Assembly: GCA_964360035.1 (NCBI GenBank)
Contig: CAYHUJ010000001.1
Span: forward strand, 2,176-66,175
From: an uncultured Candidatus Saccharibacteria bacterium
Lineage (GTDB): Bacteria > Patescibacteriota > Minisyncoccia > UBA6257 > JACRHY01
Direction: 5' to 3'
Length of the DNA stretch: 64,000 nt
Shown: one piece after another, positions 1 to 64,000 of the stretch
Position numbering within the stretch: the first letter of the stretch is position 1
Layout of the letters: the number at the start of each line of letters is the position of its first letter
Notes under the pieces: model-generated
Told to the model about the DNA's origin: nothing
Database searches by the model: none
Seen by the model: only the letters and a program-made list of their open reading frames with translations
Translations under genes and position numbers: made by a program

Positions 1-600
1 AATTACTCTTTTGATTTTGTTACTGACCCAAATGAACAATACCTCGTCCTCGAAAAAAGCTATCTTGGTAAAGATGACTACGCTTTGGTAATTAAAGAAT
101 TAAATACTCTAAAAGATTTATTAGTACTGAACCTTAAAGACGTCCTTCGGCAACACCCCGACGTAATTCCGGGTAGCTTTGGTCTTGGAAGATGGAGCGA
201 TGATGGCAAATATCTTTACGGAGACATTTTCCAAGGCGCGTTAAGTACGGCATACTACGTAATCAAAGCGGAAACATGGAAAGTTGATATTTATGCGGCT
301 CCGTCAGACATTTTAGCAGGGGTGGAAAGGGCGATAAATTTCCAGAATTTGCACCTTGCATATGTAGATATTCCCACATTTACAGGATTTCAAGAAGTAT
401 ACGAACAAATCATCAAAGAAGCTAAACGCGAGGGAAAACTAAAAAATTTATTTGTCTATAATCTCCGTACCAAAGAAAAAATTAAGATTACCTCTGCTGA
501 TCCCGAGTGGAGATTTGATATTAACTGGCTCTCCGACACCGAACTTCAATATGAGTTACCAAGTGGCGAAAAGAAAATCTACAAAATCAATGAAAATTAA
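1..600 (+). CDS. Hypothetical protein, 5-prime end outside the window (reading frame open back to base 1); AT-rich gene
   Basis: The frame of ORF 85..600 has no stop back to position 1. This segment is about 38% GC against about 57% for most of the window. No recognisable motifs. Confidence 0.45.
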   Translation, partial: NYSFDFVTDPNEQYLVLEKSYLGKDDYALVIKELNTLKDLLVLNLKDVLRQHPDVIPGSFGLGRWSDDGKYLYGDIFQGALSTAYYVIKAETWKVDIYAAPSDILAGVERAINFQNLHLAYVDIPTFTGFQEVYEQIIKEAKREGKLKNLFVYNLRTKEKIKITSADPEWRFDINWLSDTELQYELPSGEKKIYKINEN

Positions 601-720
601 ATATATTCATCTAACTATCGCCATTATTGCGCCTCAACTATTTTTGAGCAATTTGGTTTTTGCGCGAATAAACCGATAAGCCATTTACATTTATATTTAT
701 TCAAGATAATTATTAATGTT

Positions 721-748
721 TTAAAAAAATCCCGCCGTCAGCGGCGGG
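721..748 (-). terminator. Rho-independent terminator for the small minus-strand ORF
   Basis: Hairpin CCCGCCG-TCAG-CGGCGGG at 731-748, followed on the minus strand by a T-run (plus-strand AAAAAAAT at 721-730). Confidence 0.4.
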
Positions 749-754
749 AAAAAC

Positions 755-889
755 TCACCCCTTTTTCATTTCCTGAAGCAGGCGGCTGATTTCTTCTTCA
801 ACCGCCGCGGCGACTTCCCGCCTGATTTTTTCCGCTTTCTTTTTTTCCAGCTCTCTTTTTCTCATCAACATCTCGTCCATTTTCGTCAT
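755..889 (-). CDS. Small 44-aa K/E-rich hypothetical protein (MTKMDEMLMRKRELEKKKAEKIRREVAAAVEEEISRLLQEMKKG)
   Basis: Hand-translated from the minus strand. It is preceded on that strand by a strong Shine-Dalgarno-like GGGGGGAGGAAAAC and followed by a hairpin terminator. It is below the 60-aa cutoff of the ORF track. Confidence 0.35.
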   Translation of the reverse strand: MTKMDEMLMRKRELEKKKAEKIRREVAAAVEEEISRLLQEMKKG

Positions 890-956
890 TGTTTTCCTCC
901 CCCCTCGTTCAAATCACGGGTTTTAAAACGCGCGGTTTTCTGTTAAAATAAGACGA

Positions 957-1994
957 ATGAAATACGACATTATTACAATCGGCACGGCGACGCGGGACGT
1001 TTTTTTGACCAGTCCGCTTTTTAAGGTTTTGACCGACGTGGCGCATCTGAAAAAAATCGGTTTTCCGACCGGAGAGGCGCAGTGTTTCGCTTTAGGCGGA
1101 AAAGTGGAAATCGACGCGCCGGTTTTGACGACCGGCGGCGGCGCGACCAACGCGGCGGTTACTTTCGGCCGGCAGGGTTTTAAAGCCGCCTGCCTCGCCA
1201 AAATCGGCGACGACGCGATTGCCGGCGACGTAGAAGCGGAGCTTGTGAAAGAGGGGGTAAAAACGATTCTGAAGCGATCGGCGGCAAAGAGCACCGCTTT
1301 TTCAACGATTCTTCTCGCGCCTTCCGGCGAGCGGACGATTTTGGTTTATCGGGGCGCTTCGGAAGATCTTCAAAAATCGGATTGCGCCGCGCTTCAAAAA
1401 ATCAAAAGCCGCTGGGCTTACTTCGTCCCAGGGGGAATCAAATTTGAAGTTATCGCGGGTTTGGCGGCGAAGCTCCGGCGCGCCGGCGTTCTTTTGGCGA
1501 TCAATCCGTCCAAGCCGTACATCCAAATGGGCGTCAAGAAGTTGAAGCCGCTTTTGGAGAAAATGAGCGTCGTTATTTTAAACCGCGAAGAGGCGGCATA
1601 TCTCGCCGGTTGCGATTACCGCGCCGAAGAAAAAATTTTTAAAGCGATGGACGCGATAGTGGACGGAATCGCGGTTGTTACCGACGGCCCGCGGGGCGTC
1701 AAAGTTTCCGACGGACGCGCGATTTATCAGGCGGGGATTTACAAAGAAAAAATCCTTGCCGACCGGACGGGGGCGGGCGACGCTTTCGGTTCGGGTTTTG
1801 TCGCCGGTTTGATGCGCGCCCGCGACTGCCGTCGGCCGACGGCAAGTGAAATTAAATACGCGATCCGCCTGGCTTCGGCCAACGCTACCGCCGTTGTGGA
1901 GAATATCGGCGCGAAAAAGGGGATTTTGACTCGCGGCGCTTTTGAGAAATCGCCGCATTGGCGCGATTTAAAAATTACCGAAAGGCCGTTATAA
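957..1994 (+). CDS. PfkB-family carbohydrate kinase (ribokinase/fructokinase-like)
   Basis: The GGGATN motif and the C-terminal DRTGAGDAFGSGF motif are the two PfkB signatures. Confidence 0.85.
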   Translation: MKYDIITIGTATRDVFLTSPLFKVLTDVAHLKKIGFPTGEAQCFALGGKVEIDAPVLTTGGGATNAAVTFGRQGFKAACLAKIGDDAIAGDVEAELVKEGVKTILKRSAAKSTAFSTILLAPSGERTILVYRGASEDLQKSDCAALQKIKSRWAYFVPGGIKFEVIAGLAAKLRRAGVLLAINPSKPYIQMGVKKLKPLLEKMSVVILNREEAAYLAGCDYRAEEKIFKAMDAIVDGIAVVTDGPRGVKVSDGRAIYQAGIYKEKILADRTGAGDAFGSGFVAGLMRARDCRRPTASEIKYAIRLASANATAVVENIGAKKGILTRGAFEKSPHWRDLKITERPL

Positions 1995-2004
1995 TATTCA
2001 AACT

Positions 2005-3279
2005 ATGATAAACGACGAAAAAGCGGCGAAGCTGGCGAAGATTCTTCGCGTTGACCAGCGCGCTTTGGCCGAAATAAACGATTTAATGGAAGCCGCGACG
2101 GGAAAAAGCGGCGTTTTGGATGTTGTTTATGATGAAAATGAAACGTTGGCGCAGAAAGCGCTTGATAATTTGGGATTGGGCCGGAAAGTGCCGGCGGTGG
2201 AAGTGTACGACGCCCTGATCAGCAAGATAGAAGCCGACGATCTGGCGATTTTCAACGCGCTGGACCGTCCCGATTTGAACGAACCGGCGGATTGCCAGCG
2301 CGTGATTGACCTTGCCTCTAAAATTACGCCGGTGGGAAAAGGTTTTTTCCTGAAAAGAGAAATCGCCGAACGTTTTATTCTGAACGAGCCGCCGCGAAAA
2401 ATGATGGAATGCCGCGGTTATTCAACGGCTTCCGATCTGGTGGCAAACGAGGACATGCTGGAAGTCTTCGCCGCTTTGCGGATGGTGGAAGACCCCGGCT
2501 GGCTCAATAACGTTTTTTTCAAGCAGTACGAAAATCTCACCCCCGACGATTTTGAAGAGCGCGACATAAACGCGCGGGCGCTCCATAAAGAATGCGCGGT
2601 GATGGCGGAAAAATTCGTCAAGAAAAAATATCACAATATCAGCCACTTGAAAGAGCTGGGTGCCGTTTTCGTCATTCCGGTGGCGCTGGGAATTTCAGGA
2701 GAAATCATCCGCTCGGTTTCGCTCCTGGCGCACTACTTCAACGAGGTGAAGTTTTATTCGAACTTGTTCCGCTATTTCTCGTTAAACCGCAAGACCTTCG
2801 CGCAAAACGTCATTTCGCTCTTGCGGGGCGACGTCATTGAAGAACGCCTGCCGATTTTTCCCAAAGAACTGCGCCGGCCACGCTGGCTGATCGTCCAGCG
2901 CTATCTGGCCAAGGGAGATCCGAACGACTGGCGACTTTTTGAACCGCACGTCAATCCGGAGGCGCTGCACTGGCAGAAAGCGGAGCGGGGGATAAACGAC
3001 ATTGCCGAAGTAATGCCTCATTTTCGCAACGGCTTGGATTTTTGGAAAGAATTGGGATTCGTCGGCGATTTTTTCCAGACCGAAAGCGGCATTCCCGTTT
3101 TGGTGAGCTTCAACCTCGTTGACACGGCGATGTCGCTGGTTAAAGAAAAGGAGTTGTCAAAATATCTTTATCATCACCAGGAGGCGATGTGGAACAGGAT
3201 TTTTACGGAGTTTATGGGCGAAAAGAAAATGGACGAACTTATTCGCGACAACATCATTAAAGGATATTTTGAACTGTAA
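2005..3279 (+). CDS. Hypothetical protein (424 aa), conserved position between a sugar kinase and an aldolase
   Basis: Long ORF with core-genome codon bias and no recognisable catalytic motifs. Confidence 0.6.
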   Translation: MINDEKAAKLAKILRVDQRALAEINDLMEAATGKSGVLDVVYDENETLAQKALDNLGLGRKVPAVEVYDALISKIEADDLAIFNALDRPDLNEPADCQRVIDLASKITPVGKGFFLKREIAERFILNEPPRKMMECRGYSTASDLVANEDMLEVFAALRMVEDPGWLNNVFFKQYENLTPDDFEERDINARALHKECAVMAEKFVKKKYHNISHLKELGAVFVIPVALGISGEIIRSVSLLAHYFNEVKFYSNLFRYFSLNRKTFAQNVISLLRGDVIEERLPIFPKELRRPRWLIVQRYLAKGDPNDWRLFEPHVNPEALHWQKAERGINDIAEVMPHFRNGLDFWKELGFVGDFFQTESGIPVLVSFNLVDTAMSLVKEKELSKYLYHHQEAMWNRIFTEFMGEKKMDELIRDNIIKGYFEL

Positions 3280-3298
3280 TCCTCCCGATTTTTATCTT

Positions 3299-4165
3299 AT
3301 GTTTTTGCTTGACGTCATAAAAGAAACCGAAAAAAAGAAAGCCGCCGTCGGCCATTTCAACATTTCCGATCTCGCCGCCTTGAAGGCGATTTTTGCCTCC
3401 GCCAAGTCGCTGTCTTTGCCGGTTATCATCGGCGTTTCCGAAGGCGAGGCGGATTTCATCGGCCGGAAGCAGGCGGCGGCTTTAGTGAGCGGCCTGCGAG
3501 AGGAATACGGCTGGCCGATATTTTTAAATTCCGACCACACGCATTCGTTCGCGAAAATCAAAGAAGCGGTCGCGGCGGGATTTGACGCCGTTTTGTTTGA
3601 CGGCAGTAAATTGCCTTTTGAAGAAAACGTCAAAGCGACCAGGGAAGTCGTGGAGTACGTCAAGGGCGTCAATGAAAAAATCGTCGTGGAGGGGGAAATC
3701 GGCTACATCGGCGGCTCGTCGCAGATTTTAAAAGAAATTCCGGCGGGGGCGGCTATTCGCGACGAGGATTTAACGACGCCGGAAGAAGCCGAGCGGTTTG
3801 TCAAAGAAACGGGCGTTGATCTGCTGTCGCCGGCGGTCGGCAATATCCACGGAATGTTCAAAAACGCGCCCAATCCGCGTTTGAATATCGGCAATATTGA
3901 AAAAATAAAAAAAGCCGGCGGCGTTCCGCTGGTGCTGCACGGCGGTTCGGGCATCAGAGACGACGATTTTCGGGCGGCGATAGCGGCCGGAATTTCCATC
4001 ATCCATATCAATACGGAGATCCGGCTGGCGTGGCGGCAAGCTTTGGAAAAGTCGCTTAAGGAAAATCCCGAAGAGATCTCCCCTTATAAAATTTTACCGG
4101 CGGCCGTTGAGGGCGTGAGGGCGGTGGTGGAAGAAAGGTTGAAATTATTCAACGGGCTGGTATAA
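3299..4165 (+). CDS. fba: Class II fructose/tagatose-bisphosphate aldolase
   Basis: HFNISDL, LNSDHTHS, VEGEIG and LHGGSG motifs. The ORF-track start at 3119 would overlap the upstream gene by 160 nt, so the ATG at 3299 (MFLLDV...) is preferred. Confidence 0.85.
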   Translation: MFLLDVIKETEKKKAAVGHFNISDLAALKAIFASAKSLSLPVIIGVSEGEADFIGRKQAAALVSGLREEYGWPIFLNSDHTHSFAKIKEAVAAGFDAVLFDGSKLPFEENVKATREVVEYVKGVNEKIVVEGEIGYIGGSSQILKEIPAGAAIRDEDLTTPEEAERFVKETGVDLLSPAVGNIHGMFKNAPNPRLNIGNIEKIKKAGGVPLVLHGGSGIRDDDFRAAIAAGISIIHINTEIRLAWRQALEKSLKENPEEISPYKILPAAVEGVRAVVEERLKLFNGLV

Positions 4166-4235
4166 TGGCGATATCGCCGAATAACGGTTATTTTGGGTCT
4201 TTTCGGGTTTAATATTAACGACAAATCGCATTTAT

Positions 4236-4889
4236 ATGGAATTAAAAGTTCAAAAAAGAGAAAAATTCGGGAAGCAACTGGCGGCTTTGAGGAAAAGCGG
4301 CCTTTTGCCGGCGGAGCTTTATGGCCACGGCATCGGCAATCTTCATTTAAGCGTTCCGGCCAAAGAATTCGCCAAAATTTTCAAAGAAGCGGGAGAAAAC
4401 TCCGTCATTGATTTGCTGATTGACGGCGAAAAGCGGCCAGTGATGATTTATGACGTGGATGTTGATCCGCTGAAAAACGAACCGCGGCACGTTGATTTTC
4501 ATCAGGTGAGAATGGACGAGAAAATCAAAGCCGAAGTGCCGCTCGGCTTTATCGGCGAGTCGCCGGCGGTGAAAGAAAAAGGCGGCGTGCTTATCAAAGC
4601 CCTTCACGAAATAAAAGTGGAGGCGCTTCCGGCGGATATTCCGCATGTCGTGGAGGTAAACTTGGGGGCGCTGACTGAAATCGGTGCGGCTATTCATATC
4701 AGAGATCTGGATTTGCGGACGGTCGGCAAAGTGAAGATTTTGGACGAAGCGGACGCCGTTATCGCGACCGTTTCCGCTCCGGTCGTTGAAGAAGAGGCGC
4801 CGGTTGTCGAAGCGGCTCCCGAAATCGTCGTCACCGAAGGAGAAGAGAAGCGCGCCCAAAAAGAAAAAGAAAAAGAGGTCGCGGAGTAA
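4236..4889 (+). CDS. rplY: 50S ribosomal protein L25 / general stress protein Ctc
   Basis: N-terminal MELKVQKREKFGK...LR.SG.LPAELYG pattern with an acidic C-terminal tail. Confidence 0.85.
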   Translation: MELKVQKREKFGKQLAALRKSGLLPAELYGHGIGNLHLSVPAKEFAKIFKEAGENSVIDLLIDGEKRPVMIYDVDVDPLKNEPRHVDFHQVRMDEKIKAEVPLGFIGESPAVKEKGGVLIKALHEIKVEALPADIPHVVEVNLGALTEIGAAIHIRDLDLRTVGKVKILDEADAVIATVSAPVVEEEAPVVEAAPEIVVTEGEEKRAQKEKEKEVAE

Positions 4890-4930
4890 GACGGTCGCGC
4901 GCTCCGGAGATTTATGAGCCCGCTTTTACA

Positions 4931-6433
4931 ATGACGAGACAGAAACCGAGAGTCGTAATGGATGTTCGCGGCAACGCGGATCCCTCCGTTTTTCGCGGGC
5001 GTCTTTTCCGGGTTAATTTATCATTTTCTTCTTTCAGCTTCCCGAAGGTTTTTACCGCTCTCAGCCGCGCGGGCCGCTGGCTTGTCGTCGCTTTTTCGCT
5101 GTCGGTTCTTTTATTCGGTTCGGTCAGCGCTCCGGTAGGCAATAATTTATTTACTTTAGCGGCCCAGCAGGACGACGAAGAAAGGAAAAATTTGGAAAAA
5201 CAGCTTTCCGAACTGGAGTCGCAGATGGACGAATACGAAACCGTCATCGGCAGCTACCGGAAGCAGGGGAGCAGTTTAAAATCGGAAATCAAGCTTCTTG
5301 ACGCTAAAATGGCCAAATTGAATCTTCAAATTAAAGCCGTTAAATTATCCATCGCGAAATTGGACGAGGAGATAACGATCACCAAGGGAAGAATAGTCCA
5401 GACGGAAAGCGAAATTGATTTCCGCAAATCCGCCATTGCCCGGATTCTGAAAGATATTTATGAAAATGACGGCAAGGGGTTGATGGAGATTCTTTTGATG
5501 AGCGACAAGCTGTCCGATTTTTTCGGCGACATCAATGATCTTTTGGCCGTTCAGGATAATTTAAGAGTGGCTCTGGAGCAGGTTGAAGAATTGCGGCTGT
5601 CCTTACTGGAACAAAAGAGCGAGCTCTCACTGGAACGTTCCGACGCTTTTGCTCTGAAAGAATACAACGACCGCCAGAAGGAAGCGGTAAACGCCACGAA
5701 GTCGGAAAAGGACAATCTGCTGAAAATCACCAAGGGACAGCAGGCCAAATACGAGGAAATGCTGGAGCAGACGAAAAAAGTCGCCGCGGAAATCAGAAGC
5801 CGGATTTTCCGCCTTTTGGGTGGCGGTGAATTGCCGTTCGGGGAAGCGGTAAAACTGGCGCAAGTGGCCGAAAAGGCCATCGGCGTGCGCGCCGCTCTCG
5901 TTCTTTCCGTTCTCACGCAGGAATCCGCCGTTGACGGCGTTATTGGGCGCAATCTTGGAAAATGCTATTACAATGACAAGCGCGATAACGCGAGCGGAAC
6001 GGTGATGAGCAACGGCCAAAAAACCGCCTTTTTGGCGCTGATGCAAGAGCTTGGCCTGGATCCGGAAAAGACGCCCGTTTCCTGCCCGATCGCTTCCGAC
6101 GGCGCCTACGGAGGCGCGATGGGGCCGGCGCAGTTTATGCCGGCTACCTGGGATTTATACAAAGACGCGGTGGGCGGAATTACCGGCGGCAGCCCGCCTT
6201 CTCCTTTCAATAATTTGGACGCTTTCACCGCGACGTCGCTTTATCTCAAAAACGGCCTGGACGGCTGCCGTCAGACGTACAAAACCGATTTTTCCCAGGA
6301 AAACTGCGCCGCCGCCAAATATTACGCCGGCAAAAACTGGCGTTCGTATATGAGCGTCGGCCGGTATGGCTATCGCGTCGCCGAGCGGGCGGTCAAAATC
6401 CAGCAGGACATTGACTTGATTGAAGCCAATTAA
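4931..6433 (+). CDS. Coiled-coil protein with a C-terminal lytic transglycosylase (SLT-like) domain
   Basis: A signal/TM segment, a long heptad-rich coiled coil, then a LTQESA...GPAQFMP SLT catalytic-core pattern. The start is uncertain (ATG at 4931 or 4958). Confidence 0.6.
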   Translation: MTRQKPRVVMDVRGNADPSVFRGRLFRVNLSFSSFSFPKVFTALSRAGRWLVVAFSLSVLLFGSVSAPVGNNLFTLAAQQDDEERKNLEKQLSELESQMDEYETVIGSYRKQGSSLKSEIKLLDAKMAKLNLQIKAVKLSIAKLDEEITITKGRIVQTESEIDFRKSAIARILKDIYENDGKGLMEILLMSDKLSDFFGDINDLLAVQDNLRVALEQVEELRLSLLEQKSELSLERSDAFALKEYNDRQKEAVNATKSEKDNLLKITKGQQAKYEEMLEQTKKVAAEIRSRIFRLLGGGELPFGEAVKLAQVAEKAIGVRAALVLSVLTQESAVDGVIGRNLGKCYYNDKRDNASGTVMSNGQKTAFLALMQELGLDPEKTPVSCPIASDGAYGGAMGPAQFMPATWDLYKDAVGGITGGSPPSPFNNLDAFTATSLYLKNGLDGCRQTYKTDFSQENCAAAKYYAGKNWRSYMSVGRYGYRVAERAVKIQQDIDLIEAN

Positions 6434-6451
6434 AAAGCGGAAGAGGTTGCT

Positions 6452-7033
6452 TCAATCTTTGATTTTTTTGATGCCGACCCAGATAAGGGCGGCGAGCGAA
6501 AATCCCAGAATTACAAAGCGCAGATAATCGTCCATCTGCGACCAGTATTTCGCCGTTCCGACAAGAATCGCCAAAAGTCCTCCAAAAGTGAACCCCAAAG
6601 AAACCGCTTCGGCCGTCGTTAAAATGATTCCGCCGGCGAGAGCGGCTACTCCGATGATCACCCAAACAAGAAAAACGTTTCTTCGGTAAAGATTATCGGC
6701 GGCTTCAAATTCCTTTCCGCACCGGTAGGCGGTGTCGCACCATCCATTCTGCCGGGGATAAAGAGTGGGAGCCGGCGCCGCTTCCGGATAGGCGGGAACG
6801 GCTTTCAGGGGCACCGGTTCGCCGAATTCCCGGTTGTCGTTCCATCGCTCGCCAGCCTCTTCGCATGATTCTTGATCGGTATGCTGACGAGCCGCTTTTT
6901 CTCCGCAAAAGTCGCCCCAGACGGGCTGTTTTTTATAAAGCGTGTCTATGCCGTAATTGACGAAAAGATTAAATACGACGACTATGGCCAGAACGAGGGC
7001 CGTTTTTTTGAAATTTATTTGCGGCAGTTGCAT
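6452..7033 (-). CDS. Hypothetical membrane protein
   Basis: N-terminal TM segment plus two C-terminal TM segments; Cys/Trp-rich middle region. Confidence 0.5.
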   Translation of the reverse strand: MQLPQINFKKTALVLAIVVVFNLFVNYGIDTLYKKQPVWGDFCGEKAARQHTDQESCEEAGERWNDNREFGEPVPLKAVPAYPEAAPAPTLYPRQNGWCDTAYRCGKEFEAADNLYRRNVFLVWVIIGVAALAGGIILTTAEAVSLGFTFGGLLAILVGTAKYWSQMDDYLRFVILGFSLAALIWVGIKKIKD

Positions 7034-7034
7034 A

Positions 7035-7691
7035 TTATTTTTCTTCTATTGAAACGGATGTTAATTTTACGGGATTGACCGGCGTCGATTTTTCGCCGAG
7101 AGAGTTCGTTTTAACCGGCGCCTGCGCTATGTTATCAACGGCTTCCATTCCGCTGACGACCCGTCCGAAAATTACGTAGCTTTTCGGCAGGGGATAATCC
7201 CGGTGCATTATGAAAAACTGGCTGCCGTTCGTGTTCGGACCGGCGTTCGCCATCGCCACGATACCGCGGGAATAATCGCGGGTTATTTTTTCATCGGCAA
7301 AGCGGTAACCCGGACCGCCGGTGCCGTCTCCTTTCGGATCGCCGCCCTGAATCATGAAGCCGCTGATGGCTCGGTGGAAAATCGTGCCGTCGTAAAATCC
7401 TTGTCGCGCCAGAAAAACAAAATTATTTGCCGCTATGGGTGTTTCGGCGGAGAATAATTCTATTTTCGCGTCGCCCTCGGAGGTTTTTAAGGTCGCGAAA
7501 TAGCGCTTGTCGGCGTCAATTTCCATTTTCGGCGGCTGGTTCCACTGCATATTTGTTGTTTCTATTAATTGGTTATGGCTTGACGCGCCGTTCGCCGGCG
7601 CGCTGTTTTTTGGAGCAAGATAAATTTTTGATCCCGCTATCGCGGCGGCGGTTATCAAGGCGATTGCGGCGTATTTTATCCATCCGTTCAT
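7035..7691 (-). CDS. ppiB: Peptidyl-prolyl cis-trans isomerase, cyclophilin type, secreted
   Basis: FHRAISGFMIQGGDP and GSQFFI cyclophilin motifs, with an N-terminal signal/TM segment. Confidence 0.85.
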   Translation of the reverse strand: MNGWIKYAAIALITAAAIAGSKIYLAPKNSAPANGASSHNQLIETTNMQWNQPPKMEIDADKRYFATLKTSEGDAKIELFSAETPIAANNFVFLARQGFYDGTIFHRAISGFMIQGGDPKGDGTGGPGYRFADEKITRDYSRGIVAMANAGPNTNGSQFFIMHRDYPLPKSYVIFGRVVSGMEAVDNIAQAPVKTNSLGEKSTPVNPVKLTSVSIEEK

Positions 7692-8008
7692 TTTCCGCGC
7701 GTTTTTTCCGTATCATCGGCGGAAGGGTAAACGTCCCCGTTTTTCTTGATTTGTTCGTCTTCGTAGGGAGCGGCGAAGCGGCGGTAAAATTCCTCCCCGA
7801 TGTTTTTAAAAACGCCGCTGATAAGGGCGATCGCCCAGTAGCGTTTTTCCGGAATAGTTTGAAGCGCGAGCTTCGTACAGGCGTAATTTAACAAGCCGGC
7901 GAACGTTTTTTCGTCCCCCGTTTCTTTCGCCACGGCGTTTATTTCTTCGGCGAGTTTGGCGATGCGCGGATCCAGGCGATTTCGGTTGTTTTGGCTGATG
8001 TAAGGCAT
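7688..8008 (-). CDS. Hypothetical protein (106 aa)
   Basis: ORF with a 4-nt overlap onto ppiB, which suggests an operon. No motif recognised. Confidence 0.5.
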   Translation of the reverse strand: MPYISQNNRNRLDPRIAKLAEEINAVAKETGDEKTFAGLLNYACTKLALQTIPEKRYWAIALISGVFKNIGEEFYRRFAAPYEDEQIKKNGDVYPSADDTEKTRGK

Positions 8009-8091
8009 AATTTACGGAGATAAGTTATCCACAGTCGTTATTTTACTTGAATTTTATTTTTTGGTAAAGTTAAGCGGTTAATAATAAAAAG

Positions 8092-8150
8092 CTCCGCGTG
8101 TGAGGCGCGGGGTTTTTTGTTTTTGGCGGCGGTCGCATTCCGCCGCCGCA
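8092..8150. other. Two GC hairpins immediately left of the REP/RAYT unit (CCGCG-N7-CGCGG plus a T-run; GCGGCGG-N-CCGCCGC)
   Basis: Inverted repeats read directly at 8094-8124 and 8126-8150. No gene ends here on either strand, so they are not an ordinary gene terminator. They may belong to the mobile-element end. Confidence 0.3.
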
Positions 8151-8154
8151 TTCT

Positions 8155-8183
8155 AATCTTCGGACGTCGGACGTCCGAAGATT
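8155..8183. repeat. REP-A: 29-bp palindromic element AATCTTCGGACGTCGGACGTCCGAAGATT
   Basis: Perfect 14-bp arms around a central G. Contains the TCGGACGTCCGA core with an AatII site (GACGTC). Inverted copy of REP-C. Confidence 0.8.
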
Positions 8184-8208
8184 CTTGAATTGTGGTATCA
8201 TTACTTTT

Positions 8209-8898
8209 ATGGAAATTTATCATGTTCTTGACAGGGGAGTTGATAAAAGAAAAATATTTTTAGACAAAGAAGATTATTTTCGTTTTATTCACGATTTATT
8301 TGAATTTAACGATAAAGAAAATGCCGATCTCGCTTCCTATGTCTTTAATAAGCAATATTCGGACGTCCGACGTCCGAATATTGAAATTGGAAGGACTGAT
8401 CGCAAACCGAGGAAATTATTGGTGAAAATACACGCTTTTTGTTTAATGTCGAACCATTACCATTTATTACTTACGCCGGCCGTAGAAAACGGGATCGCTC
8501 TTTTTATGAAAAAAATCAACGGCGGATATGTAAAGTATTTTAATGAAAAATATGAAAGAAAAGGGACCTTATTTGAAGGGAAATATAAAAGAATTATAAT
8601 TAAAAATGAGGCGCATTTTATTCATCTGCCTTATTATATTCATTTAAACCCTCTTGATTTGGCGGCGCCGGAGTGGCGAGAGCGGAAAATTAAAAATTAT
8701 AAAAAAGCGATAAATTTTTTGGAATCTTATCGTTGGAGTAGTTACCTTGACTACATCGGCAAGAAAAACTTTCCGTCCGTTACCCAAAGAGAGTTTTTGA
8801 TGAATTTCTTTGAAAGTCCTAAACAATACAAAGAAAATATGATAAAGTATTTAGAGGAATTAGGTTTAGAAGAAATTAAAGATGTTTATTTGGAATAA
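8209..8898 (+). CDS. REP-associated tyrosine transposase (RAYT) / IS200-like Y1 HuH transposase
   Basis: N-terminal YHV.DRGVDKRKIFLDKEDY, the HuH motif SNHYHLLL, and the catalytic-Tyr region RKGTLFEGKYKRII. The ATG at 8209 (MEIYHV...) fits the family N-terminus better than the TTG at 8185. Confidence 0.75.
   Translation: MEIYHVLDRGVDKRKIFLDKEDYFRFIHDLFEFNDKENADLASYVFNKQYSDVRRPNIEIGRTDRKPRKLLVKIHAFCLMSNHYHLLLTPAVENGIALFMKKINGGYVKYFNEKYERKGTLFEGKYKRIIIKNEAHFIHLPYYIHLNPLDLAAPEWRERKIKNYKKAINFLESYRWSSYLDYIGKKNFPSVTQREFLMNFFESPKQYKENMIKYLEELGLEEIKDVYLE
8354..8382. repeat. REP-B: AATATTCGGACGTCCGACGTCCGAATATT, in-frame inside the RAYT gene (encodes YSDVRRPNI)
   Basis: Perfect 14-bp arms. Same core as REP-A/C but the flanks are AATATT instead of AATCTT. 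Confidence 0.8.
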
Positions 8899-11560
8899 AA
8901 GCAAAATAAATCTTCGAATGTTCAATCTTCGGACGTCCGACGTCCGAAGATTGGGGGTGGTGGTTGTTGCGACGCTTGTTTTTATTTTTTATTCCGGCGA
9001 AGTTTCCGCCGCTACGCGTACTTGGGACGGCGGGGGAGCCGATAACAACTGGTCAACGGACGCCAACTGGTCTGGTGATCGGGCCCCGTCTCTCAACGAC
9101 GATGTAGTCTTTGACGGCACTTCGGTGAAGAATTCGGCAATGGACAGCGGGTTGACAATCCTAAGCTTCAATGCCAGCTCCACTTACACCGGAGCGTTGA
9201 GTATCGCCAATGGAAACACCTTGACGGTAACCGGCAACTGGACATATAACGCCGCCAATTTTGACGCCGGCACATCCACGATAAAATTTACCGGCAACAC
9301 TGCTACTTTCACTCCCGGCGCTGTCAATTACTATAATCTTGAAGTGGCAAAACCTAGCAGTGGCTCCGACCTCAATATTTCCGGCACCGCCACCACTACC
9401 AATGATTTAATTATCAGCGCCGCCAACGATGACACCAATAACATCAACACCGGCACCGTCAATGTGGGCCGCAACGTCAGCATTACCAACGCTAATTTCG
9501 GAGGCGGCACGGCAACGGTGAACATGAACGGCTCCGGCAGTCAAAGCGTTTCGTCAAGCGGCGGCTGGCTACCTAATTTTTCCGTGAACAAGTCAGCCGG
9601 CACTCTTAGTTTGATTGGTACTGTTGTAATCGGAGGAAACTACACTCACACCGCCGGCACCGTTGACGCCGGCACTTCCACCCTGAAGTTTGTTGGCGGT
9701 ACCACTACTTTCACTCCCGGCGCTGTCAATTACTATAATCTTGAAGTGGCAAAACCTAGCAGTGGCTCCGACCTCAATATTTCCGGCACCGCCACCACTA
9801 CCAATGATTTAATTATCAGCGCCGCCAACGATGACACCAATAACATCAACACCGGCACCGTCAATGTGGGCCGCAACGTCAGCATTACCAACGCTAATTT
9901 CGGAGGCGGCACGGCAACGGTGAACATGAACGGCTCCGGCAGTCAAAGCGTTTCGTCAAGCGGCGGCTGGCTACCTAATTTTTCCGTGAACAAGTCAGCT
10001 GGCTCCACCACTATTGATAGCAATGTACGGGTGGGCGGGACATTGACGGTTACCGCCGGCGAGCTGCGCCACAACGCTTATACTCTACAAATTGACGGCG
10101 GAACGACGATTTCCTCCGGCGGAACGTTTTCCGATTACGCGACCGCTTCCAGCACGATTAAATTCGGTTCCACGATCACGAACAATGGAACGTTAATTTT
10201 GAACGGCGGAGGAACAAGTTGCGGCGACTTTGACTATGTTCTATTGCGTTCCACCGCCGACGGCACCCAGCGTTCCTGGTCCGGTTCCGGAACCTTCAAC
10301 ATCCAGGATGCCGACCTGAAAGACATGGGAGCAACCAGTGGTACCGTAACAGTTCGCAGCGGCACGAACTCCGGCAATAACGGCGGTTCGTGGACTTTCA
10401 ACTCCAACTGTCTTCCTTCCGCTTCCTTTGACAACGATTTTTCTTCCTGGAGCTCCGGCAACGCTACCGTCAATTACAAACTGATTGACCCCAATTCCGA
10501 CGCGTCCAATATCTCTCAAACGGCCGATTCAGGGATGGAATATTCCGCCGACGGCTCAACTTATTCGGACGCGACGCAGGGAACGGGAGGGGATGGAATG
10601 ACCAGCCTTTCTTCATCCGCCTCGCCCGGAACGTCTCATTCTTTCGCCTGGGCCAGCGCAACCGACCTGCCGAACACTGAAGATCTAACCGTCTATCTGC
10701 GCATTCGTCCCAATGACGGCAGTGAAAACGCTTCCGACTGGGCGACCTCCTCCGCTTTCGCGATTGACAACGTCGCCCCATCTTCCGTCGGCGCCCCGAC
10801 TTTCGGAACAATCACCTCTTCTTCCGTTGAAATCGTCAAGCCGACAGCTGTTACGGAAAACGGCTCCGGCCTCAATACCTGGCAGGCGAGAAGAGATTCG
10901 GCAACTGTCCTTTCCGCCGTCGCCACCACCACGGCTTCCGTCTCCGATTCTTCTTTGTCGGCGAATACCCAATATGCCTATGACGTCCGGTTCGCCGATT
11001 ACGCCGCCAACGCTTCCGCTTACGGGACGTCCGCTTCCAAATACACCCTAGCTCCGACTCCGGCTAATCTGGCCGCCGTCGCGGCAAGAATTTCCATCAC
11101 TCTTTCCGTTGACCAATTCACCAACGATACCGCCGGCTCGTCCGGATACTACTTCGTCAATTCCACCGCCTCCACCACCTCCGGCTGGATCCAGGCGAAC
11201 TTCTGGACCGACACCGGCTTGACCTGCGGCGTTTCCTATTCTTACACGGTCAAACACAGAAACGGCGACGGAACGGAAACGTCAACCGTTTCTCTTGACG
11301 CTTCAGCGTCCGCCTGCCAGTCGGAAACGGCCGCCCGGGTGTCTTACGCGATATCCCCGCTGAGAATTTACGACGCGCCAAAGCCGGAGAAAGTTTTGCC
11401 TATTCCCGCTTCGGAAGTTTATCGGGACAAAGCGACGCGGATCGCCGAGCTGCAAACGCAAATCCGGCAGCTGCAAGCGCGACTTCTGGATCTTTACCGC
11501 TTCCTGCTTCAGGCGTTGATTAAAGAGCTGGAGGAAAGATCGGGACGTATAAATTTTTGA
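8882..11560 (+). CDS. Large secreted surface protein/adhesin: signal peptide, autotransporter-associated beta-strand (PATR-like) motif, tandem beta-rich repeats, FN3-like domains, C-terminal coiled coil
   Basis: MFNLRTSDVRRLGVVVVATLVFIFYSGEVSAA looks like a signal peptide. TRTWDGGGADNNWSTDANWSGDRAPSLNDDVVFDG matches the PATR consensus. T/S/G/N-rich repeats are followed by FN3-like segments. Alternative start ATG at 8918. Confidence 0.7.
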   Translation: MFIWNKSKINLRMFNLRTSDVRRLGVVVVATLVFIFYSGEVSAATRTWDGGGADNNWSTDANWSGDRAPSLNDDVVFDGTSVKNSAMDSGLTILSFNASSTYTGALSIANGNTLTVTGNWTYNAANFDAGTSTIKFTGNTATFTPGAVNYYNLEVAKPSSGSDLNISGTATTTNDLIISAANDDTNNINTGTVNVGRNVSITNANFGGGTATVNMNGSGSQSVSSSGGWLPNFSVNKSAGTLSLIGTVVIGGNYTHTAGTVDAGTSTLKFVGGTTTFTPGAVNYYNLEVAKPSSGSDLNISGTATTTNDLIISAANDDTNNINTGTVNVGRNVSITNANFGGGTATVNMNGSGSQSVSSSGGWLPNFSVNKSAGSTTIDSNVRVGGTLTVTAGELRHNAYTLQIDGGTTISSGGTFSDYATASSTIKFGSTITNNGTLILNGGGTSCGDFDYVLLRSTADGTQRSWSGSGTFNIQDADLKDMGATSGTVTVRSGTNSGNNGGSWTFNSNCLPSASFDNDFSSWSSGNATVNYKLIDPNSDASNISQTADSGMEYSADGSTYSDATQGTGGDGMTSLSSSASPGTSHSFAWASATDLPNTEDLTVYLRIRPNDGSENASDWATSSAFAIDNVAPSSVGAPTFGTITSSSVEIVKPTAVTENGSGLNTWQARRDSATVLSAVATTTASVSDSSLSANTQYAYDVRFADYAANASAYGTSASKYTLAPTPANLAAVAARISITLSVDQFTNDTAGSSGYYFVNSTASTTSGWIQANFWTDTGLTCGVSYSYTVKHRNGDGTETSTVSLDASASACQSETAARVSYAISPLRIYDAPKPEKVLPIPASEVYRDKATRIAELQTQIRQLQARLLDLYRFLLQALIKELEERSGRINF
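8924..8952. repeat. REP-C: AATCTTCGGACGTCCGACGTCCGAAGATT, inside the 5-prime end of the surface-protein ORF (encodes NLRTSDVRRL)
   Basis: Exact reverse complement of REP-A. Confidence 0.8.
9262..10065. repeat. Tandem duplication with a 402-bp period; cores 9303-9597 and 9705-9999 are identical (295 bp)
   Basis: The identical 64-aa antisense ORFs at 9331..9525 and 9733..9927 in the ORF track are offset by 402 nt. The protein repeats a roughly 134-aa unit. Confidence 0.85.
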
Positions 11561-11564
11561 AAAG

Positions 11565-12206
11565 TTATTTCTTACCGGACAGTTTTAATTTGACGATGGC
11601 GATAATGCGGCGCAGATGCGCCGGATTTTTGATCAAATGGATAGCGTTGGGCAGAAGTGAAAGAACGATGATGGCGGCGATAATGGGAACGATGTAGCGG
11701 TCAACGTCGGGAATGACGCTGCCGAGAAAATATCCCAGAACAGTCAGGCCGATTGCCCATAAGACCGCACCAATGACGTTGTAGAATAAAAATTTTGAGT
11801 AAGCCATTTTGCCCACGCCGGCCATAATAGGGGCGAAAGTTCTCACGATCGGCACGAAGCGGGCGAGAATCATCGCCTTGGCGCCGTGTTTTTCGTAAAA
11901 ATCCTTCGTCTGTTCAACGTGATCACGGTTGAAAATTATTGAATCCTCGCGCTCAAACAGCTTTTCCGCCATTTTCCGGCCGAAAACGTAGCCGGCGCTG
12001 TTTCCCAGTATCGCGGCGGAAAAGAAAATGGCGATTAAAATCGGCAGGCTCATCAGCTCTTGTGAGGCGAGGAAGCCGGCGGTGAAAAGCAGGCTGTCTC
12101 CCGGGAAGAAAAAACCGAAAAACAGCCCCGTTTCGGCGAAAATAATGGCGAAAAGGCCGACGTAACCGGCGGTTTTTATCAGCGCGATTAAATCTATGCC
12201 GAACAT
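11565..12206 (-). CDS. DedA/SNARE-associated (VTT-domain) membrane protein
   Basis: Multi-TM protein with the FFPGDSLLFTAGFLA...ARFVPIVRTF pattern. Confidence 0.8.
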   Translation of the reverse strand: MFGIDLIALIKTAGYVGLFAIIFAETGLFFGFFFPGDSLLFTAGFLASQELMSLPILIAIFFSAAILGNSAGYVFGRKMAEKLFEREDSIIFNRDHVEQTKDFYEKHGAKAMILARFVPIVRTFAPIMAGVGKMAYSKFLFYNVIGAVLWAIGLTVLGYFLGSVIPDVDRYIVPIIAAIIVLSLLPNAIHLIKNPAHLRRIIAIVKLKLSGKK

Positions 12207-12812
12207 TTATTTATATTGCTTCAAAATTTGGAAATCTTTTTTCAGTGATTCTTTGGTAAGCGGATTATAAACAGCGACGGCGGGGTGGTAAAGGGGAATA
12301 ACGGCGATTTTTCCGAAGGGCGTTTCCGCTTCAAACGGTCGTCCGTGAATTTTGCCTATCGTCATCGCGTCGTTCCACAGCCCGTATTTTTTCAGAATAT
12401 ACGTCATTGAAAAGCGTCCCAGCGCGGCAATGACTTTCGGCTTGATGATGTCTATTTGCCGGTCTAAAAACGGGGCGTAAGCGGCTATTTCCTCGGGCAG
12501 GGGATCGCGGTTGTTCGGCGGACGGTCTTTGACGATATTGGTGACGTAAACGTCTTGGCGGTCAATGCCGGCGGACGCCAAAAGCTCGTCCAGCACTTTT
12601 CCGGCGGCGCCGCAGAACGGCCGGCCGGTTTTCGCTTCGTTTCTTCCGGGCGCTTCGCCGATAAACATTATTTTGGCGCGGTGATTTCCTTCGCCAATGA
12701 CCGGATAGGCTTTATTTTTGACCCTTTCGGCGTAAAGCGGCGATTTTTGAAAAGCGAACACCTCGTCCCTTATTTTCTTCAGTACTTCCGTTTTGCCCGT
12801 TTCCGCTGCCAT
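12207..12812 (-). CDS. Uracil-DNA glycosylase, family 4-like
   Basis: GEGNHRAKIMFIGEAPGRNEAKTGRPFCGAAG motif. Confidence 0.8.
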   Translation of the reverse strand: MAAETGKTEVLKKIRDEVFAFQKSPLYAERVKNKAYPVIGEGNHRAKIMFIGEAPGRNEAKTGRPFCGAAGKVLDELLASAGIDRQDVYVTNIVKDRPPNNRDPLPEEIAAYAPFLDRQIDIIKPKVIAALGRFSMTYILKKYGLWNDAMTIGKIHGRPFEAETPFGKIAVIPLYHPAVAVYNPLTKESLKKDFQILKQYK

Positions 12813-12887
12813 ACGGCGCTTATTTTATCACTAAACACCGGCGGAAGCCACTACGGAAATGGCAAGCCCCGCTTTTTCGCGGGGCTT

Positions 12888-13133
12888 TCAGTGCGTGTGG
12901 GAAGAAAAAATATCTATATACGTTTTTCTTCCCTCTTTAGTGAAAGAAAATGCCGCCCTTAAAATAAAGCGATGGCCGCACTCGCTTTTTACTTCCACGG
13001 CGACTTTGCTTCGCCCGCTTACTTCATTGATGTCCACCACCGCGAATTCTCCTTGGTGGATGGGGCAGAAAATACAAACCGGATTGTCGTCGTCGTCCAT
13101 CACTACGCCGTCGTTGTTCACTTCCGATGTCAT
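12888..13133 (-). CDS. Small Cys-containing hypothetical protein (81 aa)
   Basis: It sits on the same strand as its neighbours in a 500-bp gap. CIFCP...ECGH pattern. A weak hairpin lies after its stop. Confidence 0.35.
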   Translation of the reverse strand: MTSEVNNDGVVMDDDDNPVCIFCPIHQGEFAVVDINEVSGRSKVAVEVKSECGHRFILRAAFSFTKEGRKTYIDIFSSHTH

Positions 13134-13307
13134 TTCGTCCTCCTACGCTCCTTTCGCGCGTCTCGTTAAAATACTGGCTTTAAGCTACGGTATTCGGCGG
13201 CGGGAGTCAATCAAGGCGGATAAAGTCGGCGGCGCGGCTTCCGTCAATTGGCGAACAGAAGCACGCCGCTCAAGGCGAAAGAAATAATAATGAGGATGAT
13301 GACGGTT

Positions 13308-14321
13308 TTAGCGACGATGTTTTTCGTTTTCATATTTTTTTATTTTTTTTTTGATAATTACGCGCGTTTCGCTTAAATTTTTGACGGCCATCAGCTCGGA
13401 GCGGATTTGTTTGGCGCCGTCAAAACCGGAGGCGTAGGCTTTGAAATGCTTTTTCATTATAGCGAAATTCTTTTTGCCGCGGAAGGTTCTTTGGAACAGA
13501 GAGGCGTGTTCCAGGGCGGCGGCGAGTTTTTCGGCCGGCGATATCGTGGCGGCGCTTATCCGCTCGTTGAAGAGCCATGGATTGCCGAAAATCGCGCGGC
13601 CGATCATTACGCCGTCAACGCCGTATTTTGCCGCTTTTTGCTCGGCGTCGGACATGGCTTGAACGTCGCCGTTGCCGAAAATCAGTGTCCCGCTGCCCCG
13701 GGCGATTTTAACGGCCCTACCGATCGCTTTCCAGTTGGCCGGTACTTTGGACATCTCTTTTCTGGTCCGGCCGTGAACCGTAATGGCGGCCGGTTTCGCC
13801 TCCAGAAGCGCCTTTATCCATTTTAAAACGGCGTTGTCGTTGTAGCCAAGGCGAGTTTTGACGGAGACGGGGAGTCCGCCGGCGCCTTCTTTGGTTGCCG
13901 CGATGATTTTCTTGGCCAGCTCCGGATTTTTCATCAGAGCCGCTCCCGCGCCCTGCTTTTCCACGGCGCGGTCGGGGCATCCCATATTGATGTCTATGCC
14001 GTCAAATCCCAGTCTGGCGGCGAGAGCGGCGCATTTTTTGAAATTTTCCGGATTGGCGCCGAATAACTGAACGACGATCGGCCGTTCCGATTCCGTAAAG
14101 CGCAGGTCCGCCAGCAGTTTCTTTTTTCCCGCCGAACAAAGGCCGTCGCAGGAAACGAATTCCGTGAAAAAAACATCCGGCTTTCCGCGCTCGGCGATCA
14201 TTTGCCGGAAAGGGGAATCGGTAACGTTAGCCATCGGCGCGAGAATCAAAATCGGTTTTTTGAGTTTTGACCAGAAGCCCAAAAAAGGGCGCGCGCCCTT
14301 TTGTTTGCGAGATTTCACCAT
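13308..14321 (-). CDS. dus: tRNA-dihydrouridine synthase
   Basis: LAPMANVTD and INMGCP motifs; FMN TIM-barrel pattern. Confidence 0.85.
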   Translation of the reverse strand: MVKSRKQKGARPFLGFWSKLKKPILILAPMANVTDSPFRQMIAERGKPDVFFTEFVSCDGLCSAGKKKLLADLRFTESERPIVVQLFGANPENFKKCAALAARLGFDGIDINMGCPDRAVEKQGAGAALMKNPELAKKIIAATKEGAGGLPVSVKTRLGYNDNAVLKWIKALLEAKPAAITVHGRTRKEMSKVPANWKAIGRAVKIARGSGTLIFGNGDVQAMSDAEQKAAKYGVDGVMIGRAIFGNPWLFNERISAATISPAEKLAAALEHASLFQRTFRGKKNFAIMKKHFKAYASGFDGAKQIRSELMAVKNLSETRVIIKKKIKKYENEKHRR

Positions 14322-14325
14322 TTCT

Positions 14326-15618
14326 TCAGCGTGAAAGAGCGCCGGCTATCGGCAGGCGGTCGCCTCGCTCTCTGACCAGCGGGCCGCGGGGAGCGAATCG
14401 CGTTTCTTTGTTCAGTTCTATCAGTCTTTCTTCAATGTTTTTTAGCTCCCCGTCAATGTCGTTTTCTTCAAGATATTGACGCACATGCGGTACTGACTCT
14501 TCCGGCTCAATTACTCCGCCTTTTTCGTTTCTACTTTCCGGAATTTCTTCTTTTTCGTCTTTTTCTTCGTTGATTTCGTTTTCGTCGATTTCGCCGTTTT
14601 CGTCCTCAAGAATTTTTTCCACGTGCTTTAACGCTTCTTTAGCCGCTTTAGCTTGTTGTTTCGCCTGTTGAAAATGTCCGGCTTTAAAGGCGTCGTTGGC
14701 GGCGGCAAAGTGCGTCTCAAAAATCTTGAAAGCGTCAGACGGCACGATCAAACCCTTTTCGGCCGCTTCTTTGACGATCTCTTCTTTGGCCGCGGCCGCT
14801 TTGGCTATGGCTCTTTGAGCGTTTTCCCTGGCGTCAATTTCTTTTTCAATTCGTTCCCCCTCCGATTCCACCGCCTCTTCGGCGATTTTTCCGCGTAATT
14901 TAAGGATTTTTCTTTCCGTTTTAATTTTTTCAAGGCGGTTTATCAATTCCTGCGTATCGGCGGCGTTTTCTTTTCGCGCTTCCTCGGCGCTGGTCCGCAG
15001 TTCTTTTTCCGCGCTCTCAAGTTTTTTTTCTTTGGTTCTGACGATCGTTTTCAGTAATTCTTTGCTGCCGTCAAATTTTTCGCCGATTGTTTTGGCGATG
15101 GCGCTGACATCGCGGCCCGTTTCTTTCTCTTTTTCAATGGTGTCGGCGGCGCGGGAAACGTGCTCTTCAAGGCGCAGTAGCGCGATGTCCAATCCGGCCG
15201 GATCCACGCCGTTTTGCCGGAGTATTTCGTCTATTTCTTTGACCCGCTCGGCGGCGAATTTCGTTTGTAGTTCGGCTTTGCGTTCCGCGCCGACGGCGAC
15301 GGCCGCGCGGACTTCTTCCGTGAGCGTTTTGACGGGATAAAGAACGTCTCCGGGAATGCTGTTTTGGGAGGCCATGGCGGCGCTTCCGCCGCCGAAAACG
15401 GCGATGATGGCGAGCGTTAGAATAACGGGCATGGATTTAGTTTTTATTAATTTTATTAATTCGGGGACGGAAACGACCGTGGGGGCGGGGCGCGGATTCA
15501 TTTTCATCTCCGCCTCCAGCCTTTCCCTTAATGATAGCAAAAACCGGCCGTCAACGGAAGCGCGCCTCAAGCTTTTCAATTCTTTGATTATTTTAAATTT
15601 CTCAAACATATCAAACAT
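14326..15618 (-). CDS. Putative anti-sigma factor-like membrane protein (DUF5667-like coiled-coil protein)
   Basis: It is downstream of, and overlaps, the ECF sigma gene. A single TM segment is followed by a long coiled-coil ectodomain. Confidence 0.5.
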   Translation of the reverse strand: MFDMFEKFKIIKELKSLRRASVDGRFLLSLRERLEAEMKMNPRPAPTVVSVPELIKLIKTKSMPVILTLAIIAVFGGGSAAMASQNSIPGDVLYPVKTLTEEVRAAVAVGAERKAELQTKFAAERVKEIDEILRQNGVDPAGLDIALLRLEEHVSRAADTIEKEKETGRDVSAIAKTIGEKFDGSKELLKTIVRTKEKKLESAEKELRTSAEEARKENAADTQELINRLEKIKTERKILKLRGKIAEEAVESEGERIEKEIDARENAQRAIAKAAAAKEEIVKEAAEKGLIVPSDAFKIFETHFAAANDAFKAGHFQQAKQQAKAAKEALKHVEKILEDENGEIDENEINEEKDEKEEIPESRNEKGGVIEPEESVPHVRQYLEENDIDGELKNIEERLIELNKETRFAPRGPLVRERGDRLPIAGALSR

Positions 15619-16108
15619 GGCGGAATTTTTCTTTTAAGGTTTTGATTTCGCGATGGATTATGACGTTGACGTGTCCGGGCGCTTTGCCGGTCAGCACACC
15701 GATTTCTTTCGCGCTCAGGCCGTCAACGTAGCGGTAAAGAACGATTTTCCGCCGCTCGTCGTCAATTTGCGAAAGATGTTTTTCAATCAGGCCGCGAAGC
15801 AGGGATTTTTCGGCGCGCTTTTCCTGTTTCGCTTCTTCCGCCGGCTCCTCGGAAATTTCTTCCAGAGAAACAAAAGCGCGGGGTTTTTGGCGGTAATGGT
15901 CAATTATAAGATTGTCGGCGATTTTATAGAAAAACGCCCGTATGTTTTCAATCTCTTTCCCCGTGGCGGCGTATCGCCAGGCCCTTAGAAACGTTTCCTG
16001 AACGATGTCCTCGGCCGTTCTTCGGTCGCTGACGCGGAAATTGACGTGCCGAAGAATGGCGGGGGCGCACCGGTCGTAAGCGGACAGGAATTTTTCTTCC
16101 ATTCTCAT
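15611..16108 (-). CDS. RNA polymerase sigma-70 factor, ECF subfamily
   Basis: Region 2 (IVQETFLRAWR) and region 4 (LSAKEIGVLTGKAPGHVNVIIHR) patterns. Confidence 0.8.
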   Translation of the reverse strand: MRMEEKFLSAYDRCAPAILRHVNFRVSDRRTAEDIVQETFLRAWRYAATGKEIENIRAFFYKIADNLIIDHYRQKPRAFVSLEEISEEPAEEAKQEKRAEKSLLRGLIEKHLSQIDDERRKIVLYRYVDGLSAKEIGVLTGKAPGHVNVIIHREIKTLKEKFRHV

Positions 16109-16171
16109 TTTCGGGTTCTTGTTATAAAGACGCTGATTTGGCGCGGATATTACGCGCGCCGGCGGCGGACG

Positions 16172-17605
16172 TCAAGAAGCGGTCTCGTTTTCTCTTTTCC
16201 GTTTTTTCATCCAAACAGCCGCGATAATAATGAGCATCAAAATGTTGAGTGTTTTCAAGGGGTGAGCGACGAGGAAAAGAGGGCCGACGCCGCCGGGCAG
16301 ATTAGCCCAGGCGCCGATGCGGCCGACGGCGTTTAAGACGGGAGCTTGCGCGATAGTCACCGCCATCAGAAAAATCATATTCGGTTTGCCGACGGTTTGG
16401 AATATCTTTTCGCCGAAAACGAGGAGGATAATCAGCCAAAAAATCGCCACGTGCGCCCACGAACTCGGGCTTAAATGAAGATTTTCCAGGCCCCGCGGCA
16501 TTCCTTTGTTCGGCGCCGTGCCCGGGTAATTAAGGGGGTCGGGATAGGCGCCGACGTTTAAAGCGCTCGCCGGCTGTTTGTAGGTGACGGTGAGATTCGG
16601 GTCGGTGTCGTAATTAAGGGCCAGATGCGGGCCGACGGAAGCAAAAAGCAGGAGCGCGCCCCAGATGAAAATCAGCGCGCCGCGGACGAAGTGGAAGTGC
16701 GCTCCCCGCGGATTAAGCCCGAACTTTCCCCAGAGAGCCAGCCAGCCCATAACCATCATCGCGAAATAAAGAAGCGAGGGAGCGACCCAGGCGGCGCTGT
16801 GGGTGTTGAAAACGATAAAAACGGAGAAGCCGGCGATGGCGGCGGAAACGGCGACGACTCCCAGCTTGCGGACAATTTCAACAATGGAAAAGCCGGCGCC
16901 GACGGCGCTCATCGCGATGGACGTCATCAGAAGACCGATGGCGAAAAAACCGACGTGGGTATGGAAATTCACCAGCGCGGCGGGCGTAACGGCTTTATGC
17001 TGGAGCGTGAATTGGCCGAGGATGAAAAGTCCGAGAGCGACGGCGACCAGCAGGAAAACGGCGTAGGCGGAAAACGTTTTTCTCGGAACTTCAATTTCGG
17101 AAGCGATGTCGTATTTGGACGCCGGCGCGTTTTCGGCGGTCAAAAAAGGAATTTTAAATCCGGCCGCGAGCAAGCTAACCGCCGTCATCGCCGCGAAAAA
17201 AGAGATTTCCGTCAAAAAACCGAGAAAACCGAACGCGCTGACGTAGAAAGTTCCGACGGAGCCGAAATCAAGAACGAACGACTGAACGGCGTAATGCAGA
17301 ATCATCAAAAGAACGTAAGCGGGAATGACGACGAAACATCCGCCGATGATTATTTTACGAATCGCCGGCTTCAGGGAAATGCTCGGAAGAATCAAAGAGG
17401 CAATCAGTATCACGACAGACCACCAGGAAACGTGGGCGTGAAGAGTTTTTAAATATTGGGGAACGGCCAGGCCTTTAACTAAAAATCCCCAGACGCCGGT
17501 GAGTCCCAAAAGAGGGGCGCCGATTAAAATAGCGGCAAGCGAAGCGGCGAAAAGGGGAACGCTTAATCCCAGTTTTATAGTTCTTGTTTCCATTTTGTAA
17601 TTCAA
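16172..17605 (-). CDS. Polytopic membrane protein (about 12 TM) with His residues in the TM segments
   Basis: Hydrophobicity pattern. HAHVSWW, FHTHVGFF, HFHFVRG and SWAHVAIFW motifs. Confidence 0.55.
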   Translation of the reverse strand: MNYKMETRTIKLGLSVPLFAASLAAILIGAPLLGLTGVWGFLVKGLAVPQYLKTLHAHVSWWSVVILIASLILPSISLKPAIRKIIIGGCFVVIPAYVLLMILHYAVQSFVLDFGSVGTFYVSAFGFLGFLTEISFFAAMTAVSLLAAGFKIPFLTAENAPASKYDIASEIEVPRKTFSAYAVFLLVAVALGLFILGQFTLQHKAVTPAALVNFHTHVGFFAIGLLMTSIAMSAVGAGFSIVEIVRKLGVVAVSAAIAGFSVFIVFNTHSAAWVAPSLLYFAMMVMGWLALWGKFGLNPRGAHFHFVRGALIFIWGALLLFASVGPHLALNYDTDPNLTVTYKQPASALNVGAYPDPLNYPGTAPNKGMPRGLENLHLSPSSWAHVAIFWLIILLVFGEKIFQTVGKPNMIFLMAVTIAQAPVLNAVGRIGAWANLPGGVGPLFLVAHPLKTLNILMLIIIAAVWMKKRKRENETAS

Positions 17606-17611
17606 GGTATT

Positions 17612-18145
17612 TTACCGGCCGATGGCGCTACCGACGAGAATACCGACGGAAATCGCCAAGCCGCCGATGATAGTCATCCGCAAAGCGCTGCGAGCGATGC
17701 TGACGCGGGAAATCCGTCCGCTGAGCACTCCCAAAAGAAGAAGCGCCGAAAGAGAGCATCCGACGGAAATCGGAAGAGCCGCGTCGCCGCTCGTAACGAT
17801 ATAAGGAAGAAGGGGAATAAGGCCGGCGGCAAAATAAGAAAAAAACATTATCAATCCGTCAAAAAACGAGCGGCGGAAAATGTTTTTTGAATCGCCGTTC
17901 GTCCGTTCCTCGTATTCCTCGGCCGAGCTTTCGGAAAGAAAACTGCCCATCGCCATGGAAAACGCCTCAACGAATATCAAAACCATTCCTGTCAAAATGA
18001 TTGTTTCCCGCGGGACGTTTACGGCGGCGATGCCCGAAAGGAGGCCGACCGTGGAAACGAGTCCGTCTTCAACGCCGAAGATGAAATTTCTCAGATAAGA
18101 AGCGGTTATTTCTCTGGGTCTCATCGTATTTATAAAATATATCAT
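17612..18145 (-). CDS. VIT1/CCC1-family putative iron/manganese transporter
   Basis: EDGLVSTVGLLSGIA motif and a C-terminal TM bundle. The ORF-track start at 18373 runs through a terminator palindrome and low-complexity R-rich translation, so the ATG at 18145 (or 18124) is preferred. Confidence 0.6.
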   Translation of the reverse strand: MIYFINTMRPREITASYLRNFIFGVEDGLVSTVGLLSGIAAVNVPRETIILTGMVLIFVEAFSMAMGSFLSESSAEEYEERTNGDSKNIFRRSFFDGLIMFFSYFAAGLIPLLPYIVTSGDAALPISVGCSLSALLLLGVLSGRISRVSIARSALRMTIIGGLAISVGILVGSAIGR

Positions 18146-18157
18146 ATTTCGGCGCGT

Positions 18158-18213
18158 AAAAAAAATCCCCGCGACCTCTTCTGAAATTTCAGAAGAGGTC
18201 GCGGGGGAAATAC
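18158..18213 (-). terminator. Strong rho-independent terminator (40-bp perfect palindrome plus a T-run on the minus strand)
   Basis: CCCCGCGACCTCTTCTGAAA/TTTCAGAAGAGGTCGCGGGG at 18166-18205, flanked by A8 on the plus strand. Confidence 0.6.
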
Positions 18214-18219
18214 CGCCGC

Positions 18220-18627
18220 TCATTCCCTGTTTAAAACTTTCGTTCCGGAGGCGATGGCGCCGCCGACGAGCAGAAAGATAATCCCCGTCGCGAGGACGGA
18301 CTTGTCCCAGGCGCCGAAATTCGCCGCCGCCGTCGTCACGGCCATCAGAAAGAAAGCGCCGATAATGGCGCAAAGACGGGCGGTAATCCCGCCGGCGAGT
18401 GTTGCGCCGAAAGGCGGCGGCGGCTTTTTTTCCGCCGCGGCAATGATTCTCGCGATTTTAATTTCCAGCGCGAAGCAAAGCAACCACGTCGTGGCGGCGA
18501 TGACGTAAAACCAGAAAAGCAATTTCGTTCCGTCGGCAAGCGCCGCGGCGGCGGATTCGCCGGAGAAGGCCGCGACAAAAAGCATTATCACGGTAAAACC
18601 GAACGCTCCGACTGAAGCGCAAATCAT
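18220..18627 (-). CDS. Hypothetical 4-TM membrane protein
   Basis: Hydrophobic profile; ATGA overlap with the upstream gene. Confidence 0.5.
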   Translation of the reverse strand: MICASVGAFGFTVIMLFVAAFSGESAAAALADGTKLLFWFYVIAATTWLLCFALEIKIARIIAAAEKKPPPPFGATLAGGITARLCAIIGAFFLMAVTTAAANFGAWDKSVLATGIIFLLVGGAIASGTKVLNRE

Positions 18628-19067
18628 CGTTTTCTCCTTTCTTGTTTTTGGCCGCCATCGTTCTTTTCGTTTTTGCCGTTGTTTTCAAGAGCGAAAAGCG
18701 AACCGTTTAGGGCGAACGCGAAAAGAAACAATCCGGCGCCCGTTAGAATGTTCGGCCAAAGCCAGCGCACCGCTCCGCCTCCGCTTTCAATTGATTCGCT
18801 CAATAGATAAGCGGCGCCGATAAAGCATCCTCGGACGGCCGCCTTCCCGGCCAATTTCAGAAAAATATTTCCGCCGACGACCCCCGTTATTTCTTTCCCG
18901 CCGGTGCGGACAATGTCTATGCCGACGGCCAGAAACCACAAAATCGTCAGAGCGACGTACCAGCAAAACAGAAAATCGGCCGCGCCGAGAAACACGGCAT
19001 AAAACGGTTCGCCGGTAATCAGCCAGCGGCCGGCGCCGTATAAAATCGCGATAGCCAGACCAACCAT
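18624..19067 (-). CDS. Hypothetical multi-TM membrane protein
   Basis: Hydrophobic profile; operon partner of 18220..18627. Confidence 0.5.
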   Translation of the reverse strand: MVGLAIAILYGAGRWLITGEPFYAVFLGAADFLFCWYVALTILWFLAVGIDIVRTGGKEITGVVGGNIFLKLAGKAAVRGCFIGAAYLLSESIESGGGAVRWLWPNILTGAGLFLFAFALNGSLFALENNGKNEKNDGGQKQERRKR

Positions 19068-19310
19068 CTTCCGCCTCCTTATTTGGGGTGTTATAGGACT
19101 GAATTTATTAGAACGCTTTTTACCGCTCTTTTCAAGTCAATGTATATACGGAAAGGCTTTTCGGTAAAAATTAAAAAATTCTTTAGCCGCTAAAGAAGCG
19201 CGGCTGTATAGATTTTCGTAAATCCTTTGATGCCGGCATATTCGCGACGTTGACGATGAAAAAACTCCATAAAGCGGGGTTTTTATGGAGTCCGGAAGGT
19301 ATCTGGCATT

Positions 19311-20558
19311 ATGCGCAAAAATATCCTAAAATCATTTTCAATGAAGTATCTTCTTGGAGCGTTATTTTTGGTTGTTTCCGGCGCCGGATTTTTTTTATTT
19401 TGGCGGGCGGACAACGTTTCCGAGTTCGCCCTTTTTTCCGCTTCCACCACTCCCGCGGAAGTCCAGCCGGCCGGAAATCCGAAAAATTCCGAAATCAAGC
19501 CCGGCGCCGACATTGAACCGCAAAAACCGCTGGTAAATCCGCCGGCGAAAATAAAAGCGGTTTACGCCACCAGCTGGGTCGCCGGCACGCCGTCAATGTT
19601 TGAACGCCTCGTCAACATCGCCAAAACCACCGAAATAAACGCCATCGTCATTGACGTTAAAGATTACTCCGGATATGTCGCTTACGACATCAAAAATGAC
19701 GCGGCGGAGCGGTATAAAGCGAAAGAAATCAGGATTCCCAAAATAAATTCCTTGATAAAGCGCCTGCACGACGGCAATATTTACGTCATCGCCAGAATCA
19801 GCGTTTTCCAGGACCCGCGGCTGGCGGCGGCCCGTCCCGATTTGGCGGTTAAAAGCAAAAAAAACGGCAAAACGTGGCGCGACAAGAAAAATCTTTCGTG
19901 GGTTGATGCGGCTTCCGAAGAGGCGTGGGAATATAACATCGCCGTCGCCAAAGACGCGGCCGGCCGGGGATTTGACGAAATAAATTTTGATTATATCCGC
20001 TTTCCTTCGGACGGAAATCTTAACGACGCCGATTTCCCTTTTTGGAACGAAAAATCGCCGCGCCGCGAAACGCTCCAAAAATTTTTTCGCCGCCTCAACG
20101 AGGAACTGTCGGGCATTCCCATCTCCGCCGATCTTTTCGGGCTGACGACCACCGGCGCCGACGATTTGGGAATCGGCCAGGTGCTGGAAGACGCTTTCGG
20201 AAATTTTGATTACGTCGCGCCGATGGTTTATCCGTCGCATTTCGCGAACGGCACTTTCGGATTCAAAAATCCCGCCGCTCATCCTTACGAAGTCGTCAAA
20301 AATTCAATGGAGAGCGCCTCTAAGAGGCTTGACGCTTTTTATAACGCGACGACGACGCGGGCGGAAATAAATAATTCAAATTCCGCGGTCCGCTTTTCAA
20401 AATTGCGGCCGTGGCTTCAGGATTTTGACCTCGGAGCCGATTATGACGCTAAAATGGTCAAAGCCCAGATTGAGGCGAGCGCGGAGGCGAAGAGTGCCGG
20501 TTGGATGCTTTGGGACCCGAAAAACGTCTATACGAAAGAGGCTTTAATAAGCGAATAA
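19311..20558 (+). CDS. Putative glycoside hydrolase-like TIM-barrel protein (DUF4015/GHL family), secreted
   Basis: KAVYATSW...TEINAIVIDVKD...ARISVFQD...GFDEINFDYIRFP pattern typical of this family. Confidence 0.6.
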   Translation: MRKNILKSFSMKYLLGALFLVVSGAGFFLFWRADNVSEFALFSASTTPAEVQPAGNPKNSEIKPGADIEPQKPLVNPPAKIKAVYATSWVAGTPSMFERLVNIAKTTEINAIVIDVKDYSGYVAYDIKNDAAERYKAKEIRIPKINSLIKRLHDGNIYVIARISVFQDPRLAAARPDLAVKSKKNGKTWRDKKNLSWVDAASEEAWEYNIAVAKDAAGRGFDEINFDYIRFPSDGNLNDADFPFWNEKSPRRETLQKFFRRLNEELSGIPISADLFGLTTTGADDLGIGQVLEDAFGNFDYVAPMVYPSHFANGTFGFKNPAAHPYEVVKNSMESASKRLDAFYNATTTRAEINNSNSAVRFSKLRPWLQDFDLGADYDAKMVKAQIEASAEAKSAGWMLWDPKNVYTKEALISE

Positions 20559-20559
20559 A

Positions 20560-21279
20560 ATGGTCTACGAATATAAAACGGAAAAATTTTCCGGCCCGCT
20601 GGAGAAACTTCTGGAACTGATTGAAGGAAGAAAGCTGGACGTGTCCGAATTGAGTTTGGCGGAAGTGACCGCCGATTTTTTGAATTATCTCAAAACAATC
20701 GGCGCCGTTTCGCCGAAAATCTTGGCCGATTTCGTCGTCGTCGCTTCCCGCCTCGTTTTAATAAAATCCAAAGCTCTTTTGCCGGCTCTCCAGATCAGCG
20801 AAGAGGAGCGGGCGGACATCAAAGACCTTGAAAACCGGCTGAAAATTTACCGCGAAGTCAAAAACGCCGGCGTCGGTGTCCGGCGCCTGTGGGAGAGCCG
20901 CGCCGCCTTGTTCTCGCGCGAGCTTTTTACTAAACTGTCATGGTCGCCGGACGGAAAGTTGTTTTTTCCGGGTGAAAACTTAAATGCCGACGCTCTCGCC
21001 GCCGCCGCCAAAAATATTCTGAACATTCTTCAGGAATTCGCCCGCGAAACGGAGAACGTCAAGCTGGAAATCGTCACCCTGGAAGACAAAATGAGCGAAC
21101 TCGTTTCCCGCGTGGCGGAAACGGCGCGTTTCGGATTTAAAGAACTGACCGACAAAAAAAATAAAATGGAGATCATCGTCACCTTTCTGGCCATTCTCCA
21201 TCTTTTGAAAGAGCAGCTTATCAGCGTTGAGCAGGAAAACGCTTTTGCCGACATCATCATCGCGAAAAACCGCCCCTGA
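20560..21279 (+). CDS. scpA: Segregation and condensation protein A
   Basis: Kleisin N-terminal pattern and position upstream of scpB. Confidence 0.8.
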   Translation: MVYEYKTEKFSGPLEKLLELIEGRKLDVSELSLAEVTADFLNYLKTIGAVSPKILADFVVVASRLVLIKSKALLPALQISEEERADIKDLENRLKIYREVKNAGVGVRRLWESRAALFSRELFTKLSWSPDGKLFFPGENLNADALAAAAKNILNILQEFARETENVKLEIVTLEDKMSELVSRVAETARFGFKELTDKKNKMEIIVTFLAILHLLKEQLISVEQENAFADIIIAKNRP

Positions 21280-21296
21280 TCTCGTTTATAAAAATT

Positions 21297-21875
21297 ATGG
21301 AAGAAAACAAAAATAATCCCGAAACGGAAAAAATCACGGCCGCTCTGGAGGCGATTTTGTTCATTTACGGCGAACCGCTTGAATTCAAAAAAGCGCTCGC
21401 TCTTTTGGGAACGGAAAAAGAAAAATTATCGGAAGCTTACAAGTCGCTGGAGCGGTCTCTTGACGCCGAAAACCGGGGGCTGACGCTGGTTTATTCCGGA
21501 GATTACGACAGGGCGCAACTGGCCACCAAGGCGGATTTTTCTCCTCTGGCCGCCGCCGTCCTGAAATCGGAGTTGAGCGAAAACCTGACTTCCGCCGCCA
21601 TTGACGCTCTGACCATCGTCTGTTACGCCGGTCCCGTTTCCCGCGCGGAAATTGACTACATCCGCGGCGTTAATTCCGGTTTTATTCTGCGAAGTCTGAT
21701 GATTCGGGGTCTTGTTGACCGCGTTCCCCATCCCCAAAAAGGCAACGCCGTTTTATATCAGCCGAGTTTTGGACTGCTGAAATTGCTGGGCGTCGGAAAG
21801 GCGGAACGCCTTCCCGAATATCAAAAATTCCGGGATATTTTTAAAATAACGCAAGAGAAAAATGGAGAGGAGTAA
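21297..21875 (+). CDS. scpB: Segregation and condensation protein B
   Basis: EAILFIYGEPL and VSRAEIDYIRGV winged-helix patterns. Confidence 0.8.
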   Translation: MEENKNNPETEKITAALEAILFIYGEPLEFKKALALLGTEKEKLSEAYKSLERSLDAENRGLTLVYSGDYDRAQLATKADFSPLAAAVLKSELSENLTSAAIDALTIVCYAGPVSRAEIDYIRGVNSGFILRSLMIRGLVDRVPHPQKGNAVLYQPSFGLLKLLGVGKAERLPEYQKFRDIFKITQEKNGEE

Positions 21876-22920
21876 TTTTTTAAGTTTCGCTTTCGCGGCG
21901 ACGGTGATGGCGTCCATTTTACTTTCGGGTTTTTTTGCCGGCGGCGAAAACGGCAATGCGCAAAATCCGGCGGATTTTTCGGCGATTGCCGCCGATAAAA
22001 TGGAAAATTCCATTTCGGCAACCAGCGTTTCCGTTCCCGAGCGAAACGGCGAATCGTCCGGGCCGGAAGCGGCTTTTGTTTCTCCGCGAAGCGAAGAACT
22101 GACCGAAGCGGCGCTTGCCGGCGCGGCTCCGGTGGGTAAACTTTTTTCCGAAAAAAACGCCGGTTTACCGTTGCGCGACTCCGGCGTTGAAAATCCGGAC
22201 GTCGGCGCCGCCGCGGCGGCGGCTTTTGACATTGAAAGCGGCTACGTTCTTTTTTCTTATAACGGCGAACGGCGCTGGCCGACGGCGTCTCTTGTCAAGC
22301 TTCTGACGGCCGTCGTCGCGATTGAAAAAATAGGGGAAGATTCGGCCGTTGCCGTCAGCGAACGCGCCGTCGCTTCCGAGGGGCTGGCCGGCGGATTAAA
22401 AGCCGGCGAACGCTATCCGGCCGGCGATTTGATAAAACTGATGCTTGCCGCTTCCAGCAACGACGCCGCTTTTGCGCTGGCGGAGCATTACGGTTATGAA
22501 AATTTCATTGCGGCGATGCGGGAAAAAACCGCCGCTCTGGAAATGCGGAATACCTTCGTTTCCGATCCGACCGGCTTGTCGGTTTTAAACCAATCCACTC
22601 CGCCCGATCTGGAAAAACTGGTAATTTACATTCTGATAAAACATCCGCAAATTTTTGACGCTACCCGCCGGCAGAAAATTACCGTCAGGGAGATCGGTTC
22701 CGGAACGAAAAAAACCGCCGTGAACATCAATCTTTTCGCCGGCCGAAGCGATTTTTTGGGCGGCAAAACCGGATACACCGATGAATCCGGCGGCAATCTC
22801 GCTTCGCTTTTCGCGTTAAACGGCCGCCGGATTTTATTCGTCGTTTTCGGAGCCGCCGACCGGTTCGGAGAAACGGAGCGGATGTTAAGCTGGATTAAAA
22901 AAGCGTATAATTTCAATTAA
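21862..22920 (+). CDS. D-alanyl-D-alanine carboxypeptidase (S11, PBP5-like)
   Basis: SLVKLLT (SxxK), SSND (SxN) and KTGYT (KTG) motifs. Confidence 0.8.
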   Translation: MERSNFLSFAFAATVMASILLSGFFAGGENGNAQNPADFSAIAADKMENSISATSVSVPERNGESSGPEAAFVSPRSEELTEAALAGAAPVGKLFSEKNAGLPLRDSGVENPDVGAAAAAAFDIESGYVLFSYNGERRWPTASLVKLLTAVVAIEKIGEDSAVAVSERAVASEGLAGGLKAGERYPAGDLIKLMLAASSNDAAFALAEHYGYENFIAAMREKTAALEMRNTFVSDPTGLSVLNQSTPPDLEKLVIYILIKHPQIFDATRRQKITVREIGSGTKKTAVNINLFAGRSDFLGGKTGYTDESGGNLASLFALNGRRILFVVFGAADRFGETERMLSWIKKAYNFN

Positions 22921-22935
22921 TTTACGGAACTTGCG

Positions 22936-23979
22936 ATGGAAATTCTGCAATCAATCAGGGTATTGGGAACAATCACGGCGGCCTTCGCTCTCGCTTTGCT
23001 GTTTACGCCGGTTTTGACGAAAATTCTTTTTAAATATCAAATCGCCAAGCAAATCCGGTCAAGCGAATCCGCCCCGATTTTTTCGCGAATGCACCAGAAA
23101 AAAGCGGGAACGCCGACGATGGGCGGCATTTTAATCTGGTTTACGGTTTTCGTTTTGGCGGTGGCTTTTGCCGTCCTGGACTGGCTTTTTGACGGCTTTT
23201 TCGGCTACCTGAATTTCGTAGACCGCGCTCAGACCTATCTTCCGCTGGCCGCGTTGCTTATCGCCGCCGTCATCGGCCTTATTGACGATCTTTTCGGCGT
23301 GATGAAGAAAGGCGAAAAAGGCGGAGGGCTGACCGTGGCGCATAAGCTGGCCATTTACGCCGTCATTGCCGCCTTGGGAGCGTGGTGGTTTTATTTTCGT
23401 CTGGACTGGGACGTTCTCTACGTTCCCTTTTTCGGCTACTACGAAATCGGACTCTGGTACGTCCCCATTTTTATGTTTGTCATCGTCGCCAGCGCTTTTT
23501 CCGCCAACGAAACGGACGGGTTGGACGGTCTGGCGGGAGGGGTGCTTTTATTCACCTTCGGAGCGTTGACGACGGTTTCTTTCGCGCTCGGCCGTTACGA
23601 TCTGGCGGTGATGAGCGGGGCGATAATGGGAGCGCTCTTGGCTTTTTTGTGGTTCAACGTCTATCCGGCGCGGTTTTTTATGGGGGACACCGGCTCAATG
23701 TCGCTCGGAATAACGATGGGAGTCATCGCCATGCTGACCAACTCCGCTCTTTTTTTGCCGTTTTTCGCCGTTATTCCGGTCATTGAGTCGCTCTCGGTCA
23801 TCGTTCAGCTGGCCAGTAAAAAACTTTTCGGCGGGAAAATTTTCCTTTCCACCCCCGTCCATCATCACTTTGAAGCGATTGGCTGGCCGGAAACGAAAGT
23901 CACGATGCGCTTTTGGATCGTCTCTGTCGTTTTTACCGGCTTGGGAATGGCTTTATTTTTCCTCGCGAGGTTTTTTTAA
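22936..23979 (+). CDS. mraY: Phospho-N-acetylmuramoyl-pentapeptide transferase
   Basis: GTPTMGG, ETDGLDGLAGG, FMGDTGS and HHHFE motifs. Confidence 0.9.
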   Translation: MEILQSIRVLGTITAAFALALLFTPVLTKILFKYQIAKQIRSSESAPIFSRMHQKKAGTPTMGGILIWFTVFVLAVAFAVLDWLFDGFFGYLNFVDRAQTYLPLAALLIAAVIGLIDDLFGVMKKGEKGGGLTVAHKLAIYAVIAALGAWWFYFRLDWDVLYVPFFGYYEIGLWYVPIFMFVIVASAFSANETDGLDGLAGGVLLFTFGALTTVSFALGRYDLAVMSGAIMGALLAFLWFNVYPARFFMGDTGSMSLGITMGVIAMLTNSALFLPFFAVIPVIESLSVIVQLASKKLFGGKIFLSTPVHHHFEAIGWPETKVTMRFWIVSVVFTGLGMALFFLARFF

Positions 23980-24134
23980 GAACGCCGCTGGTCGTCGGGA
24001 TGGTTCGCTCAACATCGATTTTTTAAAAAACCGCCCTATGCGCGTGCGCATTACCTAGTTGCCTTGACAAACTATCAGAAAAGAATTTTAATTAAAAAAT
24101 TAGTTCGTTAACAAAAAAACTGAGGAGGGCAGTT

Positions 24135-24452
24135 ATGGAATGTCATGGTTCAATGGAGATGATGAGGATAGAAAAACGTCGCGATCCGCTTTGGTGGATC
24201 GGGGTTTTTGTGGGTTTGATAACCCACTGCCCTTATTGCGGCGGTGAGATAGATTTGGCAGCCGATGAAATCATCCGGCATTTTTGCCGACGGCTGCCCC
24301 GGACGGATCAGCCAAAAATCAACGTCTCCGTCAATGAAGACGGAGCGGTTTTGATTTTCTCCTCCCAAAGGGGAGACGGAATCAGAGTAGCTGGGCGGCT
24401 TCTGGAGCTCGGCATCCCGGCGGGCAAGATATTTGTGTTCGCCCCCAACTAA
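24135..24452 (+). CDS. Small hypothetical protein with a CPYCGG zinc-ribbon-like motif
   Basis: Strong SD (GAGGAGGG) 7 nt upstream of the ATG, in an AT-rich intergenic insert. Confidence 0.45.
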   Translation: MECHGSMEMMRIEKRRDPLWWIGVFVGLITHCPYCGGEIDLAADEIIRHFCRRLPRTDQPKINVSVNEDGAVLIFSSQRGDGIRVAGRLLELGIPAGKIFVFAPN

Positions 24453-24464
24453 AAGGAGGAAAAG

Positions 24465-24668
24465 ATGAAGAAAAAGAAATGGGCCAGGGACGGCTGGATG
24501 AGTGCCCTTCGGAATTACTCTTGCCGTTTCTGCGGCAAGGCAATCCCGAAGGGAACCCGGTATTTCCGGGTGGCCTCGGAACGGGGGCCATACAACCCGT
24601 TTAACCCTCCGCCAGGCGCGTACTGCGAGGAGGCCTGCGTCGGGCAGGAGCACTGGAAGGGGGTGTAA
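24465..24668 (+). CDS. Small hypothetical Cys-containing protein (CRFCGK...CEEAC)
   Basis: Strong SD (AAGGAGG) upstream, and a rho-independent terminator immediately downstream. Confidence 0.45.
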   Translation: MKKKKWARDGWMSALRNYSCRFCGKAIPKGTRYFRVASERGPYNPFNPPPGAYCEEACVGQEHWKGV

Positions 24669-24675
24669 GTTTGTC

Positions 24676-24705
24676 GGCGGGGATAAAAACCCCGCCCTTT
24701 TTTTA
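24676..24705 (+). terminator. Rho-independent terminator
   Basis: GGCGGGG-ATAAAAA-CCCCGCC followed by T8. Confidence 0.6.
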
Positions 24706-24744
24706 TTTATGATATGATTATTTTTTCCGGCGATTTTTGCTATA

Positions 24745-26274
24745 ATGTTTCCAATGACCATTATTATCAAAGGAGCTCAGATTATTGACGGGACCGGCAA
24801 ACCGCCGACCGTGGCCGATGTTCTGATCAAGGGCGACCGGATAAGCGCCATCGGCGATTTTTCCGCCAAAAAAGCCGAAGAAGTGATTGACCTGCGCGGC
24901 ACGGGAGCGTTTCTTACTCCCGGATTCATTGACGTCAATACCGATTCCGACCACTACTTAAGCATTTTTACCAATCCCGAACAGGAAAATTTCCTGCTGC
25001 AGGGAGTAACGACAATTATCGGCGGAAATTGCGGTTCTTCGCTGGCGCCGCTTATCCGGGGCACCCTTGAATCAATAAGAAAATGGACCGATACCGATTT
25101 GATAAACGTCAACTGGCAGTCGGTGGCCGAATTTCTTTCGGAATTGGAAAAAATAAAACTCGGGGTTAATTTCGGCACTCTCATCGGCCACTCCACCGTC
25201 CGCCGCGGCCTTTTGGGAGAAATACCGCGCGATCTTTCCGCCGAAGAAATGCGCGTCGTTAAAAATCTCGTGGAAAAAGGGCTGGAAGAAGGCGCTTTCG
25301 GCCTGTCCACCGGCTTAAGCTACGCTCACGCCAAAATGACGCCCTACCTTGAAATTAAAACGCTCACGGAAGCGGTCGCGAAATATAAGGGGGTTTACGC
25401 CACTCATTTGCGCAACGAACGCAGTAAAATCGCCCAATCCGTGGAGGAAACCGTCAAAGTCGCCAAAGAGAACGGCCTGAAAGCGGAAATAAGCCATCTG
25501 CGGCCGATACTCGGCTTTGAGCGGGAATTTGAAGAAGCGCTAAAACTGATAGACGAAAGCTTAACCGACGCCGACGTTACTTTTGACGCTTATCCTTTTG
25601 ACAGCAGCGTTGTGCCGGTTTACACTCTTCTGCCGAGCTGGGCCCGTCACGGAAATCTGGAAAAAATGGTTGAGCTGCTTAAAACCGCCGCCAATCGTGA
25701 ACGGATAATCGGGGATATGCCGAAGCTGACCGGCGAAGAAATAACGATTGCCGCCGCGCCGAAAAACGAATTTTTGATAGGAAAAACGCTGAAAGAATTT
25801 TCCGAAAATCAGGGGCTGTCGCCGCTTGAAGGCGTTATCCGGCTGATGCGGGTGACCAATCTGCGCGCCGTCGTTTTTTACCGGAACGTCAATTTTGATT
25901 ATCTGAAAAAAGCCCTCGGCCACGAGCGTTGTATCGTCGCTTCCAACGGCGGAGCGATGCCGGCGGGGCGGGCGGGGATCGCCGCCGAAAAAGTTTTGAA
26001 CCACGAACGTTCTTACAATACGTTCCCGAAATTTTTGGAAATCGTTTCCGGCGAAAATCAAATGCCGATTGAAAAAGCCGTCAATAAAATCACCGGATTG
26101 CCCGCCCGAAAATTCGGAATTAAAGACAGTGGTATCATCGCCGAAGGAAAATGCGCCGATTTGGCCGTCATCCAGAACAATAAAATAAGCGCCGTCATCG
26201 TCAACGGAAAAATCGCCGTCAAAAACGGGGAGTTTCAAAACGTTTCCGCCGGAAAAGTTTTGCGCCGGAAATAA
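24745..26274 (+). CDS. Amidohydrolase-family protein, D-aminoacylase-like, with a non-canonical metal site
   Basis: IKGAQIIDGTG...PGFIDVNTDSDH N-terminal pattern. The usual HxH is replaced by NxD (VNT). Confidence 0.75.
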   Translation: MFPMTIIIKGAQIIDGTGKPPTVADVLIKGDRISAIGDFSAKKAEEVIDLRGTGAFLTPGFIDVNTDSDHYLSIFTNPEQENFLLQGVTTIIGGNCGSSLAPLIRGTLESIRKWTDTDLINVNWQSVAEFLSELEKIKLGVNFGTLIGHSTVRRGLLGEIPRDLSAEEMRVVKNLVEKGLEEGAFGLSTGLSYAHAKMTPYLEIKTLTEAVAKYKGVYATHLRNERSKIAQSVEETVKVAKENGLKAEISHLRPILGFEREFEEALKLIDESLTDADVTFDAYPFDSSVVPVYTLLPSWARHGNLEKMVELLKTAANRERIIGDMPKLTGEEITIAAAPKNEFLIGKTLKEFSENQGLSPLEGVIRLMRVTNLRAVVFYRNVNFDYLKKALGHERCIVASNGGAMPAGRAGIAAEKVLNHERSYNTFPKFLEIVSGENQMPIEKAVNKITGLPARKFGIKDSGIIAEGKCADLAVIQNNKISAVIVNGKIAVKNGEFQNVSAGKVLRRK

Positions 26275-26299
26275 AAAGCCCGTTCCGCGCAATAAATCA

Positions 26300-27436
26300 A
26301 TGGCGAAAATATTGCGAAAACTGAAAATTCCGGCGATAGGCGGGGGAGCGCGCGGGCGCAACCCCGATTATTTCATCGTCGTCATCGCCGCCGCCATCGT
26401 TCTTTTCGGCCTGGCGATGCTTTCAAGCGCGTCGTCCGATCTGGGAAAAATAAGATTTGGGGACACTTATTATTATCTCAAGCATCAGGTCGCTTATGGA
26501 TTTTCCATCGGCGCCGCCGGTTTCGTTTTCGGAGCCGCGATTTACTACCGGCGCTGGCAAAAATTGGCCGCGATTTTGCTCGCCGTCAACGTCGTTTTTC
26601 TTCTGGCAATTTTTCTGGGATTCGGATTTAAGGCGGGGGGAGCGGAACGGTGGCTGAAAATCGGGCCTTTTCTGTTTCAGCCGTCGGAAATGCTCAAGCT
26701 GACTTTTATGTTTTATTTGGCCGCCTGGCTCGCCGCCTCCGCGAAAAGAACTAAAAGTTTTTGGGAGGGATTTTTGCCGCTCATCGTTTTAGCCGGAGCC
26801 ATCGCCCTGCTTTTGATTTTCCAGCCCTCAACCAGCACCGTCGTAATTATTCTGTTTTCGGGGGCTATCGTTTATTTTCTCAGCGGCGCCAAGCTGCGCT
26901 ACATTGCCGGTCTGTTCCTGCTGGGAACGGCCGGGTTTTTGTCGTTGATTTTTATCTCGCCCTACCGCTTTGAGAGAATGACGGCGTTTATGAATCCCGC
27001 CGCCGACGTCCAAGGGGCGGGTTTTCACATCAATCAGGCGCTTATCGCCGTCGGTTCCGGCGGTTTGTGGGGAACGGGATACGGGCAATCCACCAGCAAA
27101 TTCAGCTATCTTCCGGAGCCGATAGGCGATTCCATATTCGTCGTCATCGCCGAGGAGCTGGGTTTTATCGGGGCGGCTGTTTTTACGGCAGCGTTCTTTT
27201 TTTTGGTTTTCCGGGGCTTTCTCGTCGCCTGGCGGTGTCGGGAGCAATTCGGGCGGCTTCTCGCGGCGGGAATCGTTTCCGTCATCGCCATTCAGACCGT
27301 CATTCACATCGGGGCCAATATCGGCATTTTGCCGCTCACCGGCGTCCCTCTGCCGCTTGTCAGCTACGGAGGCACGTCGCTCGCGGTTTTTATGACCGCG
27401 CTGGGAATTCTCGTCAATATCTCAAAATACTCCTGA
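26300..27436 (+). CDS. ftsW: SEDS-family peptidoglycan glycosyltransferase FtsW/RodA
   Basis: Ten-TM profile and the C-terminal GVPLPLVSYGGTS motif. Confidence 0.85.
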   Translation: MAKILRKLKIPAIGGGARGRNPDYFIVVIAAAIVLFGLAMLSSASSDLGKIRFGDTYYYLKHQVAYGFSIGAAGFVFGAAIYYRRWQKLAAILLAVNVVFLLAIFLGFGFKAGGAERWLKIGPFLFQPSEMLKLTFMFYLAAWLAASAKRTKSFWEGFLPLIVLAGAIALLLIFQPSTSTVVIILFSGAIVYFLSGAKLRYIAGLFLLGTAGFLSLIFISPYRFERMTAFMNPAADVQGAGFHINQALIAVGSGGLWGTGYGQSTSKFSYLPEPIGDSIFVVIAEELGFIGAAVFTAAFFFLVFRGFLVAWRCREQFGRLLAAGIVSVIAIQTVIHIGANIGILPLTGVPLPLVSYGGTSLAVFMTALGILVNISKYS

Positions 27437-27480
27437 AGCAAACGTTGGCGGAAAGCCGATTTTCCTGTTAAAATTAACTC

Positions 27481-28626
27481 ATGAACGAAATTCGGGTCGG
27501 GATGACCGGCGGCGGCACCGGCGGGCATATTTATCCGCTCATAGCCGTTTCCCAAAAACTTCAGGAACTGGCCGGAGAGCGGGGACTGGCCGCGAGAATT
27601 CGCTATTTCGGAAAAGCCGGCTCATACGCCGCCGCTTTTTCAGACAGCGGCGTGGAGATTTCTTCCGTTGTTTCATCAAAATTGAGACGTTATTTTTCTC
27701 CGGCCAACGTTTTGGAATTTCCGAAATTTATCGCCGGTTTTTTTGAGGCGCTGTTTAAATTGCTCGTCTTTATGCCCGATGTTCTGTTTTCCAAAGGGGG
27801 GCCGGGCGCGCTGGCGGTGATTTTAGCGGCCCGCTTTTACCGCATTCCCGTCATAATCCACGAATCGGACAGCGTTCCGGGATTGACCGGCGTCGTCTCC
27901 GCCCGTTTCGCCCAAAAAATCGCCGTCGCTTTCGCCGGAGCTTCCCGATATTTTCGCGAACAAGACCAGCCGAAAATCGCCCTGCTCGGCAACCCGATAA
28001 GAAGCGAGCTTCTGAAAAGCGGCGCCGGCAAAGAAGAAGCGAAAGAAAGTTTGGGATTCAATCCCAAGTATTACGTCATTTTGGCGCTCGGCGGTTCGCA
28101 GGGATCAACCCGCCTGAACGAATTCCTGCTGGACAACGCCGAACCGCTGGCAAAAATGGCGCAGGTTCTTCACCAGACCGGCGTTAAAAATTACGGCGAA
28201 ATAGCGCGGGAGCTTAAAATTTCCTTAAGATACGCGGGCGAGGAAGAGAAGAAATCATACCGCGCGGTTCCATACCTGGAACAGGACATGAAAACGGCCA
28301 TGACCGCCGCCGATTTGATAGTGTCGCGCGCGGGCGCCGGCGCCATTTTTGAAATCGCCGCTCTGGGAAAACCATCCATTCTCATACCTTTGACGGAATC
28401 CGCCAAAGATCACCAGAAGATGAATGCTTACGAATATTCCAAAACCGGCGCCGCCGTCGTCATTGAGGAAGAAAATCTTTTGCCGCATGTTTTTCAGGGC
28501 ATAGTTTTTGACCTGATAAACCATCCGGAAAAACTCAAGGAAATGGGGGAGAGGGCCGGGCATTTTTCCAAACCGGACGCCGCCGAAAACATCGCCAAAG
28601 AAATTTTTATCCTTGCGTTAAGATAA
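27481..28626 (+). CDS. murG: UDP-GlcNAc:undecaprenyl-PP-MurNAc-pentapeptide GlcNAc transferase
   Basis: GGGTGGH N-terminus and GGSQGS.R..N motif. Confidence 0.9.
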   Translation: MNEIRVGMTGGGTGGHIYPLIAVSQKLQELAGERGLAARIRYFGKAGSYAAAFSDSGVEISSVVSSKLRRYFSPANVLEFPKFIAGFFEALFKLLVFMPDVLFSKGGPGALAVILAARFYRIPVIIHESDSVPGLTGVVSARFAQKIAVAFAGASRYFREQDQPKIALLGNPIRSELLKSGAGKEEAKESLGFNPKYYVILALGGSQGSTRLNEFLLDNAEPLAKMAQVLHQTGVKNYGEIARELKISLRYAGEEEKKSYRAVPYLEQDMKTAMTAADLIVSRAGAGAIFEIAALGKPSILIPLTESAKDHQKMNAYEYSKTGAAVVIEEENLLPHVFQGIVFDLINHPEKLKEMGERAGHFSKPDAAENIAKEIFILALR

Positions 28627-28629
28627 ATC

Positions 28630-30063
28630 ATGATTTCCAAAGAAACGGAAAACGTAAGAGTGCGCATCGCGCCGTCGCCGACGGGACCCTTTCACATCGG
28701 CACGGCCCGAACGGCGCTTTTTAATTGGCTGTTCGCCAAAAGCCGCGGCGGGAAATTCATCCTGCGCATTGAAGACACCGATCTTGAACGCTCCGACCCG
28801 ATTTACGAAAAAGACATCATCAAAGGATTGGAATGGTTGGGGCTCAAGTGGGATGAAGGTCCCTATCGCCAAAGCGAACGCCTGGATATCTACGAAAAAT
28901 ACGTCCGCAAACTTCTGGAGGAAAAAAAGGCCTATTATTGTTTTTGCTCCAAAGAAGAACTGGAAAGCGACCGGGAGGCGATGCTTTCGCAGGGTTTGGC
29001 TCCCAAATACAGCGGCAAGTGCCGGAATTTGAGCGAAGAAGAAAGAAAAACGCTGGCAGCCAAGAAAAGCTCCGTCATCCGTTTTAAAACCCCCGCCGCC
29101 TCTGTCGCTTTCAACGACTCCGTTCGCGGCCACATCGTCTTTGATTCTTCTTTAATAGGCGACATGGTGATAGCCAAAAATCCGAGAACGCCGCTTTACA
29201 ACTTCGCCGTCGTCATTGACGATTTTGAAATGAACATATCCCACGTCATCCGCGGAGAAGATCACGTCGCGAATACTCCGAAGCAGATTCTTCTTCAGGA
29301 AGCGCTGGGATTTTCCCGGCCGCATTACGCTCATTTGCCGCTTATACTGTCAAAAGACCGCAGTAAGCTTTCCAAACGGTACGCGGAAACGTCTTTGAAC
29401 GATTATGTCAACGAGGGGTATCTGCCGGAAGCCGTCGTCAATTTTTTGACGCTTCTCGGCTGGCATCCGACCGAAGACAGGGAAATAATTTCCGCCGAAG
29501 AAACGATAAAAGATTTTTCGCTGAAACGGGTGCAGAAAGCCGGCGCCGTTTTCAACATTGAAAAACTCAACTGGCTCAACGCCCAATACGCCAAAATCGT
29601 TCCGGATGAACGCCTTTTTGAACTTTTGCGGCCGTTTATCCAAAATAAAGAGTGGATCGGCGAGAAGGAAAAAATTTTGAAAATAATCGTCGTGGAAAAA
29701 GGCAGGATGAAATTGCTTTCCGATTTTCCGCCGTTAGCGGAAATGTATTTCCGCTTGCCCGATTACGCTCCGGAAATGCTGATTTGGCAGAATACTTCAA
29801 AAGAGATTTCCGCGGCGGCGCTGCGGGAAGCCGTGAAGGTTTTGGCCGCCTTTGAAAAGGAGCGGTTTTCCGCGCCGGATTTGGAAAAGTTTTTGGCTCC
29901 GCTGGCCGAAAAATACGGGAAAGGAGGAATTTTTTGGCCGCTGCGGATGGCTCTTTCCGGGCAAAAAAACTCCGCCGGCCCGTTGGAAATAATGGCGGTT
30001 TTGGGAAAAGACGAGTCGTTGCGCCGTCTTGACGTAGCCGCGGAAAAATTAAATCATTCTTGA
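28630..30063 (+). CDS. gltX: Glutamyl-tRNA synthetase
   Basis: HIGH motif (PTGPFHIGTART) and KLSKR (the KMSKS equivalent). Confidence 0.9.
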   Translation: MISKETENVRVRIAPSPTGPFHIGTARTALFNWLFAKSRGGKFILRIEDTDLERSDPIYEKDIIKGLEWLGLKWDEGPYRQSERLDIYEKYVRKLLEEKKAYYCFCSKEELESDREAMLSQGLAPKYSGKCRNLSEEERKTLAAKKSSVIRFKTPAASVAFNDSVRGHIVFDSSLIGDMVIAKNPRTPLYNFAVVIDDFEMNISHVIRGEDHVANTPKQILLQEALGFSRPHYAHLPLILSKDRSKLSKRYAETSLNDYVNEGYLPEAVVNFLTLLGWHPTEDREIISAEETIKDFSLKRVQKAGAVFNIEKLNWLNAQYAKIVPDERLFELLRPFIQNKEWIGEKEKILKIIVVEKGRMKLLSDFPPLAEMYFRLPDYAPEMLIWQNTSKEISAAALREAVKVLAAFEKERFSAPDLEKFLAPLAEKYGKGGIFWPLRMALSGQKNSAGPLEIMAVLGKDESLRRLDVAAEKLNHS

Positions 30064-30072
30064 AATTCACAA

Positions 30073-31368
30073 ATGACTTGCCGCAGTCCGCTGAAAACAA
30101 TGATTTTCGCGATTTTGGCCTTAATCGCGATTTGGAAATTGGAAATCGGAACTCCCGCTTTGGGTGCCGCTCCCCGGGAGCTTTTTGACGCCATTGAGGC
30201 TAAAAACAAAGAACTGGCGGAAATAAGCCGGCAGCGGCAGGAAGCCCAGAAAAATCTTCAGGAAACGGTCAGCGAAAGCCGCGTGCTGACGAAACAAATC
30301 CAGAATATCGGCAATAACCTGAATCAGCTCAATCTCGGCATAAAATCCAGCGAAATAAAAATCCAAAAGCTTAATTTGGAAACGAATTCGCTCAATTACG
30401 ACATTACCGACATAGAAGAGGGGATAGACGGCAAAAAGGAGGCCGTTGTTAAAATACTGCGGGAAATACAGCAAAAAGACGAGGACAATCTTCTGACCAT
30501 TTTTCTTAAAAACGGCACCTTGGCCGACGGCATTTCGGAAATCCAGGGCCTGTCCGAACTGAATGTCGGCTTATCGGCGGAAATCAAAAATCTGAAAAAT
30601 TTAGGCGACGCCCTTAACGAAAAACTGGAGTCGGTTACCGCCAAAAAGGAAGAGACGGAGCGGGAAAACGGAAATTTGAGAAATAAAAAGGCGATTTCCG
30701 AAGAGCAGAAAAAGGAAAGACAGACGCTTTTCCAGTTAAATAAGAAAAAGGAAGTCGTTTTCCAGCAAAAAATAGAGGAGTTGGAAAAACAGCAGGAAGA
30801 AATCCTGGCCGAAATAGATAAAATTGAAACGGAATTGCGGGCGAAACTTGACCCGTCGCTTATTCCGACCGGCCGCTCCGGCGTTTTAACCTGGCCGGTC
30901 GTCTTAAAAGCGGACGGCGGCTTCGGCGTTATTTCGCAGAATTTCGGAAACCGCTCGGCCTTTTACGGCGGCAAGCCGCACAATGGGATGGACATCGCCG
31001 CTCCCATGGGAACGGAAATATTCGCGGCCGATAACGGCACAGTGGCGGCCGTCGGCAATACCGACGAATACTGTCCGCCGCGCTGGTACGGCAAGAAAAA
31101 ATACGGCGGCTCTTACGGAAAATATGTCGTCGTCAAACATAGCAATAATTTAACGACGATGTACGCCCATCTTTCGCGGCAGGCCGTCGGCGTCGGCGAC
31201 GCCGTCAGAAGAGGGGAGATTATCGGCTACGTCGGCAGCACCGGCCTTTCCACCGGCTCGCATCTTCACTTTACCGTTTACGCCTCTCCCAGCTTTTACG
31301 TCGGGCCGAGCAACACCTGCGGCCTCCAGCCGTACGGCGCTTCTCTTGATCCGGCAAATTATCTATAA
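30073..31368 (+). CDS. Coiled-coil M23 (LytM-type) metallo-endopeptidase
   Basis: Long coiled coil, then HNGMD...HLHF M23 zinc-binding motifs. Confidence 0.8.
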   Translation: MTCRSPLKTMIFAILALIAIWKLEIGTPALGAAPRELFDAIEAKNKELAEISRQRQEAQKNLQETVSESRVLTKQIQNIGNNLNQLNLGIKSSEIKIQKLNLETNSLNYDITDIEEGIDGKKEAVVKILREIQQKDEDNLLTIFLKNGTLADGISEIQGLSELNVGLSAEIKNLKNLGDALNEKLESVTAKKEETERENGNLRNKKAISEEQKKERQTLFQLNKKKEVVFQQKIEELEKQQEEILAEIDKIETELRAKLDPSLIPTGRSGVLTWPVVLKADGGFGVISQNFGNRSAFYGGKPHNGMDIAAPMGTEIFAADNGTVAAVGNTDEYCPPRWYGKKKYGGSYGKYVVVKHSNNLTTMYAHLSRQAVGVGDAVRRGEIIGYVGSTGLSTGSHLHFTVYASPSFYVGPSNTCGLQPYGASLDPANYL

Positions 31369-31392
31369 TTAAAGGTAAATAAATCAGTCATA

Positions 31393-31818
31393 ATGAAAAC
31401 GGCGGAAAAAATAGGGATAATGGCTTTTATCGTCGCGGTATTTCTCGGCGTCCATTTTTGGGATGTTCAAGCGCAGAGCGAAACGCCGAGCGCGCCGCCT
31501 CCGGCCGGCGATTCAATCAGTAAGCCGTTTGAAGAAGTAGGCGGGGCATTCCGGAAATTTCTTTCCATTACGGAAAAAATAAATATCAATCCTCTTAATC
31601 TGCCGTTCGCGGATAAAATCGCGGCGGCGATTCCTCGTTCCACCGATGAAGCCGTTGAGCTTGTCAGAAGAATCGGCGAAGCGGGGAAATCGGCCGCAAA
31701 GCCCCTTGATTCATTTGCTGACGCTTACACCTATCCGGTTCTTGATTTGTTCGTTAAGGCGGCCGTTTTCGTTCTGGACCGGCTCGGCAATCTTTTCCGT
31801 TACGTTTTCGGGGTATAA
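31393..31818 (+). CDS. Small secreted hypothetical protein
   Basis: N-terminal signal peptide. Confidence 0.5.
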   Translation: MKTAEKIGIMAFIVAVFLGVHFWDVQAQSETPSAPPPAGDSISKPFEEVGGAFRKFLSITEKININPLNLPFADKIAAAIPRSTDEAVELVRRIGEAGKSAAKPLDSFADAYTYPVLDLFVKAAVFVLDRLGNLFRYVFGV

Positions 31819-31941
31819 AGCGCGCCCCGGGTCCCGTAAGGCGGCACGGGTCAAAGTTGACCGGGAAGCCGAATTTTGCTATAAACGTAATCAGCAAGCC
31901 GGTTCTTTGACGTTATAAAAACGCATCCAAGGAGGTTGGAA

Positions 31942-32379
31942 ATGGCGCGACAAAATTCGACGGCATCGGCATTGTTTCTCTCAGTCGCCATACTCATAAC
32001 TCTATTAGGACTCACGTTCATTCTGGCGCTTTCTCAAGGATTGTGGATAAAGGGGGTCTTTTCCGATGGGACGACTCCGAAAGAAATAAAGTCGCTGTTA
32101 ACGAAAATTGAACAAAATGTTTTACTCGCCGCCGCCGCCGCGCGAAAAATCCCGGCCGCGGAAAAACAACGGCGCGTCAATGATGAGCTCTACGCGCTGT
32201 TTGCCAAAACGCGGGAACTTCAGGAGAGGGTGGAGCGCGTAGAGAAGGGCGGGTTCGGCTTTTTGGGGCCGATTTTGGATGAGGCGGGGAAAATTATCTT
32301 TGAACTGGATATCATCATCGCCGAAATAATCTCCGCTACCGCCGATTTTTCCAAATACCATCAGGCAAAATTGGCCTGA
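31942..32379 (+). CDS. Hypothetical membrane-anchored protein
   Basis: AAGGAGG SD 6 nt upstream of the ATG at 31942; TM segment; terminator downstream. Confidence 0.5.
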   Translation: MARQNSTASALFLSVAILITLLGLTFILALSQGLWIKGVFSDGTTPKEIKSLLTKIEQNVLLAAAAARKIPAAEKQRRVNDELYALFAKTRELQERVERVEKGGFGFLGPILDEAGKIIFELDIIIAEIISATADFSKYHQAKLA

Positions 32380-32392
32380 AATTGAACTTGAC

Positions 32393-32418
32393 GACTCCCG
32401 CGGGGGAGTCTTTTTATT
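32393..32418 (+). terminator. Rho-independent terminator
   Basis: GACTCCCG-CGGGGGAGTC followed by TTTTTATT. Confidence 0.6.
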
Positions 32419-32434
32419 CGGTTTTTCGTGCGTT

Positions 32435-32493
32435 ATATAATATCGTTCACTGTCTGTATTATCTGTCGCACAAGATATATTTTGCGACAGATA
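32435..32493 (+). promoter_or_regulatory. Putative -10 box (TATAAT at 32437-32442) followed by an 11-bp inverted repeat TATCTGTCGCA-N12-TGCGACAGATA (candidate operator)
   Basis: Read directly from the sequence, upstream of the PD-(D/E)xK nuclease gene. Confidence 0.3.
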
Positions 32494-32636
32494 TATGAAG
32501 ACGGGCTTCCCGTGGTCTCCCTCATCTCCTCGGTGGAATTCGCCGAAGCAACTTAAAAATATGAAATACGCGCCTCGACTAACCGGCGACGGCGTGCTAC
32601 TATGTTGCCTGTTCGCGGTTTTATGTTTATTTTATC

Positions 32637-33410
32637 ATGAACGGATTTTTAAGCGCCGAAAAATTTTGGGAAGAAAGCGGCTATCTGGTGGACGGCCGAT
32701 GGTATCCCCGCGTTACCAAAATCGTTAACATCAAGGCTAAGCCGGCGCTTTATCGTTTTTACGCCGAAATGGAAAGTTTCGGCCATGGTGAAAAAGTAGT
32801 GAAAATTTCCGCCGCCGAAGGCACGCTGATTCACGAAACGGCGCAAGCCATTATGCTCGGTAAAAATCCGCCCGTTGCTCCGGCCATCGCCCCGGCCATC
32901 AAGGCCTTCGTCGCTTTTTTTGAACAAAACGACATCAGAGTCAACGAAGAATTCGTGGAAAAGCGCGTTATGGACGACGAGTATCGCTACGCCGGAACAA
33001 TAGACGCCCTGGCTCTCATTGACGGAAAACTCGGAGTTTTGGACATTAAAACGTCACAGGCGGTTTACCGCGATTATAATCTCCAGACGTCCGCTTACGT
33101 CAAAGCGCTGAGAAGCAATTTTCAAAATCTGGCCGTCCGTTGGATTTTAAGGATAGATCAGGCGCAGACATGCGGCCGATGCGGAGCGACCCTGCGGACC
33201 AAAGGAGGAAGAAAAAAGATAAAATCGGACTGGCGCTCTCCCCTGCCGGCTTGTCCGGAAAGCGAACACGAATGGCGGGAAGCGAAAGGAATAGTTGAAT
33301 TGAAAGAATTTCCCCGCTGGGAAAGCGACTTCGGCGGCTTTCTGGGAGCGAAAACGCTGTGGGAGTGGGAAAACGAGGAAATCCTTAAAAAAATCGGCTA
33401 TCTGCGGTAA
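32637..33410 (+). CDS. PD-(D/E)xK nuclease superfamily protein (Cas4/RecB-like fold) with an inserted zinc ribbon
   Basis: GTIDAL, VLDIKTS (D-x-K) and QTSAYV (QxxxY) motifs; CGRCG...C..SEH zinc ribbon. No CRISPR context. Confidence 0.6.
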   Translation: MNGFLSAEKFWEESGYLVDGRWYPRVTKIVNIKAKPALYRFYAEMESFGHGEKVVKISAAEGTLIHETAQAIMLGKNPPVAPAIAPAIKAFVAFFEQNDIRVNEEFVEKRVMDDEYRYAGTIDALALIDGKLGVLDIKTSQAVYRDYNLQTSAYVKALRSNFQNLAVRWILRIDQAQTCGRCGATLRTKGGRKKIKSDWRSPLPACPESEHEWREAKGIVELKEFPRWESDFGGFLGAKTLWEWENEEILKKIGYLR

Positions 33411-33668
33411 ATTTCCGTCCCGCGCGAAGCCGTTTTAGGCGGAGCATTTCTCAATGATAATGGGCGTTTTTTGAAATCGCCGGGCGGCCAAAAACCCGGC
33501 CCCGAAACTCAAAAGAATCAGCAGAAAGACCACGATGAAAACGAGAACTTCCCGGCGGCGTTCCCGGAAAAAATTAACGGTTCGGTAATAATATGTTGAC
33601 ACCATCTCATTGCTTATTATATACTTTTTACATTAGAAATAAATCGCTTTATATTTTAATTAAAACCT

Positions 33669-33941
33669 ATGGCGCATACTAAATCGGGCGGAACAGTAAA
33701 AAACGGACGGGATTCCGCCGGTAAACGGCTGGGAGTCAAGAAATACGACGGAGAAACGATCAAAGTCGGCGCGATTATCATTCGCCAGCGCGGCACGAGA
33801 TTTGTCGCCGGATTAAACGTCAAAGAAGGCAGCGACAACACTCTTTACGCCGTCAAATCCGGAACAATCAAATTCGCGCCGCAAAGAAAGACGAATTTCA
33901 ACGGCGACAAAAAGACGGTTAATCTTGTGAGCGTACTGTAA
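33669..33941 (+). CDS. rpmA: 50S ribosomal protein L27
   Basis: [23 protein letters not shown]...RQRGTRF pattern. Confidence 0.9.
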
Positions 33942-34380
33942 TCCCGGCCTCTTTTTTAATTCCTTCTCCGAAATCAATCAAGATAACGTGTTTGCCGAGC
34001 GTTTTTATCGGCCGTTCCAGAATAACCGAGGGTTTCCGGCGGAATTTTTTCTCGTATTCGGAAAATCGCGAAGCAAGCGCTTTTTCCGCGTCCGCGCGGC
34101 TCACGGACCCGAAAGCGTCGTTTTTCGCGCCGATTTTCAGGCGGAATTCCGGCGGATTTTTTTGGAGTTCGGCGATAAGCTCTTCCACCGCTTTCATCGC
34201 CGCCTCTTTCCGTTCTTCCGTTTCCGCGAGCAGCGTTTTCAATTTGCTCTCGTTTCTTTCCCCGGCGGGAGTTGCCAATCCGCGGGGAAGGAGAAAATTC
34301 TTGGCGTAGCCGTCGGAAACTTCCTTGATTTCGTTTTTTCTTCCGACTCCTTTGACGTCTTGCAGAAAAATAACTTTCAT
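33919..34380 (-). CDS. rplI: 50S ribosomal protein L9
   Basis: [37 protein letters not shown]-terminus. Confidence 0.85.
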
Positions 34381-35625
34381 CTATAAAACGTACAAAATGT
34401 TTGATTTGGCCATTTCCTCTTGCAAAATCTCCATCGCTTTTTCCAATTGGGGATCGCGCCCGCTCTCGGCGTCCTTTTCGGTGATTTCCGTTTTGTAATC
34501 CGGTTCCAGTCCCACCTTGTCAATGCGGCCGCCTTTGGGCATGAGCCATTCGGCTACCGATATTTTCAAAGAAGCGCCACCGGGCAGATTGCGCAGTTCC
34601 TGGACGACGCCTTTCCCGAAACTTTTTTCTCCCACCAGTTTTACGCCGCGGACGTCCCGCAGGGCGCCGGCTAAAATTTCCGACGCGGAAGCCGAACCTT
34701 CGTTTGTCAAAACGACCAGCGGAAGTTTTTTGAGCGCCTCATTGCCGTTCGCGCGGAACAGACGGACGTCGCCGGAGCTGAACTTTTCCTGAACAACCAC
34801 CTCTCCCCTGTCCAAAAACCATCCCGCGAGAGAAACGGCGACCTCCAAGTAGCCGCCCGGATTGTTGCGTAAATCCAAAACCATACCGCGCAACCCCCCG
34901 GAAAACGCTTCCGACATCACGCCGTAAAACGCGGTTCCGGCGTTTTCGTTGAAGTTATACAACTGAACGTAAGCGATTCCGCCGTCTTTCATTTCCAGAT
35001 CAACGGTCGGAATGATAATGGCGTCTCTTTTTATGGATATTGGTTTGGGAGCGTCCCACTCGTCGCGCAAAATCGTCAGAACGACGACCGTATCTTTCGG
35101 CCCCCTGATAAGCTTTACGGCTCTATCAACAGCCATGTCAAACGTGGCCGTTTCGTCTATTTTCAAAATTTTATCGCCCGCTTTAATGCCCGCGCGCTCC
35201 GCCGGGCTGTTTTTAAGCGGCGCAACGATAATGAGCTGTTTGTTGCGAATGCCTATTTCGGCGCCGATGCCGGTAAAACTGCCGTTAATGTCGTCGCTGA
35301 ACTTCTTTGCGTCTTCCGGCGGAAAAAACACCGAATAGGGATCGTCAAGAGAGTTGACCATTCCGCTGACGGCGCCGTAAACGAGATCCTGGTCTTTGAC
35401 CTCGCTCTTTTTAACGAAATCGGATTTCACGGTTTTCCAGACCTCCCAAAAAATGCCGAAATCAACGTCGGCCGTTTCGCTTTCGGCGTTTTTTATCCCC
35501 AAAATCACCGGCGGCGTTTGGGCTTCGCCGAATCTGAATCCCAGATAAAAAACACCCGAACCGCAAAGCCAGATAAAAACGGCTATCGCCGCGTATTTCG
35601 CCATTTTCTTCATAGTATCCGTCAT
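34381..35625 (-). CDS. ctpA: Carboxyl-terminal processing protease (S41)
   Basis: PDZ region, LDLRNNPGG, GSASASEI and GEKSFGKG motifs. Confidence 0.85.
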   Translation of the reverse strand: MTDTMKKMAKYAAIAVFIWLCGSGVFYLGFRFGEAQTPPVILGIKNAESETADVDFGIFWEVWKTVKSDFVKKSEVKDQDLVYGAVSGMVNSLDDPYSVFFPPEDAKKFSDDINGSFTGIGAEIGIRNKQLIIVAPLKNSPAERAGIKAGDKILKIDETATFDMAVDRAVKLIRGPKDTVVVLTILRDEWDAPKPISIKRDAIIIPTVDLEMKDGGIAYVQLYNFNENAGTAFYGVMSEAFSGGLRGMVLDLRNNPGGYLEVAVSLAGWFLDRGEVVVQEKFSSGDVRLFRANGNEALKKLPLVVLTNEGSASASEILAGALRDVRGVKLVGEKSFGKGVVQELRNLPGGASLKISVAEWLMPKGGRIDKVGLEPDYKTEITEKDAESGRDPQLEKAMEILQEEMAKSNILYVL

Positions 35626-35695
35626 TTTACTTTAAAAAGACGCGTTTGCCAACTAATGGCGCTCCGCCGGAGGTCTTGTGTTATAATGGAAGCAA

Positions 35696-35962
35696 ATGAC
35701 GACGCTGGAGTCCGCCGAAAACTACCTGGAAACTCTCAAAAATCGCGGCAAAAAAAGCCGCGTTTACCGCAATTACCAGCTTATCGGACTGGAAATCGCC
35801 CTTCTTCTTGACGACGAAAAACACAAATCGCTCTATATTAAACTGGCCAAAGAAGGCGACCCGCAGGAACTGATCCGTCTCGCCAAAGAAGTCGCCACGC
35901 GAAAGCGGGCGAAAAACAAAGGCGGATATTTTATGAAGCTTCTGAAATCGCCGAAACATTGA
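35696..35962 (+). CDS. Small hypothetical protein (88 aa)
   Basis: ORF only; basic C-terminus. Confidence 0.35.
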   Translation: MTTLESAENYLETLKNRGKKSRVYRNYQLIGLEIALLLDDEKHKSLYIKLAKEGDPQELIRLAKEVATRKRAKNKGGYFMKLLKSPKH

Positions 35963-35996
35963 CCGAGCCGCGCCGGATAATTAAGATAAATCCGTT

Positions 35997-36479
35997 ATGA
36001 TAAACCGCATCTGGACGATTAACGATAAAAAAGAAGAAAAACTTCTGCGGAAGAAAACCGCGGATTTTGATTTCGCGAAATTCTCCAGAAAGGAAATCTC
36101 CGCTCTTATCACGGAAATGCGCGAGGCGATGAAAGCCGCCGACGGCATCGGCCTTTCCGCCAATCAGATAGGCCTGGATCTCAATGTTTTCGTCTGCCGG
36201 GCGGAAGGCAAATTTTACGCCGTTTTTAATTCTCAAATAGTCAAGCAATCCGGCGAAAAAATCTCTTTTGACGAAGGGTGTTTGAGCGTTCCCCGAAAAT
36301 TCGGCGGCGTAGAAAGATCGGAGCATGTTACTATCGTCGGTCGGGACCGTAACGGAAGAAAAATAAAAATAAAGGCCTGGGGCCTTCTGGCGAGGATTTT
36401 CCAGCACGAAATAGATCACCTGAACGGGATATTGTTTATTGATAAAGCGAAATTTATTAGAAGCATGAATAACGAATAA
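35997..36479 (+). CDS. def: Peptide deformylase
   Basis: GIGLSANQIG, EGCLSVP and HEIDHLNG motifs. Confidence 0.9.
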   Translation: MINRIWTINDKKEEKLLRKKTADFDFAKFSRKEISALITEMREAMKAADGIGLSANQIGLDLNVFVCRAEGKFYAVFNSQIVKQSGEKISFDEGCLSVPRKFGGVERSEHVTIVGRDRNGRKIKIKAWGLLARIFQHEIDHLNGILFIDKAKFIRSMNNE

Positions 36480-36522
36480 AGAATTCGTGAATAACTATTA
36501 AAATCAAAAAAGCTCGTAATTC

Positions 36523-37449
36523 ATGCCTCGTAATTCAAGATTCATATTCTTCGGGACCCCCGAATTCGCCGCCGTTATTCTGGAAAAACTGATAAAAAAC
36601 GGCTTTGTTCCGGCGGCCGTCGTTTGCAATCCAGACCGGCCGGTCGGCCGGAAGAAAATCGTCGCTCCCCCGCCCGTGAAAACGAAAATTATGAATTATG
36701 AAGCAAGAATCAGGGAACAAATTAAAATATTTCAACCGGAAAATCTCCCCGCAATTCATGATGCATTATTCATGCTTCAACCGGATTTTTTTATCGTCGC
36801 CGCTTACGCCAAAATAATTCCCAAGGAAATGCTGAAAATTCCCCGCCTTGGTGCCATCGGCGTCCATCCGTCTCTTTTGCCGAAATACCGCGGCCCCTCC
36901 CCTATTCAGGCGGCCTTGCTCGGCGGAGAGGAAAAAAGCGGCGTTACGCTTTTTCTGATGGACGAAAAAGCGGACCACGGGCCGATTCTCGCGCGGCGGG
37001 AATTGAATTATGAAGCAAGAATCGCGAATTACGAATCGTTAATGCGGAAATTGGCGGAACTGGGCGCGGATTTGCTGATTGAAGCCCTGCCGGATATTGA
37101 AAATAAAATCAAAAACGCGCGGCCGCAGGACGAATCTCAAGCCACTTATACGAAAAAATTCAAAACCGAAGACGGCTTTGTGGATTTTAACGACCTGAAA
37201 AAGGCTCTGCGCGGAGAAAACGGAGCGGCGGAATCCGTTTGGCGTAAAATTCGCGCTCTTAATCCCGAGCCGGGAGTTTTCACCGTCGCGGAAAAAAACG
37301 GGCAAGAAAAAAGAATCAAGCTTCTTTCCGCCGCGCTTGAAAACGGACGGCTAAAACCGACCGCCGTTCAGCCGGGGGGAAAAAAACCGCTGGTTGATTT
37401 GGCGGCGATAAGGCAATATATTAACCAATATATCAACATTAATGCTTAA
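36523..37449 (+). CDS. fmt: Methionyl-tRNA formyltransferase
   Basis: IFFGTPEFA, HPSLLPKYRGPSPIQ pattern and a C-terminal domain. Confidence 0.9.
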   Translation: MPRNSRFIFFGTPEFAAVILEKLIKNGFVPAAVVCNPDRPVGRKKIVAPPPVKTKIMNYEARIREQIKIFQPENLPAIHDALFMLQPDFFIVAAYAKIIPKEMLKIPRLGAIGVHPSLLPKYRGPSPIQAALLGGEEKSGVTLFLMDEKADHGPILARRELNYEARIANYESLMRKLAELGADLLIEALPDIENKIKNARPQDESQATYTKKFKTEDGFVDFNDLKKALRGENGAAESVWRKIRALNPEPGVFTVAEKNGQEKRIKLLSAALENGRLKPTAVQPGGKKPLVDLAAIRQYINQYININA

Positions 37450-37969
37450 AGCGGCGTTCATTTTTCTAGCCCTCGTAATTATCGGCTATTTATCCGCCGT
37501 TTTCTTTAATCCGGACTTAAACCGGCAAATGTCCGCCCTGCTTCCCTCTTTTATCGTTGATCGCGCGAAAAACATTTTCGGATTTTCCGACAACCAAAAC
37601 GGCGCGGAAAAAACAAACCCCTTTGCTTTTTTCAATGTTGAAAACGGAAGCGGCGGCGCCGATGAAAAAAACGAAAAAGAAAGCGGCGCGAAAAAACATT
37701 TTTACGCGCCGCTTTATCTTCCCGTCAAAGAAAAATTAGAGTCGCTTCCGGAGGTTGCCGCCAAAGCGGGACAAGCCGCCGCGGAAGCTAAAAATTTCAT
37801 TTTTCAAAAAGCGCAATCTCTGCCCGAAGCCGCTTCCGAGGGCATCTCCGCCGTTAAAGAAAAAGTGGAAGAAAAAATCGTTGAAAAAACGATTGAGCGG
37901 CTGGTGGAAGGTCTTGACGAAAAAAACAAAGAATCTCTTCAAAAAATCATTTGCGCTCCGGCTCCCTGA
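37442..37969 (+). CDS. Hypothetical membrane-anchored K/E-rich protein
   Basis: N-terminal TM segment, then a low-complexity A/E/K-rich region. Confidence 0.45.
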   Translation: MLKAAFIFLALVIIGYLSAVFFNPDLNRQMSALLPSFIVDRAKNIFGFSDNQNGAEKTNPFAFFNVENGSGGADEKNEKESGAKKHFYAPLYLPVKEKLESLPEVAAKAGQAAAEAKNFIFQKAQSLPEAASEGISAVKEKVEEKIVEKTIERLVEGLDEKNKESLQKIICAPAP

Positions 37970-39722
37970 CGGGCACCGTGAAGTAAAAGGTGGTTCCGGC
38001 GTCGCCCGACTCAAACCATATCTTCCCTCCGTTCGCCTCCACCGCCGTTTTGGCGATAATCAGTCCCAATCCGGTTCCGACCGGATAAAGCTTGCGAGCC
38101 GTTTCGCCGCGGAAAAATTTGGTGAATATTTTAAATTGTTCCGCTTCCGGAATTTTCGGCCCCTGATTGAAAACGCTGATTAAAAATTCTTTTTGGTCGC
38201 CGGTCATTTCAACCGTGACGCGAACATTGGCGTCTTTTACTCCGTATTTTATCGCGTTATCCAGAATATTGTAAAAGGCCTGCTCTAAAAATCTTTTGTC
38301 AATGCTCGTTATTTTAACGGAAGGCTTGAAATCGTAAACTATCAGCTCGCGTTCTTCCAAGGAAAGGGCGACGATTAAGCTGGCGATATGTTCGCTCAAT
38401 ACGTCGTTGACGTTAACCGGCTGGGGATGAATGGCGACCCGGCCTTCTTCCATCGCGGAAATATTCGCGATGTCCTGGATTAAATTGGAAATTTTCCCGC
38501 TTATTTCGCCGATGGCGCGGATATTTTTTTTGTGAACTTCGCTCAACCCCTCGGGGTTTTCCAGCAAAGCGCCGATGTTCTGCTTGATTGTTTTTAAAGG
38601 AACCAGTAATTGGCTGGAAACGGCGCTGATGAAACCCGCCTTTATCCAATTGACGTACTCCAGTTCCTGGAGTTCTTTGAAAAGCGAGTCGGCCATTGCC
38701 TGAACGGCGCGATACAAATCGCCGATTTCCGCGTTATAACGGGAAATCGGCAAAACCTTTCGGTATTTTTTCTCGGCGATTTCTTTGGCCACGGCCGCCA
38801 GCTGCTCTATCGGCTCAATTATTGATTTGCGAATTACCCAAAGATTAATCAGTGAAGCGAGAATAACGAAAAAGAAAAGAAATCCCATTCGCTGAAATTG
38901 ATCAAGAATCACAAGAAAATTCGTAATCACAAGAAACGATCCCGGCTCCACCGTTGTCTCTCCTATAATTTGCTGTCCGTCCACGTAAGCTATGAACGAA
39001 AACGTTATTAAGAAAATAAGCGATTGCAAAAGGGAAAATTTGGCGGCGATGCCGAAAAAAGTTCTTTTGGCCGGCCGGTCATTGAACCAGACGCCGATTC
39101 CGCTTAAAATAAACAGAACCGCCAAAATAACCGCCATATAAGGAAAAGAAACGCCGAAACCGAAAGACTCCAAAAATGGCAAATGGCTCAAGCCGATGGA
39201 AAAAAGAGCCGTTAATCCTATCACGGACGTAAGCATTCCGAAAATTTCCGCCACGAAAACTCCCAAAAACGGAGAAGAAAGCAGAAGGATAAAAGCGCCG
39301 CCGATCAGCATAAAAGCGACGGTTGCCGCGAAAGCCATTCGGGTCGTAAAAAGCGACCAAACGCCGCCCAATTCCTCGTTTCCCAAAAGCTGGTCAATGT
39401 TCAAATCAATGCCGAAAATGAATTCAACGAAAGTCAGAAAACCGATCAAGAAAACGGTTAATGCCAGAATCCATAAAATCGTTCGGATAATGCCGCCTCG
39501 CGGGCGAATGGAATAAAGAACCAAAAAAAGACCGGTAAGCAGATGGCCGAAAGCGGCGTTTAAGCGGATGTATACCAGGATATTATTGTGCCAGGTCGTC
39601 AGAAAAAGCGTGCCAAGATAACGATCGATAAGCGCGGCGGCGGCAAGAATCATCACCACCGCTCCCGTCCAAAATCCGATCGTCTTGTCCAATTTAAATT
39701 TAATCGTGCCGTTATTCTCCAT
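37947..39722 (-). CDS. Sensor histidine kinase-like protein with a degenerate H-box (no phospho-acceptor His)
   Basis: Multi-TM N-terminus and a HAMP-like linker. The DHp segment reads FISAVSSQLLVPL where FxxxVSHELRTPL is expected. The CA domain has the N-box NILDNAIKY and G2 GTGLGL, but its G1 is weakened (FNQGPKIP). Confidence 0.75.
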   Translation of the reverse strand: MENNGTIKFKLDKTIGFWTGAVVMILAAAALIDRYLGTLFLTTWHNNILVYIRLNAAFGHLLTGLFLVLYSIRPRGGIIRTILWILALTVFLIGFLTFVEFIFGIDLNIDQLLGNEELGGVWSLFTTRMAFAATVAFMLIGGAFILLLSSPFLGVFVAEIFGMLTSVIGLTALFSIGLSHLPFLESFGFGVSFPYMAVILAVLFILSGIGVWFNDRPAKRTFFGIAAKFSLLQSLIFLITFSFIAYVDGQQIIGETTVEPGSFLVITNFLVILDQFQRMGFLFFFVILASLINLWVIRKSIIEPIEQLAAVAKEIAEKKYRKVLPISRYNAEIGDLYRAVQAMADSLFKELQELEYVNWIKAGFISAVSSQLLVPLKTIKQNIGALLENPEGLSEVHKKNIRAIGEISGKISNLIQDIANISAMEEGRVAIHPQPVNVNDVLSEHIASLIVALSLEERELIVYDFKPSVKITSIDKRFLEQAFYNILDNAIKYGVKDANVRVTVEMTGDQKEFLISVFNQGPKIPEAEQFKIFTKFFRGETARKLYPVGTGLGLIIAKTAVEANGGKIWFESGDAGTTFYFTVPVREPERK

Positions 39723-40335
39723 GTTGTTTTGTCAGATTAAAATGCTTTATCGTCTTGTTGGCGTAATGCCAATCAACGTTTTTAAAAAATGATTCCAGAT
39801 ACGCTTTTTTATTCGTTCCGTAATCCATAAAATAGGCGTGTTCATAAACATCAAGCGCCAGCAAAGGAATTGCCCCCCAAACGGCGCCGAGATTATGCCC
39901 GTCGGCGGCGTAATTGCGCAATTGGCCGTATTTCAGATCAAAAGCAAGTATTGCCCAGCCGCGGGCGCTCATCGCCGCCGCGATCATATTTTCTTTCCAG
40001 GCATCAAAAGATCCGAAATCCGCGCCGATTATTTCCGCGATTTCTCCCTTTGGCGTCCTTTCCCCCTCCGGCCTTAAAGGATCGGGACTTAACCCGCCGA
40101 AATAAACCTCGTGAAGCTTCATTCCGTTAACGGCAAAGGTTTCCTGTCGTTTTAGCTCGCCGACGGCGCTGTAAACTCCGTTCGCTTCCGATTTGTCGGC
40201 GGCCGCCAGCTTGTCGTTTATTTCGTTGGCTTTTTTGACGTAACCCTCGTAAAGTTTGTAATGCTCTATCAGAGATTTAAGGGTTAGTCCGTCAAGATCT
40301 CTGGTGAACTTCAGCGGTTCTGGTTCGTGCTTCAT
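39712..40335 (-). CDS. sodA: Fe/Mn superoxide dismutase
   Basis: DVYEHAYF and N-terminal H..K.H..YV patterns. Confidence 0.9.
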   Translation of the reverse strand: MKHEPEPLKFTRDLDGLTLKSLIEHYKLYEGYVKKANEINDKLAAADKSEANGVYSAVGELKRQETFAVNGMKLHEVYFGGLSPDPLRPEGERTPKGEIAEIIGADFGSFDAWKENMIAAAMSARGWAILAFDLKYGQLRNYAADGHNLGAVWGAIPLLALDVYEHAYFMDYGTNKKAYLESFFKNVDWHYANKTIKHFNLTKQHGE

Positions 40336-40381
40336 GGTTGATTCGCGTTTGATTTAAATATTATAACAAACCCGCGACGCT

Positions 40382-41734
40382 TCAGGAAGCGGGACGAAAA
40401 ATGATTATGACGCCGCTTACTTTTCCGCTTGGGTCAAAAATCGGCGCGGCGCTGTCGCTCAAGGAAATCTCTTTTTTGTCTTTGGTTATTAAAATGCTTC
40501 CATTCTCCATTTTGCGTCCTTCGCCGTAAAGCAGCGTTTCTTCTATAAAAACTATGTCTTCCTTGCGGTCATGCGCGCGAATCAACTTCATAATGCTGCG
40601 GAACGGCTTCCCCATCGCTTCTTCCTGCGACCAGCCGGTAATTTCGGAAGCGGCTTTATTCCACAGACAAATGTTCCATTCTTTATCTATCGCCAGAACG
40701 CCGTCGCCGATGCTTTCCATAAACACTTTTTCTCGCTGGCGGTAAAGATTAACGGCATAAAGGATGCGAAGGATGAAATAGGAAATCAAGAGATTGAAAA
40801 GCGTGACGACGGCGTAGACGATTAATAAAAACCTCAATTGAGCGTCGCGAGCGGCAAAAGCGACGGATGACGGCTGCTGGACGACGACTCCCCAATCGTA
40901 TTTCGCGACGCCCTCATAGGCGGCAACCAGTCCGTCATTTTTGGAATTGCCGGCTACGACGTCAATGCCGCTTTTTCCGGGATAAATTTTGGAAACCGGA
41001 AAAACGTTTGAAAAATCAACGATTTTTTCCGAAGAAGAAATTTGCGGATGCGCGACAATGTTTCGTTTTTTATCAACGAAATAAATAAGCGCTCCCGGTC
41101 CGACATCAATGTTTTTGCTCCACTCAAAAAAAACATCCGGCTTCATTTGAAGAAGGAGAATCCCGATCGGTTTTTTATTGTCGTCAAAAATCGGCGTCGC
41201 GATAGCGATGGCATTGTATTGCGATTTGGAATCGTCTTTGTGGATATAAACGTCGGAAACGCGCGGTTCCCATTTTTGAATCATTTCGCCGTACCAATCA
41301 TAGCTGGAAAAATCCCCCCCGATCGCTTTGGAAGAATCCGGCATTGCCGCCGTTACCGCGCCGGCGGGATCAAGAAGAAATATCCTGTCCACGACCGGAA
41401 AATCCATCGAGATGCTTTTTAAAACCCCCATCGCTTCTTTCGGCCTCCCCGCCTGTATTAATTGGCGAAAATATACCCGCGAAGCCAGCGAAACGCCGAT
41501 GTCCGTGAAACGCTCAAGTTTCTCGTAAGTCATAATGGCCGACAAATGCGCTATTGTCTGCCGGCGAGAAAGCGCGAGCTCGGTAAGCTCCCGGTTAGTT
41601 TGAACGTAATTATAAGAAATGACGAAAATTACGGGAGCGGTAAGAACCAAAACGCTTAAAAAATAAAAAATCCAGTATCCCCGGCGCGATTTTTCCAAAA
41701 AATCAACGATTTTATTTAAAATTTTGGTTTGCAT
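40382..41734 (-). CDS. Membrane sensor protein: extracytoplasmic Cache-like domain, TM segment, PAS domain; no output domain
   Basis: Two TM segments flank a roughly 250-aa periplasmic domain. The C-terminal PAS region reads SIGDGVLAIDKEWNICLWNKAASEITGW. Confidence 0.6.
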   Translation of the reverse strand: MQTKILNKIVDFLEKSRRGYWIFYFLSVLVLTAPVIFVISYNYVQTNRELTELALSRRQTIAHLSAIMTYEKLERFTDIGVSLASRVYFRQLIQAGRPKEAMGVLKSISMDFPVVDRIFLLDPAGAVTAAMPDSSKAIGGDFSSYDWYGEMIQKWEPRVSDVYIHKDDSKSQYNAIAIATPIFDDNKKPIGILLLQMKPDVFFEWSKNIDVGPGALIYFVDKKRNIVAHPQISSSEKIVDFSNVFPVSKIYPGKSGIDVVAGNSKNDGLVAAYEGVAKYDWGVVVQQPSSVAFAARDAQLRFLLIVYAVVTLFNLLISYFILRILYAVNLYRQREKVFMESIGDGVLAIDKEWNICLWNKAASEITGWSQEEAMGKPFRSIMKLIRAHDRKEDIVFIEETLLYGEGRKMENGSILITKDKKEISLSDSAAPIFDPSGKVSGVIIIFRPAS

Positions 41735-41843
41735 CTTTTAATCGGCGGATATTGGATTATTATACCAAATCGGCGGCGTTTACAACAGGCGTTATGCTGT
41801 TGATAAAATGCGGCAAAGCGGTTATGATTTGGTCGTTATTTTT

Positions 41844-41914
41844 TGCCGGGTCATCTAACGGTAGGATACATGACTCTGAATCATGTCATCTTGGTTCGAA
41901 TCCAAGCCCGGCAG
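41844..41914 (+). tRNA. tRNA-Gln (anticodon CUG)
   Basis: Cloverleaf folded by hand. Acceptor TGCCGGG/CCCGGCA with the U1-A72 pair typical of tRNA-Gln. Anticodon stem CATGA/TCATG with loop CTCTGAA. T arm CTTGG-TTCGAAT-CCAAG. CCA is not encoded. Confidence 0.7.
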
Positions 41915-42137
41915 CAAAATATAGCACGGCGAGATTTTACTGCGTATTTAGAACGCTCCCAAACTTCTGAACTTATTTTACCAAATCTGATACACAAATC
42001 CGAGAAAAGCGTTAAAAAATTATGGAAATTATGAGAAGTGAAAATCGCTACAAAAAATTAAGGAACAGTCCGTTTCCGTCACGTGGATGGTAAAGAAAAT
42101 TTAATCAGAGAATTCAGAAAGTTTTTATAAATCCCCA

Positions 42138-42464
42138 ATGGAAAACGCTTTACTCGAAACAACGTGTCCGGCTTGCCGCGCGCCCGTATCGGCGGCCGAG
42201 AATTTTTGTCCGCGGTGCGGGACCAAACTCAAAGAGCCGCCGCTTTCAATTTCCGCGGGAAAGCGGGCGTTTATTTATCTTTTCAGCTTCTTTCTTGCCC
42301 CGTTCGGTCTCGGTTACGCGTTTAAATATCTCAAACAATCAAATCCCGAAGCGCGGAGGGTCGGAATCGTCGTCGTTATACTGACGGCGCTCGCGATGGC
42401 GCTTATGATCTGGATTGCGAACGCGTTCTCAAACTGGGAGTATCAACTGCTTTACGGGTTTTAG
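42138..42464 (+). CDS. Zinc-ribbon (CPAC...CPRC) membrane protein
   Basis: N-terminal double CxxC motif, then two TM segments. Confidence 0.5.
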   Translation: MENALLETTCPACRAPVSAAENFCPRCGTKLKEPPLSISAGKRAFIYLFSFFLAPFGLGYAFKYLKQSNPEARRVGIVVVILTALAMALMIWIANAFSNWEYQLLYGF

Positions 42465-42521
42465 CCGCCGGCGCCGCTCCCCTCTTCCAAAGCCGGGTTT
42501 TTAGGCGTGGAATCCAAACCT

Positions 42522-42870
42522 ATGTTTATTGACGATGTAACCATCAAAATTTCGGCGGTTGAAACTCATCGCGACCGTCGGTTTTGTGGGATTGCCCAAT
42601 GCCGGAAAATCCAGCGCGCTGAATATGCTCACGCATGCCAAAGCCCGGGTGGCAAACTATCCCTTTACGACGCTTGAAGCGAACCTTGGCGCGTACTACG
42701 GGCTCATTTTGGCCGACATTCCCGGACTCATTGAGGGGTCGTCTTCCGGCAGAGGACTGGGCATAAAATTCCTGCGCCATATTGAACGCACGCGAATTCT
42801 TTTCCATTTTGTTTTTTCCGAATCTCCCGATCCGGAAAAGGATTATAAAACAATCCCCGCTTTGGCGGGG
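42522..42870 (+). pseudogene. obg: Remnant of GTPase obg: N-terminal 12 codons, a frame change, then G1-G3 motifs of the G domain; Obg-fold domain and C-terminus missing
   Basis: Frame 1 gives [12 protein letters not shown] (Obg N-terminus). Frame 2 gives [13 protein letters not shown]...YPFTTL...[30 protein letters not shown]. There is no NKxD G4 motif and the ORF ends prematurely. Confidence 0.55.
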
Positions 42871-42896
42871 ATATTATCGCAAACACTTCGGCAAGT

Positions 42897-43454
42897 TCAG
42901 TGCGGGCATTTTCCGTTTCTGACTTTTTCGGCGTTCGCCGCGTCAAAATTAAACGTCCGATGCATGAATTTTATGTCGTCGCTCATAATGGACGGTCCGT
43001 CAACGTGATCGGCGCCGCAAAGATGGCCGATTTCGTGAAGAAGCGTATAAGGCGTTCCCGGAACGGCAATGGTTGATATCGCGGCAAAATAGTGATTCTG
43101 ATAAGCCGCGCCGTTGTAATCGGTCGCCTTGCCGGTAAAACCGACGACAAAATCGACTCTTATCGCCCAAAACCGGCTTCTTAAATCCATCAGGAGGCTA
43201 AACAGCGATTTTGATTTCAACGGTCGCCATTCGGTGATTTCGGTAAGGACAATCCTTTTTCCGAATTGCCGTTCAAATTCGCGGCTTGCGACTTCAAATG
43301 CCGTTCGGATATGCGTTTCCCAATCGCCCCGGAAAAGAAAATACTCCTTATATTCCCGATCAACGGCCGCTTTCACCTCCAAAACTTTTCCCGAAGCGGA
43401 AGCGTCGGTCGTCAAAACCGCCAGTGTTAAAATAATCGCTGCCGCGAATTTCAT
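42897..43454 (-). CDS. Secreted zincin-like metalloprotease
   Basis: [11 protein letters not shown] (HExxHxxGxxH) motif and signal peptide. The ATG at 43454 has a GAAAGGGGG SD. Confidence 0.65.
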
Positions 43455-43591
43455 GGCAATCCCCCTTTCGGTTGTCAAAGCCGCCTTTTAAAAAATTCTC
43501 GCTCAATCATAACACGATGTTTCCGATTTACAAAAACGAAGACGGGCGTTAAACTCAAAAAAGCAGATTGAAACCTGGAAGGAGGCCCGCG

Positions 43592-44050
43592 ATGGATTTT
43601 CATTATAACGACAAGGTTTTGGACCATTTCAGCAATCCCCGCAATGTCGGCGAAATAAAAGACGCCGATGGCGTGGGGCAGATCGGCAACCCCGCCTGCG
43701 GAGATATTATGAAAATTTCCCTCAAGGTAGAAAAGCGGAAGTGTCCGCAATGCCAGGGAATGGGCGCGCCCAACGACATCCCCTGCGACTATTGCGCCGG
43801 CGGCGGCGTAATTGAAGTCGTCAGCGAAGCCAAATTCAAAACTTTCGGTTGTGGAGCGGCCATTGCCAATAGCTCAATGCTGACGGAAATGGTGAAAGGA
43901 AAGGAAGTTCAGGAAGCCGTGAAAATCAAAAGCGGCGACATCGCCGAAGCGCTCGGCGGACTTCCGCCTGTCAAAATGCACTGCTCCGCTTTGGCGGTGG
44001 ACGCGCTCAAAGCCGCTCTAAACGATTATCGCGCGAAACAACGGCGGTAA
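43592..44050 (+). CDS. iscU: Fe-S cluster assembly scaffold IscU/NifU-like, with a 24-aa four-Cys insertion
   Basis: GNPACGDIMKI, FKTFGCGAAIANSS and HCSALA motifs. An inserted EKRKCPQCQGMGAPNDIPCDYCAGGG lies between strands. GGAGG SD. Confidence 0.8.
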   Translation: MDFHYNDKVLDHFSNPRNVGEIKDADGVGQIGNPACGDIMKISLKVEKRKCPQCQGMGAPNDIPCDYCAGGGVIEVVSEAKFKTFGCGAAIANSSMLTEMVKGKEVQEAVKIKSGDIAEALGGLPPVKMHCSALAVDALKAALNDYRAKQRR

Positions 44051-44296
44051 ACCTCCACTTGGGAGAAAAACAGGGATAAAAAACCCCTCGGCTGGCAAGG
44101 CGTTCCCGCCGAGGAGCGAAATTATGAACGCCCCCCGAGTTGTCAAAAGACAGCTCGGGGATATTTTTTTTAAAAAAACCGGATTCTCCCGTCTCTTTCT
44201 TGTTTTTTTGCTTCTTCTTGATAAACAAGCTCTTCTCTGCTAATTTACGGACAGCACAAGGCGAACCTTTACAACCAAACAGAGGGAGGAAAAAAA

Positions 44297-45720
44297 TGAT
44301 TCATCCGGTCAAGCTTGCGGCCAAATTCACCGCCGCGGCGCTGATTACCGTTGTTTTCTGCGTTTTTCCCGTTTCGGCCCAAAGCGCCGCAAGCGGCGAC
44401 TGCGGAAACGTCGGCTTGTTCAAGAACTTCAAGCCGGCCAAAGGCGAGCTGGCAAAATTCAAAGAGCTGCTTCAGATGTTTGAATTGACGAAAGACGACG
44501 CTTACTACAAAGGCGCGAAGGTTTTCAACGACGGCCTTTCTTTCAACGTTTCCGTTGAGGGAGCGTCCTTTCCGGTGGTTCTTTACCAATACGCGAAAGA
44601 GAACGGGAAACTTGTCTATATTTCCGCCCGCGGCAAAGAAATACAGCCGGCCGGCGAGGAGGAGCGTCTTCAAAAGTGCTTTTCCGGACTGGTCAAAAAA
44701 GCGGTGGAGAACAATTACCGCGACCATAATTTCCGGCTGGCGGAAATCGCGGGTAAATATTTCAAACTGCCGCCCTCCGAAATGAACGCGGCCTTGCGAA
44801 AAGACACCGGCTACGGCGTTACTCTGGGCGAAGCGCTGAAACTCCAACCGATGGAGCGCCGCGATTTCGTTCCCAAAACGCTTTACGTCGGTTCGGTGGC
44901 CAGCGAACACGTTCTCGCTTACGCCTTTTTGAATTCGGGAATCGTCGTTTACGGTCTGCAGGGCGTTTTGTGGGACTATATCGTCGGCGAACCGCAGACG
45001 CTTCAGCACGAGCTGATTCACAAAAATCCGAAACTGCAGAGCATGCCGGCCGCGTGGCAGTTTGACGTTGAACTTTTCGCTTCGCTGGCGCCGTTTCTTG
45101 ACGCCGAATCGCCGGTGATGGATTTCATCAGTCACGGCTATTTAAAAACGGTCCGCGATATGGCGAAGGTTTATTTCGGTCTTGATACGGCGCAAATCCG
45201 GCGGGAAGTCATCGGCTACGATTACAACCGCCGCTTTGTCATCAATGAAGCGAAACTGAATAAATATTCGGCGCTGGCAAAGGAAGCATCCGCCGAATTG
45301 AAGCGAGCTTCGATTGAGCGTATTCTGCCGGAATTTTACGCCGACCTGCCTTTTTGGCTTGCCGTCAACAAGAAATTCAACGACCAATCGGCGGCCTTCA
45401 AGGTCCTGATGGCCCGCGATTACGAACCGACCATTCTGGGCGGTTACGAAAAAACGGCCGAATGGATTGAACGGAACGGCGAGGTTATCAGAAAAATCAC
45501 GCAGGAAGCGCTGAAAAAACTGGAAAACCCGCCCCCCTCTTCCAATGAAAACGGCGAAGAAGAGTGGCTGGCCGGTTTTCTCGGACTTGACCGCCGGCAG
45601 GCGGAGTTTCTGGCGGATTATCTGCGCCGGAAAAACGTTTCCGTGAAAGATTTTTCCGGCAATCCGGAAGAATTTTCCCGGAAAATCAACGAACTTATCG
45701 GAAAAGGAGAAAAACGATGA
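44297..45720 (+). CDS. Secreted hypothetical protein
   Basis: GAGGGAGG SD, signal peptide MIHPVKLAAKFTAAALITVVFCVFPVSAQSA. The ORF-track start at 44140 is an upstream extension. Confidence 0.55.
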
Positions 45721-47261
45721 AACGCGCGTTTGTTCTTTTCCTTCTTTTCTTGTCGGTCGCTTTGAGCGGTTGCGTCCAGACCTTCTATTCCTACGTGCGG
45801 GACGGCGCGAAAAAGGAAGGGATGACGCGCGACGAACAGGAAGTGGCGATGGCAATCGCCAACCGCGAAGCGCTGATGAAGAAAGGCAAGGAAGGGGTCT
45901 ACGAAATTGACAAAGGCCGGATGACACTTGACGACGTCGTCAAGAGCTTGAATCAGGCGCTGGCCGATCTGGAAGAAATCCAAAACGTCAAGGAAGACGG
46001 GTGGCAGAAATACAACGAAGCGCACGAGCTTTGGGACCATTTCAAAAAAGAAGAACGGATTTACCGCTTTTTGCGCGATTCCGCGAGGGCGCGACAGCTT
46101 CAGGCGCGTTTTCGTGAATTGATCGGCGAGTCCTCGGACGGCGGCGAACGCGGCAAAAAGAGCGCTTACGACCCCCGGTTGTTCATCGCCGAATCCGACG
46201 CGGAGACCTCGTTGAAATCGGAACGGATTGAGGACGCGAAATCAAGCGGCAAGCTGAAATTGACGCAGACGTTTCTCGTCTTTATGAACGATAAGTACGG
46301 CCTCAAGACGGTTGACCCCGGCGACCCGAACGACCCGAATAGGTTTCTTCTGAAGGAGCATGTTTGGGGGCTGGAAATCAAAACCTTCGCCATTATTAAC
46401 GGAGAGCCCATCAAGGCGGTGGCCAATGAATACATTGAGGGGACCCGCGTAGTTTTAAAACGCGGTTCCGCCGAGGATTTAACGGCCATCGTCCGCGAAT
46501 CGCGGCCGGCGCTGAAAATTTTTTCTTCCGCCAACCAGCGGCTGAACGTTGCCGTCGGCGATGCCGACAAGGAAAACGAGGTCGGTTTCGGAAAGCCCGA
46601 CTTCGTTGAGGCGGTCAGCGGCGTTCAAAGCGGTCACGATTTTTACGTTAGCCGGAAAGACCTGATAAACCGGCTGTTCCAAACGCCGATTGTGAAAGGG
46701 CCGCGGCCAAAGCGCGATCCGCCGCGGGTGGAAATCGCCCGCGTTTCCGGAACGACGACCGATATTGATTCGCGCTGGCAAAAATCCTCTTCTCCCGCCG
46801 GCTGGGCCGTGCCGTTTGAATACGCCGGACGGAATCGGGAGAATTACAACGTCAAAATCGTTTTTAAGGATGACGAGGGTTCTCTTAACGGAGGAAGAAA
46901 AATCTCCTACATCGTAAGAGAGTGGCATTCAACCGGCGATCATTTCAAACCGTCGGTCGGCGCGGTGATGGAATATTACCGGCCGAAACCTCCCTACGAT
47001 AAGGACGATATTTTGGAAGCCAAGGTTCTGCGGGAAGAAAGCACTAAAAAGCTGACCATCACCCGCCTTGGCGAACAGACAGTTACCGGATTCGTTTACA
47101 AGTCAAACATCTTCGCGGCCGACAAGCCCGAGATGATTGATTATTCGTACGGCAACCGGCGTTTCCGGATAGCTGACCGCGCTGGTAACGACGGTATTTG
47201 CGAATCCCGCAAGGAAATTGCCCGACCGACCGATTACAAGACCGGCGTTTACGAGGAGTAA
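45717..47261 (+). CDS. Hypothetical lipoprotein
   Basis: Signal peptide with lipobox LSGC; ATGA overlap with the upstream gene. Confidence 0.55.
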   Translation: MKRAFVLFLLFLSVALSGCVQTFYSYVRDGAKKEGMTRDEQEVAMAIANREALMKKGKEGVYEIDKGRMTLDDVVKSLNQALADLEEIQNVKEDGWQKYNEAHELWDHFKKEERIYRFLRDSARARQLQARFRELIGESSDGGERGKKSAYDPRLFIAESDAETSLKSERIEDAKSSGKLKLTQTFLVFMNDKYGLKTVDPGDPNDPNRFLLKEHVWGLEIKTFAIINGEPIKAVANEYIEGTRVVLKRGSAEDLTAIVRESRPALKIFSSANQRLNVAVGDADKENEVGFGKPDFVEAVSGVQSGHDFYVSRKDLINRLFQTPIVKGPRPKRDPPRVEIARVSGTTTDIDSRWQKSSSPAGWAVPFEYAGRNRENYNVKIVFKDDEGSLNGGRKISYIVREWHSTGDHFKPSVGAVMEYYRPKPPYDKDDILEAKVLREESTKKLTITRLGEQTVTGFVYKSNIFAADKPEMIDYSYGNRRFRIADRAGNDGICESRKEIARPTDYKTGVYEE

Positions 47262-47285
47262 AATACTCCTCGTAAATTAAAAAAG

Positions 47286-47337
47286 CCGAGCCCCCCGCGC
47301 TTTCTCCGAAAAGAGAAAACGCGGGGGCTTTTTATTG
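47286..47337. terminator. Bidirectional terminator between convergent genes
   Basis: GCCCCCCGCG...CGCGGGGGC stem flanked by an A-run and a T-run. Confidence 0.5.
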
Positions 47338-47910
47338 CAAATAAAAACGCCAGGGTTTTTTCGCCCAAATACCGGCGTATTCAACGCCGATGCGTCCGCC
47401 TCTTCCTATTCGGGAAGCGGGAATTTTGAAACCCCGGTCCTCCAGCCGGATATTTTCGTTTTTGAAAATACTCGTTTTATTAAATTTCTTGTCTATTTGA
47501 AGCAAGCGGCAAAGTTTTCCCGGTCCGTCCGCCTGTCCGGCGGGCGAACCCGCCTCCTTTTCGTTTCCTCCGCCGTCAAGCGGAACGGCGGCTCTGATTA
47601 AAACGGCCGCCGGAAACCCCTCCTTTTCCGTAACGATATTCAAACAATGATACATTCCGTAAATCAAATAAACATAAACTGTTCCCGGCGCGCCGAACAT
47701 CGGTTCGGTGCGGTTCGTCCGTCCGCGCGAAGCGTGGGAAGCGCGATCGCGCGGCCCGACATAGGCCTCCGTTTCCGTTATTTTCACCGCTATTTCCCTT
47801 TTGCCTATTTTTCTTATTAAAACTTTTCCGAGAAGATCCCGGGCGACCGCCAATGTCGGCCGATTAAAAAAAACAGCCGCGATTTTCTGCCTTTTTTTTG
47901 CGCGAATCAT
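47332..47910 (-). CDS. mpg: DNA-3-methyladenine glycosylase (Mpg/AAG family)
   Basis: ITETEAY.G..D.ASHA..G.T.R...MFG..GT.YVYL.YGM.HC.N pattern. Confidence 0.8.
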   Translation of the reverse strand: MIRAKKRQKIAAVFFNRPTLAVARDLLGKVLIRKIGKREIAVKITETEAYVGPRDRASHASRGRTNRTEPMFGAPGTVYVYLIYGMYHCLNIVTEKEGFPAAVLIRAAVPLDGGGNEKEAGSPAGQADGPGKLCRLLQIDKKFNKTSIFKNENIRLEDRGFKIPASRIGRGGRIGVEYAGIWAKKPWRFYLQ

Positions 47911-47941
47911 TCGTGAATTTTACGTTCAAAACCGAAGCGTT

Positions 47942-48330
47942 GCTGGCGAGACAAGTCGGCGAGCAATAAGCCGGATTCTGTTTCCCTTGATAAACTTGGG
48001 ACGACGATAATTTATCTTGATCGGGACGTTGCCGTCCGATTCTGTGCGGCATTCCCCCGCCTTGCGGCGGAAGCTCAGCCTTGCACCGGATAGGAGTTTT
48101 CCAGCCGCCGGTGTCGCCGCCGTCAGCCGTGAGCTCTTACCTCACGATTTCACCCTTACCCCTTGCCGAAGCTCGGGGCGGTATATTTTCTGTTGCACTT
48201 TCCGTGGGATTGCTCCCCGTCGCCGTTAGCGACTATCGCTATCCGAATTTTTAACGATTCGGATGGTGTCCGGACTTTCCTCTCCGCCAAAAGACGGAGC
48301 TATCGCCTAGCTTGCCGGCTTGTCTCGTCA
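47942..48330 (-). ncRNA. rnpB: RNase P RNA, bacterial type A
   Basis: The reverse complement contains GGAAAGTCCGGAC (P4 5-prime strand), GTGCAACAGAAA, AGGGTGAAATCGTGAGGTAAGAGCTCAC and ACAGAATCCGGCTTA (P4 3-prime strand). The P1 pairing is CGAGACAAGCCGGC / GCCGACTTGTCTCG. There is a roughly 440-nt gap with no ORFs on the correct strand. Confidence 0.85.
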
Positions 48331-48347
48331 ATAACGCTTTTGTAAAA

Positions 48348-48788
48348 TTACAATAAACTTTGGCGCTTGTCAACTTCGTCCAGCGTTTCGTTTACCAGGC
48401 GGTCGGCTTCCCTGTTTTTTTCCCGCGGGATATGGAGAAAGGAGACCTTTCCGAACTCAACTTTTAAATTCCAAATTTCCATAAACAGCGGCTGAAGGCC
48501 CTCGTTTAAAATCTTGTACTCTCCGTTAAGCTGTTTCACTAAAAGCTCGCTGTCGGAACGGATTTCCGTTTCCGTTCCCCGGATTTTTCCCTTGCCTAAA
48601 ATCTGTTTTATTTTTTTAAGAGCGAAAATGACGGCCTTGTACTCGGCTTCGTTGTTGGTCGCTTGGCCGAGAAATTCGCCGTATTCCCGCCCGCCGATTA
48701 CCGCTCCCAGCGCCGCCGGACCGGGATTGCCCCTTGAGCCGCCGTCGCAATAAGCGATGATTTTTTCTTTTGCCGCTTTGCCCGTCAT
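48348..48788 (-). CDS. rnhA: Ribonuclease HI
   Basis: CDGGSRGNPGPA, TNNEAEY, SDSELL and HIPREKNREAD motifs. Confidence 0.85.
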   Translation of the reverse strand: MTGKAAKEKIIAYCDGGSRGNPGPAALGAVIGGREYGEFLGQATNNEAEYKAVIFALKKIKQILGKGKIRGTETEIRSDSELLVKQLNGEYKILNEGLQPLFMEIWNLKVEFGKVSFLHIPREKNREADRLVNETLDEVDKRQSLL

Positions 48789-49627
48789 TTTTTCCGTTTT
48801 TTTAATGCCCGCCAGGGAAACGGACCGGGAGCCGGGAAAGAAAAACCCGAAGCGGCTTTATGTCCTCCCCCGCCGTGCTTGACGGCAATTTTGGAAACGT
48901 CGGTTTTGCCGTCCGAACGCAGGGAAACCAGAATTTTCCCGTTCTTTTCCGACCAGACGATGCCGATCGGCGGGTATTTCAGCACCAGCGCGTTGCCGAG
49001 TTCCGATTGAAAAAACGGGGAATTGACCGCCAGCGTTTCGTAACCCCCGAATTTGACCGGCGCCGCGCGTTCCACGGCTTTTTTTACGAGTTTTCGCTGA
49101 TAATCCAGAATCGCTTTTCCCTGCCGGAAATATTCTTTACCGCCGTCGGATTTTTCCAGCGCGGCCGCGACTTTGTCCCATAAACGAAAATCAAAATCCC
49201 GCGCGTCAAGATAGCCCTGCAGCTCCCTCGTCCCTTTCAGCCGAAACCGCCACAAATCCCCGTCTTCAATATGAAGCAGGAGACGCGGCGTCCGTTTTCG
49301 GGGATGAAAAAACTTCCATGCCAGCACGGCGCCGGAGTGATTGATGTCGTAAAGCGATTCGTGGGCGAGTTTAACCGACTCTTTACCGGTAATGTGATGG
49401 TCCATGATCGCCAGCTTGCGCGCTTCCTTTAGGATTTTTCCGGTTATTTCCGGCGAATAATTAAAATCAACCAGATATACGTCTTTTCCTTTCAGGCCGG
49501 TCGGCGGCGGATTTTGATGTTCAACGGCGATGTACTCCGCTTTGTCGCCGAATTTTTTCCGCGCCGCCCAAGCCGCGCCAAAGCCGTCAAAACAGTTTTT
49601 ATGATATAAAACGGCGATTTTTTTCAT
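48785..49627 (-). CDS. DHH-family phosphoesterase (NrnA-like, DHH + DHHA1)
   Basis: DGFGAAW, MDHH and GGGH..AASG motifs. Confidence 0.75.
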   Translation of the reverse strand: MKKIAVLYHKNCFDGFGAAWAARKKFGDKAEYIAVEHQNPPPTGLKGKDVYLVDFNYSPEITGKILKEARKLAIMDHHITGKESVKLAHESLYDINHSGAVLAWKFFHPRKRTPRLLLHIEDGDLWRFRLKGTRELQGYLDARDFDFRLWDKVAAALEKSDGGKEYFRQGKAILDYQRKLVKKAVERAAPVKFGGYETLAVNSPFFQSELGNALVLKYPPIGIVWSEKNGKILVSLRSDGKTDVSKIAVKHGGGGHKAASGFSFPAPGPFPWRALKKRKK

Positions 49628-50811
49628 TTTTCAAACGTTAATTTTATCCGGCTTTTTTCAAGCGCCGCCAGTCCCGGAAGTTTCTTTCCGGACAAAAACT
49701 CCAGCATCGCTCCGCCGCCGGTTGAAACGAAGCCGAATTTTTTCCCGATTTTCATTTTCTCCACCAAGGCGGTCGTTTCCCCTCCTCCGATCACCGAAAA
49801 GGCCTTTGTTCCGGCAATGATTTTTAGCACGTTTCGCGAACCGCGGGCGAATCTTTCGTCTTCGCAGAAACCGAGCGGGCCGTTCCAAACGACGGTTTTC
49901 GCTTCCCGTAAAATTTCACCGAACTTTCTGACCGTTCTCGGTCCGATGTCCAAAACGGTTTCGGCGTCGCCGATGTCCTCCGGCATCCGGACGAAAGCGC
50001 CGATATTCCGGGAGTCAACTTTTTTGGCGACGACGACGTCGGCCGGCGCGATGATTTTTTCGTTTTGGGCGAGTTTCACGGCGAAATCCAGAACATTCTT
50101 TTCGTAAAGCGAAACGCCGACGCCAGTCCCTTTGGCGGCTAAAATCGTGTTAGCTATTCCTCCGCCGACCAAAAAATAATCCGCCTTTTTGAAAAATTTA
50201 TTTATGAGGCCGATTTTATCGGATATTTTCGCGCCGCCCAGAATCATCACGAACGGCTTTTGCGGCGCCGTAATGGCTTTCCGCAGATTTTTTATTTCCG
50301 CTTCCAGAAGAAGTCCAACGAAAGACGGAAGAAAACCGGCAATGGCGTCTACGGAAGCATTGGCGCGGTGGCAGACGGCAAAGGCGTCATTGACGTAAAA
50401 ATCGCCGAGAGAAGCCAGCGATTCGGCCAGCTTGGGGTCGTTTTCCTCTTCGCCTTTAAGGAAGCGCAGATTTTCCAGGAAAAAGACGCTGCCGGCCGGC
50501 GCCGCTTCCAGAAGACGCCTGATTTCGGCGAAATCAAAACGCTCAAAAAACGGGATGTTCTTCTTAAACAAACGGCCGAAAATCAAAGTGAAATTTTTCA
50601 AGCTTAAAGACGGCGCGAATCCGTCCGGCCGGCCCCGATGGCTCAAAATCAAGACCTTAACGCCTCTTTTTATTAAAAACTCAAGCGTCGGCAGAATCGC
50701 TTTTATCCTGAGCGAAGTTTTCTCATCCGCTTTTTCTATATTCAAATCCACGCGCAAAAGGCAGATTTTTCCTTTCAGCCGTTTTTTGGCGAGATCGCGC
50801 AAAAATTTCAT
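49624..50811 (-). CDS. pgk: Phosphoglycerate kinase
   Basis: RVDLN, LSHRGRP, LENLRF and GGGETT motifs. Confidence 0.9.
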   Translation of the reverse strand: MKFLRDLAKKRLKGKICLLRVDLNIEKADEKTSLRIKAILPTLEFLIKRGVKVLILSHRGRPDGFAPSLSLKNFTLIFGRLFKKNIPFFERFDFAEIRRLLEAAPAGSVFFLENLRFLKGEEENDPKLAESLASLGDFYVNDAFAVCHRANASVDAIAGFLPSFVGLLLEAEIKNLRKAITAPQKPFVMILGGAKISDKIGLINKFFKKADYFLVGGGIANTILAAKGTGVGVSLYEKNVLDFAVKLAQNEKIIAPADVVVAKKVDSRNIGAFVRMPEDIGDAETVLDIGPRTVRKFGEILREAKTVVWNGPLGFCEDERFARGSRNVLKIIAGTKAFSVIGGGETTALVEKMKIGKKFGFVSTGGGAMLEFLSGKKLPGLAALEKSRIKLTFEK

Positions 50812-50883
50812 TTATTGGCATTATAACCGAAAATCGTGTTAAAATGAACATCACGCTTTTTCCGCGCGAAATCGGCGTTAAAA

Positions 50884-52188
50884 ATGGAAACGAACGGGAA
50901 TCAAAAGAAAATCGTCATTTTGGGGGCCGGCTTCGGCGGTTTGAGAACGGCCCTTATTCTGGCAAAATACCTCAAAAGCGCCAATTTGGAAAAAAAGTTC
51001 CGGCTTATTCTCGTTGACCGCAACGATTATCACACTTATACGCCGATGCTCTATGAGATCGCCACGACCGACAAGGCGACTGCCGATTACGCCGGCTTGA
51101 AAAGCGTCGCCGTTTTTCCGATAGAGGACGCCCTGCGCGATCTTCCCGTCGTTTTTCTGAAAGACGAGGTTGAGGCGCTGGACATCGCAGAAAAGCGGTG
51201 CGTTTTTCTGCGCTTGAACGGCCGGCTGGATTTTGACTATTTAGTGCTGGCGCTCGGATCGGAAACCAATTATTTCAATATTCCCGGCCTTAAAGAAAAA
51301 TCCTTGAGCTTCAAATCACTGATTGACGCCTTGAGAATAAGGGATCATATCTGGAACGCCGCCAGCGTCAGGGAACGGAAAGAGCTGCGGGTGGTTGTCG
51401 GCGGCGCGGGACCGGCCGGCGTGGAGCTTGCCGCCGAAATAATGTGCCTCGCCTGCCAGATGGAGAAGACCGGCGCCCTCTGCAACATAAAATCCTCCGT
51501 TATTGAAGGAGGGCAAAGCATCTTGCCGGGTTTTCCGCCGAAAATCGTTGAAGCCGCGGCCAAACGGTTGAAAAATCTGAACATTGAGCTGATAACCGGA
51601 AACGTCATTGAAAGCGTGGAAGACGGCGCGGTTATCTTGAAAAACAAACGAGCCGTTCCTTTTGACGTTTTGATTTGGACCGGCGGAACCAAAGCGCCGG
51701 CGATCACGACCGCTTCCCGGGATTCGCTGAAAATTGATCCCCGCGGCCGCATTGAGGTGATGAAGGAACTTGCCTGCCTTCCGACCAATCCGAGTTTAAA
51801 CGTCCTGAAAAACGTCTACGCTATCGGCGACATCATCTGTTTTTATGACGAAAACAACCGTCCGATTCCGGCCGTCGCCAAAGCGGCGATCAAGCAAGCG
51901 GATATCGTCGCCGCGAATATAATCGCAAGCGTTGGAGCGGAAGCTTTCGGCCGGACGGAAGTCAAGCCGGGCGTTTATCGCCCCAAGGCCCATTCTTATA
52001 TCATCCCGCTCGGCGGAAAATACGCCATCGCCAAAGCCGGGCCTTTCGTCGTCAAGGGAATTCCGGCCTGGGTCGCGAAAGGATTGGTGGAGCTCGGCTA
52101 TCTGTGCGCCGTTTTACCGAAGTCGCAAGCGTTGAAAATCTGGCTGAAAGGAATAAAGATATTCGCGCAAAATGACCGGCTCGGATAG
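50884..52188 (+). CDS. ndh: Type II NADH dehydrogenase / FAD-dependent pyridine nucleotide-disulfide oxidoreductase
   Basis: KIVILGAGFGG and VVGGGPAGVE Rossmann motifs. Confidence 0.8.
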   Translation: METNGNQKKIVILGAGFGGLRTALILAKYLKSANLEKKFRLILVDRNDYHTYTPMLYEIATTDKATADYAGLKSVAVFPIEDALRDLPVVFLKDEVEALDIAEKRCVFLRLNGRLDFDYLVLALGSETNYFNIPGLKEKSLSFKSLIDALRIRDHIWNAASVRERKELRVVVGGAGPAGVELAAEIMCLACQMEKTGALCNIKSSVIEGGQSILPGFPPKIVEAAAKRLKNLNIELITGNVIESVEDGAVILKNKRAVPFDVLIWTGGTKAPAITTASRDSLKIDPRGRIEVMKELACLPTNPSLNVLKNVYAIGDIICFYDENNRPIPAVAKAAIKQADIVAANIIASVGAEAFGRTEVKPGVYRPKAHSYIIPLGGKYAIAKAGPFVVKGIPAWVAKGLVELGYLCAVLPKSQALKIWLKGIKIFAQNDRLG

Positions 52189-52199
52189 GAGCGTAGAAT

Positions 52200-53852
52200 T
52201 TATTTTTTCTTGCCGATTTCTATCTCGTATTCGTTTCGGGCGTGTTTTTTAACCCAATCCAGCTCAACGCCGATTTTTTTATGGGGATTAAAAATGCCGA
52301 GCGGGTCAAAAATTGATTTCATTTTCGCGAAAACGCCGTAAAGCGGCTCGCCGAAAGAATCCTTGAGATAAGGACTGCGCATCAGTCCGTCGTTATGCTC
52401 TCCGGAAAGCGCGCCGCGCAATCGGATGACTTCGCGATAAACCTCGTCGGCGATAGCGAACATTTTTTCTTTATCCCCGTCCTTTTTGAGGTCTAAAAAC
52501 GGCTGAAGATGAAGATTGGCGTTGCCGGCGTGTCCCCAGACGGAGAATCCGACGCCGTATTTTCCGACGATTTCGTAAAGTTTGCGCAAATAATCGGCGA
52601 GATGGCGGGGATGAACGGCCGAGTCCTCAATGAACGGCAGAGCTTTTTCCGCTCCCTTGGCGCTTTCGGCGACTATCGCGGCCGAGCGGCGGACTTCCCA
52701 AAGTTTATTCTGCTCGTCCTTGTCGTACGCCTCTTTAAGGTCAACGGCCGCTTCTTTCAGGATAGTTTTCGCCGCTTCCGCCAAGCGTTTAATTTCCTCT
52801 TCTTTTTCGCCGTCAAATTCTATAAGCAAAATGATTTCCGGCGCCGCTCCGTCTTTCAAAAAAGCGGCGACGGCTTCCGGTTTTTCTTCCTTGACCATTT
52901 CCAGCAAAAATTTATCCACCAGCTCAAAGGCGCTTGGCTTAAGTTCCAGAATTTTCGGAACGGCTTCCCCCGCTTTCCGCAAATCGTCAAAAGAAGCCAG
53001 AAGCAGACCGGCAAGCGGCGGTTTTTTCACGGTTTTCAGGGTAATTTCGGTCAGAATTCCCAGCGTTCCCTGATCGCCGCAGATCATTTTGGAAAAATCA
53101 ACTCCCTCCTCGCTTAAGACGTCAAAAACCCAGTAACCGGAAGAGCTTTTATTGACGTCAAGGCGGGAATTTTGAATGAGATTGTGATTGGAAACCAAAA
53201 GATCGTGCGCGGAGCGGTAAATTTCCCCTTCCAGATCGCTTTGCGCCTGCTTTTTTTCAATTTCGGCGGCGTCGGAAAACTTAAACTCCCGTTCGCCGCC
53301 GTCGGACAAAACGACTTTCAGCGCCAGGACGTAATCGCGGGTTGATCCGTATTTGACCGTTTTTTCGCCGGCGCAATTATTAGCCACTCCGCCGCCGATG
53401 GAAGCGAAATTTTTGGAAGCCGGATAAGAAGGGACGAACTCGCCTTTTTTTTCCAGCTCGTCAAGAACGGTTTTCCAAATGACGCCCGGCTCAACGCGGA
53501 CGAATCCGTCGCCGATTTCCAGAATTTTGTCCAAAAAACCCGGAAACCGCACGATAATTCCCTCGTTAATCGGCCCGCCGGCCTGGTCCGTTCCCCTGCC
53601 GCGGCAGGTGACGGACAGCTTCGCGTCCGTCGCTTTAAATTCCTCGGGAGAGAGTTCCTTTTTCAGCTTTTTCTTCGTTTCCGCCAGCCACTTTACGAGC
53701 GCGAAAATATCGTCTTTGGAAGACGGTAACACAACCGCCCACGGCTTTATTTCAAAAACGCTGCCGTCTTTGGAGTAATGCTCAAGCGACTCCTCGTCGC
53801 TCAAGACCTGTCCTTTGATGACCGATTTTAATTCGCCGATGAATTGTTCCAT
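52200..53852 (-). CDS. FAD-linked oxidase (GlcD/D-lactate dehydrogenase family)
   Basis: PCMH-type FAD-binding pattern RGRGTDQAGG. Confidence 0.75.
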   Translation of the reverse strand: MEQFIGELKSVIKGQVLSDEESLEHYSKDGSVFEIKPWAVVLPSSKDDIFALVKWLAETKKKLKKELSPEEFKATDAKLSVTCRGRGTDQAGGPINEGIIVRFPGFLDKILEIGDGFVRVEPGVIWKTVLDELEKKGEFVPSYPASKNFASIGGGVANNCAGEKTVKYGSTRDYVLALKVVLSDGGEREFKFSDAAEIEKKQAQSDLEGEIYRSAHDLLVSNHNLIQNSRLDVNKSSSGYWVFDVLSEEGVDFSKMICGDQGTLGILTEITLKTVKKPPLAGLLLASFDDLRKAGEAVPKILELKPSAFELVDKFLLEMVKEEKPEAVAAFLKDGAAPEIILLIEFDGEKEEEIKRLAEAAKTILKEAAVDLKEAYDKDEQNKLWEVRRSAAIVAESAKGAEKALPFIEDSAVHPRHLADYLRKLYEIVGKYGVGFSVWGHAGNANLHLQPFLDLKKDGDKEKMFAIADEVYREVIRLRGALSGEHNDGLMRSPYLKDSFGEPLYGVFAKMKSIFDPLGIFNPHKKIGVELDWVKKHARNEYEIEIGKKK

Positions 53853-53875
53853 GATTTTTGATTTTTAACCTGATT

Positions 53876-54631
53876 TTAACGCACTTCATACTGGATGCTG
53901 ACCTGCGCCGTCAGTTCTTCGGTGCCCGGCTGAATAGGCGGAGCCGTCCGCATAAAATCCGCTTCGCCGCCTCCCATCGCTCCTTCGTAATATTTCGGAC
54001 CCGGCGCGGCGGCGTATTCGGAAAAAGTAATAATCCTGCCCAGACGGACGCCGTTTTGCGCGGCCATTTCCCCGGCCTTTTCGCCGGCTTTAGCGAATGC
54101 TTTTTGGCGCGCTTCGCGGAGAAATTTTTCCGGGTCGTCAATCTCAAACGATACCTGGCCGATCTGGTTTATTCCGGTTTCCGGCAGGCCGCTCAAAATT
54201 TCCGCGACTTTATCCAAATCTCGGATTTTCACCAGGACCGTCTGCGTCAGAACATAGCCGCTGATGAAGGTTTTTCTGCTTTTTTCGTCGTATTCGTAGC
54301 GGGGATAAAGATTATACTGCGTCGTTTTCACGTCGTCGTCTTTGACGCCGTTGCCCTCGGCGACTTTAATCGCCGCTTCCATTTTCCGGTTATTGTCGTC
54401 GGCAAGCTGTCTGGGATCGGCGCCCTCGGAAACGACCGAAAAAGAAACTTTGGCGATATCCGGCGAAACCGTCACTTTGCCCTCGGCGCTCACCCATACC
54501 GTCCGCGCCGGATACAGCGAATCGCCGTATTTTTTCGCCGGTCCCCAAAAAATAGAATAAACGACGGCGGCCGACAGCACGACGAAAAAAACCGCCAATA
54601 TCTTGAATAATCTTATTTTCTGTTCCTCCAT
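53876..54631 (-). CDS. SIMPL/DUF541-domain periplasmic protein
   Basis: TM anchor and the characteristic V.V.G.G.V...PD.A.VSFSV pattern. Confidence 0.7.
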   Translation of the reverse strand: MEEQKIRLFKILAVFFVVLSAAVVYSIFWGPAKKYGDSLYPARTVWVSAEGKVTVSPDIAKVSFSVVSEGADPRQLADDNNRKMEAAIKVAEGNGVKDDDVKTTQYNLYPRYEYDEKSRKTFISGYVLTQTVLVKIRDLDKVAEILSGLPETGINQIGQVSFEIDDPEKFLREARQKAFAKAGEKAGEMAAQNGVRLGRIITFSEYAAAPGPKYYEGAMGGGEADFMRTAPPIQPGTEELTAQVSIQYEVR

Positions 54632-54653
54632 GTTTTTATTTTTTTAATGTTTT

Positions 54654-55439
54654 TTATATTTTCTTTTTAAACGGCTTCGTGCCCGCCGCCGCGGCGATTT
54701 TCATGAACTCCGGCGGTTTCAAGCTGGCGCCGCCGACCAGCGCGCCGTCAATTTCCGGACGGTTGATAAAATCGCCGGCGTTTTTCCCGTTGACGGAGCC
54801 GCCGTACAGCACTTTGACGTCCGACATCCGACATTCAACCATTAGCCATTTTTTTATAAATTTCGCCATTTCCACGGCGTCGGCGGGGGTATCCGGCGTT
54901 CCCGTTCCGATAGCCCAAACCGGTTCGTAAGCAATAATAATATCCGACGTCCGACATCCAACATTTGACATTTGACGCTTGACATCCGATAGATTTTTTT
55001 CCAGCTGACTTTTTACAAACTTCTCCACTGCTTTTTTGCCGCGGCGGCGGATCGGCAAACCCTCGCCGACGCATAAAATCACTTTCAATCCCGCTTTCAG
55101 CGCCGCCAAAACTTTTTTGTTTATCATTTCGTCCGTTTCTCCCAAAAAACGGCGGCGTTCCGAGTGGCCGATGATGGCGTACTCGGCTCCTGAACTCCGC
55201 AGCATCTCCGCGGAAATTTCTCCGGTATAAGCCCCGTTGTTTTCCCAAAAAACGTCTTGAGCGCCGAGTTTAACGCCCGTTTTTTTCAGCAGGACGGCAA
55301 TTTTTTCCAAACAAACGAAAGGCGGGCAAATGACGATTTCAGCTCCGCGCGGCTTCGCCGCCGCGAGCTTTTTCACCGCCGCTTTCCAATCCGCCGCCGG
55401 ACAATTCATTTTCCAGTTGGCAACAAGCAATTTCCCCAT
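54654..55439 (-). CDS. tpiA: Triosephosphate isomerase, with REP-derived in-frame segments
   Basis: ANWKMN, IGHSERR, AYEPVWAIGTG and YGGSV motifs. It contains SDVKRQMSNVGCRTSD and ECRMSDV, both encoded by REP-like DNA. Confidence 0.85.
   Translation of the reverse strand: MGKLLVANWKMNCPAADWKAAVKKLAAAKPRGAEIVICPPFVCLEKIAVLLKKTGVKLGAQDVFWENNGAYTGEISAEMLRSSGAEYAIIGHSERRRFLGETDEMINKKVLAALKAGLKVILCVGEGLPIRRRGKKAVEKFVKSQLEKNLSDVKRQMSNVGCRTSDIIIAYEPVWAIGTGTPDTPADAVEMAKFIKKWLMVECRMSDVKVLYGGSVNGKNAGDFINRPEIDGALVGGASLKPPEFMKIAAAAGTKPFKKKI
54816..54836. repeat. Degenerate REP-like sequence GACGTCCGACATCCGACATTC inside tpiA (encodes ECRMSDV)
   Basis: Shares GACGTCCGACATCC with the copy at 54941 and the CGGACGTCCG core with REP-A/B/C. 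Confidence 0.6.
54941..54990. repeat. Composite degenerate REP-like insertion inside tpiA (ATCCGACGTCCGACATCC...GACATTTGACATTTGACGCTTGACATCCGAT)
   Basis: It encodes SDVKRQMSNVGCRTSD. That is about 6 residues longer than the corresponding loop in canonical TPIs (recalled E. coli and B. subtilis sequences). Confidence 0.6.
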
Positions 55440-55442
55440 TGA

Positions 55443-56480
55443 TTATTTTGATTTTAAAATTTTCACGGCGATATCCGGGTCAACGACGTTTATTTCCATT
55501 CCCGTTCCCAGCTCAAAGCCGGCGGGAGTGGCTATCTTCGGCCGTATCTCAATGTGCCAGTGATAATGGCCGCTTTGTTCTTTCTCTCTCATCGGCGCCG
55601 TGTGAATAAAAAAATTATAATCGGGATCGTTGAGATTTTTTTCCACTTTTTTCAGAACATTCTGGAGGACGCCGACAACGTCGGCGATATCCTCGTCGCG
55701 CGTGTTTTCAAAATAAGGGAGATGCTTTTTCGGGAAAACGCGGATTTCAAACGGCTCGCGGGAAACAAAAGGAGTAAAGGCAATCGCGCCCTTGTTTTCA
55801 AAAATCACCCGCTTTTTCTGATTTTTTTCCCAGTCAATAATGACGCAATGAACGCATTTTTTATGCTCGTCAAAATATCTCTTTGATCCGTTCAGCGAAT
55901 GCCGGATGTCCGGAGGCACGACGGGAACGGCTATTGACTGGAAGTGGGGATGAAAAATGGAGGCCCCCGCCGTCGGTCCCCAGTTGTGGAAAATGGAAAC
56001 GTAAGCGAGGCAGGGATCGTTGAAAAGCATCAGGTACCGGTCCCGCAGCGCCTGAAAAACCAGCTCGGCGATTCGCGGTTTGAGGGCCGAAAAATTTTTT
56101 CCGTGGTCGCGGGTAATCAAAATATCGTGATGGCCGACGCCGTCCAGCACGGAAAAGGGGCCACGGCTAAGAGGCAGCGGACAAACGTCGCGGTGCGTGA
56201 GAGCCGGATATTTATTGGGAATAATCTGAATCTCCCAGTCCTTGTGGTTTTTATAAACCAGAAACGGCTGGCCGTGGCCGGTTGCTTGAGGATTTTCAAA
56301 GGGACAGCCGGCTACCGGGGCTTTTTGGCGCTTCCCGATTCTTTTTTTGACGAAATCCTCCGGACGCCTTGCTCTTCCCGTTGCCAGAACAATCCAATCT
56401 CCGGAAACGATGTCCTGGCGCAGTTCCGAGGGGTGGATTTTTTTTGAGGGAGGTTGATTATTTTTCGCTTTCTTCCGCAT
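55443..56480 (-). CDS. galT: Galactose-1-phosphate uridylyltransferase-like HIT-superfamily nucleotidyltransferase
   Basis: HPHFQ active-site motif and two half-barrel halves. Confidence 0.65.
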   Translation of the reverse strand: MRKKAKNNQPPSKKIHPSELRQDIVSGDWIVLATGRARRPEDFVKKRIGKRQKAPVAGCPFENPQATGHGQPFLVYKNHKDWEIQIIPNKYPALTHRDVCPLPLSRGPFSVLDGVGHHDILITRDHGKNFSALKPRIAELVFQALRDRYLMLFNDPCLAYVSIFHNWGPTAGASIFHPHFQSIAVPVVPPDIRHSLNGSKRYFDEHKKCVHCVIIDWEKNQKKRVIFENKGAIAFTPFVSREPFEIRVFPKKHLPYFENTRDEDIADVVGVLQNVLKKVEKNLNDPDYNFFIHTAPMREKEQSGHYHWHIEIRPKIATPAGFELGTGMEINVVDPDIAVKILKSK

Positions 56481-57234
56481 GTTTTTGATGTTCTTGCGTT
56501 ATTTCATTCAGACCGTATTTATTAAACCAAAGCCACCAGCGCACCTTGAAGGCCTCCCATAAAACCTGAAAATAAGCCAGCGGCTTCACGTGCGAATGGG
56601 GATCGTTTATCCAAATGACGGGCATCTCTTTCATTTTATATCCGAGTTCTTTGGCTATAGCCAGCGCTTCTATGTCAAATCCCCACCGCCGTATTTTCGC
56701 CAGAGAAAAAATTTTTTCCGCCGCTTCCTCGGAAAAGCACTTAAATCCGCACTGGGTGTCCCAAATGCCCGGCAAAAGAAGAATCTGGACGATAAGATTT
56801 CCGATATTCCCCAAAAAACGGCGATGAAAGGGCTGGGGCGGCGACAATCGCGCGCCCTCAACGTCGCGCGAACCGAAAACGACGTCGTATCCCTCTTTGA
56901 AATAAGGAATCATTTTATTGAACTGATCCACCGAGGTTGAGTTATCCGCATCCATGAAAAGCCGCCAGTTGCCCTTGGAGGCCAGCATCCCCTGCGCCAC
57001 CACCGCGCCTTTCCCCCTGTTTTTATCGTTATCTATCAGCGACAGATTCGGCATCAGTTCGGAAAAACGCCTGACGACGTCGGCGGTATTGTCTTTTGAG
57101 CCGTCATTAATGACGAGGATTTCGTAAGAATACTCTTGCCGCGAAAGATGCTTATCAACGTCAATAAGCGTCAGCGGAATCCTCTTCGCTTCGTTGTAGG
57201 CGGGAATGACGACGGATAAAAACGGTTTAGGCAT
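56458..57234 (-). CDS. Family 2 glycosyltransferase (polyprenyl-phosphate sugar synthase-like)
   Basis: VVIPAYNE, NDGSKD and DADNS motifs. Confidence 0.8.
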   Translation of the reverse strand: MPKPFLSVVIPAYNEAKRIPLTLIDVDKHLSRQEYSYEILVINDGSKDNTADVVRRFSELMPNLSLIDNDKNRGKGAVVAQGMLASKGNWRLFMDADNSTSVDQFNKMIPYFKEGYDVVFGSRDVEGARLSPPQPFHRRFLGNIGNLIVQILLLPGIWDTQCGFKCFSEEAAEKIFSLAKIRRWGFDIEALAIAKELGYKMKEMPVIWINDPHSHVKPLAYFQVLWEAFKVRWWLWFNKYGLNEITQEHQKHAEESEK

Positions 57235-57248
57235 AATTGATTAATCGC

Positions 57249-57647
57249 TTATTCGGTCGTTGCGCCGTCAAACTCCGCTTCATTATCCTCGGCTTCTTCT
57301 TTAGTTTGACGCACGATGCCGTCTTTGTGATGAGCCGGCGAATAAATGGTATAGAGCTTGAGTTCTTCCGAATCGGAAACGTTTATTATGTTATGTTTGG
57401 CTCCGGCCGGCACGATCACGGCCGCGCCGTCGGCGACGTCGTATTCATTGCCGTCAATGACGCACCTCCCCGTTCCTTGTTCAAAGCGGAAAAACTGGTC
57501 ATTATCCGGATGAATCTCCATTCCGATTTCTTCTCGGGGTTTTAAGCTCATTAAGACCAGCTGGCTGTGCTTTGAAGTGTAAAGAACTTTGCGGTAGTTC
57601 CCGTTTTCCAGAGTATCTTTTTCAATATTAACGACAAATCCTTTCAT
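57249..57647 (-). CDS. Cupin-domain protein
   Basis: Conserved beta-barrel His/Glu pattern (HPDNDQFFRFEQGTG...). Confidence 0.65.
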   Translation of the reverse strand: MKGFVVNIEKDTLENGNYRKVLYTSKHSQLVLMSLKPREEIGMEIHPDNDQFFRFEQGTGRCVIDGNEYDVADGAAVIVPAGAKHNIINVSDSEELKLYTIYSPAHHKDGIVRQTKEEAEDNEAEFDGATTE

Positions 57648-57915
57648 AAATTTAAATTTTGATTAATTTCAGACGCGCAACGGCAGGATGGAGCCGCCGG
57701 TTTCAAAATAAACAAAAGACGGGCCTTTTACGATTATTATAGCAAAACCCGTTTTAACTTCAAATCCACATCCCGGTCCAAACGCATAGGCGTAAAACCT
57801 TATGTGTCTGGATTAGGGATGCTCCGCCGACGCCGTTCCCCCGCTGATATCATACGATTGCTTAATTTTTGAGCGGGCCGCCAGGCGAAGTTGAAACAGG
57901 CCCGGTTTGAATTTG

Positions 57916-57986
57916 AGCGGGATACGAGAATTGAACTCGCGTCTGTTGCTTGGGAAGCAACCGTACTGCCACCGTACGAATCCCGC
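57916..57986 (-). tRNA. tRNA-Gly (anticodon CCC)
   Basis: Folded by hand. Acceptor GCGGGAT/ATCCCGC. D arm GTAC-GGTGGCA-GTAC. Anticodon arm GTTGC-TTCCCAA-GCAAC. T arm GCGAG-TTCAATT-CTCGT. U73 discriminator as expected for Gly. No encoded CCA. Confidence 0.8.
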
Positions 57987-58028
57987 TCCAGTAATAAAAC
58001 CAAGTCAGTTTTCCCAAAATTTTTACGA

Positions 58029-58083
58029 GCAAAGCGGAGCTTTGCGGCGGCTGGCGGCGGGATTTTAGATGGCTTGCGGGGGG
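58029..58083. repeat. IR-L: left 55-56-bp inverted repeat (GCAAAGCGGAGCTTTGCGGCGGCTGGCGGCGGGATTTTAGATGGCTTGCGGGGGG)
   Basis: Its reverse complement occurs at 60070-60125 with one mismatch. Confidence 0.85.
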
Positions 58084-58091
58084 AAATTTCC

Positions 58092-58122
58092 TTGAACAAT
58101 CTTTATCTTGGTATGGTATAAT
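58092..58122 (+). promoter_or_regulatory. Sigma-70-like promoter just inside IR-L (TTGAAC -35; extended -10 TGGTATAAT)
   Basis: Motifs read from the sequence. The spacing is about 19 nt, slightly long. Confidence 0.4.
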
Positions 58123-58148
58123 GTATATGTAATCAATAAGTTGCTTTT

Positions 58149-59501
58149 ATGGAATCAACTACTTCATTTCTAATCGTCGCGCTTGGTTATCTTGCCTTTG
58201 GCATAGCGACGGTAATTTGGATAACCAAAAAGAAAAAGGCGGGCGAGAAGATTTCTTTGCTGGCAAAGATTATCATCGCCATGGTTGTTCTTTCCAGTTC
58301 TTCCGCTCTTCTTTCTGTAATTATTGAGCCGTCTCCGGAGCAGGAGACAAACGCTCCCGAAACCAGCACTCTTTACGTAAAAGAGGGAGGCGCGAATGTC
58401 CGCGAATGTCCTTCAACTTCGTGCAAAGTGATTAGCACGCTTCCCCAGAACGCGTGGTTCACGTTTTCGGGCGATTCTTACGACAAATATCCCAATTGGG
58501 CCGAAGTTACCCTTCTGGACGGGCGGGGCGGCTATGTGAGCAAAAGCACGCTTTCTTTTGAAGTATCCGAAGTGCCGCAGCCGCAAGAAAATGGAATCAG
58601 ATTGGCAAAATGGAACTTTGATCCGTTGGAAATCGACGGTTCGTATGGCATTTCGTTTTGCATTCCGGATTCAGCACGCTCCGGAGCAACCTGCGGCGGC
58701 CTTGCCGGAGACACCCAAACCCCGATCGGCGGTTCCCCGCCATATTCGTTCGTCAAAAGCTCCGGCTTTCTGCCGCCTGGAATGTCGCTTGAGCTGAACG
58801 GCCTGCTTTCGGGTTCGCCGACAACCGAAGGCACTTATAATTTTAAACTTTGCGCCAAGGATTTATCAATGAACCAGGGGTGCGAGAATTACACGCTGGT
58901 GGTGAAAAAAGAAGATTCAATTGCTCAACCTTCCTCTGGCGGAAATTATAAAGCAGTTTTGTCGTTTACTGCCGATATGCAAAATTATCAACGCAATAAC
59001 GATTCGCTGCTCGCTAATAACGAACATGTATCCGTGACAGTTACGGCTAGTAGATCAGAACAAGATGAACAGGGTAGTAAAAGTATCAGCAGTTATAATT
59101 TTTCTTCTACTGGACGAAGCAGTATTTACGTAAGTAGTAATTGTATATCGCAGTATAGCGGGACTTTTGGCGATAATTTGGACTCCGGACCAGGAGCCAT
59201 ATACGGTTATCTGCCTTCCCGTCCACTTATATTCAAAGCAAGAACAGGATACGCCGGGGATTATAGGGATTTTGATTATACGCCATTATCAGCAGATTTT
59301 TGTGCGACTTGGCCTCCGGATGTGTTCATAAGAGAGGTTTTGTCGGACATTATATCCGGCACAGGAGGGGGCATTGCCCTAGATCAACGCAGCTTGAATC
59401 CGGCAGGAGAAACTATTTCTTTTAGCAACGATTATCGTCCCGAACATTTAGCTACAGACAGAATTACTTATAACGGCACGCTGGTATTTACGAAAGAGTA
59501 A
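58149..59501 (+). CDS. Membrane-anchored surface protein with a bacterial SH3 (SH3b) domain and a putative Ig (dystroglycan/cadherin-like) domain
   Basis: Two N-terminal TM segments. SH3b-like LYVKEGGANVRECPSTSCKVISTLPQNAWFTF...YVSKSTL. PPYSF...LPPGMSL...GSPTTEGTYNF matches the putative Ig domain pattern. GC is lower than the core genome. Confidence 0.6.
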   Translation: MESTTSFLIVALGYLAFGIATVIWITKKKKAGEKISLLAKIIIAMVVLSSSSALLSVIIEPSPEQETNAPETSTLYVKEGGANVRECPSTSCKVISTLPQNAWFTFSGDSYDKYPNWAEVTLLDGRGGYVSKSTLSFEVSEVPQPQENGIRLAKWNFDPLEIDGSYGISFCIPDSARSGATCGGLAGDTQTPIGGSPPYSFVKSSGFLPPGMSLELNGLLSGSPTTEGTYNFKLCAKDLSMNQGCENYTLVVKKEDSIAQPSSGGNYKAVLSFTADMQNYQRNNDSLLANNEHVSVTVTASRSEQDEQGSKSISSYNFSSTGRSSIYVSSNCISQYSGTFGDNLDSGPGAIYGYLPSRPLIFKARTGYAGDYRDFDYTPLSADFCATWPPDVFIREVLSDIISGTGGGIALDQRSLNPAGETISFSNDYRPEHLATDRITYNGTLVFTKE

Positions 59502-59516
59502 CTCGTTTATCAGGGG

Positions 59517-59912
59517 ATGAAACTTCTCGATAAAAAATGGAAATGGGCGGCGGCGGTAATTTTGCTGCCGGTGGTTGTTATATTGATCGGGATCTACGTA
59601 TATTTTTTTTGGACCTGTTGCCCGGAGCCGGCAACTGAACGTTTAAGAGCTTCGTGTCAAGTGGAAGGAGGATTTTTTGTTGAAGAGTTGGAACAATGCC
59701 AACTGCCGGCATCGGACGCGGGGAAAACATGCAAAGATTCATCCGAATGCGAGGGTTTCTGCGAAGCGGATCTGTCCCCGGATGAAATATCAAAAATAAC
59801 CAACGGGGAACGAGTGGAAAAAACGGGCGCCTGCGGGCGGTGGAAAAACTTTTTTGCGGGATGTTTTTATATAATAGAAGACAGCGCGGTTGAGAGATTT
59901 TGCGCTGACTAA
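59517..59912 (+). CDS. Small membrane-anchored Cys-rich (10 Cys) protein
   Basis: TM segment, then a CC...C...C..C...C.C...C...C pattern suggesting a disulfide-rich ectodomain. Confidence 0.5.
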   Translation: MKLLDKKWKWAAAVILLPVVVILIGIYVYFFWTCCPEPATERLRASCQVEGGFFVEELEQCQLPASDAGKTCKDSSECEGFCEADLSPDEISKITNGERVEKTGACGRWKNFFAGCFYIIEDSAVERFCAD

Positions 59913-59924
59913 CGCCGAATTAAT

Positions 59925-60053
59925 ATGAAGAAACTTTATCTCATTTTAAAAATTCTGCTCATTCTGGCGGCTTTAATCGCGCTGGGCTATTTACTTACTC
60001 CCACCGACAGTGAAGTCATTTTGAAAAGGCCATGGCTTGAAAAGGCCGAATAG
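59925..60053 (+). CDS. Possible 42-aa hydrophobic peptide (MKKLYLILKILLILAALIALGYLLTPTDSEVILKRPWLEKAE)
   Basis: Hand-translated; below the ORF-track cutoff; immediately inside IR-R. Confidence 0.25.
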   Translation: MKKLYLILKILLILAALIALGYLLTPTDSEVILKRPWLEKAE

Positions 60054-60069
60054 TGTGAAAGGGGTTTTC

Positions 60070-60125
60070 CCCCCCGCAAGCCGTCTAAAATCCCGCCGCC
60101 AGCCGCCGCAAAGCTCCGCTTTGCC
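60070..60125. repeat. IR-R: right inverted repeat, reverse complement of IR-L (55/56 identical)
   Basis: Direct comparison of the two sequences. Confidence 0.85.
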
Positions 60126-60275
60126 CATTGTCCCAAGCCAATTCCGCTCGCTTCGCTCGTTTTTAGAGTGAGGTTCAAAAATTCAAAAGCCGAAGATTTT
60201 AAGGTACAACACTTGCCCCACCATCCCGTGCGCGTGTTAAAAACTTTTGCCGTCTTGAAAGACCGGCAAACCCCC

Positions 60276-63200
60276 TTATTTCCCGCGGCCAAGATTATTC
60301 CAATCTTTTTTCTTAAGGAGTTCAAGAACGGGTGCATCTTTCTTGTCTTTAGGAATAATAGGCATGGTCTCATCGTTTATACCTGCCATATCCAAATCGT
60401 TCGGACCTATTTCCCACGCCTCTCTATCGTTAAAGGATGTTTTAACAATACCTACATCAAACAGAACTCTGGGCTGGGGTTGGGTCCCATCAATGATTGC
60501 TGGTGCCAGTAAATAAATACCAAATCTTTTAAAGCTTGCTGAAAACATATCAAGATTTGTTGTGGCATCGGGGGTCAGGGTATGCACTCTCGACACAGTA
60601 ATAAGACGCTGATTCTTTGGCGGTCTTTTTGTAAGGTCAAGATTTGTAGTAACAACTGCACGATACCAAGCAGGATTTTTTTCTGAAACTCCTCGTATCA
60701 TCGAAATTCTAATCGTCTCATCCGCATCTTTTTCGCCAAATATACCTCTCCAATCCTTAAATATCGCTCTGGCTTTTTCTTCGTTTTTAAACAAGAAGGC
60801 CATTACAGGCGGACGGCTAGGTATTGTGATGTAAAGCACACCGCCCCAGCCCGCTTCGTCCCATAGATGTTGGCGGATTACCGAGACATTCTTAATTTCG
60901 TCATGCCGCTTTGGAGTACCAGAAGATTTTTCCTCACTTTCTTCTTTTTTAAATTCTTTGGTTTTAACAGGCTTTCCACTTTTTTCAGGGGTGTATGGAT
61001 ATAAAGTTGCCTCAGGATTTATCCAGTTAAGGATAGATCTTTTAGGGTTATACCCCAAGACATTTCCCAAAGTAACCATTGGCGTAGAGAAACTGAAGGC
61101 CCTAGAATTAACTTCCTCGTCTTTAAAAAGTTTGAGCAAATCAACGTCAGCATCTTTGAAAAGGACAGTGTTTGCAATCAGGTGCAATACAATCTCCGAG
61201 ATTTTAGAGGAAATTTTTTCCTGTTGCTCTTTTGAAAGAGAGTGAGGACTAAAAGAACCACAGGTAATAGCTATGCCGAATTTACCGTCTTTTTGAATCT
61301 CATATATTATTTCTTCCTTTAGTGATTCATCGCGTGTGATCGTGATATAGGCACTGCTGTCTCTTGAGGCGGCATCCATTTCCAAAGTGGTAGACAAAAA
61401 GCTCTCAAGAGCCGCGAGAACATACTCGCCGATTTCGATTTCGGGGCTACCGTTGGGTGCTTTGATAATATATTCGCATCCTAGAACGCTTGACCTTAAT
61501 TCCACTACTTCACCAATATAGTATTCTGGCGCGCTTGGCAGATTTTCTTGAGCAGGTTGGGAAAGATATGAATTGAAAAATTCATCAACTTCATCGGGAG
61601 GCATCTTTTCCTTAAAAGAATCTGGAACCATGTCTTTTCCACCAAGACGGTATAGCAAGCCAAAGGCGGCAAAATCTAGGTCCATCTGCATTAACGTATC
61701 GGGTAGTTTCTCTAATATTTTCAATTGCTCGTCAAGTGTTTTGATTACCAGCAGCCCCATAAGCGAACCAAAGAAAAGATCATCATTCAGTAGTTTTGAT
61801 TTTTGTTCATCTGTTTTTAAAAGTTGAGCAGAGAGAAGATGGTGAAGCTGATGCCACTCAAGTGCGTATCCTATTCGGCCTAATTGGACCTCAATAGTTC
61901 TCAATCTTTTGTAGCAAGCGAGCTGCATTGTGTTGATTTTGCTATACACCCAAAAATCACTTGTTGCATGGGAGGCGGCATTCAACAGTACGCCGCGAGC
62001 AGCCCAAAGTAGGCCAGCATCTTCATAGGCAAATGAAAGAGTGAATAGCGCATGAACTAGCTGGTCCTTGCTCTCTTTTTTGTAAAAACGCCTTAGCGCT
62101 CTACCGAGAAAATCTATAGCCTTGTAAGTTCTCCTGCCTTTTAAATGTTGGATTCCACGATTAAGGAGTATTTCACCTGCCGCAAGTTCTCCTTCTCTGT
62201 TCGTCACCACCTCAACCAGATGCTCTTGAAGTTCTTCGTAAGCGCTTTCACCATTGAATACGTCATCCATTTCATTCAAGAGCCGGAAGGTTATTTCAAA
62301 GGGGAAACCGATAAGGTTGCTGGCCTTATCCATCACATCTTTAAGTTGCCGAAATGCTTTTGCTACTTCTGCAGGGTCATCTCTTTTGCGTAAAAGATTC
62401 GCAAAACAGAGCATGGCTTCTGCGTGTACCGATGCACTGGAATTAGCCTTATTACTTTTATGGGTTTCCAGTTTTTCAAAAAGATTTTTTGTTTTTTCCT
62501 CAAGCATTTCAGGCGACACCAAGTTAGATGTGCCAGCAAGAGCGGACAGAAGACCCCAAAGATTATTCAGCCTTTCGGCGGAAAATATGTTATTTGAGGC
62601 AAGTGCAAGTTTTTCTATGGCATCGTACTGCTTTAAAAAGGCATTAAAATCTTCAAACCAAAAGAACGTGGTCCATGCTCGTTGATATAAAGCGGTGAAC
62701 TGTTGGTCGCTAGTGCCGTGCTCATTAGCAAATCGTATTGCACGATCAAATAAAGATTCGACATCCTGACGCGGCTCATCAAGCTCCGCAGCTATTAACG
62801 CCGCGTCTAAGCACTCGTCAACGGTTTTTATCGTGACACTGGACTTACTTACGTCTTCTGCGATAGAGGAATTTAATTCATCGAACTGCTTTTTTCTTTG
62901 TGAATCCAAGGGACCGGCTTCTTTTTTTTCCTCAAGCCCATCTCCCATTTTTAATTCTTCAATAGCAAGCTTCTGCCTTTTATTTGCAAAAACCTTATCA
63001 AGAATCCAATTCCTATCAAGGACAACAACCTGAAAGCTGTATTTTTTAGACAATTCGTCCTCCAGAGTTGCTCTTGTTTTGTCCCTCGCAAATTCACTCG
63101 TTATACAAAAGACTTTTGCGTAAGACCTGCCTGTTTTATGTATTTCTTCGGTGTCGCTTCTAATTTTTCCTGACCAATCTTTTTGAGTGCTAAAAGCAAA

Positions 63201-63524
63201 GGCAAAATCTTCCTTGCTTTGATTGTCCTGACCTTGGAAAAAAGCACTTCGTATTTGAGAAGCGACAGGGATTGTAGATGAGTCAACTTTGCTATCGCCG
63301 CCGCCCGTAGAGCCAGTTTGAGGTCGAAGGTTGGGGCAAATCTCGTATTGACAAAGCTTCCGCGCGAATTCTTCAAAATCCTGCTCCTGTTTTCTTTGCC
63401 CCAAGGTATCTAAGTGATACTCAAGGGTCGTACGGTTTAGTTTGCTCTCCGTTACTATTTTTGAATCAGAAAACCTGTGAGGTTTTCTTTTTTTCATAAA
63501 ATCTTTTGGGGACGGAATACTCAT
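60276..63524 (-). CDS. Large (1082 aa) protein: N-terminal Mrr-type PD-(D/E)xK restriction-endonuclease catalytic domain plus a roughly 880-aa helical region of unknown function; no Walker A motif
   Basis: N-terminal DFEEFARKLCQYE...GSTGGGDSKVD...FAFSTQKDWSGKIRSD...AKVFCITSEFARDK...QVVVLDRNWIL follows the Mrr_cat consensus as I recall it (FEe..a.ll..lGy.....g.sgDgGiD..., vQcKr, ifvTtssFs.eA). About 40% GC. The start codon abuts the stop of the upstream HEPN gene. Confidence 0.7.
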   Translation of the reverse strand: MSIPSPKDFMKKRKPHRFSDSKIVTESKLNRTTLEYHLDTLGQRKQEQDFEEFARKLCQYEICPNLRPQTGSTGGGDSKVDSSTIPVASQIRSAFFQGQDNQSKEDFAFAFSTQKDWSGKIRSDTEEIHKTGRSYAKVFCITSEFARDKTRATLEDELSKKYSFQVVVLDRNWILDKVFANKRQKLAIEELKMGDGLEEKKEAGPLDSQRKKQFDELNSSIAEDVSKSSVTIKTVDECLDAALIAAELDEPRQDVESLFDRAIRFANEHGTSDQQFTALYQRAWTTFFWFEDFNAFLKQYDAIEKLALASNNIFSAERLNNLWGLLSALAGTSNLVSPEMLEEKTKNLFEKLETHKSNKANSSASVHAEAMLCFANLLRKRDDPAEVAKAFRQLKDVMDKASNLIGFPFEITFRLLNEMDDVFNGESAYEELQEHLVEVVTNREGELAAGEILLNRGIQHLKGRRTYKAIDFLGRALRRFYKKESKDQLVHALFTLSFAYEDAGLLWAARGVLLNAASHATSDFWVYSKINTMQLACYKRLRTIEVQLGRIGYALEWHQLHHLLSAQLLKTDEQKSKLLNDDLFFGSLMGLLVIKTLDEQLKILEKLPDTLMQMDLDFAAFGLLYRLGGKDMVPDSFKEKMPPDEVDEFFNSYLSQPAQENLPSAPEYYIGEVVELRSSVLGCEYIIKAPNGSPEIEIGEYVLAALESFLSTTLEMDAASRDSSAYITITRDESLKEEIIYEIQKDGKFGIAITCGSFSPHSLSKEQQEKISSKISEIVLHLIANTVLFKDADVDLLKLFKDEEVNSRAFSFSTPMVTLGNVLGYNPKRSILNWINPEATLYPYTPEKSGKPVKTKEFKKEESEEKSSGTPKRHDEIKNVSVIRQHLWDEAGWGGVLYITIPSRPPVMAFLFKNEEKARAIFKDWRGIFGEKDADETIRISMIRGVSEKNPAWYRAVVTTNLDLTKRPPKNQRLITVSRVHTLTPDATTNLDMFSASFKRFGIYLLAPAIIDGTQPQPRVLFDVGIVKTSFNDREAWEIGPNDLDMAGINDETMPIIPKDKKDAPVLELLKKKDWNNLGRGK

Positions 63525-63525
63525 A

Positions 63526-64000
63526 TTATTTTTTCTTCAATTTTTGAAGTTCTTTATATGCTTCATAATATCGTTTACATTCCTCTTGAGGATCCGTTAT
63601 CCTTCGGTGAAAAAATTTTGTTAGCTCTTGTCTTGTTGCCCAAGCATCAAAAAATACTTGCGCGAAACTGTCAGCATCTCTAAAAGGATTCCGGCCCTTA
63701 TATCGTATCTTTTCAACATTATTTTGATGTGCGACTTGATTTCTCAAATCGGATAGCGGCTTTATGCTGGCAATATCATATGGCCAATTTTTAAGTATAG
63801 GCCATAAAATTTTGTACATATTACCAAAACTTAATTCCTCAACCATTTTTTCTAAATCGGCAAAAACTTTTTTATCATCATCTTCTTTGCCGGTTTCAAA
63901 AACTATCGGTTTGAAATAGTGATAAAAAATCTGACGAAACAAAATCTCTATCCCAGCGTGAATATCAAAAATTACCGACCTAACAAAATGATCATCGTCC
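63526..64000 (-). CDS. Abi_2 (AbiD/AbiF)-like protein with a HEPN Rx4H motif (LRNQVAH); 5-prime end outside the window
   Basis: The frame stays open to the window edge (the ORF-track start is a TTG). PLSDLRNQVAHQNN matches the RNxxAH HEPN signature of Abi-like proteins. Its stop lies 2 nt from the start of the 1082-aa gene. Confidence 0.55.
   Translation of the reverse strand, partial: DDDHFVRSVIFDIHAGIEILFRQIFYHYFKPIVFETGKEDDDKKVFADLEKMVEELSFGNMYKILWPILKNWPYDIASIKPLSDLRNQVAHQNNVEKIRYKGRNPFRDADSFAQVFFDAWATRQELTKFFHRRITDPQEECKRYYEAYKELQKLKKK

Follow-up and report, generated by a model that had tools for sequence, protein, structure and literature searches.

We found that the gene at positions 8,209 to 8,898 of the window, the whole stretch of 64,000 nucleotides that we analysed, very probably forms with the short palindromes around it a REPtron-type unit. 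The unit would belong to a Patescibacteria-specific clade of RAYT (TnpAREP) proteins of class 2 and resembles subclass 2.1. It is a known kind of REP/RAYT unit, in a variant form that is not described in the literature searched. The REPtron reading of the gene is supported by comparison across Patescibacteria, where palindromes at the same positions change together with the protein.

The host is an ultra-small groundwater bacterium, in which a RAYT-type gene lies between two 29-base palindromes and a third copy sits in the open reading frame. The upstream palindrome, REP-A (8155-8183; aatcttcggacgtcGgacgtccgaagatt), was identified by direct reading and core match, is centred on G at 8169 and ends 25 nt before the ATG. 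The downstream palindrome, REP-C, lies 24 nt beyond the stop codon; it has a 29-nt core (8924-8952; aatcttcggacgtcCgacgtccgaagatt) centred on C at 8938 and reaches 31 nt (8923-8953) with an outer C/G pair. The following gene is predicted to start with an ATG at 8918 (MFNLRTSDVRRLG...), so that its 5' end overlaps REP-C, and the equivalent start is also chosen by gene callers in several assemblies. A sequence-only reading of this DNA had described REP-A and REP-C as exact reverse complements built as 14+1+14 palindromes, and direct reading confirms this. Read on one strand, the two differ solely in the centre base, so that their inversion amounts to one base (G versus C) because the arms are perfect. 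In the Hainich strain variant L007 position 8169 is C, and therefore REP-A, REP-B and REP-C read alike there. The third copy, REP-B, had been missed and was found by direct reading and a core search. It is an in-frame 31-nt palindrome inside the gene (8353-8383, centre C at 8368; caatattcggacgtccgacgtccgaatattg) that differs from REP-A and REP-C by one compensatory pair (AATATT..AATATT versus AATCTT..AAGATT). It encodes QYSDVRRPNIE (Q49-E59) in a loop that connects helix A to the strand preceding the HuH motif; in the structure model the predicted loop that holds it (residues 40-65) has a pLDDT below 50. A search with a 19-nt core, allowing up to three mismatches, found 5 sites, or 8 matches when both strands are counted, where 0.08 matches were expected; none of 100 shuffles reached 8. 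As single-stranded DNA, REP-A folds as a 13-bp hairpin, and the REP-B and REP-C stretches fold at -15 to -16 kcal/mol (z = -6.3 and -5.3, respectively). Direct reading found no GT[AG]G tetranucleotide beside REP-A or REP-C.

The gene, on the plus strand, encodes 229 aa plus stop and matches Pfam Y1_Tnp and, below the cut-off, NCBIfam REP_Tyr_transpos. The Y1/HuH hallmarks claimed for it earlier are borne out: the protein carries HYHLLL and RKGTLFEGKYKR, and its residues 71-145 score 33.7 bits with Pfam Y1_Tnp (PF01797, "Transposase IS200 like"), whose gathering threshold is 23. The product is predicted to be a single-domain Y1 HuH endonuclease with H83 and H85 as putative metal-binding residues and Y143 as the nucleophile. 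The HuH motif, N82-H83-Y84-H85 (8452-8463, plus strand), is invariant in an alignment of 20 homologues and aligns with the HuH motif of E. coli RayT. It recurs as NH[YFV]H in all 80 translated sequences (79 uninterrupted metagenome homologues and the window protein), with NHYH or NHFH in 77. The Y motif, Y143-I-H-L-N-P (residues 143-148; 8635-8652, plus strand), has Y143, I144, H145 and N147 invariant among the 20 homologues; the pattern Y..-.NP is present in 78/80 translated sequences, most commonly as YIHLNP. As a correction to the earlier reading, the predicted catalytic tyrosine is Y143 and not the tyrosine of GKYKR; a profile alignment places Y143 opposite its equivalent in E. coli RayT, Y115. 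Of 54 sequences in which the F-E/Q motif was matched, 52 had FQ or FE, and the RWSS tail of the window protein recurs as RWS[SN] at the C-terminus of 69/80.

Profile comparisons uphold the earlier assignment to RAYT rather than IS200, as does the Y---NP motif. The NCBIfam RAYT model (NF047646) matches 20/20 aligned members (best E 2e-13) and is the best model for all of them, whereas the IS200 model gives weak matches in 6/20 (best E 0.005). Foldseek matched the core of the protein to ISDra2 TnpA, IS608 TnpA and E. coli TnpAREP (4er8) with E values of 4e-4 to 2e-3 and a probability of 1.00; the structure model itself is moderate (pLDDT 59 overall, 70-87 in the core). By tblastn, the 64-kb window contains one copy of the RAYT gene.

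Two GC hairpins had also been noted to the left of REP-A as part of the arrangement. Both exist, but the first does not belong to the unit. Hairpin 8086-8118, which is terminator-like on both strands and has A and T runs on both sides, in the manner of a bidirectional terminator, has a near-identical counterpart (AAAAAACCCCGCGCCTTACTCGCGGAGCTTTCTATT) ahead of the DUF6899 gene of L233, the closest syntenic relative, which has no RAYT gene. Conserved in that relative, it is a host intergenic feature outside the REP/RAYT unit. For the second hairpin, seen by single-stranded folding at 8125-8147 (GGCGGCGG / CCGCCGCC), no counterpart was found by eye in L233, and whether it is part of the unit is uncertain. 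The additional REP copies said to be scattered through the window come down to two decayed remnants in tpiA, on the minus strand; the remaining 63 kb holds no other full palindrome copy. One remnant (54813-54837) lies in frame (…ECRMSDVK…) with three mismatches to the 19-nt core. The other is a degenerate REP-like heptamer run (54940-54990; …LSDVKRQMSNVGCRTSDI…) identified by core search and reading of the ORF. Both contain the 14-mer GACGTCCGACATCC, and the TIM domain of tpiA is still full length despite them.

We compared the locus with homologous loci in Patescibacteria, 70 of which had both flanks available. Matching upstream and downstream palindromes bracket the gene in 55/70 of these loci and are specific to each locus and co-varying, which bears out the proposed bracketing of a RAYT-type gene by cognate palindromes. 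The upstream copies lie mostly 20-75 bp before the start and most downstream copies in the first 60 bp or so beyond the stop. A further copy matching the flank palindrome falls at aa 38-68 in 44/70 loci, and 7/70 have one at aa 135-170; a second site in a sub-clade lies just after the Y motif. The three copies within a locus are 94% identical, compared with 51% between loci, and in 24 of 35 loci the internal copy is matched better by its own upstream copy than by that of any other locus. Copies belonging to the same locus differ by compensatory double changes in 51 instances. Palindrome identity also follows protein identity with the loop masked (Spearman 0.39, p = 4e-23).

The palindromes are not confined to these genes. 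A 17-nt core occurs at least 12 times at no fewer than 6 loci in one Uhrbacteria MAG, and in Paceibacterota RS_16_29 at least 10 times at 8 or more loci, with 3 copies at the RAYT gene, where bracket and internal copy are arranged as in the window (L130 and L033). In 12/80 loci, additional copies occur at a distance of over 700 bp from the gene. Solo palindromes and REPIN-like doublets are dispersed without the gene, and in other Patescibacteria the core turns up inside rpoB, ileS and leuS, often in frame, and also within a gatA-like amidase.

Class 2 RAYTs are set apart by a Y---NP motif from the Y---Q of IS200 (PMC6006769), and the YIHLNP of the window protein is the class 2 signature, not Y---Q. 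Within class 2, the subclass 2.1 row of a published table lists NH[YF]H, FQ or W[EQ], Y[IV]HLNP, a median length of ~238 aa and an SS tail (Table 1 of PMC6006769); the window protein has NHYH, F-E/Q, YIHLNP, 229 aa and the RWSS tail, and a low copy number, as suggested by the one copy in the window, would be a further likeness. Subclass 2.1 is Bertels group 1 and has been equated with TIRYT / TIRtrons (PMC6006769, PMC3733652). Published surveys report no REP-like sequences beside its genes (PMC6006769, PMC3733652), and placing a REPtron there therefore rests on motif matching, by which the protein fits the subclass, and not on a tree. Subclass 2.1 genes have been described with long terminal inverted repeats on their flanks, some of them self-complementary, in which GGGGWSAS often occurs (PMC6006769, PMC3733652). 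In contrast, the window gene is flanked by short, perfect REP-like palindromes that are also dispersed, and it has a copy inside the ORF; no GGGGWSAS was found between 8000 and 9100. In the subclass 2.1 survey (PMC6006769) we found nothing on Patescibacteria, Parcubacteria or candidate phyla.

The REPtrons of E. coli, Stenotrophomonas and Marinomonas fall in RAYT groups 2 and 3 (Quentin subclasses 2.2 and 2.5). The window unit is like them in having a Y1 HuH gene with a Y---NP motif, present once in the window, bracketed by cognate short palindromes, and in the apparent co-evolution of palindrome and protein. Dispersed copies and doublets in some of its relatives, and the lack of any sign of gene hopping within a population among the exact variants examined, may be further likenesses. 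However, the organisation is not canonical, as had been claimed: the foot of the hairpin lacks the GT[AG]G tag (3/69 flank copies carry it), the motifs are those of subclass 2.1 (NHYH / F-E(Q) / YIHLNP), and the protein scores 34.5 bits with the NCBIfam RAYT model, below the equivalog cut-off of 80. The palindrome also shows perfect symmetry, being "double-footed", and its outer arms are AT-rich; the protein with its RWSS tail is longer, one copy lies inside the gene, and copy numbers appear low. The only published case we found of in-frame REPs within tnpAREP itself is subclass 2.4 (Bertels group 4; Cyanobacteria and Bacteroidetes), whose REPs lie in a peripheral loop and have a "double foot". 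Membership in this subclass was rejected: its motifs are NH[IFV]H / WQ / YIxNNP, its REPs carry GT[AG]G, and its in-frame REP lies between HuH and Y, whereas REP-B is upstream of HuH (aa 49-59). The palindromic elements of Rickettsia, which are ~100-150 bp long, reportedly also lie in frame within protein-coding genes and are not known to have a dedicated enzyme. These elements and intragenic REPs (PMC3733652) resemble the present palindromes in being tolerated in frame in essential genes (here rpoB, ileS, leuS, the gatA-like amidase and tpiA), but the Patescibacteria palindromes are 25-35 bp long and have a cognate RAYT.

An alternative that we consider unlikely is that the segment from REP-A to REP-C is itself mobile, IS200-like or a "TIRtron", with the palindromes as ends for moving the gene. 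The gene has a GC content of 32%, 19 points below its surroundings (51-55% in neighbouring genes), and is AT-richer than its flanks in 58/59 loci; however, gene GC tracks flank GC (r = 0.76), which suggests long residence. Homologues of 72-75% identity occur in unrelated gene contexts, but each exact protein variant (P0001, P0058 and P0112) keeps to one context on 14-21 contigs, and the window has one copy. The syntenic relative L233 does lack the gene. The indel also spans an 880-aa gene of host-like GC and therefore does not correspond to a precise insertion of the unit alone. The self-complementary terminal repeats described for some subclass 2.1 genes would suit a mobile segment, while the palindromes dispersed without the gene, a Y---NP rather than an IS200-type Y---Q motif, and the lack of both tnpB and GGGGWSAS near the gene speak against it.

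The three palindromes could instead be cis-regulatory, acting as a promoter-proximal operator, a roadblock or mRNA hairpin within the gene, and a terminator, to which the protein would bind to regulate its own gene, with the dispersed copies incidental. This explanation, which is compatible with the REPtron reading and does not exclude it, seems to us improbable as the full account. It draws on the conservation of the three positions whatever the sequence (mostly 20-75 bp before the start, the loop at aa 44-58, and mostly no more than ~60 bp after the stop), and on the compensatory changes that maintain palindromy in each copy. A possible -10 box also follows REP-A directly, and direct reading shows no Shine-Dalgarno-like run ahead of the ATG of the RAYT gene, which may point the same way. 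Nevertheless, the core occurs many times away from any RAYT gene, including in rpoB, ileS and leuS, and regulation of one gene therefore cannot explain those copies; REPIN-like doublets exist, and a terminator check found no T-run 3' of REP-C. Far less probable, and largely refuted, is an ordinary autonomous IS200/IS605 insertion sequence with tnpA only: such TnpA proteins (subclass 1.1) share the Pfam domain name, the best PDB sequence and fold matches (ISDra2 and IS608 TnpA), the Y1 HuH fold, a CDS bordered by hairpins and a presumed single-stranded DNA chemistry, but they have Y[IV]ENQ and ~150 aa where the window protein has the class 2 motif YIHLNP, 229 aa and the RWSS tail, their NCBIfam model has no match to it at E up to 10, and the many identical copies, distinct imperfect left and right hairpins and frequent tnpB of such elements are not seen in the window, where a single copy in a fixed context ends in the same perfect palindrome on both sides.

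In the REPtron reading, the substrate of the enzyme is most likely the hairpin formed by the 29-31-nt palindrome on single-stranded DNA, in which the half-site AA-n-n-T-n-n-n-G-A-n-r-T-y stands on either side of one centre base. If it works like E. coli TnpAREP and IS200/IS605 TnpA, the protein would bind this hairpin, cut beside it and rejoin the DNA, and palindrome copies would thereby be seeded or removed. The gene would remain single-copy and fixed in place, kept with its three cognate palindromes. Conversion or replacement may keep the local copies alike, as may selection for binding, such as in autoregulation at the promoter-proximal and intragenic sites. Against a strictly fixed gene stand the variable contexts of its homologues, the gene-less L233 and the low gene GC; therefore, occasional movement of the whole unit is allowed, which would be atypical for a domesticated RAYT.

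The Y1/HuH transposase hallmarks that the sequence-only reading had seen in the gene at 8209-8898 (plus strand, 229 aa) were confirmed, as the protein passed the Pfam Y1_Tnp model. It matched the NCBIfam REP-associated tyrosine transposase (RAYT) model at 34.5 bits, without reaching the cut-off of 80, and gave no match to the IS200 model. All 20 aligned relatives matched the RAYT model and six of them also matched the IS200 model, weakly. N82-H-Y-H85 and Y143-I-H-L-N-P were invariant in the alignment of relatives, and a profile alignment paired Y143 with E. coli RayT Y115. This places the catalytic tyrosine in YIHLNP and not in GKYKR, the stretch quoted in the sequence-only reading. HuH was kept in 80 of 80 translated sequences (79 metagenome homologues and the window protein) and Y..-.NP in 78 of 80. 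The AlphaFold model was moderate (pLDDT 59, core 70-87), and a fold search matched its core to ISDra2 TnpA, IS608 TnpA and E. coli TnpAREP. A PDB profile search returned only weak ISDra2 matches and could not tell RAYT from IS200; the fold search, too, matched both types. Judged by its motifs against those tabulated by Quentin et al. (2018; PMC6006769), the protein fits subclass 2.1 (Bertels group 1), with NH[YF]H, FQ/FE, Y[IV]HLNP, a length of ~230 aa and the RWSS tail. Subclass 2.1 has been reported without REPs and with TIRs instead; the GGGGWSAS motif of those TIRs is absent near the window gene.

Two 29-nt palindromes, read directly from the sequence, bracket the gene: REP-A upstream (8155-8183) and REP-C downstream (8924-8952), each with 14-nt arms around one centre base. 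They are exact reverse complements, as originally described. On a single strand they differ at the centre base alone (G8169 versus C8938) and, the arms being perfect, their 'inverted orientation' therefore hangs on one base. A third full copy, REP-B (8353-8383), lies inside the gene and in frame, encoding Q49-YSDVRRPNI-E59. The 19-nt core, allowing up to three mismatches, gave 8 matches (both strands, five sites) against 0.08 expected in the window, a number that none of the shuffled sequences attained. The proposal that REP copies are scattered through the window did not hold. No further full copy was found across the 64 kb beyond these three, and outside the gene locus there were only two decayed heptamer runs in tpiA. 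An Rfam scan of 7000-10000 gave nothing close to any gathering score.

Strain variants from the same aquifer population differ at these sites. At the REP-A centre (equivalent to 8169), L007 carries C, not G, and in L005 and L006 a G-to-T change at the equivalent of 8931 breaks the REP-C stem. N-gaps at REP-C in L002 and L004 were rejected as variants because they are scaffolding artefacts. Both GC hairpins noted earlier to the left of REP-A were recovered (8086-8118 and 8125-8147). The first is retained in L233, the closest syntenic relative, and is thus a host feature. The second (GGCGGCGG…CCGCCGCC) sits between that conserved, terminator-like host hairpin and REP-A, and comparison by eye found no counterpart of it in L233. 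Directly 5' of REP-C, positions 8906-8922 (AAATCTTCGAATGTTC) repeat the palindrome's outer arm (AATCTTCG) and may be the stump of another copy. The next gene downstream (8918-11560, 880 aa) has its predicted start inside REP-C (MFNLRTSDVRRLG, then a hydrophobic stretch), so the palindrome may supply the charged start of a signal peptide. This gene also contains a direct repeat with a spacing of 402 bp (9233-9934), and its product is 880, 867 or 733 aa long in different assemblies of one population.

The RAYT family comprised 4,949 matches, and all those with a named source were Patescibacteria. For comparison, we collected 80 metagenome loci at 43-69% identity and searched for hairpins around each gene. 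Seventy loci had sufficient flanking sequence, and in 55 of them the same palindrome stood upstream of the gene, mostly 20-75 bp from the start, and downstream, mostly within ~60 bp of the stop. Its sequence differs widely among loci (for example, ACGAGGTTGAACCTCGT, TGGAAGTCGGACTTCCA and CACGGGTTGAACCCGTG), and a role as a restriction site (GACGTC, AatII) was dropped for this reason. Over 21 nt, palindrome identity was 94% within loci versus 51% between loci, and in 24 of 35 loci the internal copy was matched less well by every foreign upstream copy than by the upstream copy of its own locus. We counted 51 compensatory double changes between copies of one locus, each copy staying palindromic; the AATATT/AATCTT pair in the window is one of them. 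Palindrome identity also correlated with protein identity, the loop being masked (Spearman 0.39, p = 4e-23). These sequence comparisons show RAYT and palindrome co-evolving, as expected if the palindrome is the cognate REP of the enzyme. The organisation had been called canonical for a REP/RAYT unit. That stands for the bracketing by cognate palindromes, in the window as in the 55 loci, but not for the GT[AG]G tags, which are absent next to the flank copies in all but 3 of 69, so that the palindromes do not count as canonical GTAG REPs. Doublets resembling REPINs (paired REPs) are present.

The window holds one copy of the RAYT gene. Three exact protein variants, found on 14-21 contigs, each occur in a single context; between species the gene context differs, and a synteny search found no shared neighbours among the compared loci. 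L233, whose DUF6899 neighbour is 85% identical, has the order VTT-domain gene, 450 bp, DUF6899, PPIase. Both RAYT and the 880-aa gene beside it are missing there, and this empty site therefore does not define where the RAYT unit begins and ends. Two other relatives, also sought through the DUF6899 neighbour, were not syntenic. At the site corresponding to RAYT, L233 carries a ~360-bp segment (1361-1723) with inverted repeats AAGGGTATTCATACC / GGTATGAATACCCTT at its bounds and internal direct repeats, possibly a miniature inverted-repeat element. GC content is 32% in the RAYT gene and ~50% in the genome, and the gap between gene and flanks in the window is 19 points. Family-wide, the flanks are less AT-rich than the gene in 58 of 59 loci, by a mean of 7 points, and the GC of the gene tracks that of the host (r = 0.76). 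Within populations we take RAYT to be fixed and single-copy; over longer times it would be gained or lost. A phage origin was dropped, since viral collections held no contig with the 21-nt palindrome and only one distant protein relative (28%). Plasmid relatives were uninformative, at no more than 42% identity and below 30% where they spanned most of the protein.

An internal copy was found at aa 38-68 in 44 of the 70 loci, and 7 of 70 have one at a second site just after the Y motif. The one subclass previously reported to have in-frame REPs within tnpAREP is 2.4, where they lie between HuH and Y. Residues 40-65 of the window protein, including the palindrome-encoded peptide, have pLDDT below 50; the loop is probably flexible in this model, which would be why the copy is tolerated there. 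Aligned on their centres, the half-sites conserve A14, A13, T10, G6, A5 and T2, equally so in untranslated flank and internal copies. The GA behind the loop Asp/Glu is likewise as conserved in the flanks as internally, which makes these residues a by-product of DNA-level constraint. Recurrent local insertion of the internal copies would be compatible with three clade-specific codon phases and the existence of a second insertion site. On the other side, loops with and without a recognisable copy are similar in length (28.0 versus 25.3 aa), and several loci scored as lacking the copy still encode REP-like loop peptides; in three of these (L138, L140 and L175) no matching flank palindrome was found. 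From these sequence features we think that the internal copy is ancestral to the RAYT clade.

Palindrome cores also occur in other genes. A 17-nt core scan of genome contigs gave at least 120 matches; many of these arose by chance in genomes of high GC, and the matches listed did not include the source contig. Among those listed, the core of the window palindrome appeared in many Patescibacteria lineages (among them Saccharibacteria, Uhrbacteria, Paceibacterota, Nomurabacteria, Azambacteria and Kaiserbacteria), with outer palindromic arms particular to each genome; a 31-mer identical to REP-C was present in a Saccharibacteria MAG. One Paceibacterota MAG has a RAYT with upstream, internal and downstream copies and at least seven further copies at other loci. 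Many cores are in frame within real genes: rpoB (a doublet; L055 1415-1453), ileS (L059 5888), leuS (L051 6870/6898), a thioredoxin-reductase-like gene and an amidase. L076 (3109), L084 (274) and L075 (4449-5315) are also among the loci with in-frame cores. They use all three reading phases (SDVRRP, GRRTSE and RTSDVR), at times as inverted doublets, and their place within essential genes is reminiscent of Rickettsia palindromic elements. The ileS of L059 (3142-6744) also has a His_Phos_1 histidine-phosphatase domain inserted in its catalytic domain (residues 542-708). In the window, the two remnants in tpiA (54654-55439, minus strand) lie at 54813-54837 and 54940-54990, have the 14-mer GACGTCCGACATCC in common and fall, in frame, in two triose-phosphate isomerase loops (…ECRMSDVK… and …LSDVKRQMSNVGCRTSDI…). 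The TIM domain aligns full length despite them.

The way in which domesticated transposases spread their REPs has yet to be settled (PMC8266576). On the model of E. coli TnpAREP and of the TnpA of IS200/IS605 (PMC8266576), the enzyme most likely binds the palindrome hairpin on single-stranded DNA, and would then cut and rejoin the DNA beside it through Y143 and an HuH-bound metal. Conversion, enzyme-mediated replacement or selection for binding at all three sites could keep the three copies alike. A more far-reaching, tentative and rather doubtful interpretation is that the in-frame copy is an ancestral functional part of the RAYT clade and not a tolerated accident, that it is actively kept matched to the flanks, and that such elements routinely colonise loops of essential Patescibacteria proteins in frame. 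The enzyme would then bear its own substrate in its coding sequence, serving either to control dosage by self-binding or as a selection-protected master copy that seeds the genomic copies, and the likeness of this internal copy to the flanking ones would be maintained through conversion or enzyme-mediated replacement. The similar loop lengths, the REP-like peptides, the conservation of GA in the flanks and the higher identity within than between loci support this interpretation.

REPtrons, RAYT genes bracketed by cognate REPs, are as such already known, and the best-studied REP systems are a handful of proteobacterial ones. In the literature searched, no paper dealt with REPs or RAYTs of Patescibacteria. 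The present loci extend REPtrons to this group and, by motif, to the largest RAYT subclass, previously thought to be REP-less. For most of the 80 loci, the sequence beside the gene, and often that within it, reveals the cognate palindrome. With 4,949 relatives, the clade offers many natural enzyme-substrate pairs and a ready data set for a recognition code relating RAYT residues to hairpin positions. Short in-frame palindromes are present in rpoB and aminoacyl-tRNA synthetase genes of organisms whose genomes are very small, and annotation of Patescibacteria proteins can now treat SDVRRP, GRRTSE and RTSDVR peptides as REP-derived.

Follow-up and report, generated by a model that had tools for sequence, protein, structure and literature searches.

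The tpiA gene described here, an essential glycolytic gene, is found on the minus strand of a 64-kb stretch of DNA, the whole of which was analysed and is referred to below as the window. The source of the window is a groundwater Patescibacteria genome of roughly 50% GC. The tpiA product scores 179.9 bits against TIGR00419, the cut-off of which is 130.6 bits; its catalytic residues K10, H92, and E172 are all intact according to the protein alignment, and its AlphaFold2 model has a pLDDT of 85.4 and a pTM of 0.88. Two segments of the gene, here called site 1 and site 2, consist of degenerate heptanucleotide repeats, and the same window contains a RAYT-like gene encoding a Y1/HUH transposase-family protein, accompanied by three REP palindromes (Table 1).

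Table 1. Features of the tpiA and RAYT-like loci, in positions of the window
Feature	Coordinates	Strand	Details
REP palindrome, 5' flank of RAYT-like gene	8155..8183		AATCTTCGGACGTCGGACGTCCGAAGATT; DNA hairpin -14.2 kcal/mol, z -6.6
RAYT-like Y1/HUH transposase-family gene	8209..8898	plus	229 aa from the ATG at 8209; mechanical ORF start 8185
REP palindrome inside RAYT-like gene	8353..8383		in-frame, encodes YSDVRRPNI; hairpin -14.9 kcal/mol, z -8.3
REP palindrome, 3' flank of RAYT-like gene	8923..8953		orientation opposite to that of the 5' copy; hairpin -16.0 kcal/mol, z -6.6
tpiA CDS	54654..55439	minus	261 aa; Pfam TIM E=2.4e-80; TIGR00419
Site 2 heptamer array	54816..54836	minus	GAATGTC GGATGTC GGACGTC in mRNA sense; peptide ECRMSDV
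Site 1 heptamer array	54942..54989	minus	~7 units GGAYGTC/AAATGTC in mRNA sense; peptide SDVKRQMSNVGCRTSD
Extra 21 nt in site 1 (three heptamers, VGCRTSD)	54942..54962	minus	extra relative to canonical TPI and homologue P0014; closest to the REP within site 1

On the plus strand, site 2 (54816-54836) reads GACGTCC GACATCC GACATTC, while site 1 (54942-54989) reads ATCC GACGTCC GACATCC AACATTT GACATTT GACGCTT GACATCC GA. Tandem Repeats Finder assigns a period of 7 to both, and the lag-7 match at site 1 is 0.63, compared with 0.20 in the remainder of the gene. The initial annotation, which was made from the sequence, had proposed that the two segments share a degenerate REP core, and this could be confirmed: both contain the exact 14-mer GACGTCCGACATCC, which occurs in the window 9 times at up to two mismatches, where 0.24 occurrences are expected, the matches being the two tpiA sites and the three palindromes at 8154, 8353, and 8923. 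At least 20 contigs encode exactly this TpiA protein, and in the ten loci that we examined, which come from independent assemblies and several Hainich groundwater samples, tpiA is either identical or differs by 1 to 4 synonymous SNPs. Since the same sequence recurs across independent assemblies, an assembly artefact, which the initial annotation had named as a refuting condition, can be ruled out.

Alignment with homologues and mapping on TPI structure place the segments at the alpha-to-beta junctions before beta6 (site 1) and beta7 (site 2). In the AlphaFold2 model, an additional short helix (residues 153-160) and a loop (residues 161-166) between alpha5 and beta6 correspond to site 1, and site 2 covers the last part of alpha6 together with the loop that leads to beta7. 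The alpha-to-beta connections of a TIM barrel are located on the face opposite the catalytic residues, and this is where the model would place both segments. Compared with the solved TPI 6nee, site 1 is longer by 7 residues (VGCRTSD, 21 nt), in agreement with the lengthening of about 6 residues that had been predicted, whereas site 2 adds none and is shorter by 3 residues; site 2 is a replacement and not an insertion. In the homologue P0014, site 1 reads LSDVRSQMSDVIIAYEP, and in the window it reads LSDVKRQMSNV+GCRTSDI+IIAYEP.

According to our analysis, the RAYT-like locus (8154-8953) is spanned by three perfect palindromes of 29 to 31 nt (AATCTTCGGACGTCSGACGTCCGAAGATT) with the core (GACGTCS)x2, so that the presence of a REP family in the window, also part of the initial annotation, holds, with a perfect palindrome both flanking the Y1/HUH gene and lying in it. 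The arms at 8155-8183 and 8924-8952 are 100% complementary, and the palindromes form the short (about 20-40 bp) stable hairpins by which REPs are recognized, with energies of -14.2 to -16.0 kcal/mol and z scores of -6.6 to -8.3. The encoded protein is matched by Pfam Y1_Tnp with 33.6 bits (gathering score 23) and by the NCBIfam equivalog REP_Tyr_transpos (NF047646) with 34.5 bits, which is below the cut-off of 80, and it has no PDB sequence match at an E value of up to 1. We found 4,945 homologues, the best 120 of which have 62-78% identity, and all those with a source name belong to Patescibacteria. In 20 homologues, H83 and H85 of the HUH motif (NHYHLLL) show no variation, and neither does Y126; the protein thus possesses the HUH motif and a conserved tyrosine of the Y1 transposase fold, as expected of a RAYT.

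The palindrome inside the RAYT-like gene is not an insertion into it: both its position and its peptide are conserved across the family, the latter as [SN]DV[RG]R[PR]. The central residue of this peptide is only R (CGA) or G (GGA), corresponding to the two orientations of the central base. Two further loci carry variants of their own: TATGGACGTCSGACGTCCATA is found at the 5' flank, the internal site, and the 3' flank in L220, and ATCTATCGAC[ATCGCAA]GTCGATAGAT is found at the same three positions in L219. Since each lineage has the same variant at all three positions, the unit is a REPtron whose three cis copies co-vary, and in each copy a stem of 10-11 bp encloses a centre of 7 nt. Both the co-variation of the gene with its cognate palindromes and the inverted flanking REPs are as described for RAYTs. 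When the 64-kb window was searched with a REP-architecture pattern, no dispersed copies were detected beyond the three at the RAYT-like gene.

The 17-mer core of the palindrome is present in many Patescibacteria MAGs, including those of 33-39% GC, and always within longer perfect palindromes with copy-specific outer arms. It also has many high-GC matches in Actinomycetota and other phyla, at about the chance level estimated for 596 Gb. In other Patescibacteria loci, 42 of the 46 palindrome copies do not adjoin a RAYT-like gene, and copies are found in-frame in the housekeeping genes rpoB (twice), gatA, trxB, an IleRS-like gene, pgi, and a helicase gene; in-frame REP insertion of the RPE kind therefore occurs in the phylum. 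These in-frame copies often carry extra degenerate heptamers, as in GACGTCC GACGTCC GACGTTT (L085) and ...GACGTCC GACATTC (L076).

In a tiled alignment to the palindrome, the tpiA segments are the best matches outside the palindromes themselves, with scores of 26-27 against a background of 12.3 +/- 2.4 (a tile of equal score at ~22276 was discarded as a REP relative, being ordinary GC-rich coding DNA). They match the REP core at 13 of 14 positions over the 14-mer and at 16 of 21 over 21 nt. The REP arms AATCTTCG...CGAAGATT are absent from them, and folded as single-stranded DNA they reach -0.1 and -1.3 kcal/mol, with z scores of +1.4 and -0.3. The tpiA segments are direct 7-nt arrays without hairpin potential and are neither REP hairpins nor full REP elements. 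Furthermore, the shifted 21-mer at 54946-54966 (site 1) is identical to site 2 at 19 of 21 positions, compared with 16 of 21 to the REP, although the 21-mers of the two sites are read in different frames; with the A/G strain polymorphism at 54960, the two become identical at 20 of 21 positions in four co-occurring strain assemblies.

The initial annotation had compared the segments with the in-frame palindromic insertions of the RPE kind. The comparison applies to the palindrome in other core genes of Patescibacteria, but in tpiA the segments are direct repeats that lack arms and hairpin, and no insertion is found at site 2. True REP insertions would require that the RAYT-like enzyme, or another palindrome-spreading process, inserted the palindrome in-frame into two permissive tpiA loops, that its arms were later lost, and that slippage spread the heptamer. 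This would be in line with the in-frame cores and the extra degenerate heptamers in many housekeeping genes elsewhere, with the dispersal of 42 of the 46 copies, with the fact that the extra 21 nt of site 1 are its REP-like part, and with the tpiA segments being the top REP matches of the window. We nevertheless deem it unlikely, since the arms and the hairpin potential are gone, yet the 21-mers are still identical at 19-20 of 21 positions and are therefore young; moreover, the length of site 2 is unchanged, its GTC register fits older arrays (GTCTCTT GTCGCTT GTCCCAT GTCGCTG in L216), the window is devoid of dispersed REPs, and the canonical REP peptide was found in none of the 269 other TpiA proteins examined.

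Among tpiA genes of Patescibacteria seen as DNA (that of the window and seven further), lag-7 periodicity was detected at both sites in all eight, the lag-7 match ranging over 0.37-0.73 for site 1 and over 0.52-0.90 for site 2. The outgroup control consisted of 61 non-Patescibacteria tpiA loci of 40-46% identity, taken from a metagenome scan for tpiA relatives, where the corresponding values are 0.24 +/- 0.07 and 0.24 +/- 0.08. The units of the relatives are CAGATGT, AAATTCT/ACATTCT, AATCTAC, ATTCTAC, GGCGTCA, AATCAAA, CTTGTCN, and CTCAATT, and they sometimes differ between the two sites of one gene. In the protein alignment, the peptides at both positions are lineage specific, as exemplified by FSILNSR, KFLILNSKLRNH, VSCRLSHV, and SDVRSQMSDV, and in two relatives (L212 and L213) there is a third array site before the KLGAQD strand. 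Since arrays of other units are periodic at both sites in all the relatives examined, periodic DNA predates the REP-like sequence seen here. The interpretation in the initial annotation is supported in part, the REP family being real and its core shared; that the tpiA segments are palindromic elements is not supported, given that all these relatives have heptamer arrays with other units, that the 21-mers are closer to each other than to the REP, and that the window has no dispersed REPs. A GC-rich palindrome, TCCGCCAGCTGGCGGA, in the site 1 array of L217 was considered as a second case of a REP within an array, but it occurs once in 20 kb and is uninformative.

Each unit is read in three frames, and the periodicity is thus a property of the DNA and not the outcome of amino acid selection. 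In the AT-rich arrays, TAC or TTA is found exactly where the pure unit would yield an in-frame TAA, and these substitutions bear the signature of selection tidying a repeat that is generated at the level of the DNA. For the protein sequences, we used a heptamer-codability score, which measures how well a pure 7-nt repeat can encode a window of 12 residues and has a maximum of 12. Over 120 homologues, the three sites score 7.3, 7.5, and 6.0, whereas the background is 4.67 +/- 1.02 and the controls lie at 4.7-5.1, and most of the 120 show a heptamer-periodic signal at the same junctions. The signal is weak in 149 more divergent TpiA representatives (at 50% identity), and the arrays are therefore a feature of a sub-clade and not of the whole phylum. 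Stringent arrays number 14 at lag 7 in 193 kb of tpiA loci, compared with 0-2 at other lags, and 7 at lag 7 in 272 kb of other Patescibacteria DNA, again compared with 0-2 at other lags. By a rough count, their density in tpiA is ~55 times that in the other Patescibacteria DNA examined, where the rarer arrays are located in genes for IleRS, LeuRS, SecA, and a glycosyltransferase, in a GalT-like gene, and in intergenic DNA.

The units of the relatives also bear on the idea that the resemblance to the REP core arose by coincidence, an old "NNNNGTC" unit family (GATGTCA, GGCGTCA, AAAAGTC, and CTTGTCN in relatives) having come by drift within one base of the core without receiving information from the REP. 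Site 1 of relatives already contains GATGTC or GACGTC (CAGATGT x4 in L212; GGCGTCA GGCGTCA GACGTCA in L215), the window shares the peptide LSDV(K/R)xQMS(N/D)V with P0014 and P0114, and the units of an array are homogenised, so that few independent changes would be needed. However, two separate sites each match 13 of the 14 positions of the REP core, against the expectation of 0.24 per window at up to two mismatches, and it is the REP-like units that are specific to this lineage and were added recently. In addition, the syntenic orthologue L011 has nothing REP-like at either tpiA site, its best score being 17. On these grounds, coincidence appears quite improbable to us. Among the loci examined, no second one contains both tpiA and the REPtron, and the link between the REP core and the array unit is drawn from one genome.

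The closest orthologue, L011 (75% amino acid identity), differs from the window at both sites, so that the refuting condition named in the initial annotation, an identical nucleotide sequence in close relatives that lack the REP family, does not arise. The arrays of the two genes are 38% and 48% identical, compared with 81% for the remainder of tpiA, and they change far more quickly than the other parts of the gene. The three sites are hypervariable in segment length, control segments hardly vary, and among homologues the lengths of the sites do not change in steps of 7 residues. Pure 21-nt slippage, which would give such steps, was rejected, and in-frame slippage alone is therefore insufficient to account for the turnover. 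The first part of site 1 (LSDVKRQMSNV) is shared by the window with P0014 and P0114, and the next 21 nt are lineage specific and REP-like. Site 2 retains the length and the GTC register of older arrays, as in L216, with GGAT or GGAC in the variable positions.

The persistence of arrays at the same sites across a large sub-clade could also reflect a function, such as a long-range mRNA helix between the self-complementary segments, a translational pause at the boundaries of barrel subdomains, or a slippage-based on/off switch (contingency locus). The two segments do pair in the minimum-free-energy fold of the mRNA, and some relatives have three to four perfect units, such as CTCAATT x4 in L217. 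The energy of that fold is ordinary, however (z = -1.05, with 31 of 200 shuffles folding at least as well), and the AT-rich units of the relatives are not self-complementary, so that the pairing is not conserved. With Rfam, the segments gave no family match but sub-threshold noise. As to a switch, the arrays of the window are imperfect, and across 11 assemblies their length does not change, the only variant being one synonymous SNP in the site 1 array; in these assemblies, the tpiA arrays do not behave as a phase-variable repeat. Two partial NCBI TpiA entries (177 and 86 aa) were inspected as possible contig breaks at an array, but their breaks are at residues 84-86, and matches with 82-86% coverage, inspected as possible frameshift or phase variants, merely have later annotated starts; the shorter TpiA entries in the database are not frameshifts at arrays. 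The mRNA fold, Rfam, and the comparison of assembly lengths thus provided no evidence of function for the segments, and we regard a functional element as very improbable.

The explanation that we favour, with about even confidence, is that old, self-renewing heptamer arrays in tpiA have recently been rewritten with REP-core units. At these junctions and, in some relatives, at a third site, the tpiA genes of the sub-clade hold heptanucleotide arrays that are hypervariable and have units specific to the lineage. The periodicity of these arrays must be made and kept by a DNA-level process, probably slipped-strand mispairing and/or short-patch conversion between arrays, while the part of selection would be limited to weeding out stop codons and frameshifts. 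In the genome studied here, the arrays would have been recently rewritten with the central heptamer of the genome's REP hairpin: three units (21 nt, VGCRTSD) would have been added to site 1, and site 2 would have been converted with its length unchanged, the two 21-mers being probable copies of one another (19-20 of 21 positions), read in different frames. We infer the direction and the mechanism of the rewriting, for which either the REP core or the other tpiA site may have served as template. The segments would be tolerated passengers without a function of their own, neutrality being assumed. Against the rewriting of heptamer arrays, it must be counted that we know of no mechanism that favours a 7-nt unit.

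We consider with low confidence a broader possibility, namely, that an active DNA-level process of this sub-clade writes and renews heptanucleotide arrays in essential genes, with the three alpha-to-beta junctions of TpiA as hot spots and with units taken from the genome's REP repertoire, and that it may be catalysed by the conserved, domesticated RAYT-like HUH enzyme, in the gene of which the cognate palindrome lies in-frame. If such a REP-drawn array-writing process were true, it would represent previously undescribed repeat dynamics in protein-coding DNA. As first stated, the finding would have been another case of the known in-frame REP or RPE insertion, in a new phylum. If the arrays are the work of a specific process, they would be a new source of variation in protein length and sequence in ultra-small bacteria, with a bearing on the annotation, alignment, and phylogeny of CPR proteins; if they are merely tolerated slippage, they are a curiosity. 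According to our literature search, which returned no paper tying RAYT or REPIN to Patescibacteria, three features appear to be undescribed: a REPtron family conserved in Patescibacteria with a third palindrome in-frame in the transposase-like gene, tandem arrays of heptanucleotides only inside housekeeping genes, and the persistence of arrays, with fast turnover, at the same three places in the structure of an essential enzyme throughout a large sub-clade.

Among known systems, the 7-bp repeats of Haemophilus influenzae HMW1A, a contingency locus (PMC8262952), are similar to the tpiA arrays in being tandem and in having a 7-nt unit, which is not a multiple of three. Unlike contingency loci, the tpiA arrays are imperfect, lie within an essential gene of glycolysis, do not vary in length among the 11 assemblies, and keep the frame in all homologues. 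The Patescibacteria family resembles the REPIN-RAYT system (Bertels and Rainey; bioRxiv 10.1101/2021.07.10.451892) in its single-copy, highly conserved HUH/Y1 gene, its inverted cognate palindromes, the co-variation of gene and palindrome, and the dispersed copies in other genomes. The REPINs described so far are nearly all doublets located outside genes, whereas many of the copies found here are single and intragenic, the Patescibacteria gene holds a third, in-frame palindrome conserved in the family, and the RAYT-like protein remains below the NCBIfam RAYT cut-off and is without a PDB sequence match.

The tpiA segments are short repeat DNA placed in-frame in a housekeeping gene at sites that the protein tolerates. 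In-frame insertions of REPs or RPEs in core genes are known from Rickettsia, Opitutus, and others, and RPEs are about 100-150 bp long. At site 1, the 21 nt that are extra relative to 6nee and P0014 are non-palindromic and embedded in an older array. In-frame REPs inside genes have been documented in other phyla in the work on palindromic repeats with a GTAG or CGTC tag (Di Nocera et al. 2013, PMC3733652), and the tpiA segments have the above-mentioned features in common with those intragenic REPs and with RPEs; as in that work, the family is tied to an IS200-like tyrosine transposase gene flanked by repeats (a "REPtron"). Unlike the tagged REPs of that classification (PMC3733652), the palindromes of the window end in AATCT...AGATT and have no terminal GTAG or CGTC tag, CGTC being present only internally, within GACGTC. 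Unlike intragenic REPs and RPEs, the tpiA segments are direct 7-nt repeats devoid of palindromy and hairpin potential, are far shorter than RPEs, and occupy positions that hold other heptamer arrays in relatives. It is the canonical Patescibacteria palindrome, in rpoB, gatA, trxB, and the other genes, that behaves like intragenic REPs and RPEs.

The canonical (GACGTCS)x2 palindrome is held in-frame by essential genes of other Patescibacteria, where the encoded peptides include SDVRRP, GRRTSE and RTSDVR. The conserved part of the perfect palindrome is its core, while the outer arms vary between copies, even in one genome (up to 41 nt in locus L095). This variation suggests one of two origins: palindromes already in place received an insertion at their centre, or the target underwent an inverted duplication. 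The coordinates of these and the other features are collected in the table, where L-numbers denote the loci compared with the window.

Coordinates of palindromes, heptamer arrays and other repeats
Feature	Locus	Position	Gene or context
In-frame palindrome	L056	1415-1453	rpoB
In-frame palindrome	L085	274-290	gatA
In-frame palindrome	L077	3109-3125	trxB
In-frame palindrome	L060	5888-5904	IleRS-like gene
In-frame palindrome	L101	3522-3538	pgi
In-frame palindromes, 4 copies	L076	4449-5315	glycosyltransferase
Copies with differing outer arms	L076	5262 and 5299	
Copies with differing outer arms	L095	7036 and 7153	
Copies with differing outer arms	L067	3787	
Copies with differing outer arms	L105	2003	
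Third heptamer-array site	L212	10159-10193	tpiA
Third heptamer-array site	L213	10134-10168	tpiA
AAAAGTC array	L034	1532-1577	
AAAAGTC array	L065	1244-1272	
AAAAGTC array	L073	7745-7783	
AAAAGTC array	L011		tpiA site 1
RAYT-like gene with own palindromes	window	8154-8953	
RAYT-like gene with own palindromes	L219	1150-2100	
RAYT-like gene with own palindromes	L220	5960-6710	
58-nt inverted repeats, 97% complementary	window	58029-58086 and 60067-60124	
Related 26-mer	window	726-751	
Tandem duplication, 402 bp, 92-95% identical	window	9233-9934	892-aa ORF, 8882-11560

Within the site-1 heptamer array of tpiA, position 54960 of the window carries a strain-level A/G polymorphism, which is synonymous (V160, GTT/GTC). 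Four assemblies have the G allele, with which a GAC-initial unit is regained and the site-1 and site-2 21-mers reach 20/21 identity. The tpiA of L217, from another Hainich Patescibacteria genome, harbors a GC-rich perfect palindrome of 16 nt (TCCGCCAGCTGGCGGA) in its AT-rich site-1 array (10505-10525), with no second copy in 20 kb of L217 sequence. A third array site, seen in L212 and L213 with CTAAAAG x4 (VLKAKSYKLKAK) and CTAAAAC, precedes the KLGAQD strand at the alpha1-to-beta2 junction; the peptide KAKSYKL is also present at site 2 of the TpiA homologue P0004, and therefore one peptide occupies different sites in different lineages. The AAAAGTC unit (peptide KSQKSKV) is found repeatedly across Patescibacteria, in genomes and genes that are not related to one another, and always in the orientation that escapes the in-frame TGA of its reverse complement. 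Three different heptamer arrays lie adjacent to one another in the rnc-nusB intergenic region of L219 (7038-7157), namely, (ATTTAGG)x5, a CTAAATT-type array and (CTAGTCG)x3, the first two being mutually inverted.

The 58-nt inverted repeats of the window enclose about 2 kb that, by correspondence with L001, contains three minus-strand genes, including one for a 450-aa SH3_3/He_PIG protein. No inversion of this segment was seen in the three assemblies spanning it, since all are colinear with the window. The 892-aa ORF containing the tandem duplication looks like a secreted repeat protein, and its true start is probably further downstream than predicted, because the predicted start overlaps the 3' REP, read as NLRTSDVRRLG.

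The RAYT-like gene is accompanied in the window, L219 and L220 by three co-varying palindrome copies, located in the 5' flank, in-frame inside the gene and in the 3' flank. The internal copy is kept across the family, and the residue at its centre is only ever R or G, one for each orientation in which the palindrome centre can lie. This suggests that conservation inside the gene acts on the DNA element and not on the peptide.

Follow-up and report, generated by a model that had tools for sequence, protein, structure and literature searches.

Does the low-GC end of this DNA carry one defence system, or several genes that merely lie side by side? The preliminary description of the window (the whole stretch of DNA that was analysed, 64,000 nucleotides in length) had read two adjacent minus-strand genes at 57987-64000, one for a HEPN-like protein and one for a 1082-aa protein with an N-terminal Mrr-type nuclease domain, as a translationally coupled module and a candidate for an undescribed anti-phage or abortive-infection system. 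Beforehand, it had named lack of synteny of the two genes in other genomes as an outcome that would speak against such a module.

Composition and contents of the island

The features at the border of the island and in its first part are as follows:

57915-57986, minus strand: tRNA-Gly(CCC)
58029-58086, no strand: left arm of an inverted repeat, 58 nt
58093-58122, plus strand: candidate sigma-70-like promoter
58149-59501, plus strand: 450-aa protein; hydrophobic segment at the N-terminus; SH3_3 and He_PIG (Ig-like) domains
59517-59912, plus strand: 131-aa protein, rich in Cys; hydrophobic helix at the N-terminus
60067-60124, no strand: right arm of the inverted repeat, 58 nt

The GC content is 42.9% in the island (57987-64000) versus 50.2% in the background, where 2-kb windows average 50.4 ± 2.4%; by part, it is 46.7% in the inverted-repeat cassette, 41.7% in the 1082-aa gene and 33.5% in the partial HEPN-like gene. 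With z-scores from -1.8 to -4.4 for GC, a significant drop, and tetranucleotide distances of up to z = 8.3, both windowed measures shift across the island. The fall in GC described earlier (from about 57% to 40-47%) is real in this respect, but it starts from 50.2% rather than from about 57%. The tRNA-Gly(CCC) gene (ARAGORN; 58 bits against the Rfam tRNA model) is present as described and its 5' end adjoins the island; the presence of a compositionally foreign island next to tRNA-Gly is supported. This part of the window would be the visible portion of a larger accessory island (10.9 kb or more) that a Patescibacteria genome (a groundwater MAG) gained by horizontal transfer. The island is probably a mosaic of three independent modules and not one system: (i) the inverted-repeat cassette; (ii) the 1082-aa gene; (iii) the tail of a restriction-modification (R-M)-type operon.

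The cassette described as bounded by 56-bp inverted repeats was recovered by a repeat search, with arms of 58 nt that are 97% complementary to each other, surround two ORFs and occur in just two copies within the window (chance expectation, 0 matches). An independent assembly (L004) stops at the outer edge of the right arm (window position 60123). The 450-aa protein (SH3_3, E = 3.5e-9; He_PIG, E = 3.6e-8, both from Pfam) is likely an envelope or surface protein, in agreement with the surface-protein genes reported earlier, and the 131-aa protein had no significant match in Pfam, NCBIfam or PHROGs; the cassette would encode two envelope proteins. As for a promoter of its own, a TGAACA/TATAAT site with an 18-nt spacer and a TG-extended -10 element (10 out of 12 consensus positions) lies just upstream of the 450-aa ORF, but it is a candidate by consensus match only, and the region is not enriched in such sites relative to shuffled sequences.

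The 1082-aa protein: architecture, spread and possible function

The 1082-aa gene occupies most of the remaining island, and its parts are the following:

60276-63524, minus strand: ORF of the 1082-aa protein (Mrr-like nuclease, TPR array and alpha/beta C-terminal domains)
62916-63524, minus strand: residues 1-203, the N-terminal domain, which is the best-conserved region and folds like a restriction endonuclease (Mrr-like PD-(D/E)xK)
63282-63305, minus strand: loop G74-G-G-D77-S-K79-V-D81, from an alignment of 109 sequences
61542-62912, minus strand: all-helical TPR-like array, residues 205-661
60279-61532, minus strand: two alpha/beta C-terminal domains, residues ~665-835 and 875-1062, with a variable, low-confidence linker

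The protein had no match in Pfam, NCBIfam, PADLOC, PHROGs or PDB sequences, and its architecture was read from an AF2 model (pLDDT 89.7, pTM 0.85). In this model, the N-terminal domain adopts the alpha-beta-beta-beta-alpha-beta core of restriction endonucleases, and enzymes of type IV (AspBHI, MspJI) and type ISP (LlaBIII) are among its best structural matches. The Mrr-type nuclease proposed earlier is therefore retained as a predicted fold but not as a sequence-profile match: Mrr_cat (PF04471) was not matched at E <= 1 by the window protein or at E <= 0.05 by 22 diverse family members, and the profile of the domain found no nuclease among PDB sequences. The 880-aa C-terminus, described as helical and free of any NTPase motif, is helical only in part. 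Residues 205-661 are modelled as a purely helical, TPR-like array with no strand, but residues 665-1082 form two alpha/beta domains. Neither a motif scan nor the model revealed a Walker A motif or P-loop, and a chance Walker A pattern in nine out of 109 relatives is not conserved, so the absence of an NTPase motif holds.

Full-length homologues numbered 305, and relatives occur in 299 GTDB species from many bacterial phyla and one archaeon. The architecture is fixed (~1070-1130 aa); a search with the N-terminal domain returned 735 clusters (50% identity), and in all of the best 150 of these 735 the domain starts near the N-terminus. Mean column identity is 48%, and conservation is rather even along the length. 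Twelve plasmids carry full-length copies, 10 of them typed as conjugative or mobilizable; on plasmids the gene is monocistronic, and decayed copies are also present there. The neighbourhoods are variable: 155 Pfam families were represented among 126 neighbours of the gene, and no family was common to more than four of 80 loci. The neighbours are often, though not always, defence or mobile genes, for example Hma, Avs2, Mokosh, a TIR protein, a GajB-like helicase, Hachiman (DUF1837 plus helicase), AbiEii, NACHT and R-M genes, integrases, IS elements and a SMEK-domain protein, which we take to be defence-associated. Among long contigs picked regardless of neighbours, one out of four had defence-like surroundings (a raw count). 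Judged from these neighbourhoods, the 1082-aa gene is a single-gene module, not a member of a conserved pair or operon.

The 1082-aa protein is best read as an undescribed sensor-nuclease candidate similar to Avs and Upx, and a role as a stand-alone anti-phage protein is plausible. We infer a single-protein sensor-effector without an NTPase, in which the TPR array and both alpha/beta domains of the C-terminus would hold the N-terminal Mrr-like nuclease off and would serve as the binding site for a ligand, probably a phage protein. Ligand binding, possibly with oligomerisation, would trigger DNA cleavage, by which phage DNA would be destroyed or the infection aborted. Several observations count against this reading, namely the absence of a match to any curated defence model, the only partial association with defence genes (one of the four contigs), the even conservation (48%), which leaves the family less variable than typical fast-evolving phage sensors, and three features of the putative active site: S112-x-K at the beta-3 (D/E)xK position, the low-confidence loop, and a Ser where Glu83 is 95% conserved.

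Alternatively, the protein could serve a mobile element outside defence, by contributing to plasmid or island maintenance, competing with other elements, acting as a toxin or processing DNA. parAB adjoins the gene on two inspected plasmids, a relaxase, integrase or IS is found on several, the decayed plasmid copies would fit such a role, and three of the four chromosomal contexts chosen without bias contain no defence genes. However, no link to replication, partition or transfer genes is conserved, most copies found are chromosomal, and a nuclease effector joined to a repeat sensor is an architecture typical of immune proteins, so we regard this role as rather unlikely. The protein could also be a restriction-type enzyme of innate specificity, e.g. 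modification-dependent like Mrr, MspJI and AspBHI, in which the target of the TPR and C-terminal domains would be DNA or a cellular partner instead of a phage protein. The structural matches to type IV and type ISP enzymes agree with this, as does the even conservation, which would be expected for recognition of an invariant target. On the other hand, profile searches found no DNA-binding domain (SRA, wHTH, etc.), TPR arrays usually bind proteins or peptides, and no translocase or methylase is associated with the gene in the 80 loci; a restriction-type enzyme is accordingly judged unlikely.

The active-site features bear on a further possibility, that the protein is a scaffold or regulator whose nuclease-like domain is catalytically inactive. 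In the signature loop, G75, G76, D77, K79 and D81 are shared by all of 109 sequences and G74 by 108; S112, K120 and D124 of the domain are also invariant. In favour of an inactive domain are S-x-K/Q at the canonical ExK position (Lys in 77% of members), the invariant GGGDxKxD loop not being modelled confidently in active-site geometry (AF2 pLDDT <50 across residues 70-93), Ser at residue 83 of the window protein (E83S) where 104 out of 109 relatives have Glu, and the missing sequence-level Mrr_cat match. Yet the strongest conservation of the whole protein is the acidic/Lys cluster of this very domain (E47, D77, K79, D81, E83, K120 and D124), and active S-x-K variants exist among restriction enzymes, e.g. 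Cfr10I and NgoMIV, in which the acidic residue comes from the following helix. Loss of catalysis is consequently quite improbable, and the sensor-nuclease candidate remains the preferred reading.

The HEPN-like protein and the proposed pair

The third module enters the window only with its last gene:

63526-64000, minus strand: HEPN-like protein, C-terminal 157 of 188 codons, frame open to the window edge
63727-63744, minus strand: R117-N-Q-V-A-H122, an Rx4H HEPN-type motif with R and H invariant across the family

The full 188-aa gene, which starts beyond the window edge, was recovered from the contig of this locus (L001), and its family comprises ~75 clusters. In alignments of 36 and 44 sequences, R117 and H122 never vary, and conservation is 90% or higher at N118 and A121. 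The protein of this locus matched HEPN_RiboL-PSP (E = 0.015; 15.6 bits vs a cut-off of 28.4) and Abi_2 (E = 0.025) below threshold; within the family, HEPN_RiboL-PSP was matched by 26 out of 36 members (best E = 6.7e-5), Abi_2 by 22 out of 36 and HEPN_Swt1 by four, all below gathering thresholds, and one relative has a precomputed PF18735 match. The sole PDB profile match of the family was the HEPN region of Csm6 (E = 0.009). The conserved motif and these matches suggest that the 188-aa protein is probably a HEPN protein. Of the partial Abi_2-like HEPN protein with RNQVAH described earlier, the motif stands, but the profile assignment does not exceed sub-threshold scores; profile searches with the two proteins thus gave weak HEPN matches for the small one and no match for the large one.

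Upstream of the HEPN-like gene, past the window edge, lie genes for an EcoRI-like methylase and a DUF262/HNH nuclease. The same-strand order methylase, DUF262/HNH, small gene is found at this locus and at two others (L094 and L098), with partners matching at E = 1e-151 to 1e-221; the closest relatives of the small gene have this order. Most small-gene loci of more remote relatives lack the arrangement, and the R-M link is therefore facultative. The gene would be the last of an R-M-type operon composed of an HTH controller, an EcoRI-like N6A methylase, a DUF262(GmrSD_N)/HNH nuclease and the 188-aa protein. HEPN genes of the Abi2/Swt1 type that lie within R-M operons, with links to ParB(DUF262)-HNH proteins, have been described (Anantharaman et al. 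2013, PMC3710099). In the role proposed for such R-M-linked genes, the protein may act as an RNase "second line" on an R-M-type cassette. Like the R-M-linked Abi2/Swt1/RiboL-PSP-type HEPN proteins (PMC3710099), it carries an Rx4H motif that is invariant, it weakly matches HEPN_RiboL-PSP, Abi_2 and HEPN_Swt1, and its gene follows a methylase and a DUF262(ParB-like)/HNH nuclease. Unlike them, its family has no model of its own, all its Pfam scores are below gathering thresholds, and many members lack any R-M genes.

On the minus strand, the stop codon of the HEPN-like ORF lies 1 nt before the ATG of the 1082-aa ORF (TAA T ATG), and four independent assemblies from one population all show it unchanged. 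The two genes were found side by side solely in assemblies of this one locus. The small-family HMM had no match in 80 other loci with the large gene, even where the large gene is 79% or 84% identical to that of the window. Conversely, none of ~23 other small-gene loci contained the large gene, and each gene is partnered differently in its closest relatives. Across these loci, the two genes are therefore not syntenic in other genomes, and neither the two-gene module nor translational coupling as one system survives; what persists of the proposed anti-phage candidate is the large gene alone. Because the pairing is not conserved elsewhere, the 1-nt gap is, on comparative grounds, a juxtaposition of separate modules in a compact Patescibacteria genome and not a conserved operon. 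A coupled abortive-infection pair, favoured by the common strand, the 1-nt gap shared by the four assemblies and nuclease-type domains in both proteins, is extremely improbable given 0/80 and 0/~23 co-occurrences and otherwise partnered relatives. Taken jointly, a mosaic island, a stand-alone 1082-aa sensor-effector and a HEPN-like RNase attached to an R-M-type operon form an account that we place on the probable side, if only just.

Comparison of the 1082-aa protein with known systems

The preliminary description had not recognised the pair as a named defence system; the 1082-aa protein itself has no PADLOC match, the Avs models included. Like Avs/STAND proteins, it joins an N-terminal effector and a C-terminal repeat (TPR) sensor in one polypeptide. 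Unlike Avs proteins with an Mrr-like N-terminal nuclease, e.g. Avs4 (PDB 8dgf), it has neither a STAND NTPase nor a P-loop, carries two extra alpha/beta C-terminal domains and shows no sequence similarity. It also differs from the type IV enzymes Mrr, MspJI and AspBHI and from AF1548 (PDB 1y88), being far larger, with TPR and C-terminal modules, no modified-DNA-binding domain, no Mrr_cat match, and S-x-K in place of Q/E-x-K.

Upx is a defence protein that combines an NTPase-less sensor with a PD-(D/E)xK nuclease (PMC13601566, PMC13099982). The 1082-aa protein resembles Upx (Gao et al. 2020; PMC13601566, PMC13099982) in being a single large NTPase-less protein (~1100-1200 aa) with a PD-(D/E)xK nuclease and a large unannotated sensor, and in being widely scattered in bacteria and archaea; neither homology to Upx (PADLOC model, structural comparison with 9wuf) nor a canonical C-terminal PD-(D/E)xK was found. 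A bolder reading is that the protein stands for an undescribed class of immune sensors that consist of one protein and work independently of an NTPase, spread horizontally through ~300 species, with ultra-small Patescibacteria, one archaeon and plasmids among the carriers. In such a class, the TPR array and two novel alpha/beta domains would exert direct control over an Mrr-like nuclease whose invariant GGGDxKxD loop is unique. This reading is tentative, and we consider it somewhat more apt to fail than to hold; if true, pattern recognition of the Avs kind can work without the STAND ATPase switch.

Composition and borders of the island

The region 57987-64000 and the tRNA gene that borders it carry the following features:

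57915-57986, minus strand: tRNA-Gly(CCC), found by ARAGORN and Rfam
58029-58086 and 60067-60124: left and right arms of the inverted repeat, 58 nt each
between the arms: a 450-aa ORF with SH3_3 and He_PIG domains
between the arms: a 131-aa Cys-rich protein with a hydrophobic helix at its N-terminus
60276-63524, minus strand: the large gene, encoding a 1082-aa protein
63526-64000, minus strand: the visible part of the small gene, encoding the last 157 residues (C-terminal) of a 188-aa protein

The GC content was 49.6% for the whole window, 50.2% for positions 1-57914 (50.4 +/- 2.4% in background 2-kb windows) and 42.9% for the island, in which the inverted-repeat cassette had 46.7%, the large gene 41.7% and the partial small gene 33.5%, with z-scores from -1.8 down to -4.4 approaching the window edge. 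For tetranucleotides, the strand-symmetric distance of the island rose as far as z = 8.3, and GC3, at 0.53-0.58 in the flanking housekeeping genes, was 0.38 and 0.27 in the pair of island genes on the minus strand. The low-GC island that the preliminary description had placed beside tRNA-Gly is borne out by these computed GC and tetranucleotide values, although its background of about 57% has to be replaced by the measured 50.2%. The tRNA was the sole Rfam match. The position of the island at the 5′ end of the tRNA, with no integrase seen from the island to the end of the source contig, spoke against classical integration at a tRNA 3′ end, which was rejected. A second low-GC stretch lies at 8001-10000 (44.2% vs ~50%), with ORFs at 8185-8898 and 8882-11560; it overlaps the start of an 892-aa ORF and may be another acquired segment.

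The cassette with surface-protein genes previously described between inverted repeats was confirmed, with arms that are 97% complementary and have no further copy within the window, and with two ORFs inside. A sigma-70-like site with an extended -10 element, a good match in a region not enriched for such matches, lies upstream of the 450-aa ORF. Folding of the repeat arm was no better than that of shuffled sequence (z -0.01), and an exact search for the arm in JGI metagenomes returned no match. An independent assembly of the locus (L004, 6550 nt) stops at window position 60123, exactly the outer edge of the right arm, a stop that points to a break of the assembly graph by the repeat. Inversion of the cassette, or variation of it within the population, is possible, and no recombinase was visible.

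The small HEPN-like gene and its relation to the large gene

Several Hainich groundwater metagenome contigs (ENA ERZ1292616-22; longest 68.8 kb) encode the 1082-aa protein without any difference, and the sequence identity of the window is 100% to two of these assemblies and 99.9% to the rest. NCBI lists both the large and the small protein as hypothetical, under a 'Patescibacteria group bacterium' MAG. Past position 64000, four genes precede the large gene on the same strand (62-3147 of L001, a longer contig of the same locus), in this order:

first: HTH_3 protein, 67 aa
second: EcoRI-type adenine methylase (E 1.8e-118)
third: GmrSD_N(DUF262)+HNH protein (E 2e-20 and 8e-6)
fourth: the complete 188-aa small protein

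In its make-up this operon, at which the source contig ends, resembles an R-M-type cassette under C-protein control, to which a HEPN gene has been added and whose DUF262/HNH nuclease is unusual. The Rx4H motif behind the earlier Abi_2-like HEPN assignment stood up, R117 and H122 being invariant in the 188-aa family and N118 and A121 nearly so, but the profile scores of the locus protein (HEPN_RiboL-PSP, E 0.015; Abi_2, E 0.025) were both under the Pfam thresholds. HEPN_RiboL-PSP was matched by 26 of the 36 family members, Abi_2 by 22 of the 36 and HEPN_Swt1 by four; a PF18735 match is on record for one relative, and the sole match of the broadened profile among PDB sequences was the Csm6 HEPN region (6tug, E 0.009), over the Rx4H segment. 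Judged from these sequence features, the 188-aa protein is probably a HEPN protein. Three of its relatives (P0149, P0152 and P0332) are named 'DNA-directed RNA polymerase subunit F' by JGI, a name that found no support in profile searches and is probably an annotation artefact.

The preliminary description had joined the small and large genes into a two-gene HEPN + Mrr defence module, and this pairing dissolved upon a synteny check across genomes, which found it nowhere outside this locus. One genome per GTDB species was scanned for relatives of the large protein, which occurred in 299 GTDB species, and 80 loci were fetched with 10-kb flanks. A profile HMM built from 36+ sequences of the small family matched only in the four assemblies of this locus and in 0/80 other large-gene loci. 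Clustering of neighbours within four genes yielded no family in more than four of the 80 loci, and 155 different Pfam families were found among 126 neighbours. Even a relative with 84% identity to the large protein (L090) has RadC, HNH_2 and tiny ORFs upstream, and the small gene is likewise absent beside one with 79% identity (L005). At the nine contigs and 17 metagenome loci with the small gene, the large gene was never present. Two of the closest relatives of the small gene (on L094 and L098) stand in the same methylase - DUF262/HNH - small gene order as here, and other copies lie after type I HsdR, near resolvases/integrases, or beside ordinary genes. Abi2/Swt1-type HEPN genes have been described from within R-M operons, in linkage with ParB(DUF262)-HNH nucleases, with a proposed role as PrrC-like back-up RNases (Anantharaman et al. 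2013, PMC3710099). With no synteny shared between the two genes, their 1-nt junction (TAA-T-ATG) is a place where two modules meet by chance; in a compact genome, the closeness of two nuclease-like genes does not show that they form a system. The island, the HEPN-like protein and the Mrr-like fold thus survive from the earlier interpretation, whereas the two-gene module does not.

Distribution and neighbours of the large gene

Relatives of the large protein are found in at least six Patescibacteria lineages and are also carried by Ignavibacteria, Bacteroidota, Acidobacteriota, Nitrospirota, Chloroflexota, Bacillota, Cyanobacteriota, Planctomycetota, Verrucomicrobiota, Gemmatimonadota (Longimicrobium, Gemmatimonadaceae), Alpha-, Beta- and Gammaproteobacteria, Desulfobacterota and, among archaea, one Methanobacteriaceae. 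Full-length copies were found on twelve plasmids, 10 of them typed conjugative or mobilizable and all with the gene annotated 'hypothetical protein'; one unannotated metagenomic 'phage' contig gave a weak match. On the inspected plasmids the nearest same-strand gene is at least ~70 nt away, and the upstream spacer is usually >200 nt. The plasmid neighbours comprise Hachiman (DUF1837 + helicase), AbiEii/DUF6088, a NACHT protein, an integrase, a SMEK-domain protein, which we take to be defence-associated, an S8 peptidase/AAA pair, parAB, a relaxase and IS elements; large chromosomal neighbours include HmaB/HmaC, Avs2, a TIR protein, and MkoC-like and GajB/DRT-like helicases. The Hachiman pair (DUF1837 + DEAD/DEAH helicase) lies directly downstream of the large gene on Sphingobium plasmid 3pYBL2-3 (L124), as do HmaB/HmaC-like genes in a Verrucomicrobiae locus (L018), but these are single cases and no conserved linkage. 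Among four long contigs picked regardless of neighbours, one was defence-like (SLFN_AlbA_2, JetD_C, Mrr_cat, HNH_5, RHS) and three were metabolic or housekeeping. Defence and mobile genes are therefore frequent neighbours, not universal ones. That the large protein serves mobile elements in maintenance or competition appears unlikely, and a stand-alone sensor-effector remains its best-supported reading.

Partial plasmid matches in Pantoea, Ensifer and Rhizobium were considered as other architectures. On inspection, the Pantoea copy (pPAT9B02, 837 aa) is truncated N-terminally, and the Ensifer match (pD) is an IS-disrupted C-terminal remnant beside an ISNCY transposase. Another copy (L056) is split into 987-aa and 205-aa pieces. 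From such decayed copies, the large gene is dispensable and turns over.

Predicted structure of the large protein and comparison with known systems

No match to the large protein came from Pfam, NCBIfam, PADLOC, PHROGs or PDB sequences with any of the query forms (single sequence, 22 members, 109-sequence profile, N-domain-only profile), and in the literature no described NTPase-less Mrr-TPR system was found. The 305 homologues, of which nearly all those listed are full length (1050-1166 aa), down to 35% identity, are all 'hypothetical' and without a Pfam domain, except for a SEC-C tail in two. Effector swapping was sought by searching the N-domain alone against 1.84 billion cluster representatives, which gave 735 matches (396 at E <= 1e-30); in the best 150 of the 735 the domain always starts near the N-terminus, in proteins of ~1070-1130 aa or fragments. 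The family numbers ~700 clusters at 50% identity, and its architecture looks fixed from these sequences, with no evidence of effector shuffling among the matches listed. AlphaFold2 on a 109-sequence alignment (pLDDT 89.7, pTM 0.85) predicted the following parts:

residues 1-203: alpha/beta N-domain
residues 205-661: helical repeat region without interruption
residues ~665-835 and 875-1062: two alpha/beta domains with a variable low-confidence linker between them

The 'helical C-terminus' described earlier fits 205-661 but not the two alpha/beta domains that follow. The features first observed are real, with the GC numbers and this description inaccurate; the absence of an NTPase motif agrees with our finding no P-loop in the protein. 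The predicted N-domain matched AF1548 (score 11.4), AspBHI (10.5), LlaBIII (10.2), Avs4 (9.8), FokI (9.3), MspJI (8.7), Can2 (8.3) and HamA (6.9). Every sequence-profile test for an Mrr nuclease fails, and the 'Mrr-type' call is right at the level of the modelled fold. None of the solved structures among the matches listed resembles the whole protein or its C-terminal domains. A restriction-type enzyme with innate DNA specificity is likewise unlikely, and a sensor-effector is again preferred.

The best-conserved 30-residue stretch of the protein is 61-90, within which P64, T70, G71, G75, G76, D77, K79 and D81 are invariant, as are S112, K120 and D124 outside it. At the expected (D/E)xK position stands S112-x-K, whose Lys is present in 77% of members. 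Residues 70-93 (window ~63246-63317), the best-conserved loop, have a pLDDT below 50 in both models and are the sole part of the N-domain that AlphaFold2 fails to place, which would fit a mobile loop, catalytic or regulatory, that metal, substrate or a partner has to order. Codon 83 (window 63276-63278) within this GGGDxKxD-S-E-T loop encodes Ser in the window protein and Glu in 104 of 109 relatives; the Nostoc, Sphingobium and Cohnella plasmid copies, for example, have Glu83. Ser83 is common to only four sequences, and if Glu83 is catalytic, the activity of the Ser83 clade may be altered. That the protein is an inactive nuclease-like scaffold is improbable.

As a stand-alone sensor-effector, the large protein would use its N-terminal nuclease as effector, and its TPR array together with the C-terminal domains would provide ligand binding and autoinhibition; we infer its nuclease activity, trigger and phenotype alike. 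If it is a defence gene, the NTPase-less sensor-nucleases, a small group with Upx as precedent, would gain an unannotated family with a high-confidence structure. It would also be a candidate protein-level immune receptor in CPR/Patescibacteria, whose genomes are tiny and whose known defences are few, and would offer a clean test of a TPR sensor gating a nuclease without ATP-driven oligomerisation. The family is a clean and widespread candidate, of which many exist.

Among known systems, Avs with Mrr effectors share the Mrr-like effector, but the large protein lacks a STAND NTPase and is therefore not an Avs. When the N-domain was aligned by hhalign with each C-terminal domain, and the C-terminal domains with one another, no internal duplication appeared; the C-terminal domains are unrelated both to the N-domain and to one another, and the reading of a Upx-like 'dual nuclease' is therefore unsupported. 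Upx is likewise an NTPase-less sensor-nuclease, which senses phage terminase (PMC13601566, PMC13099982), but the domain order is reversed in the large protein and there is no homology, so the large protein is not Upx; it represents an unannotated, structurally well-predicted and horizontally mobile family, a candidate variation on the sensor-nuclease theme that is new in its architecture.
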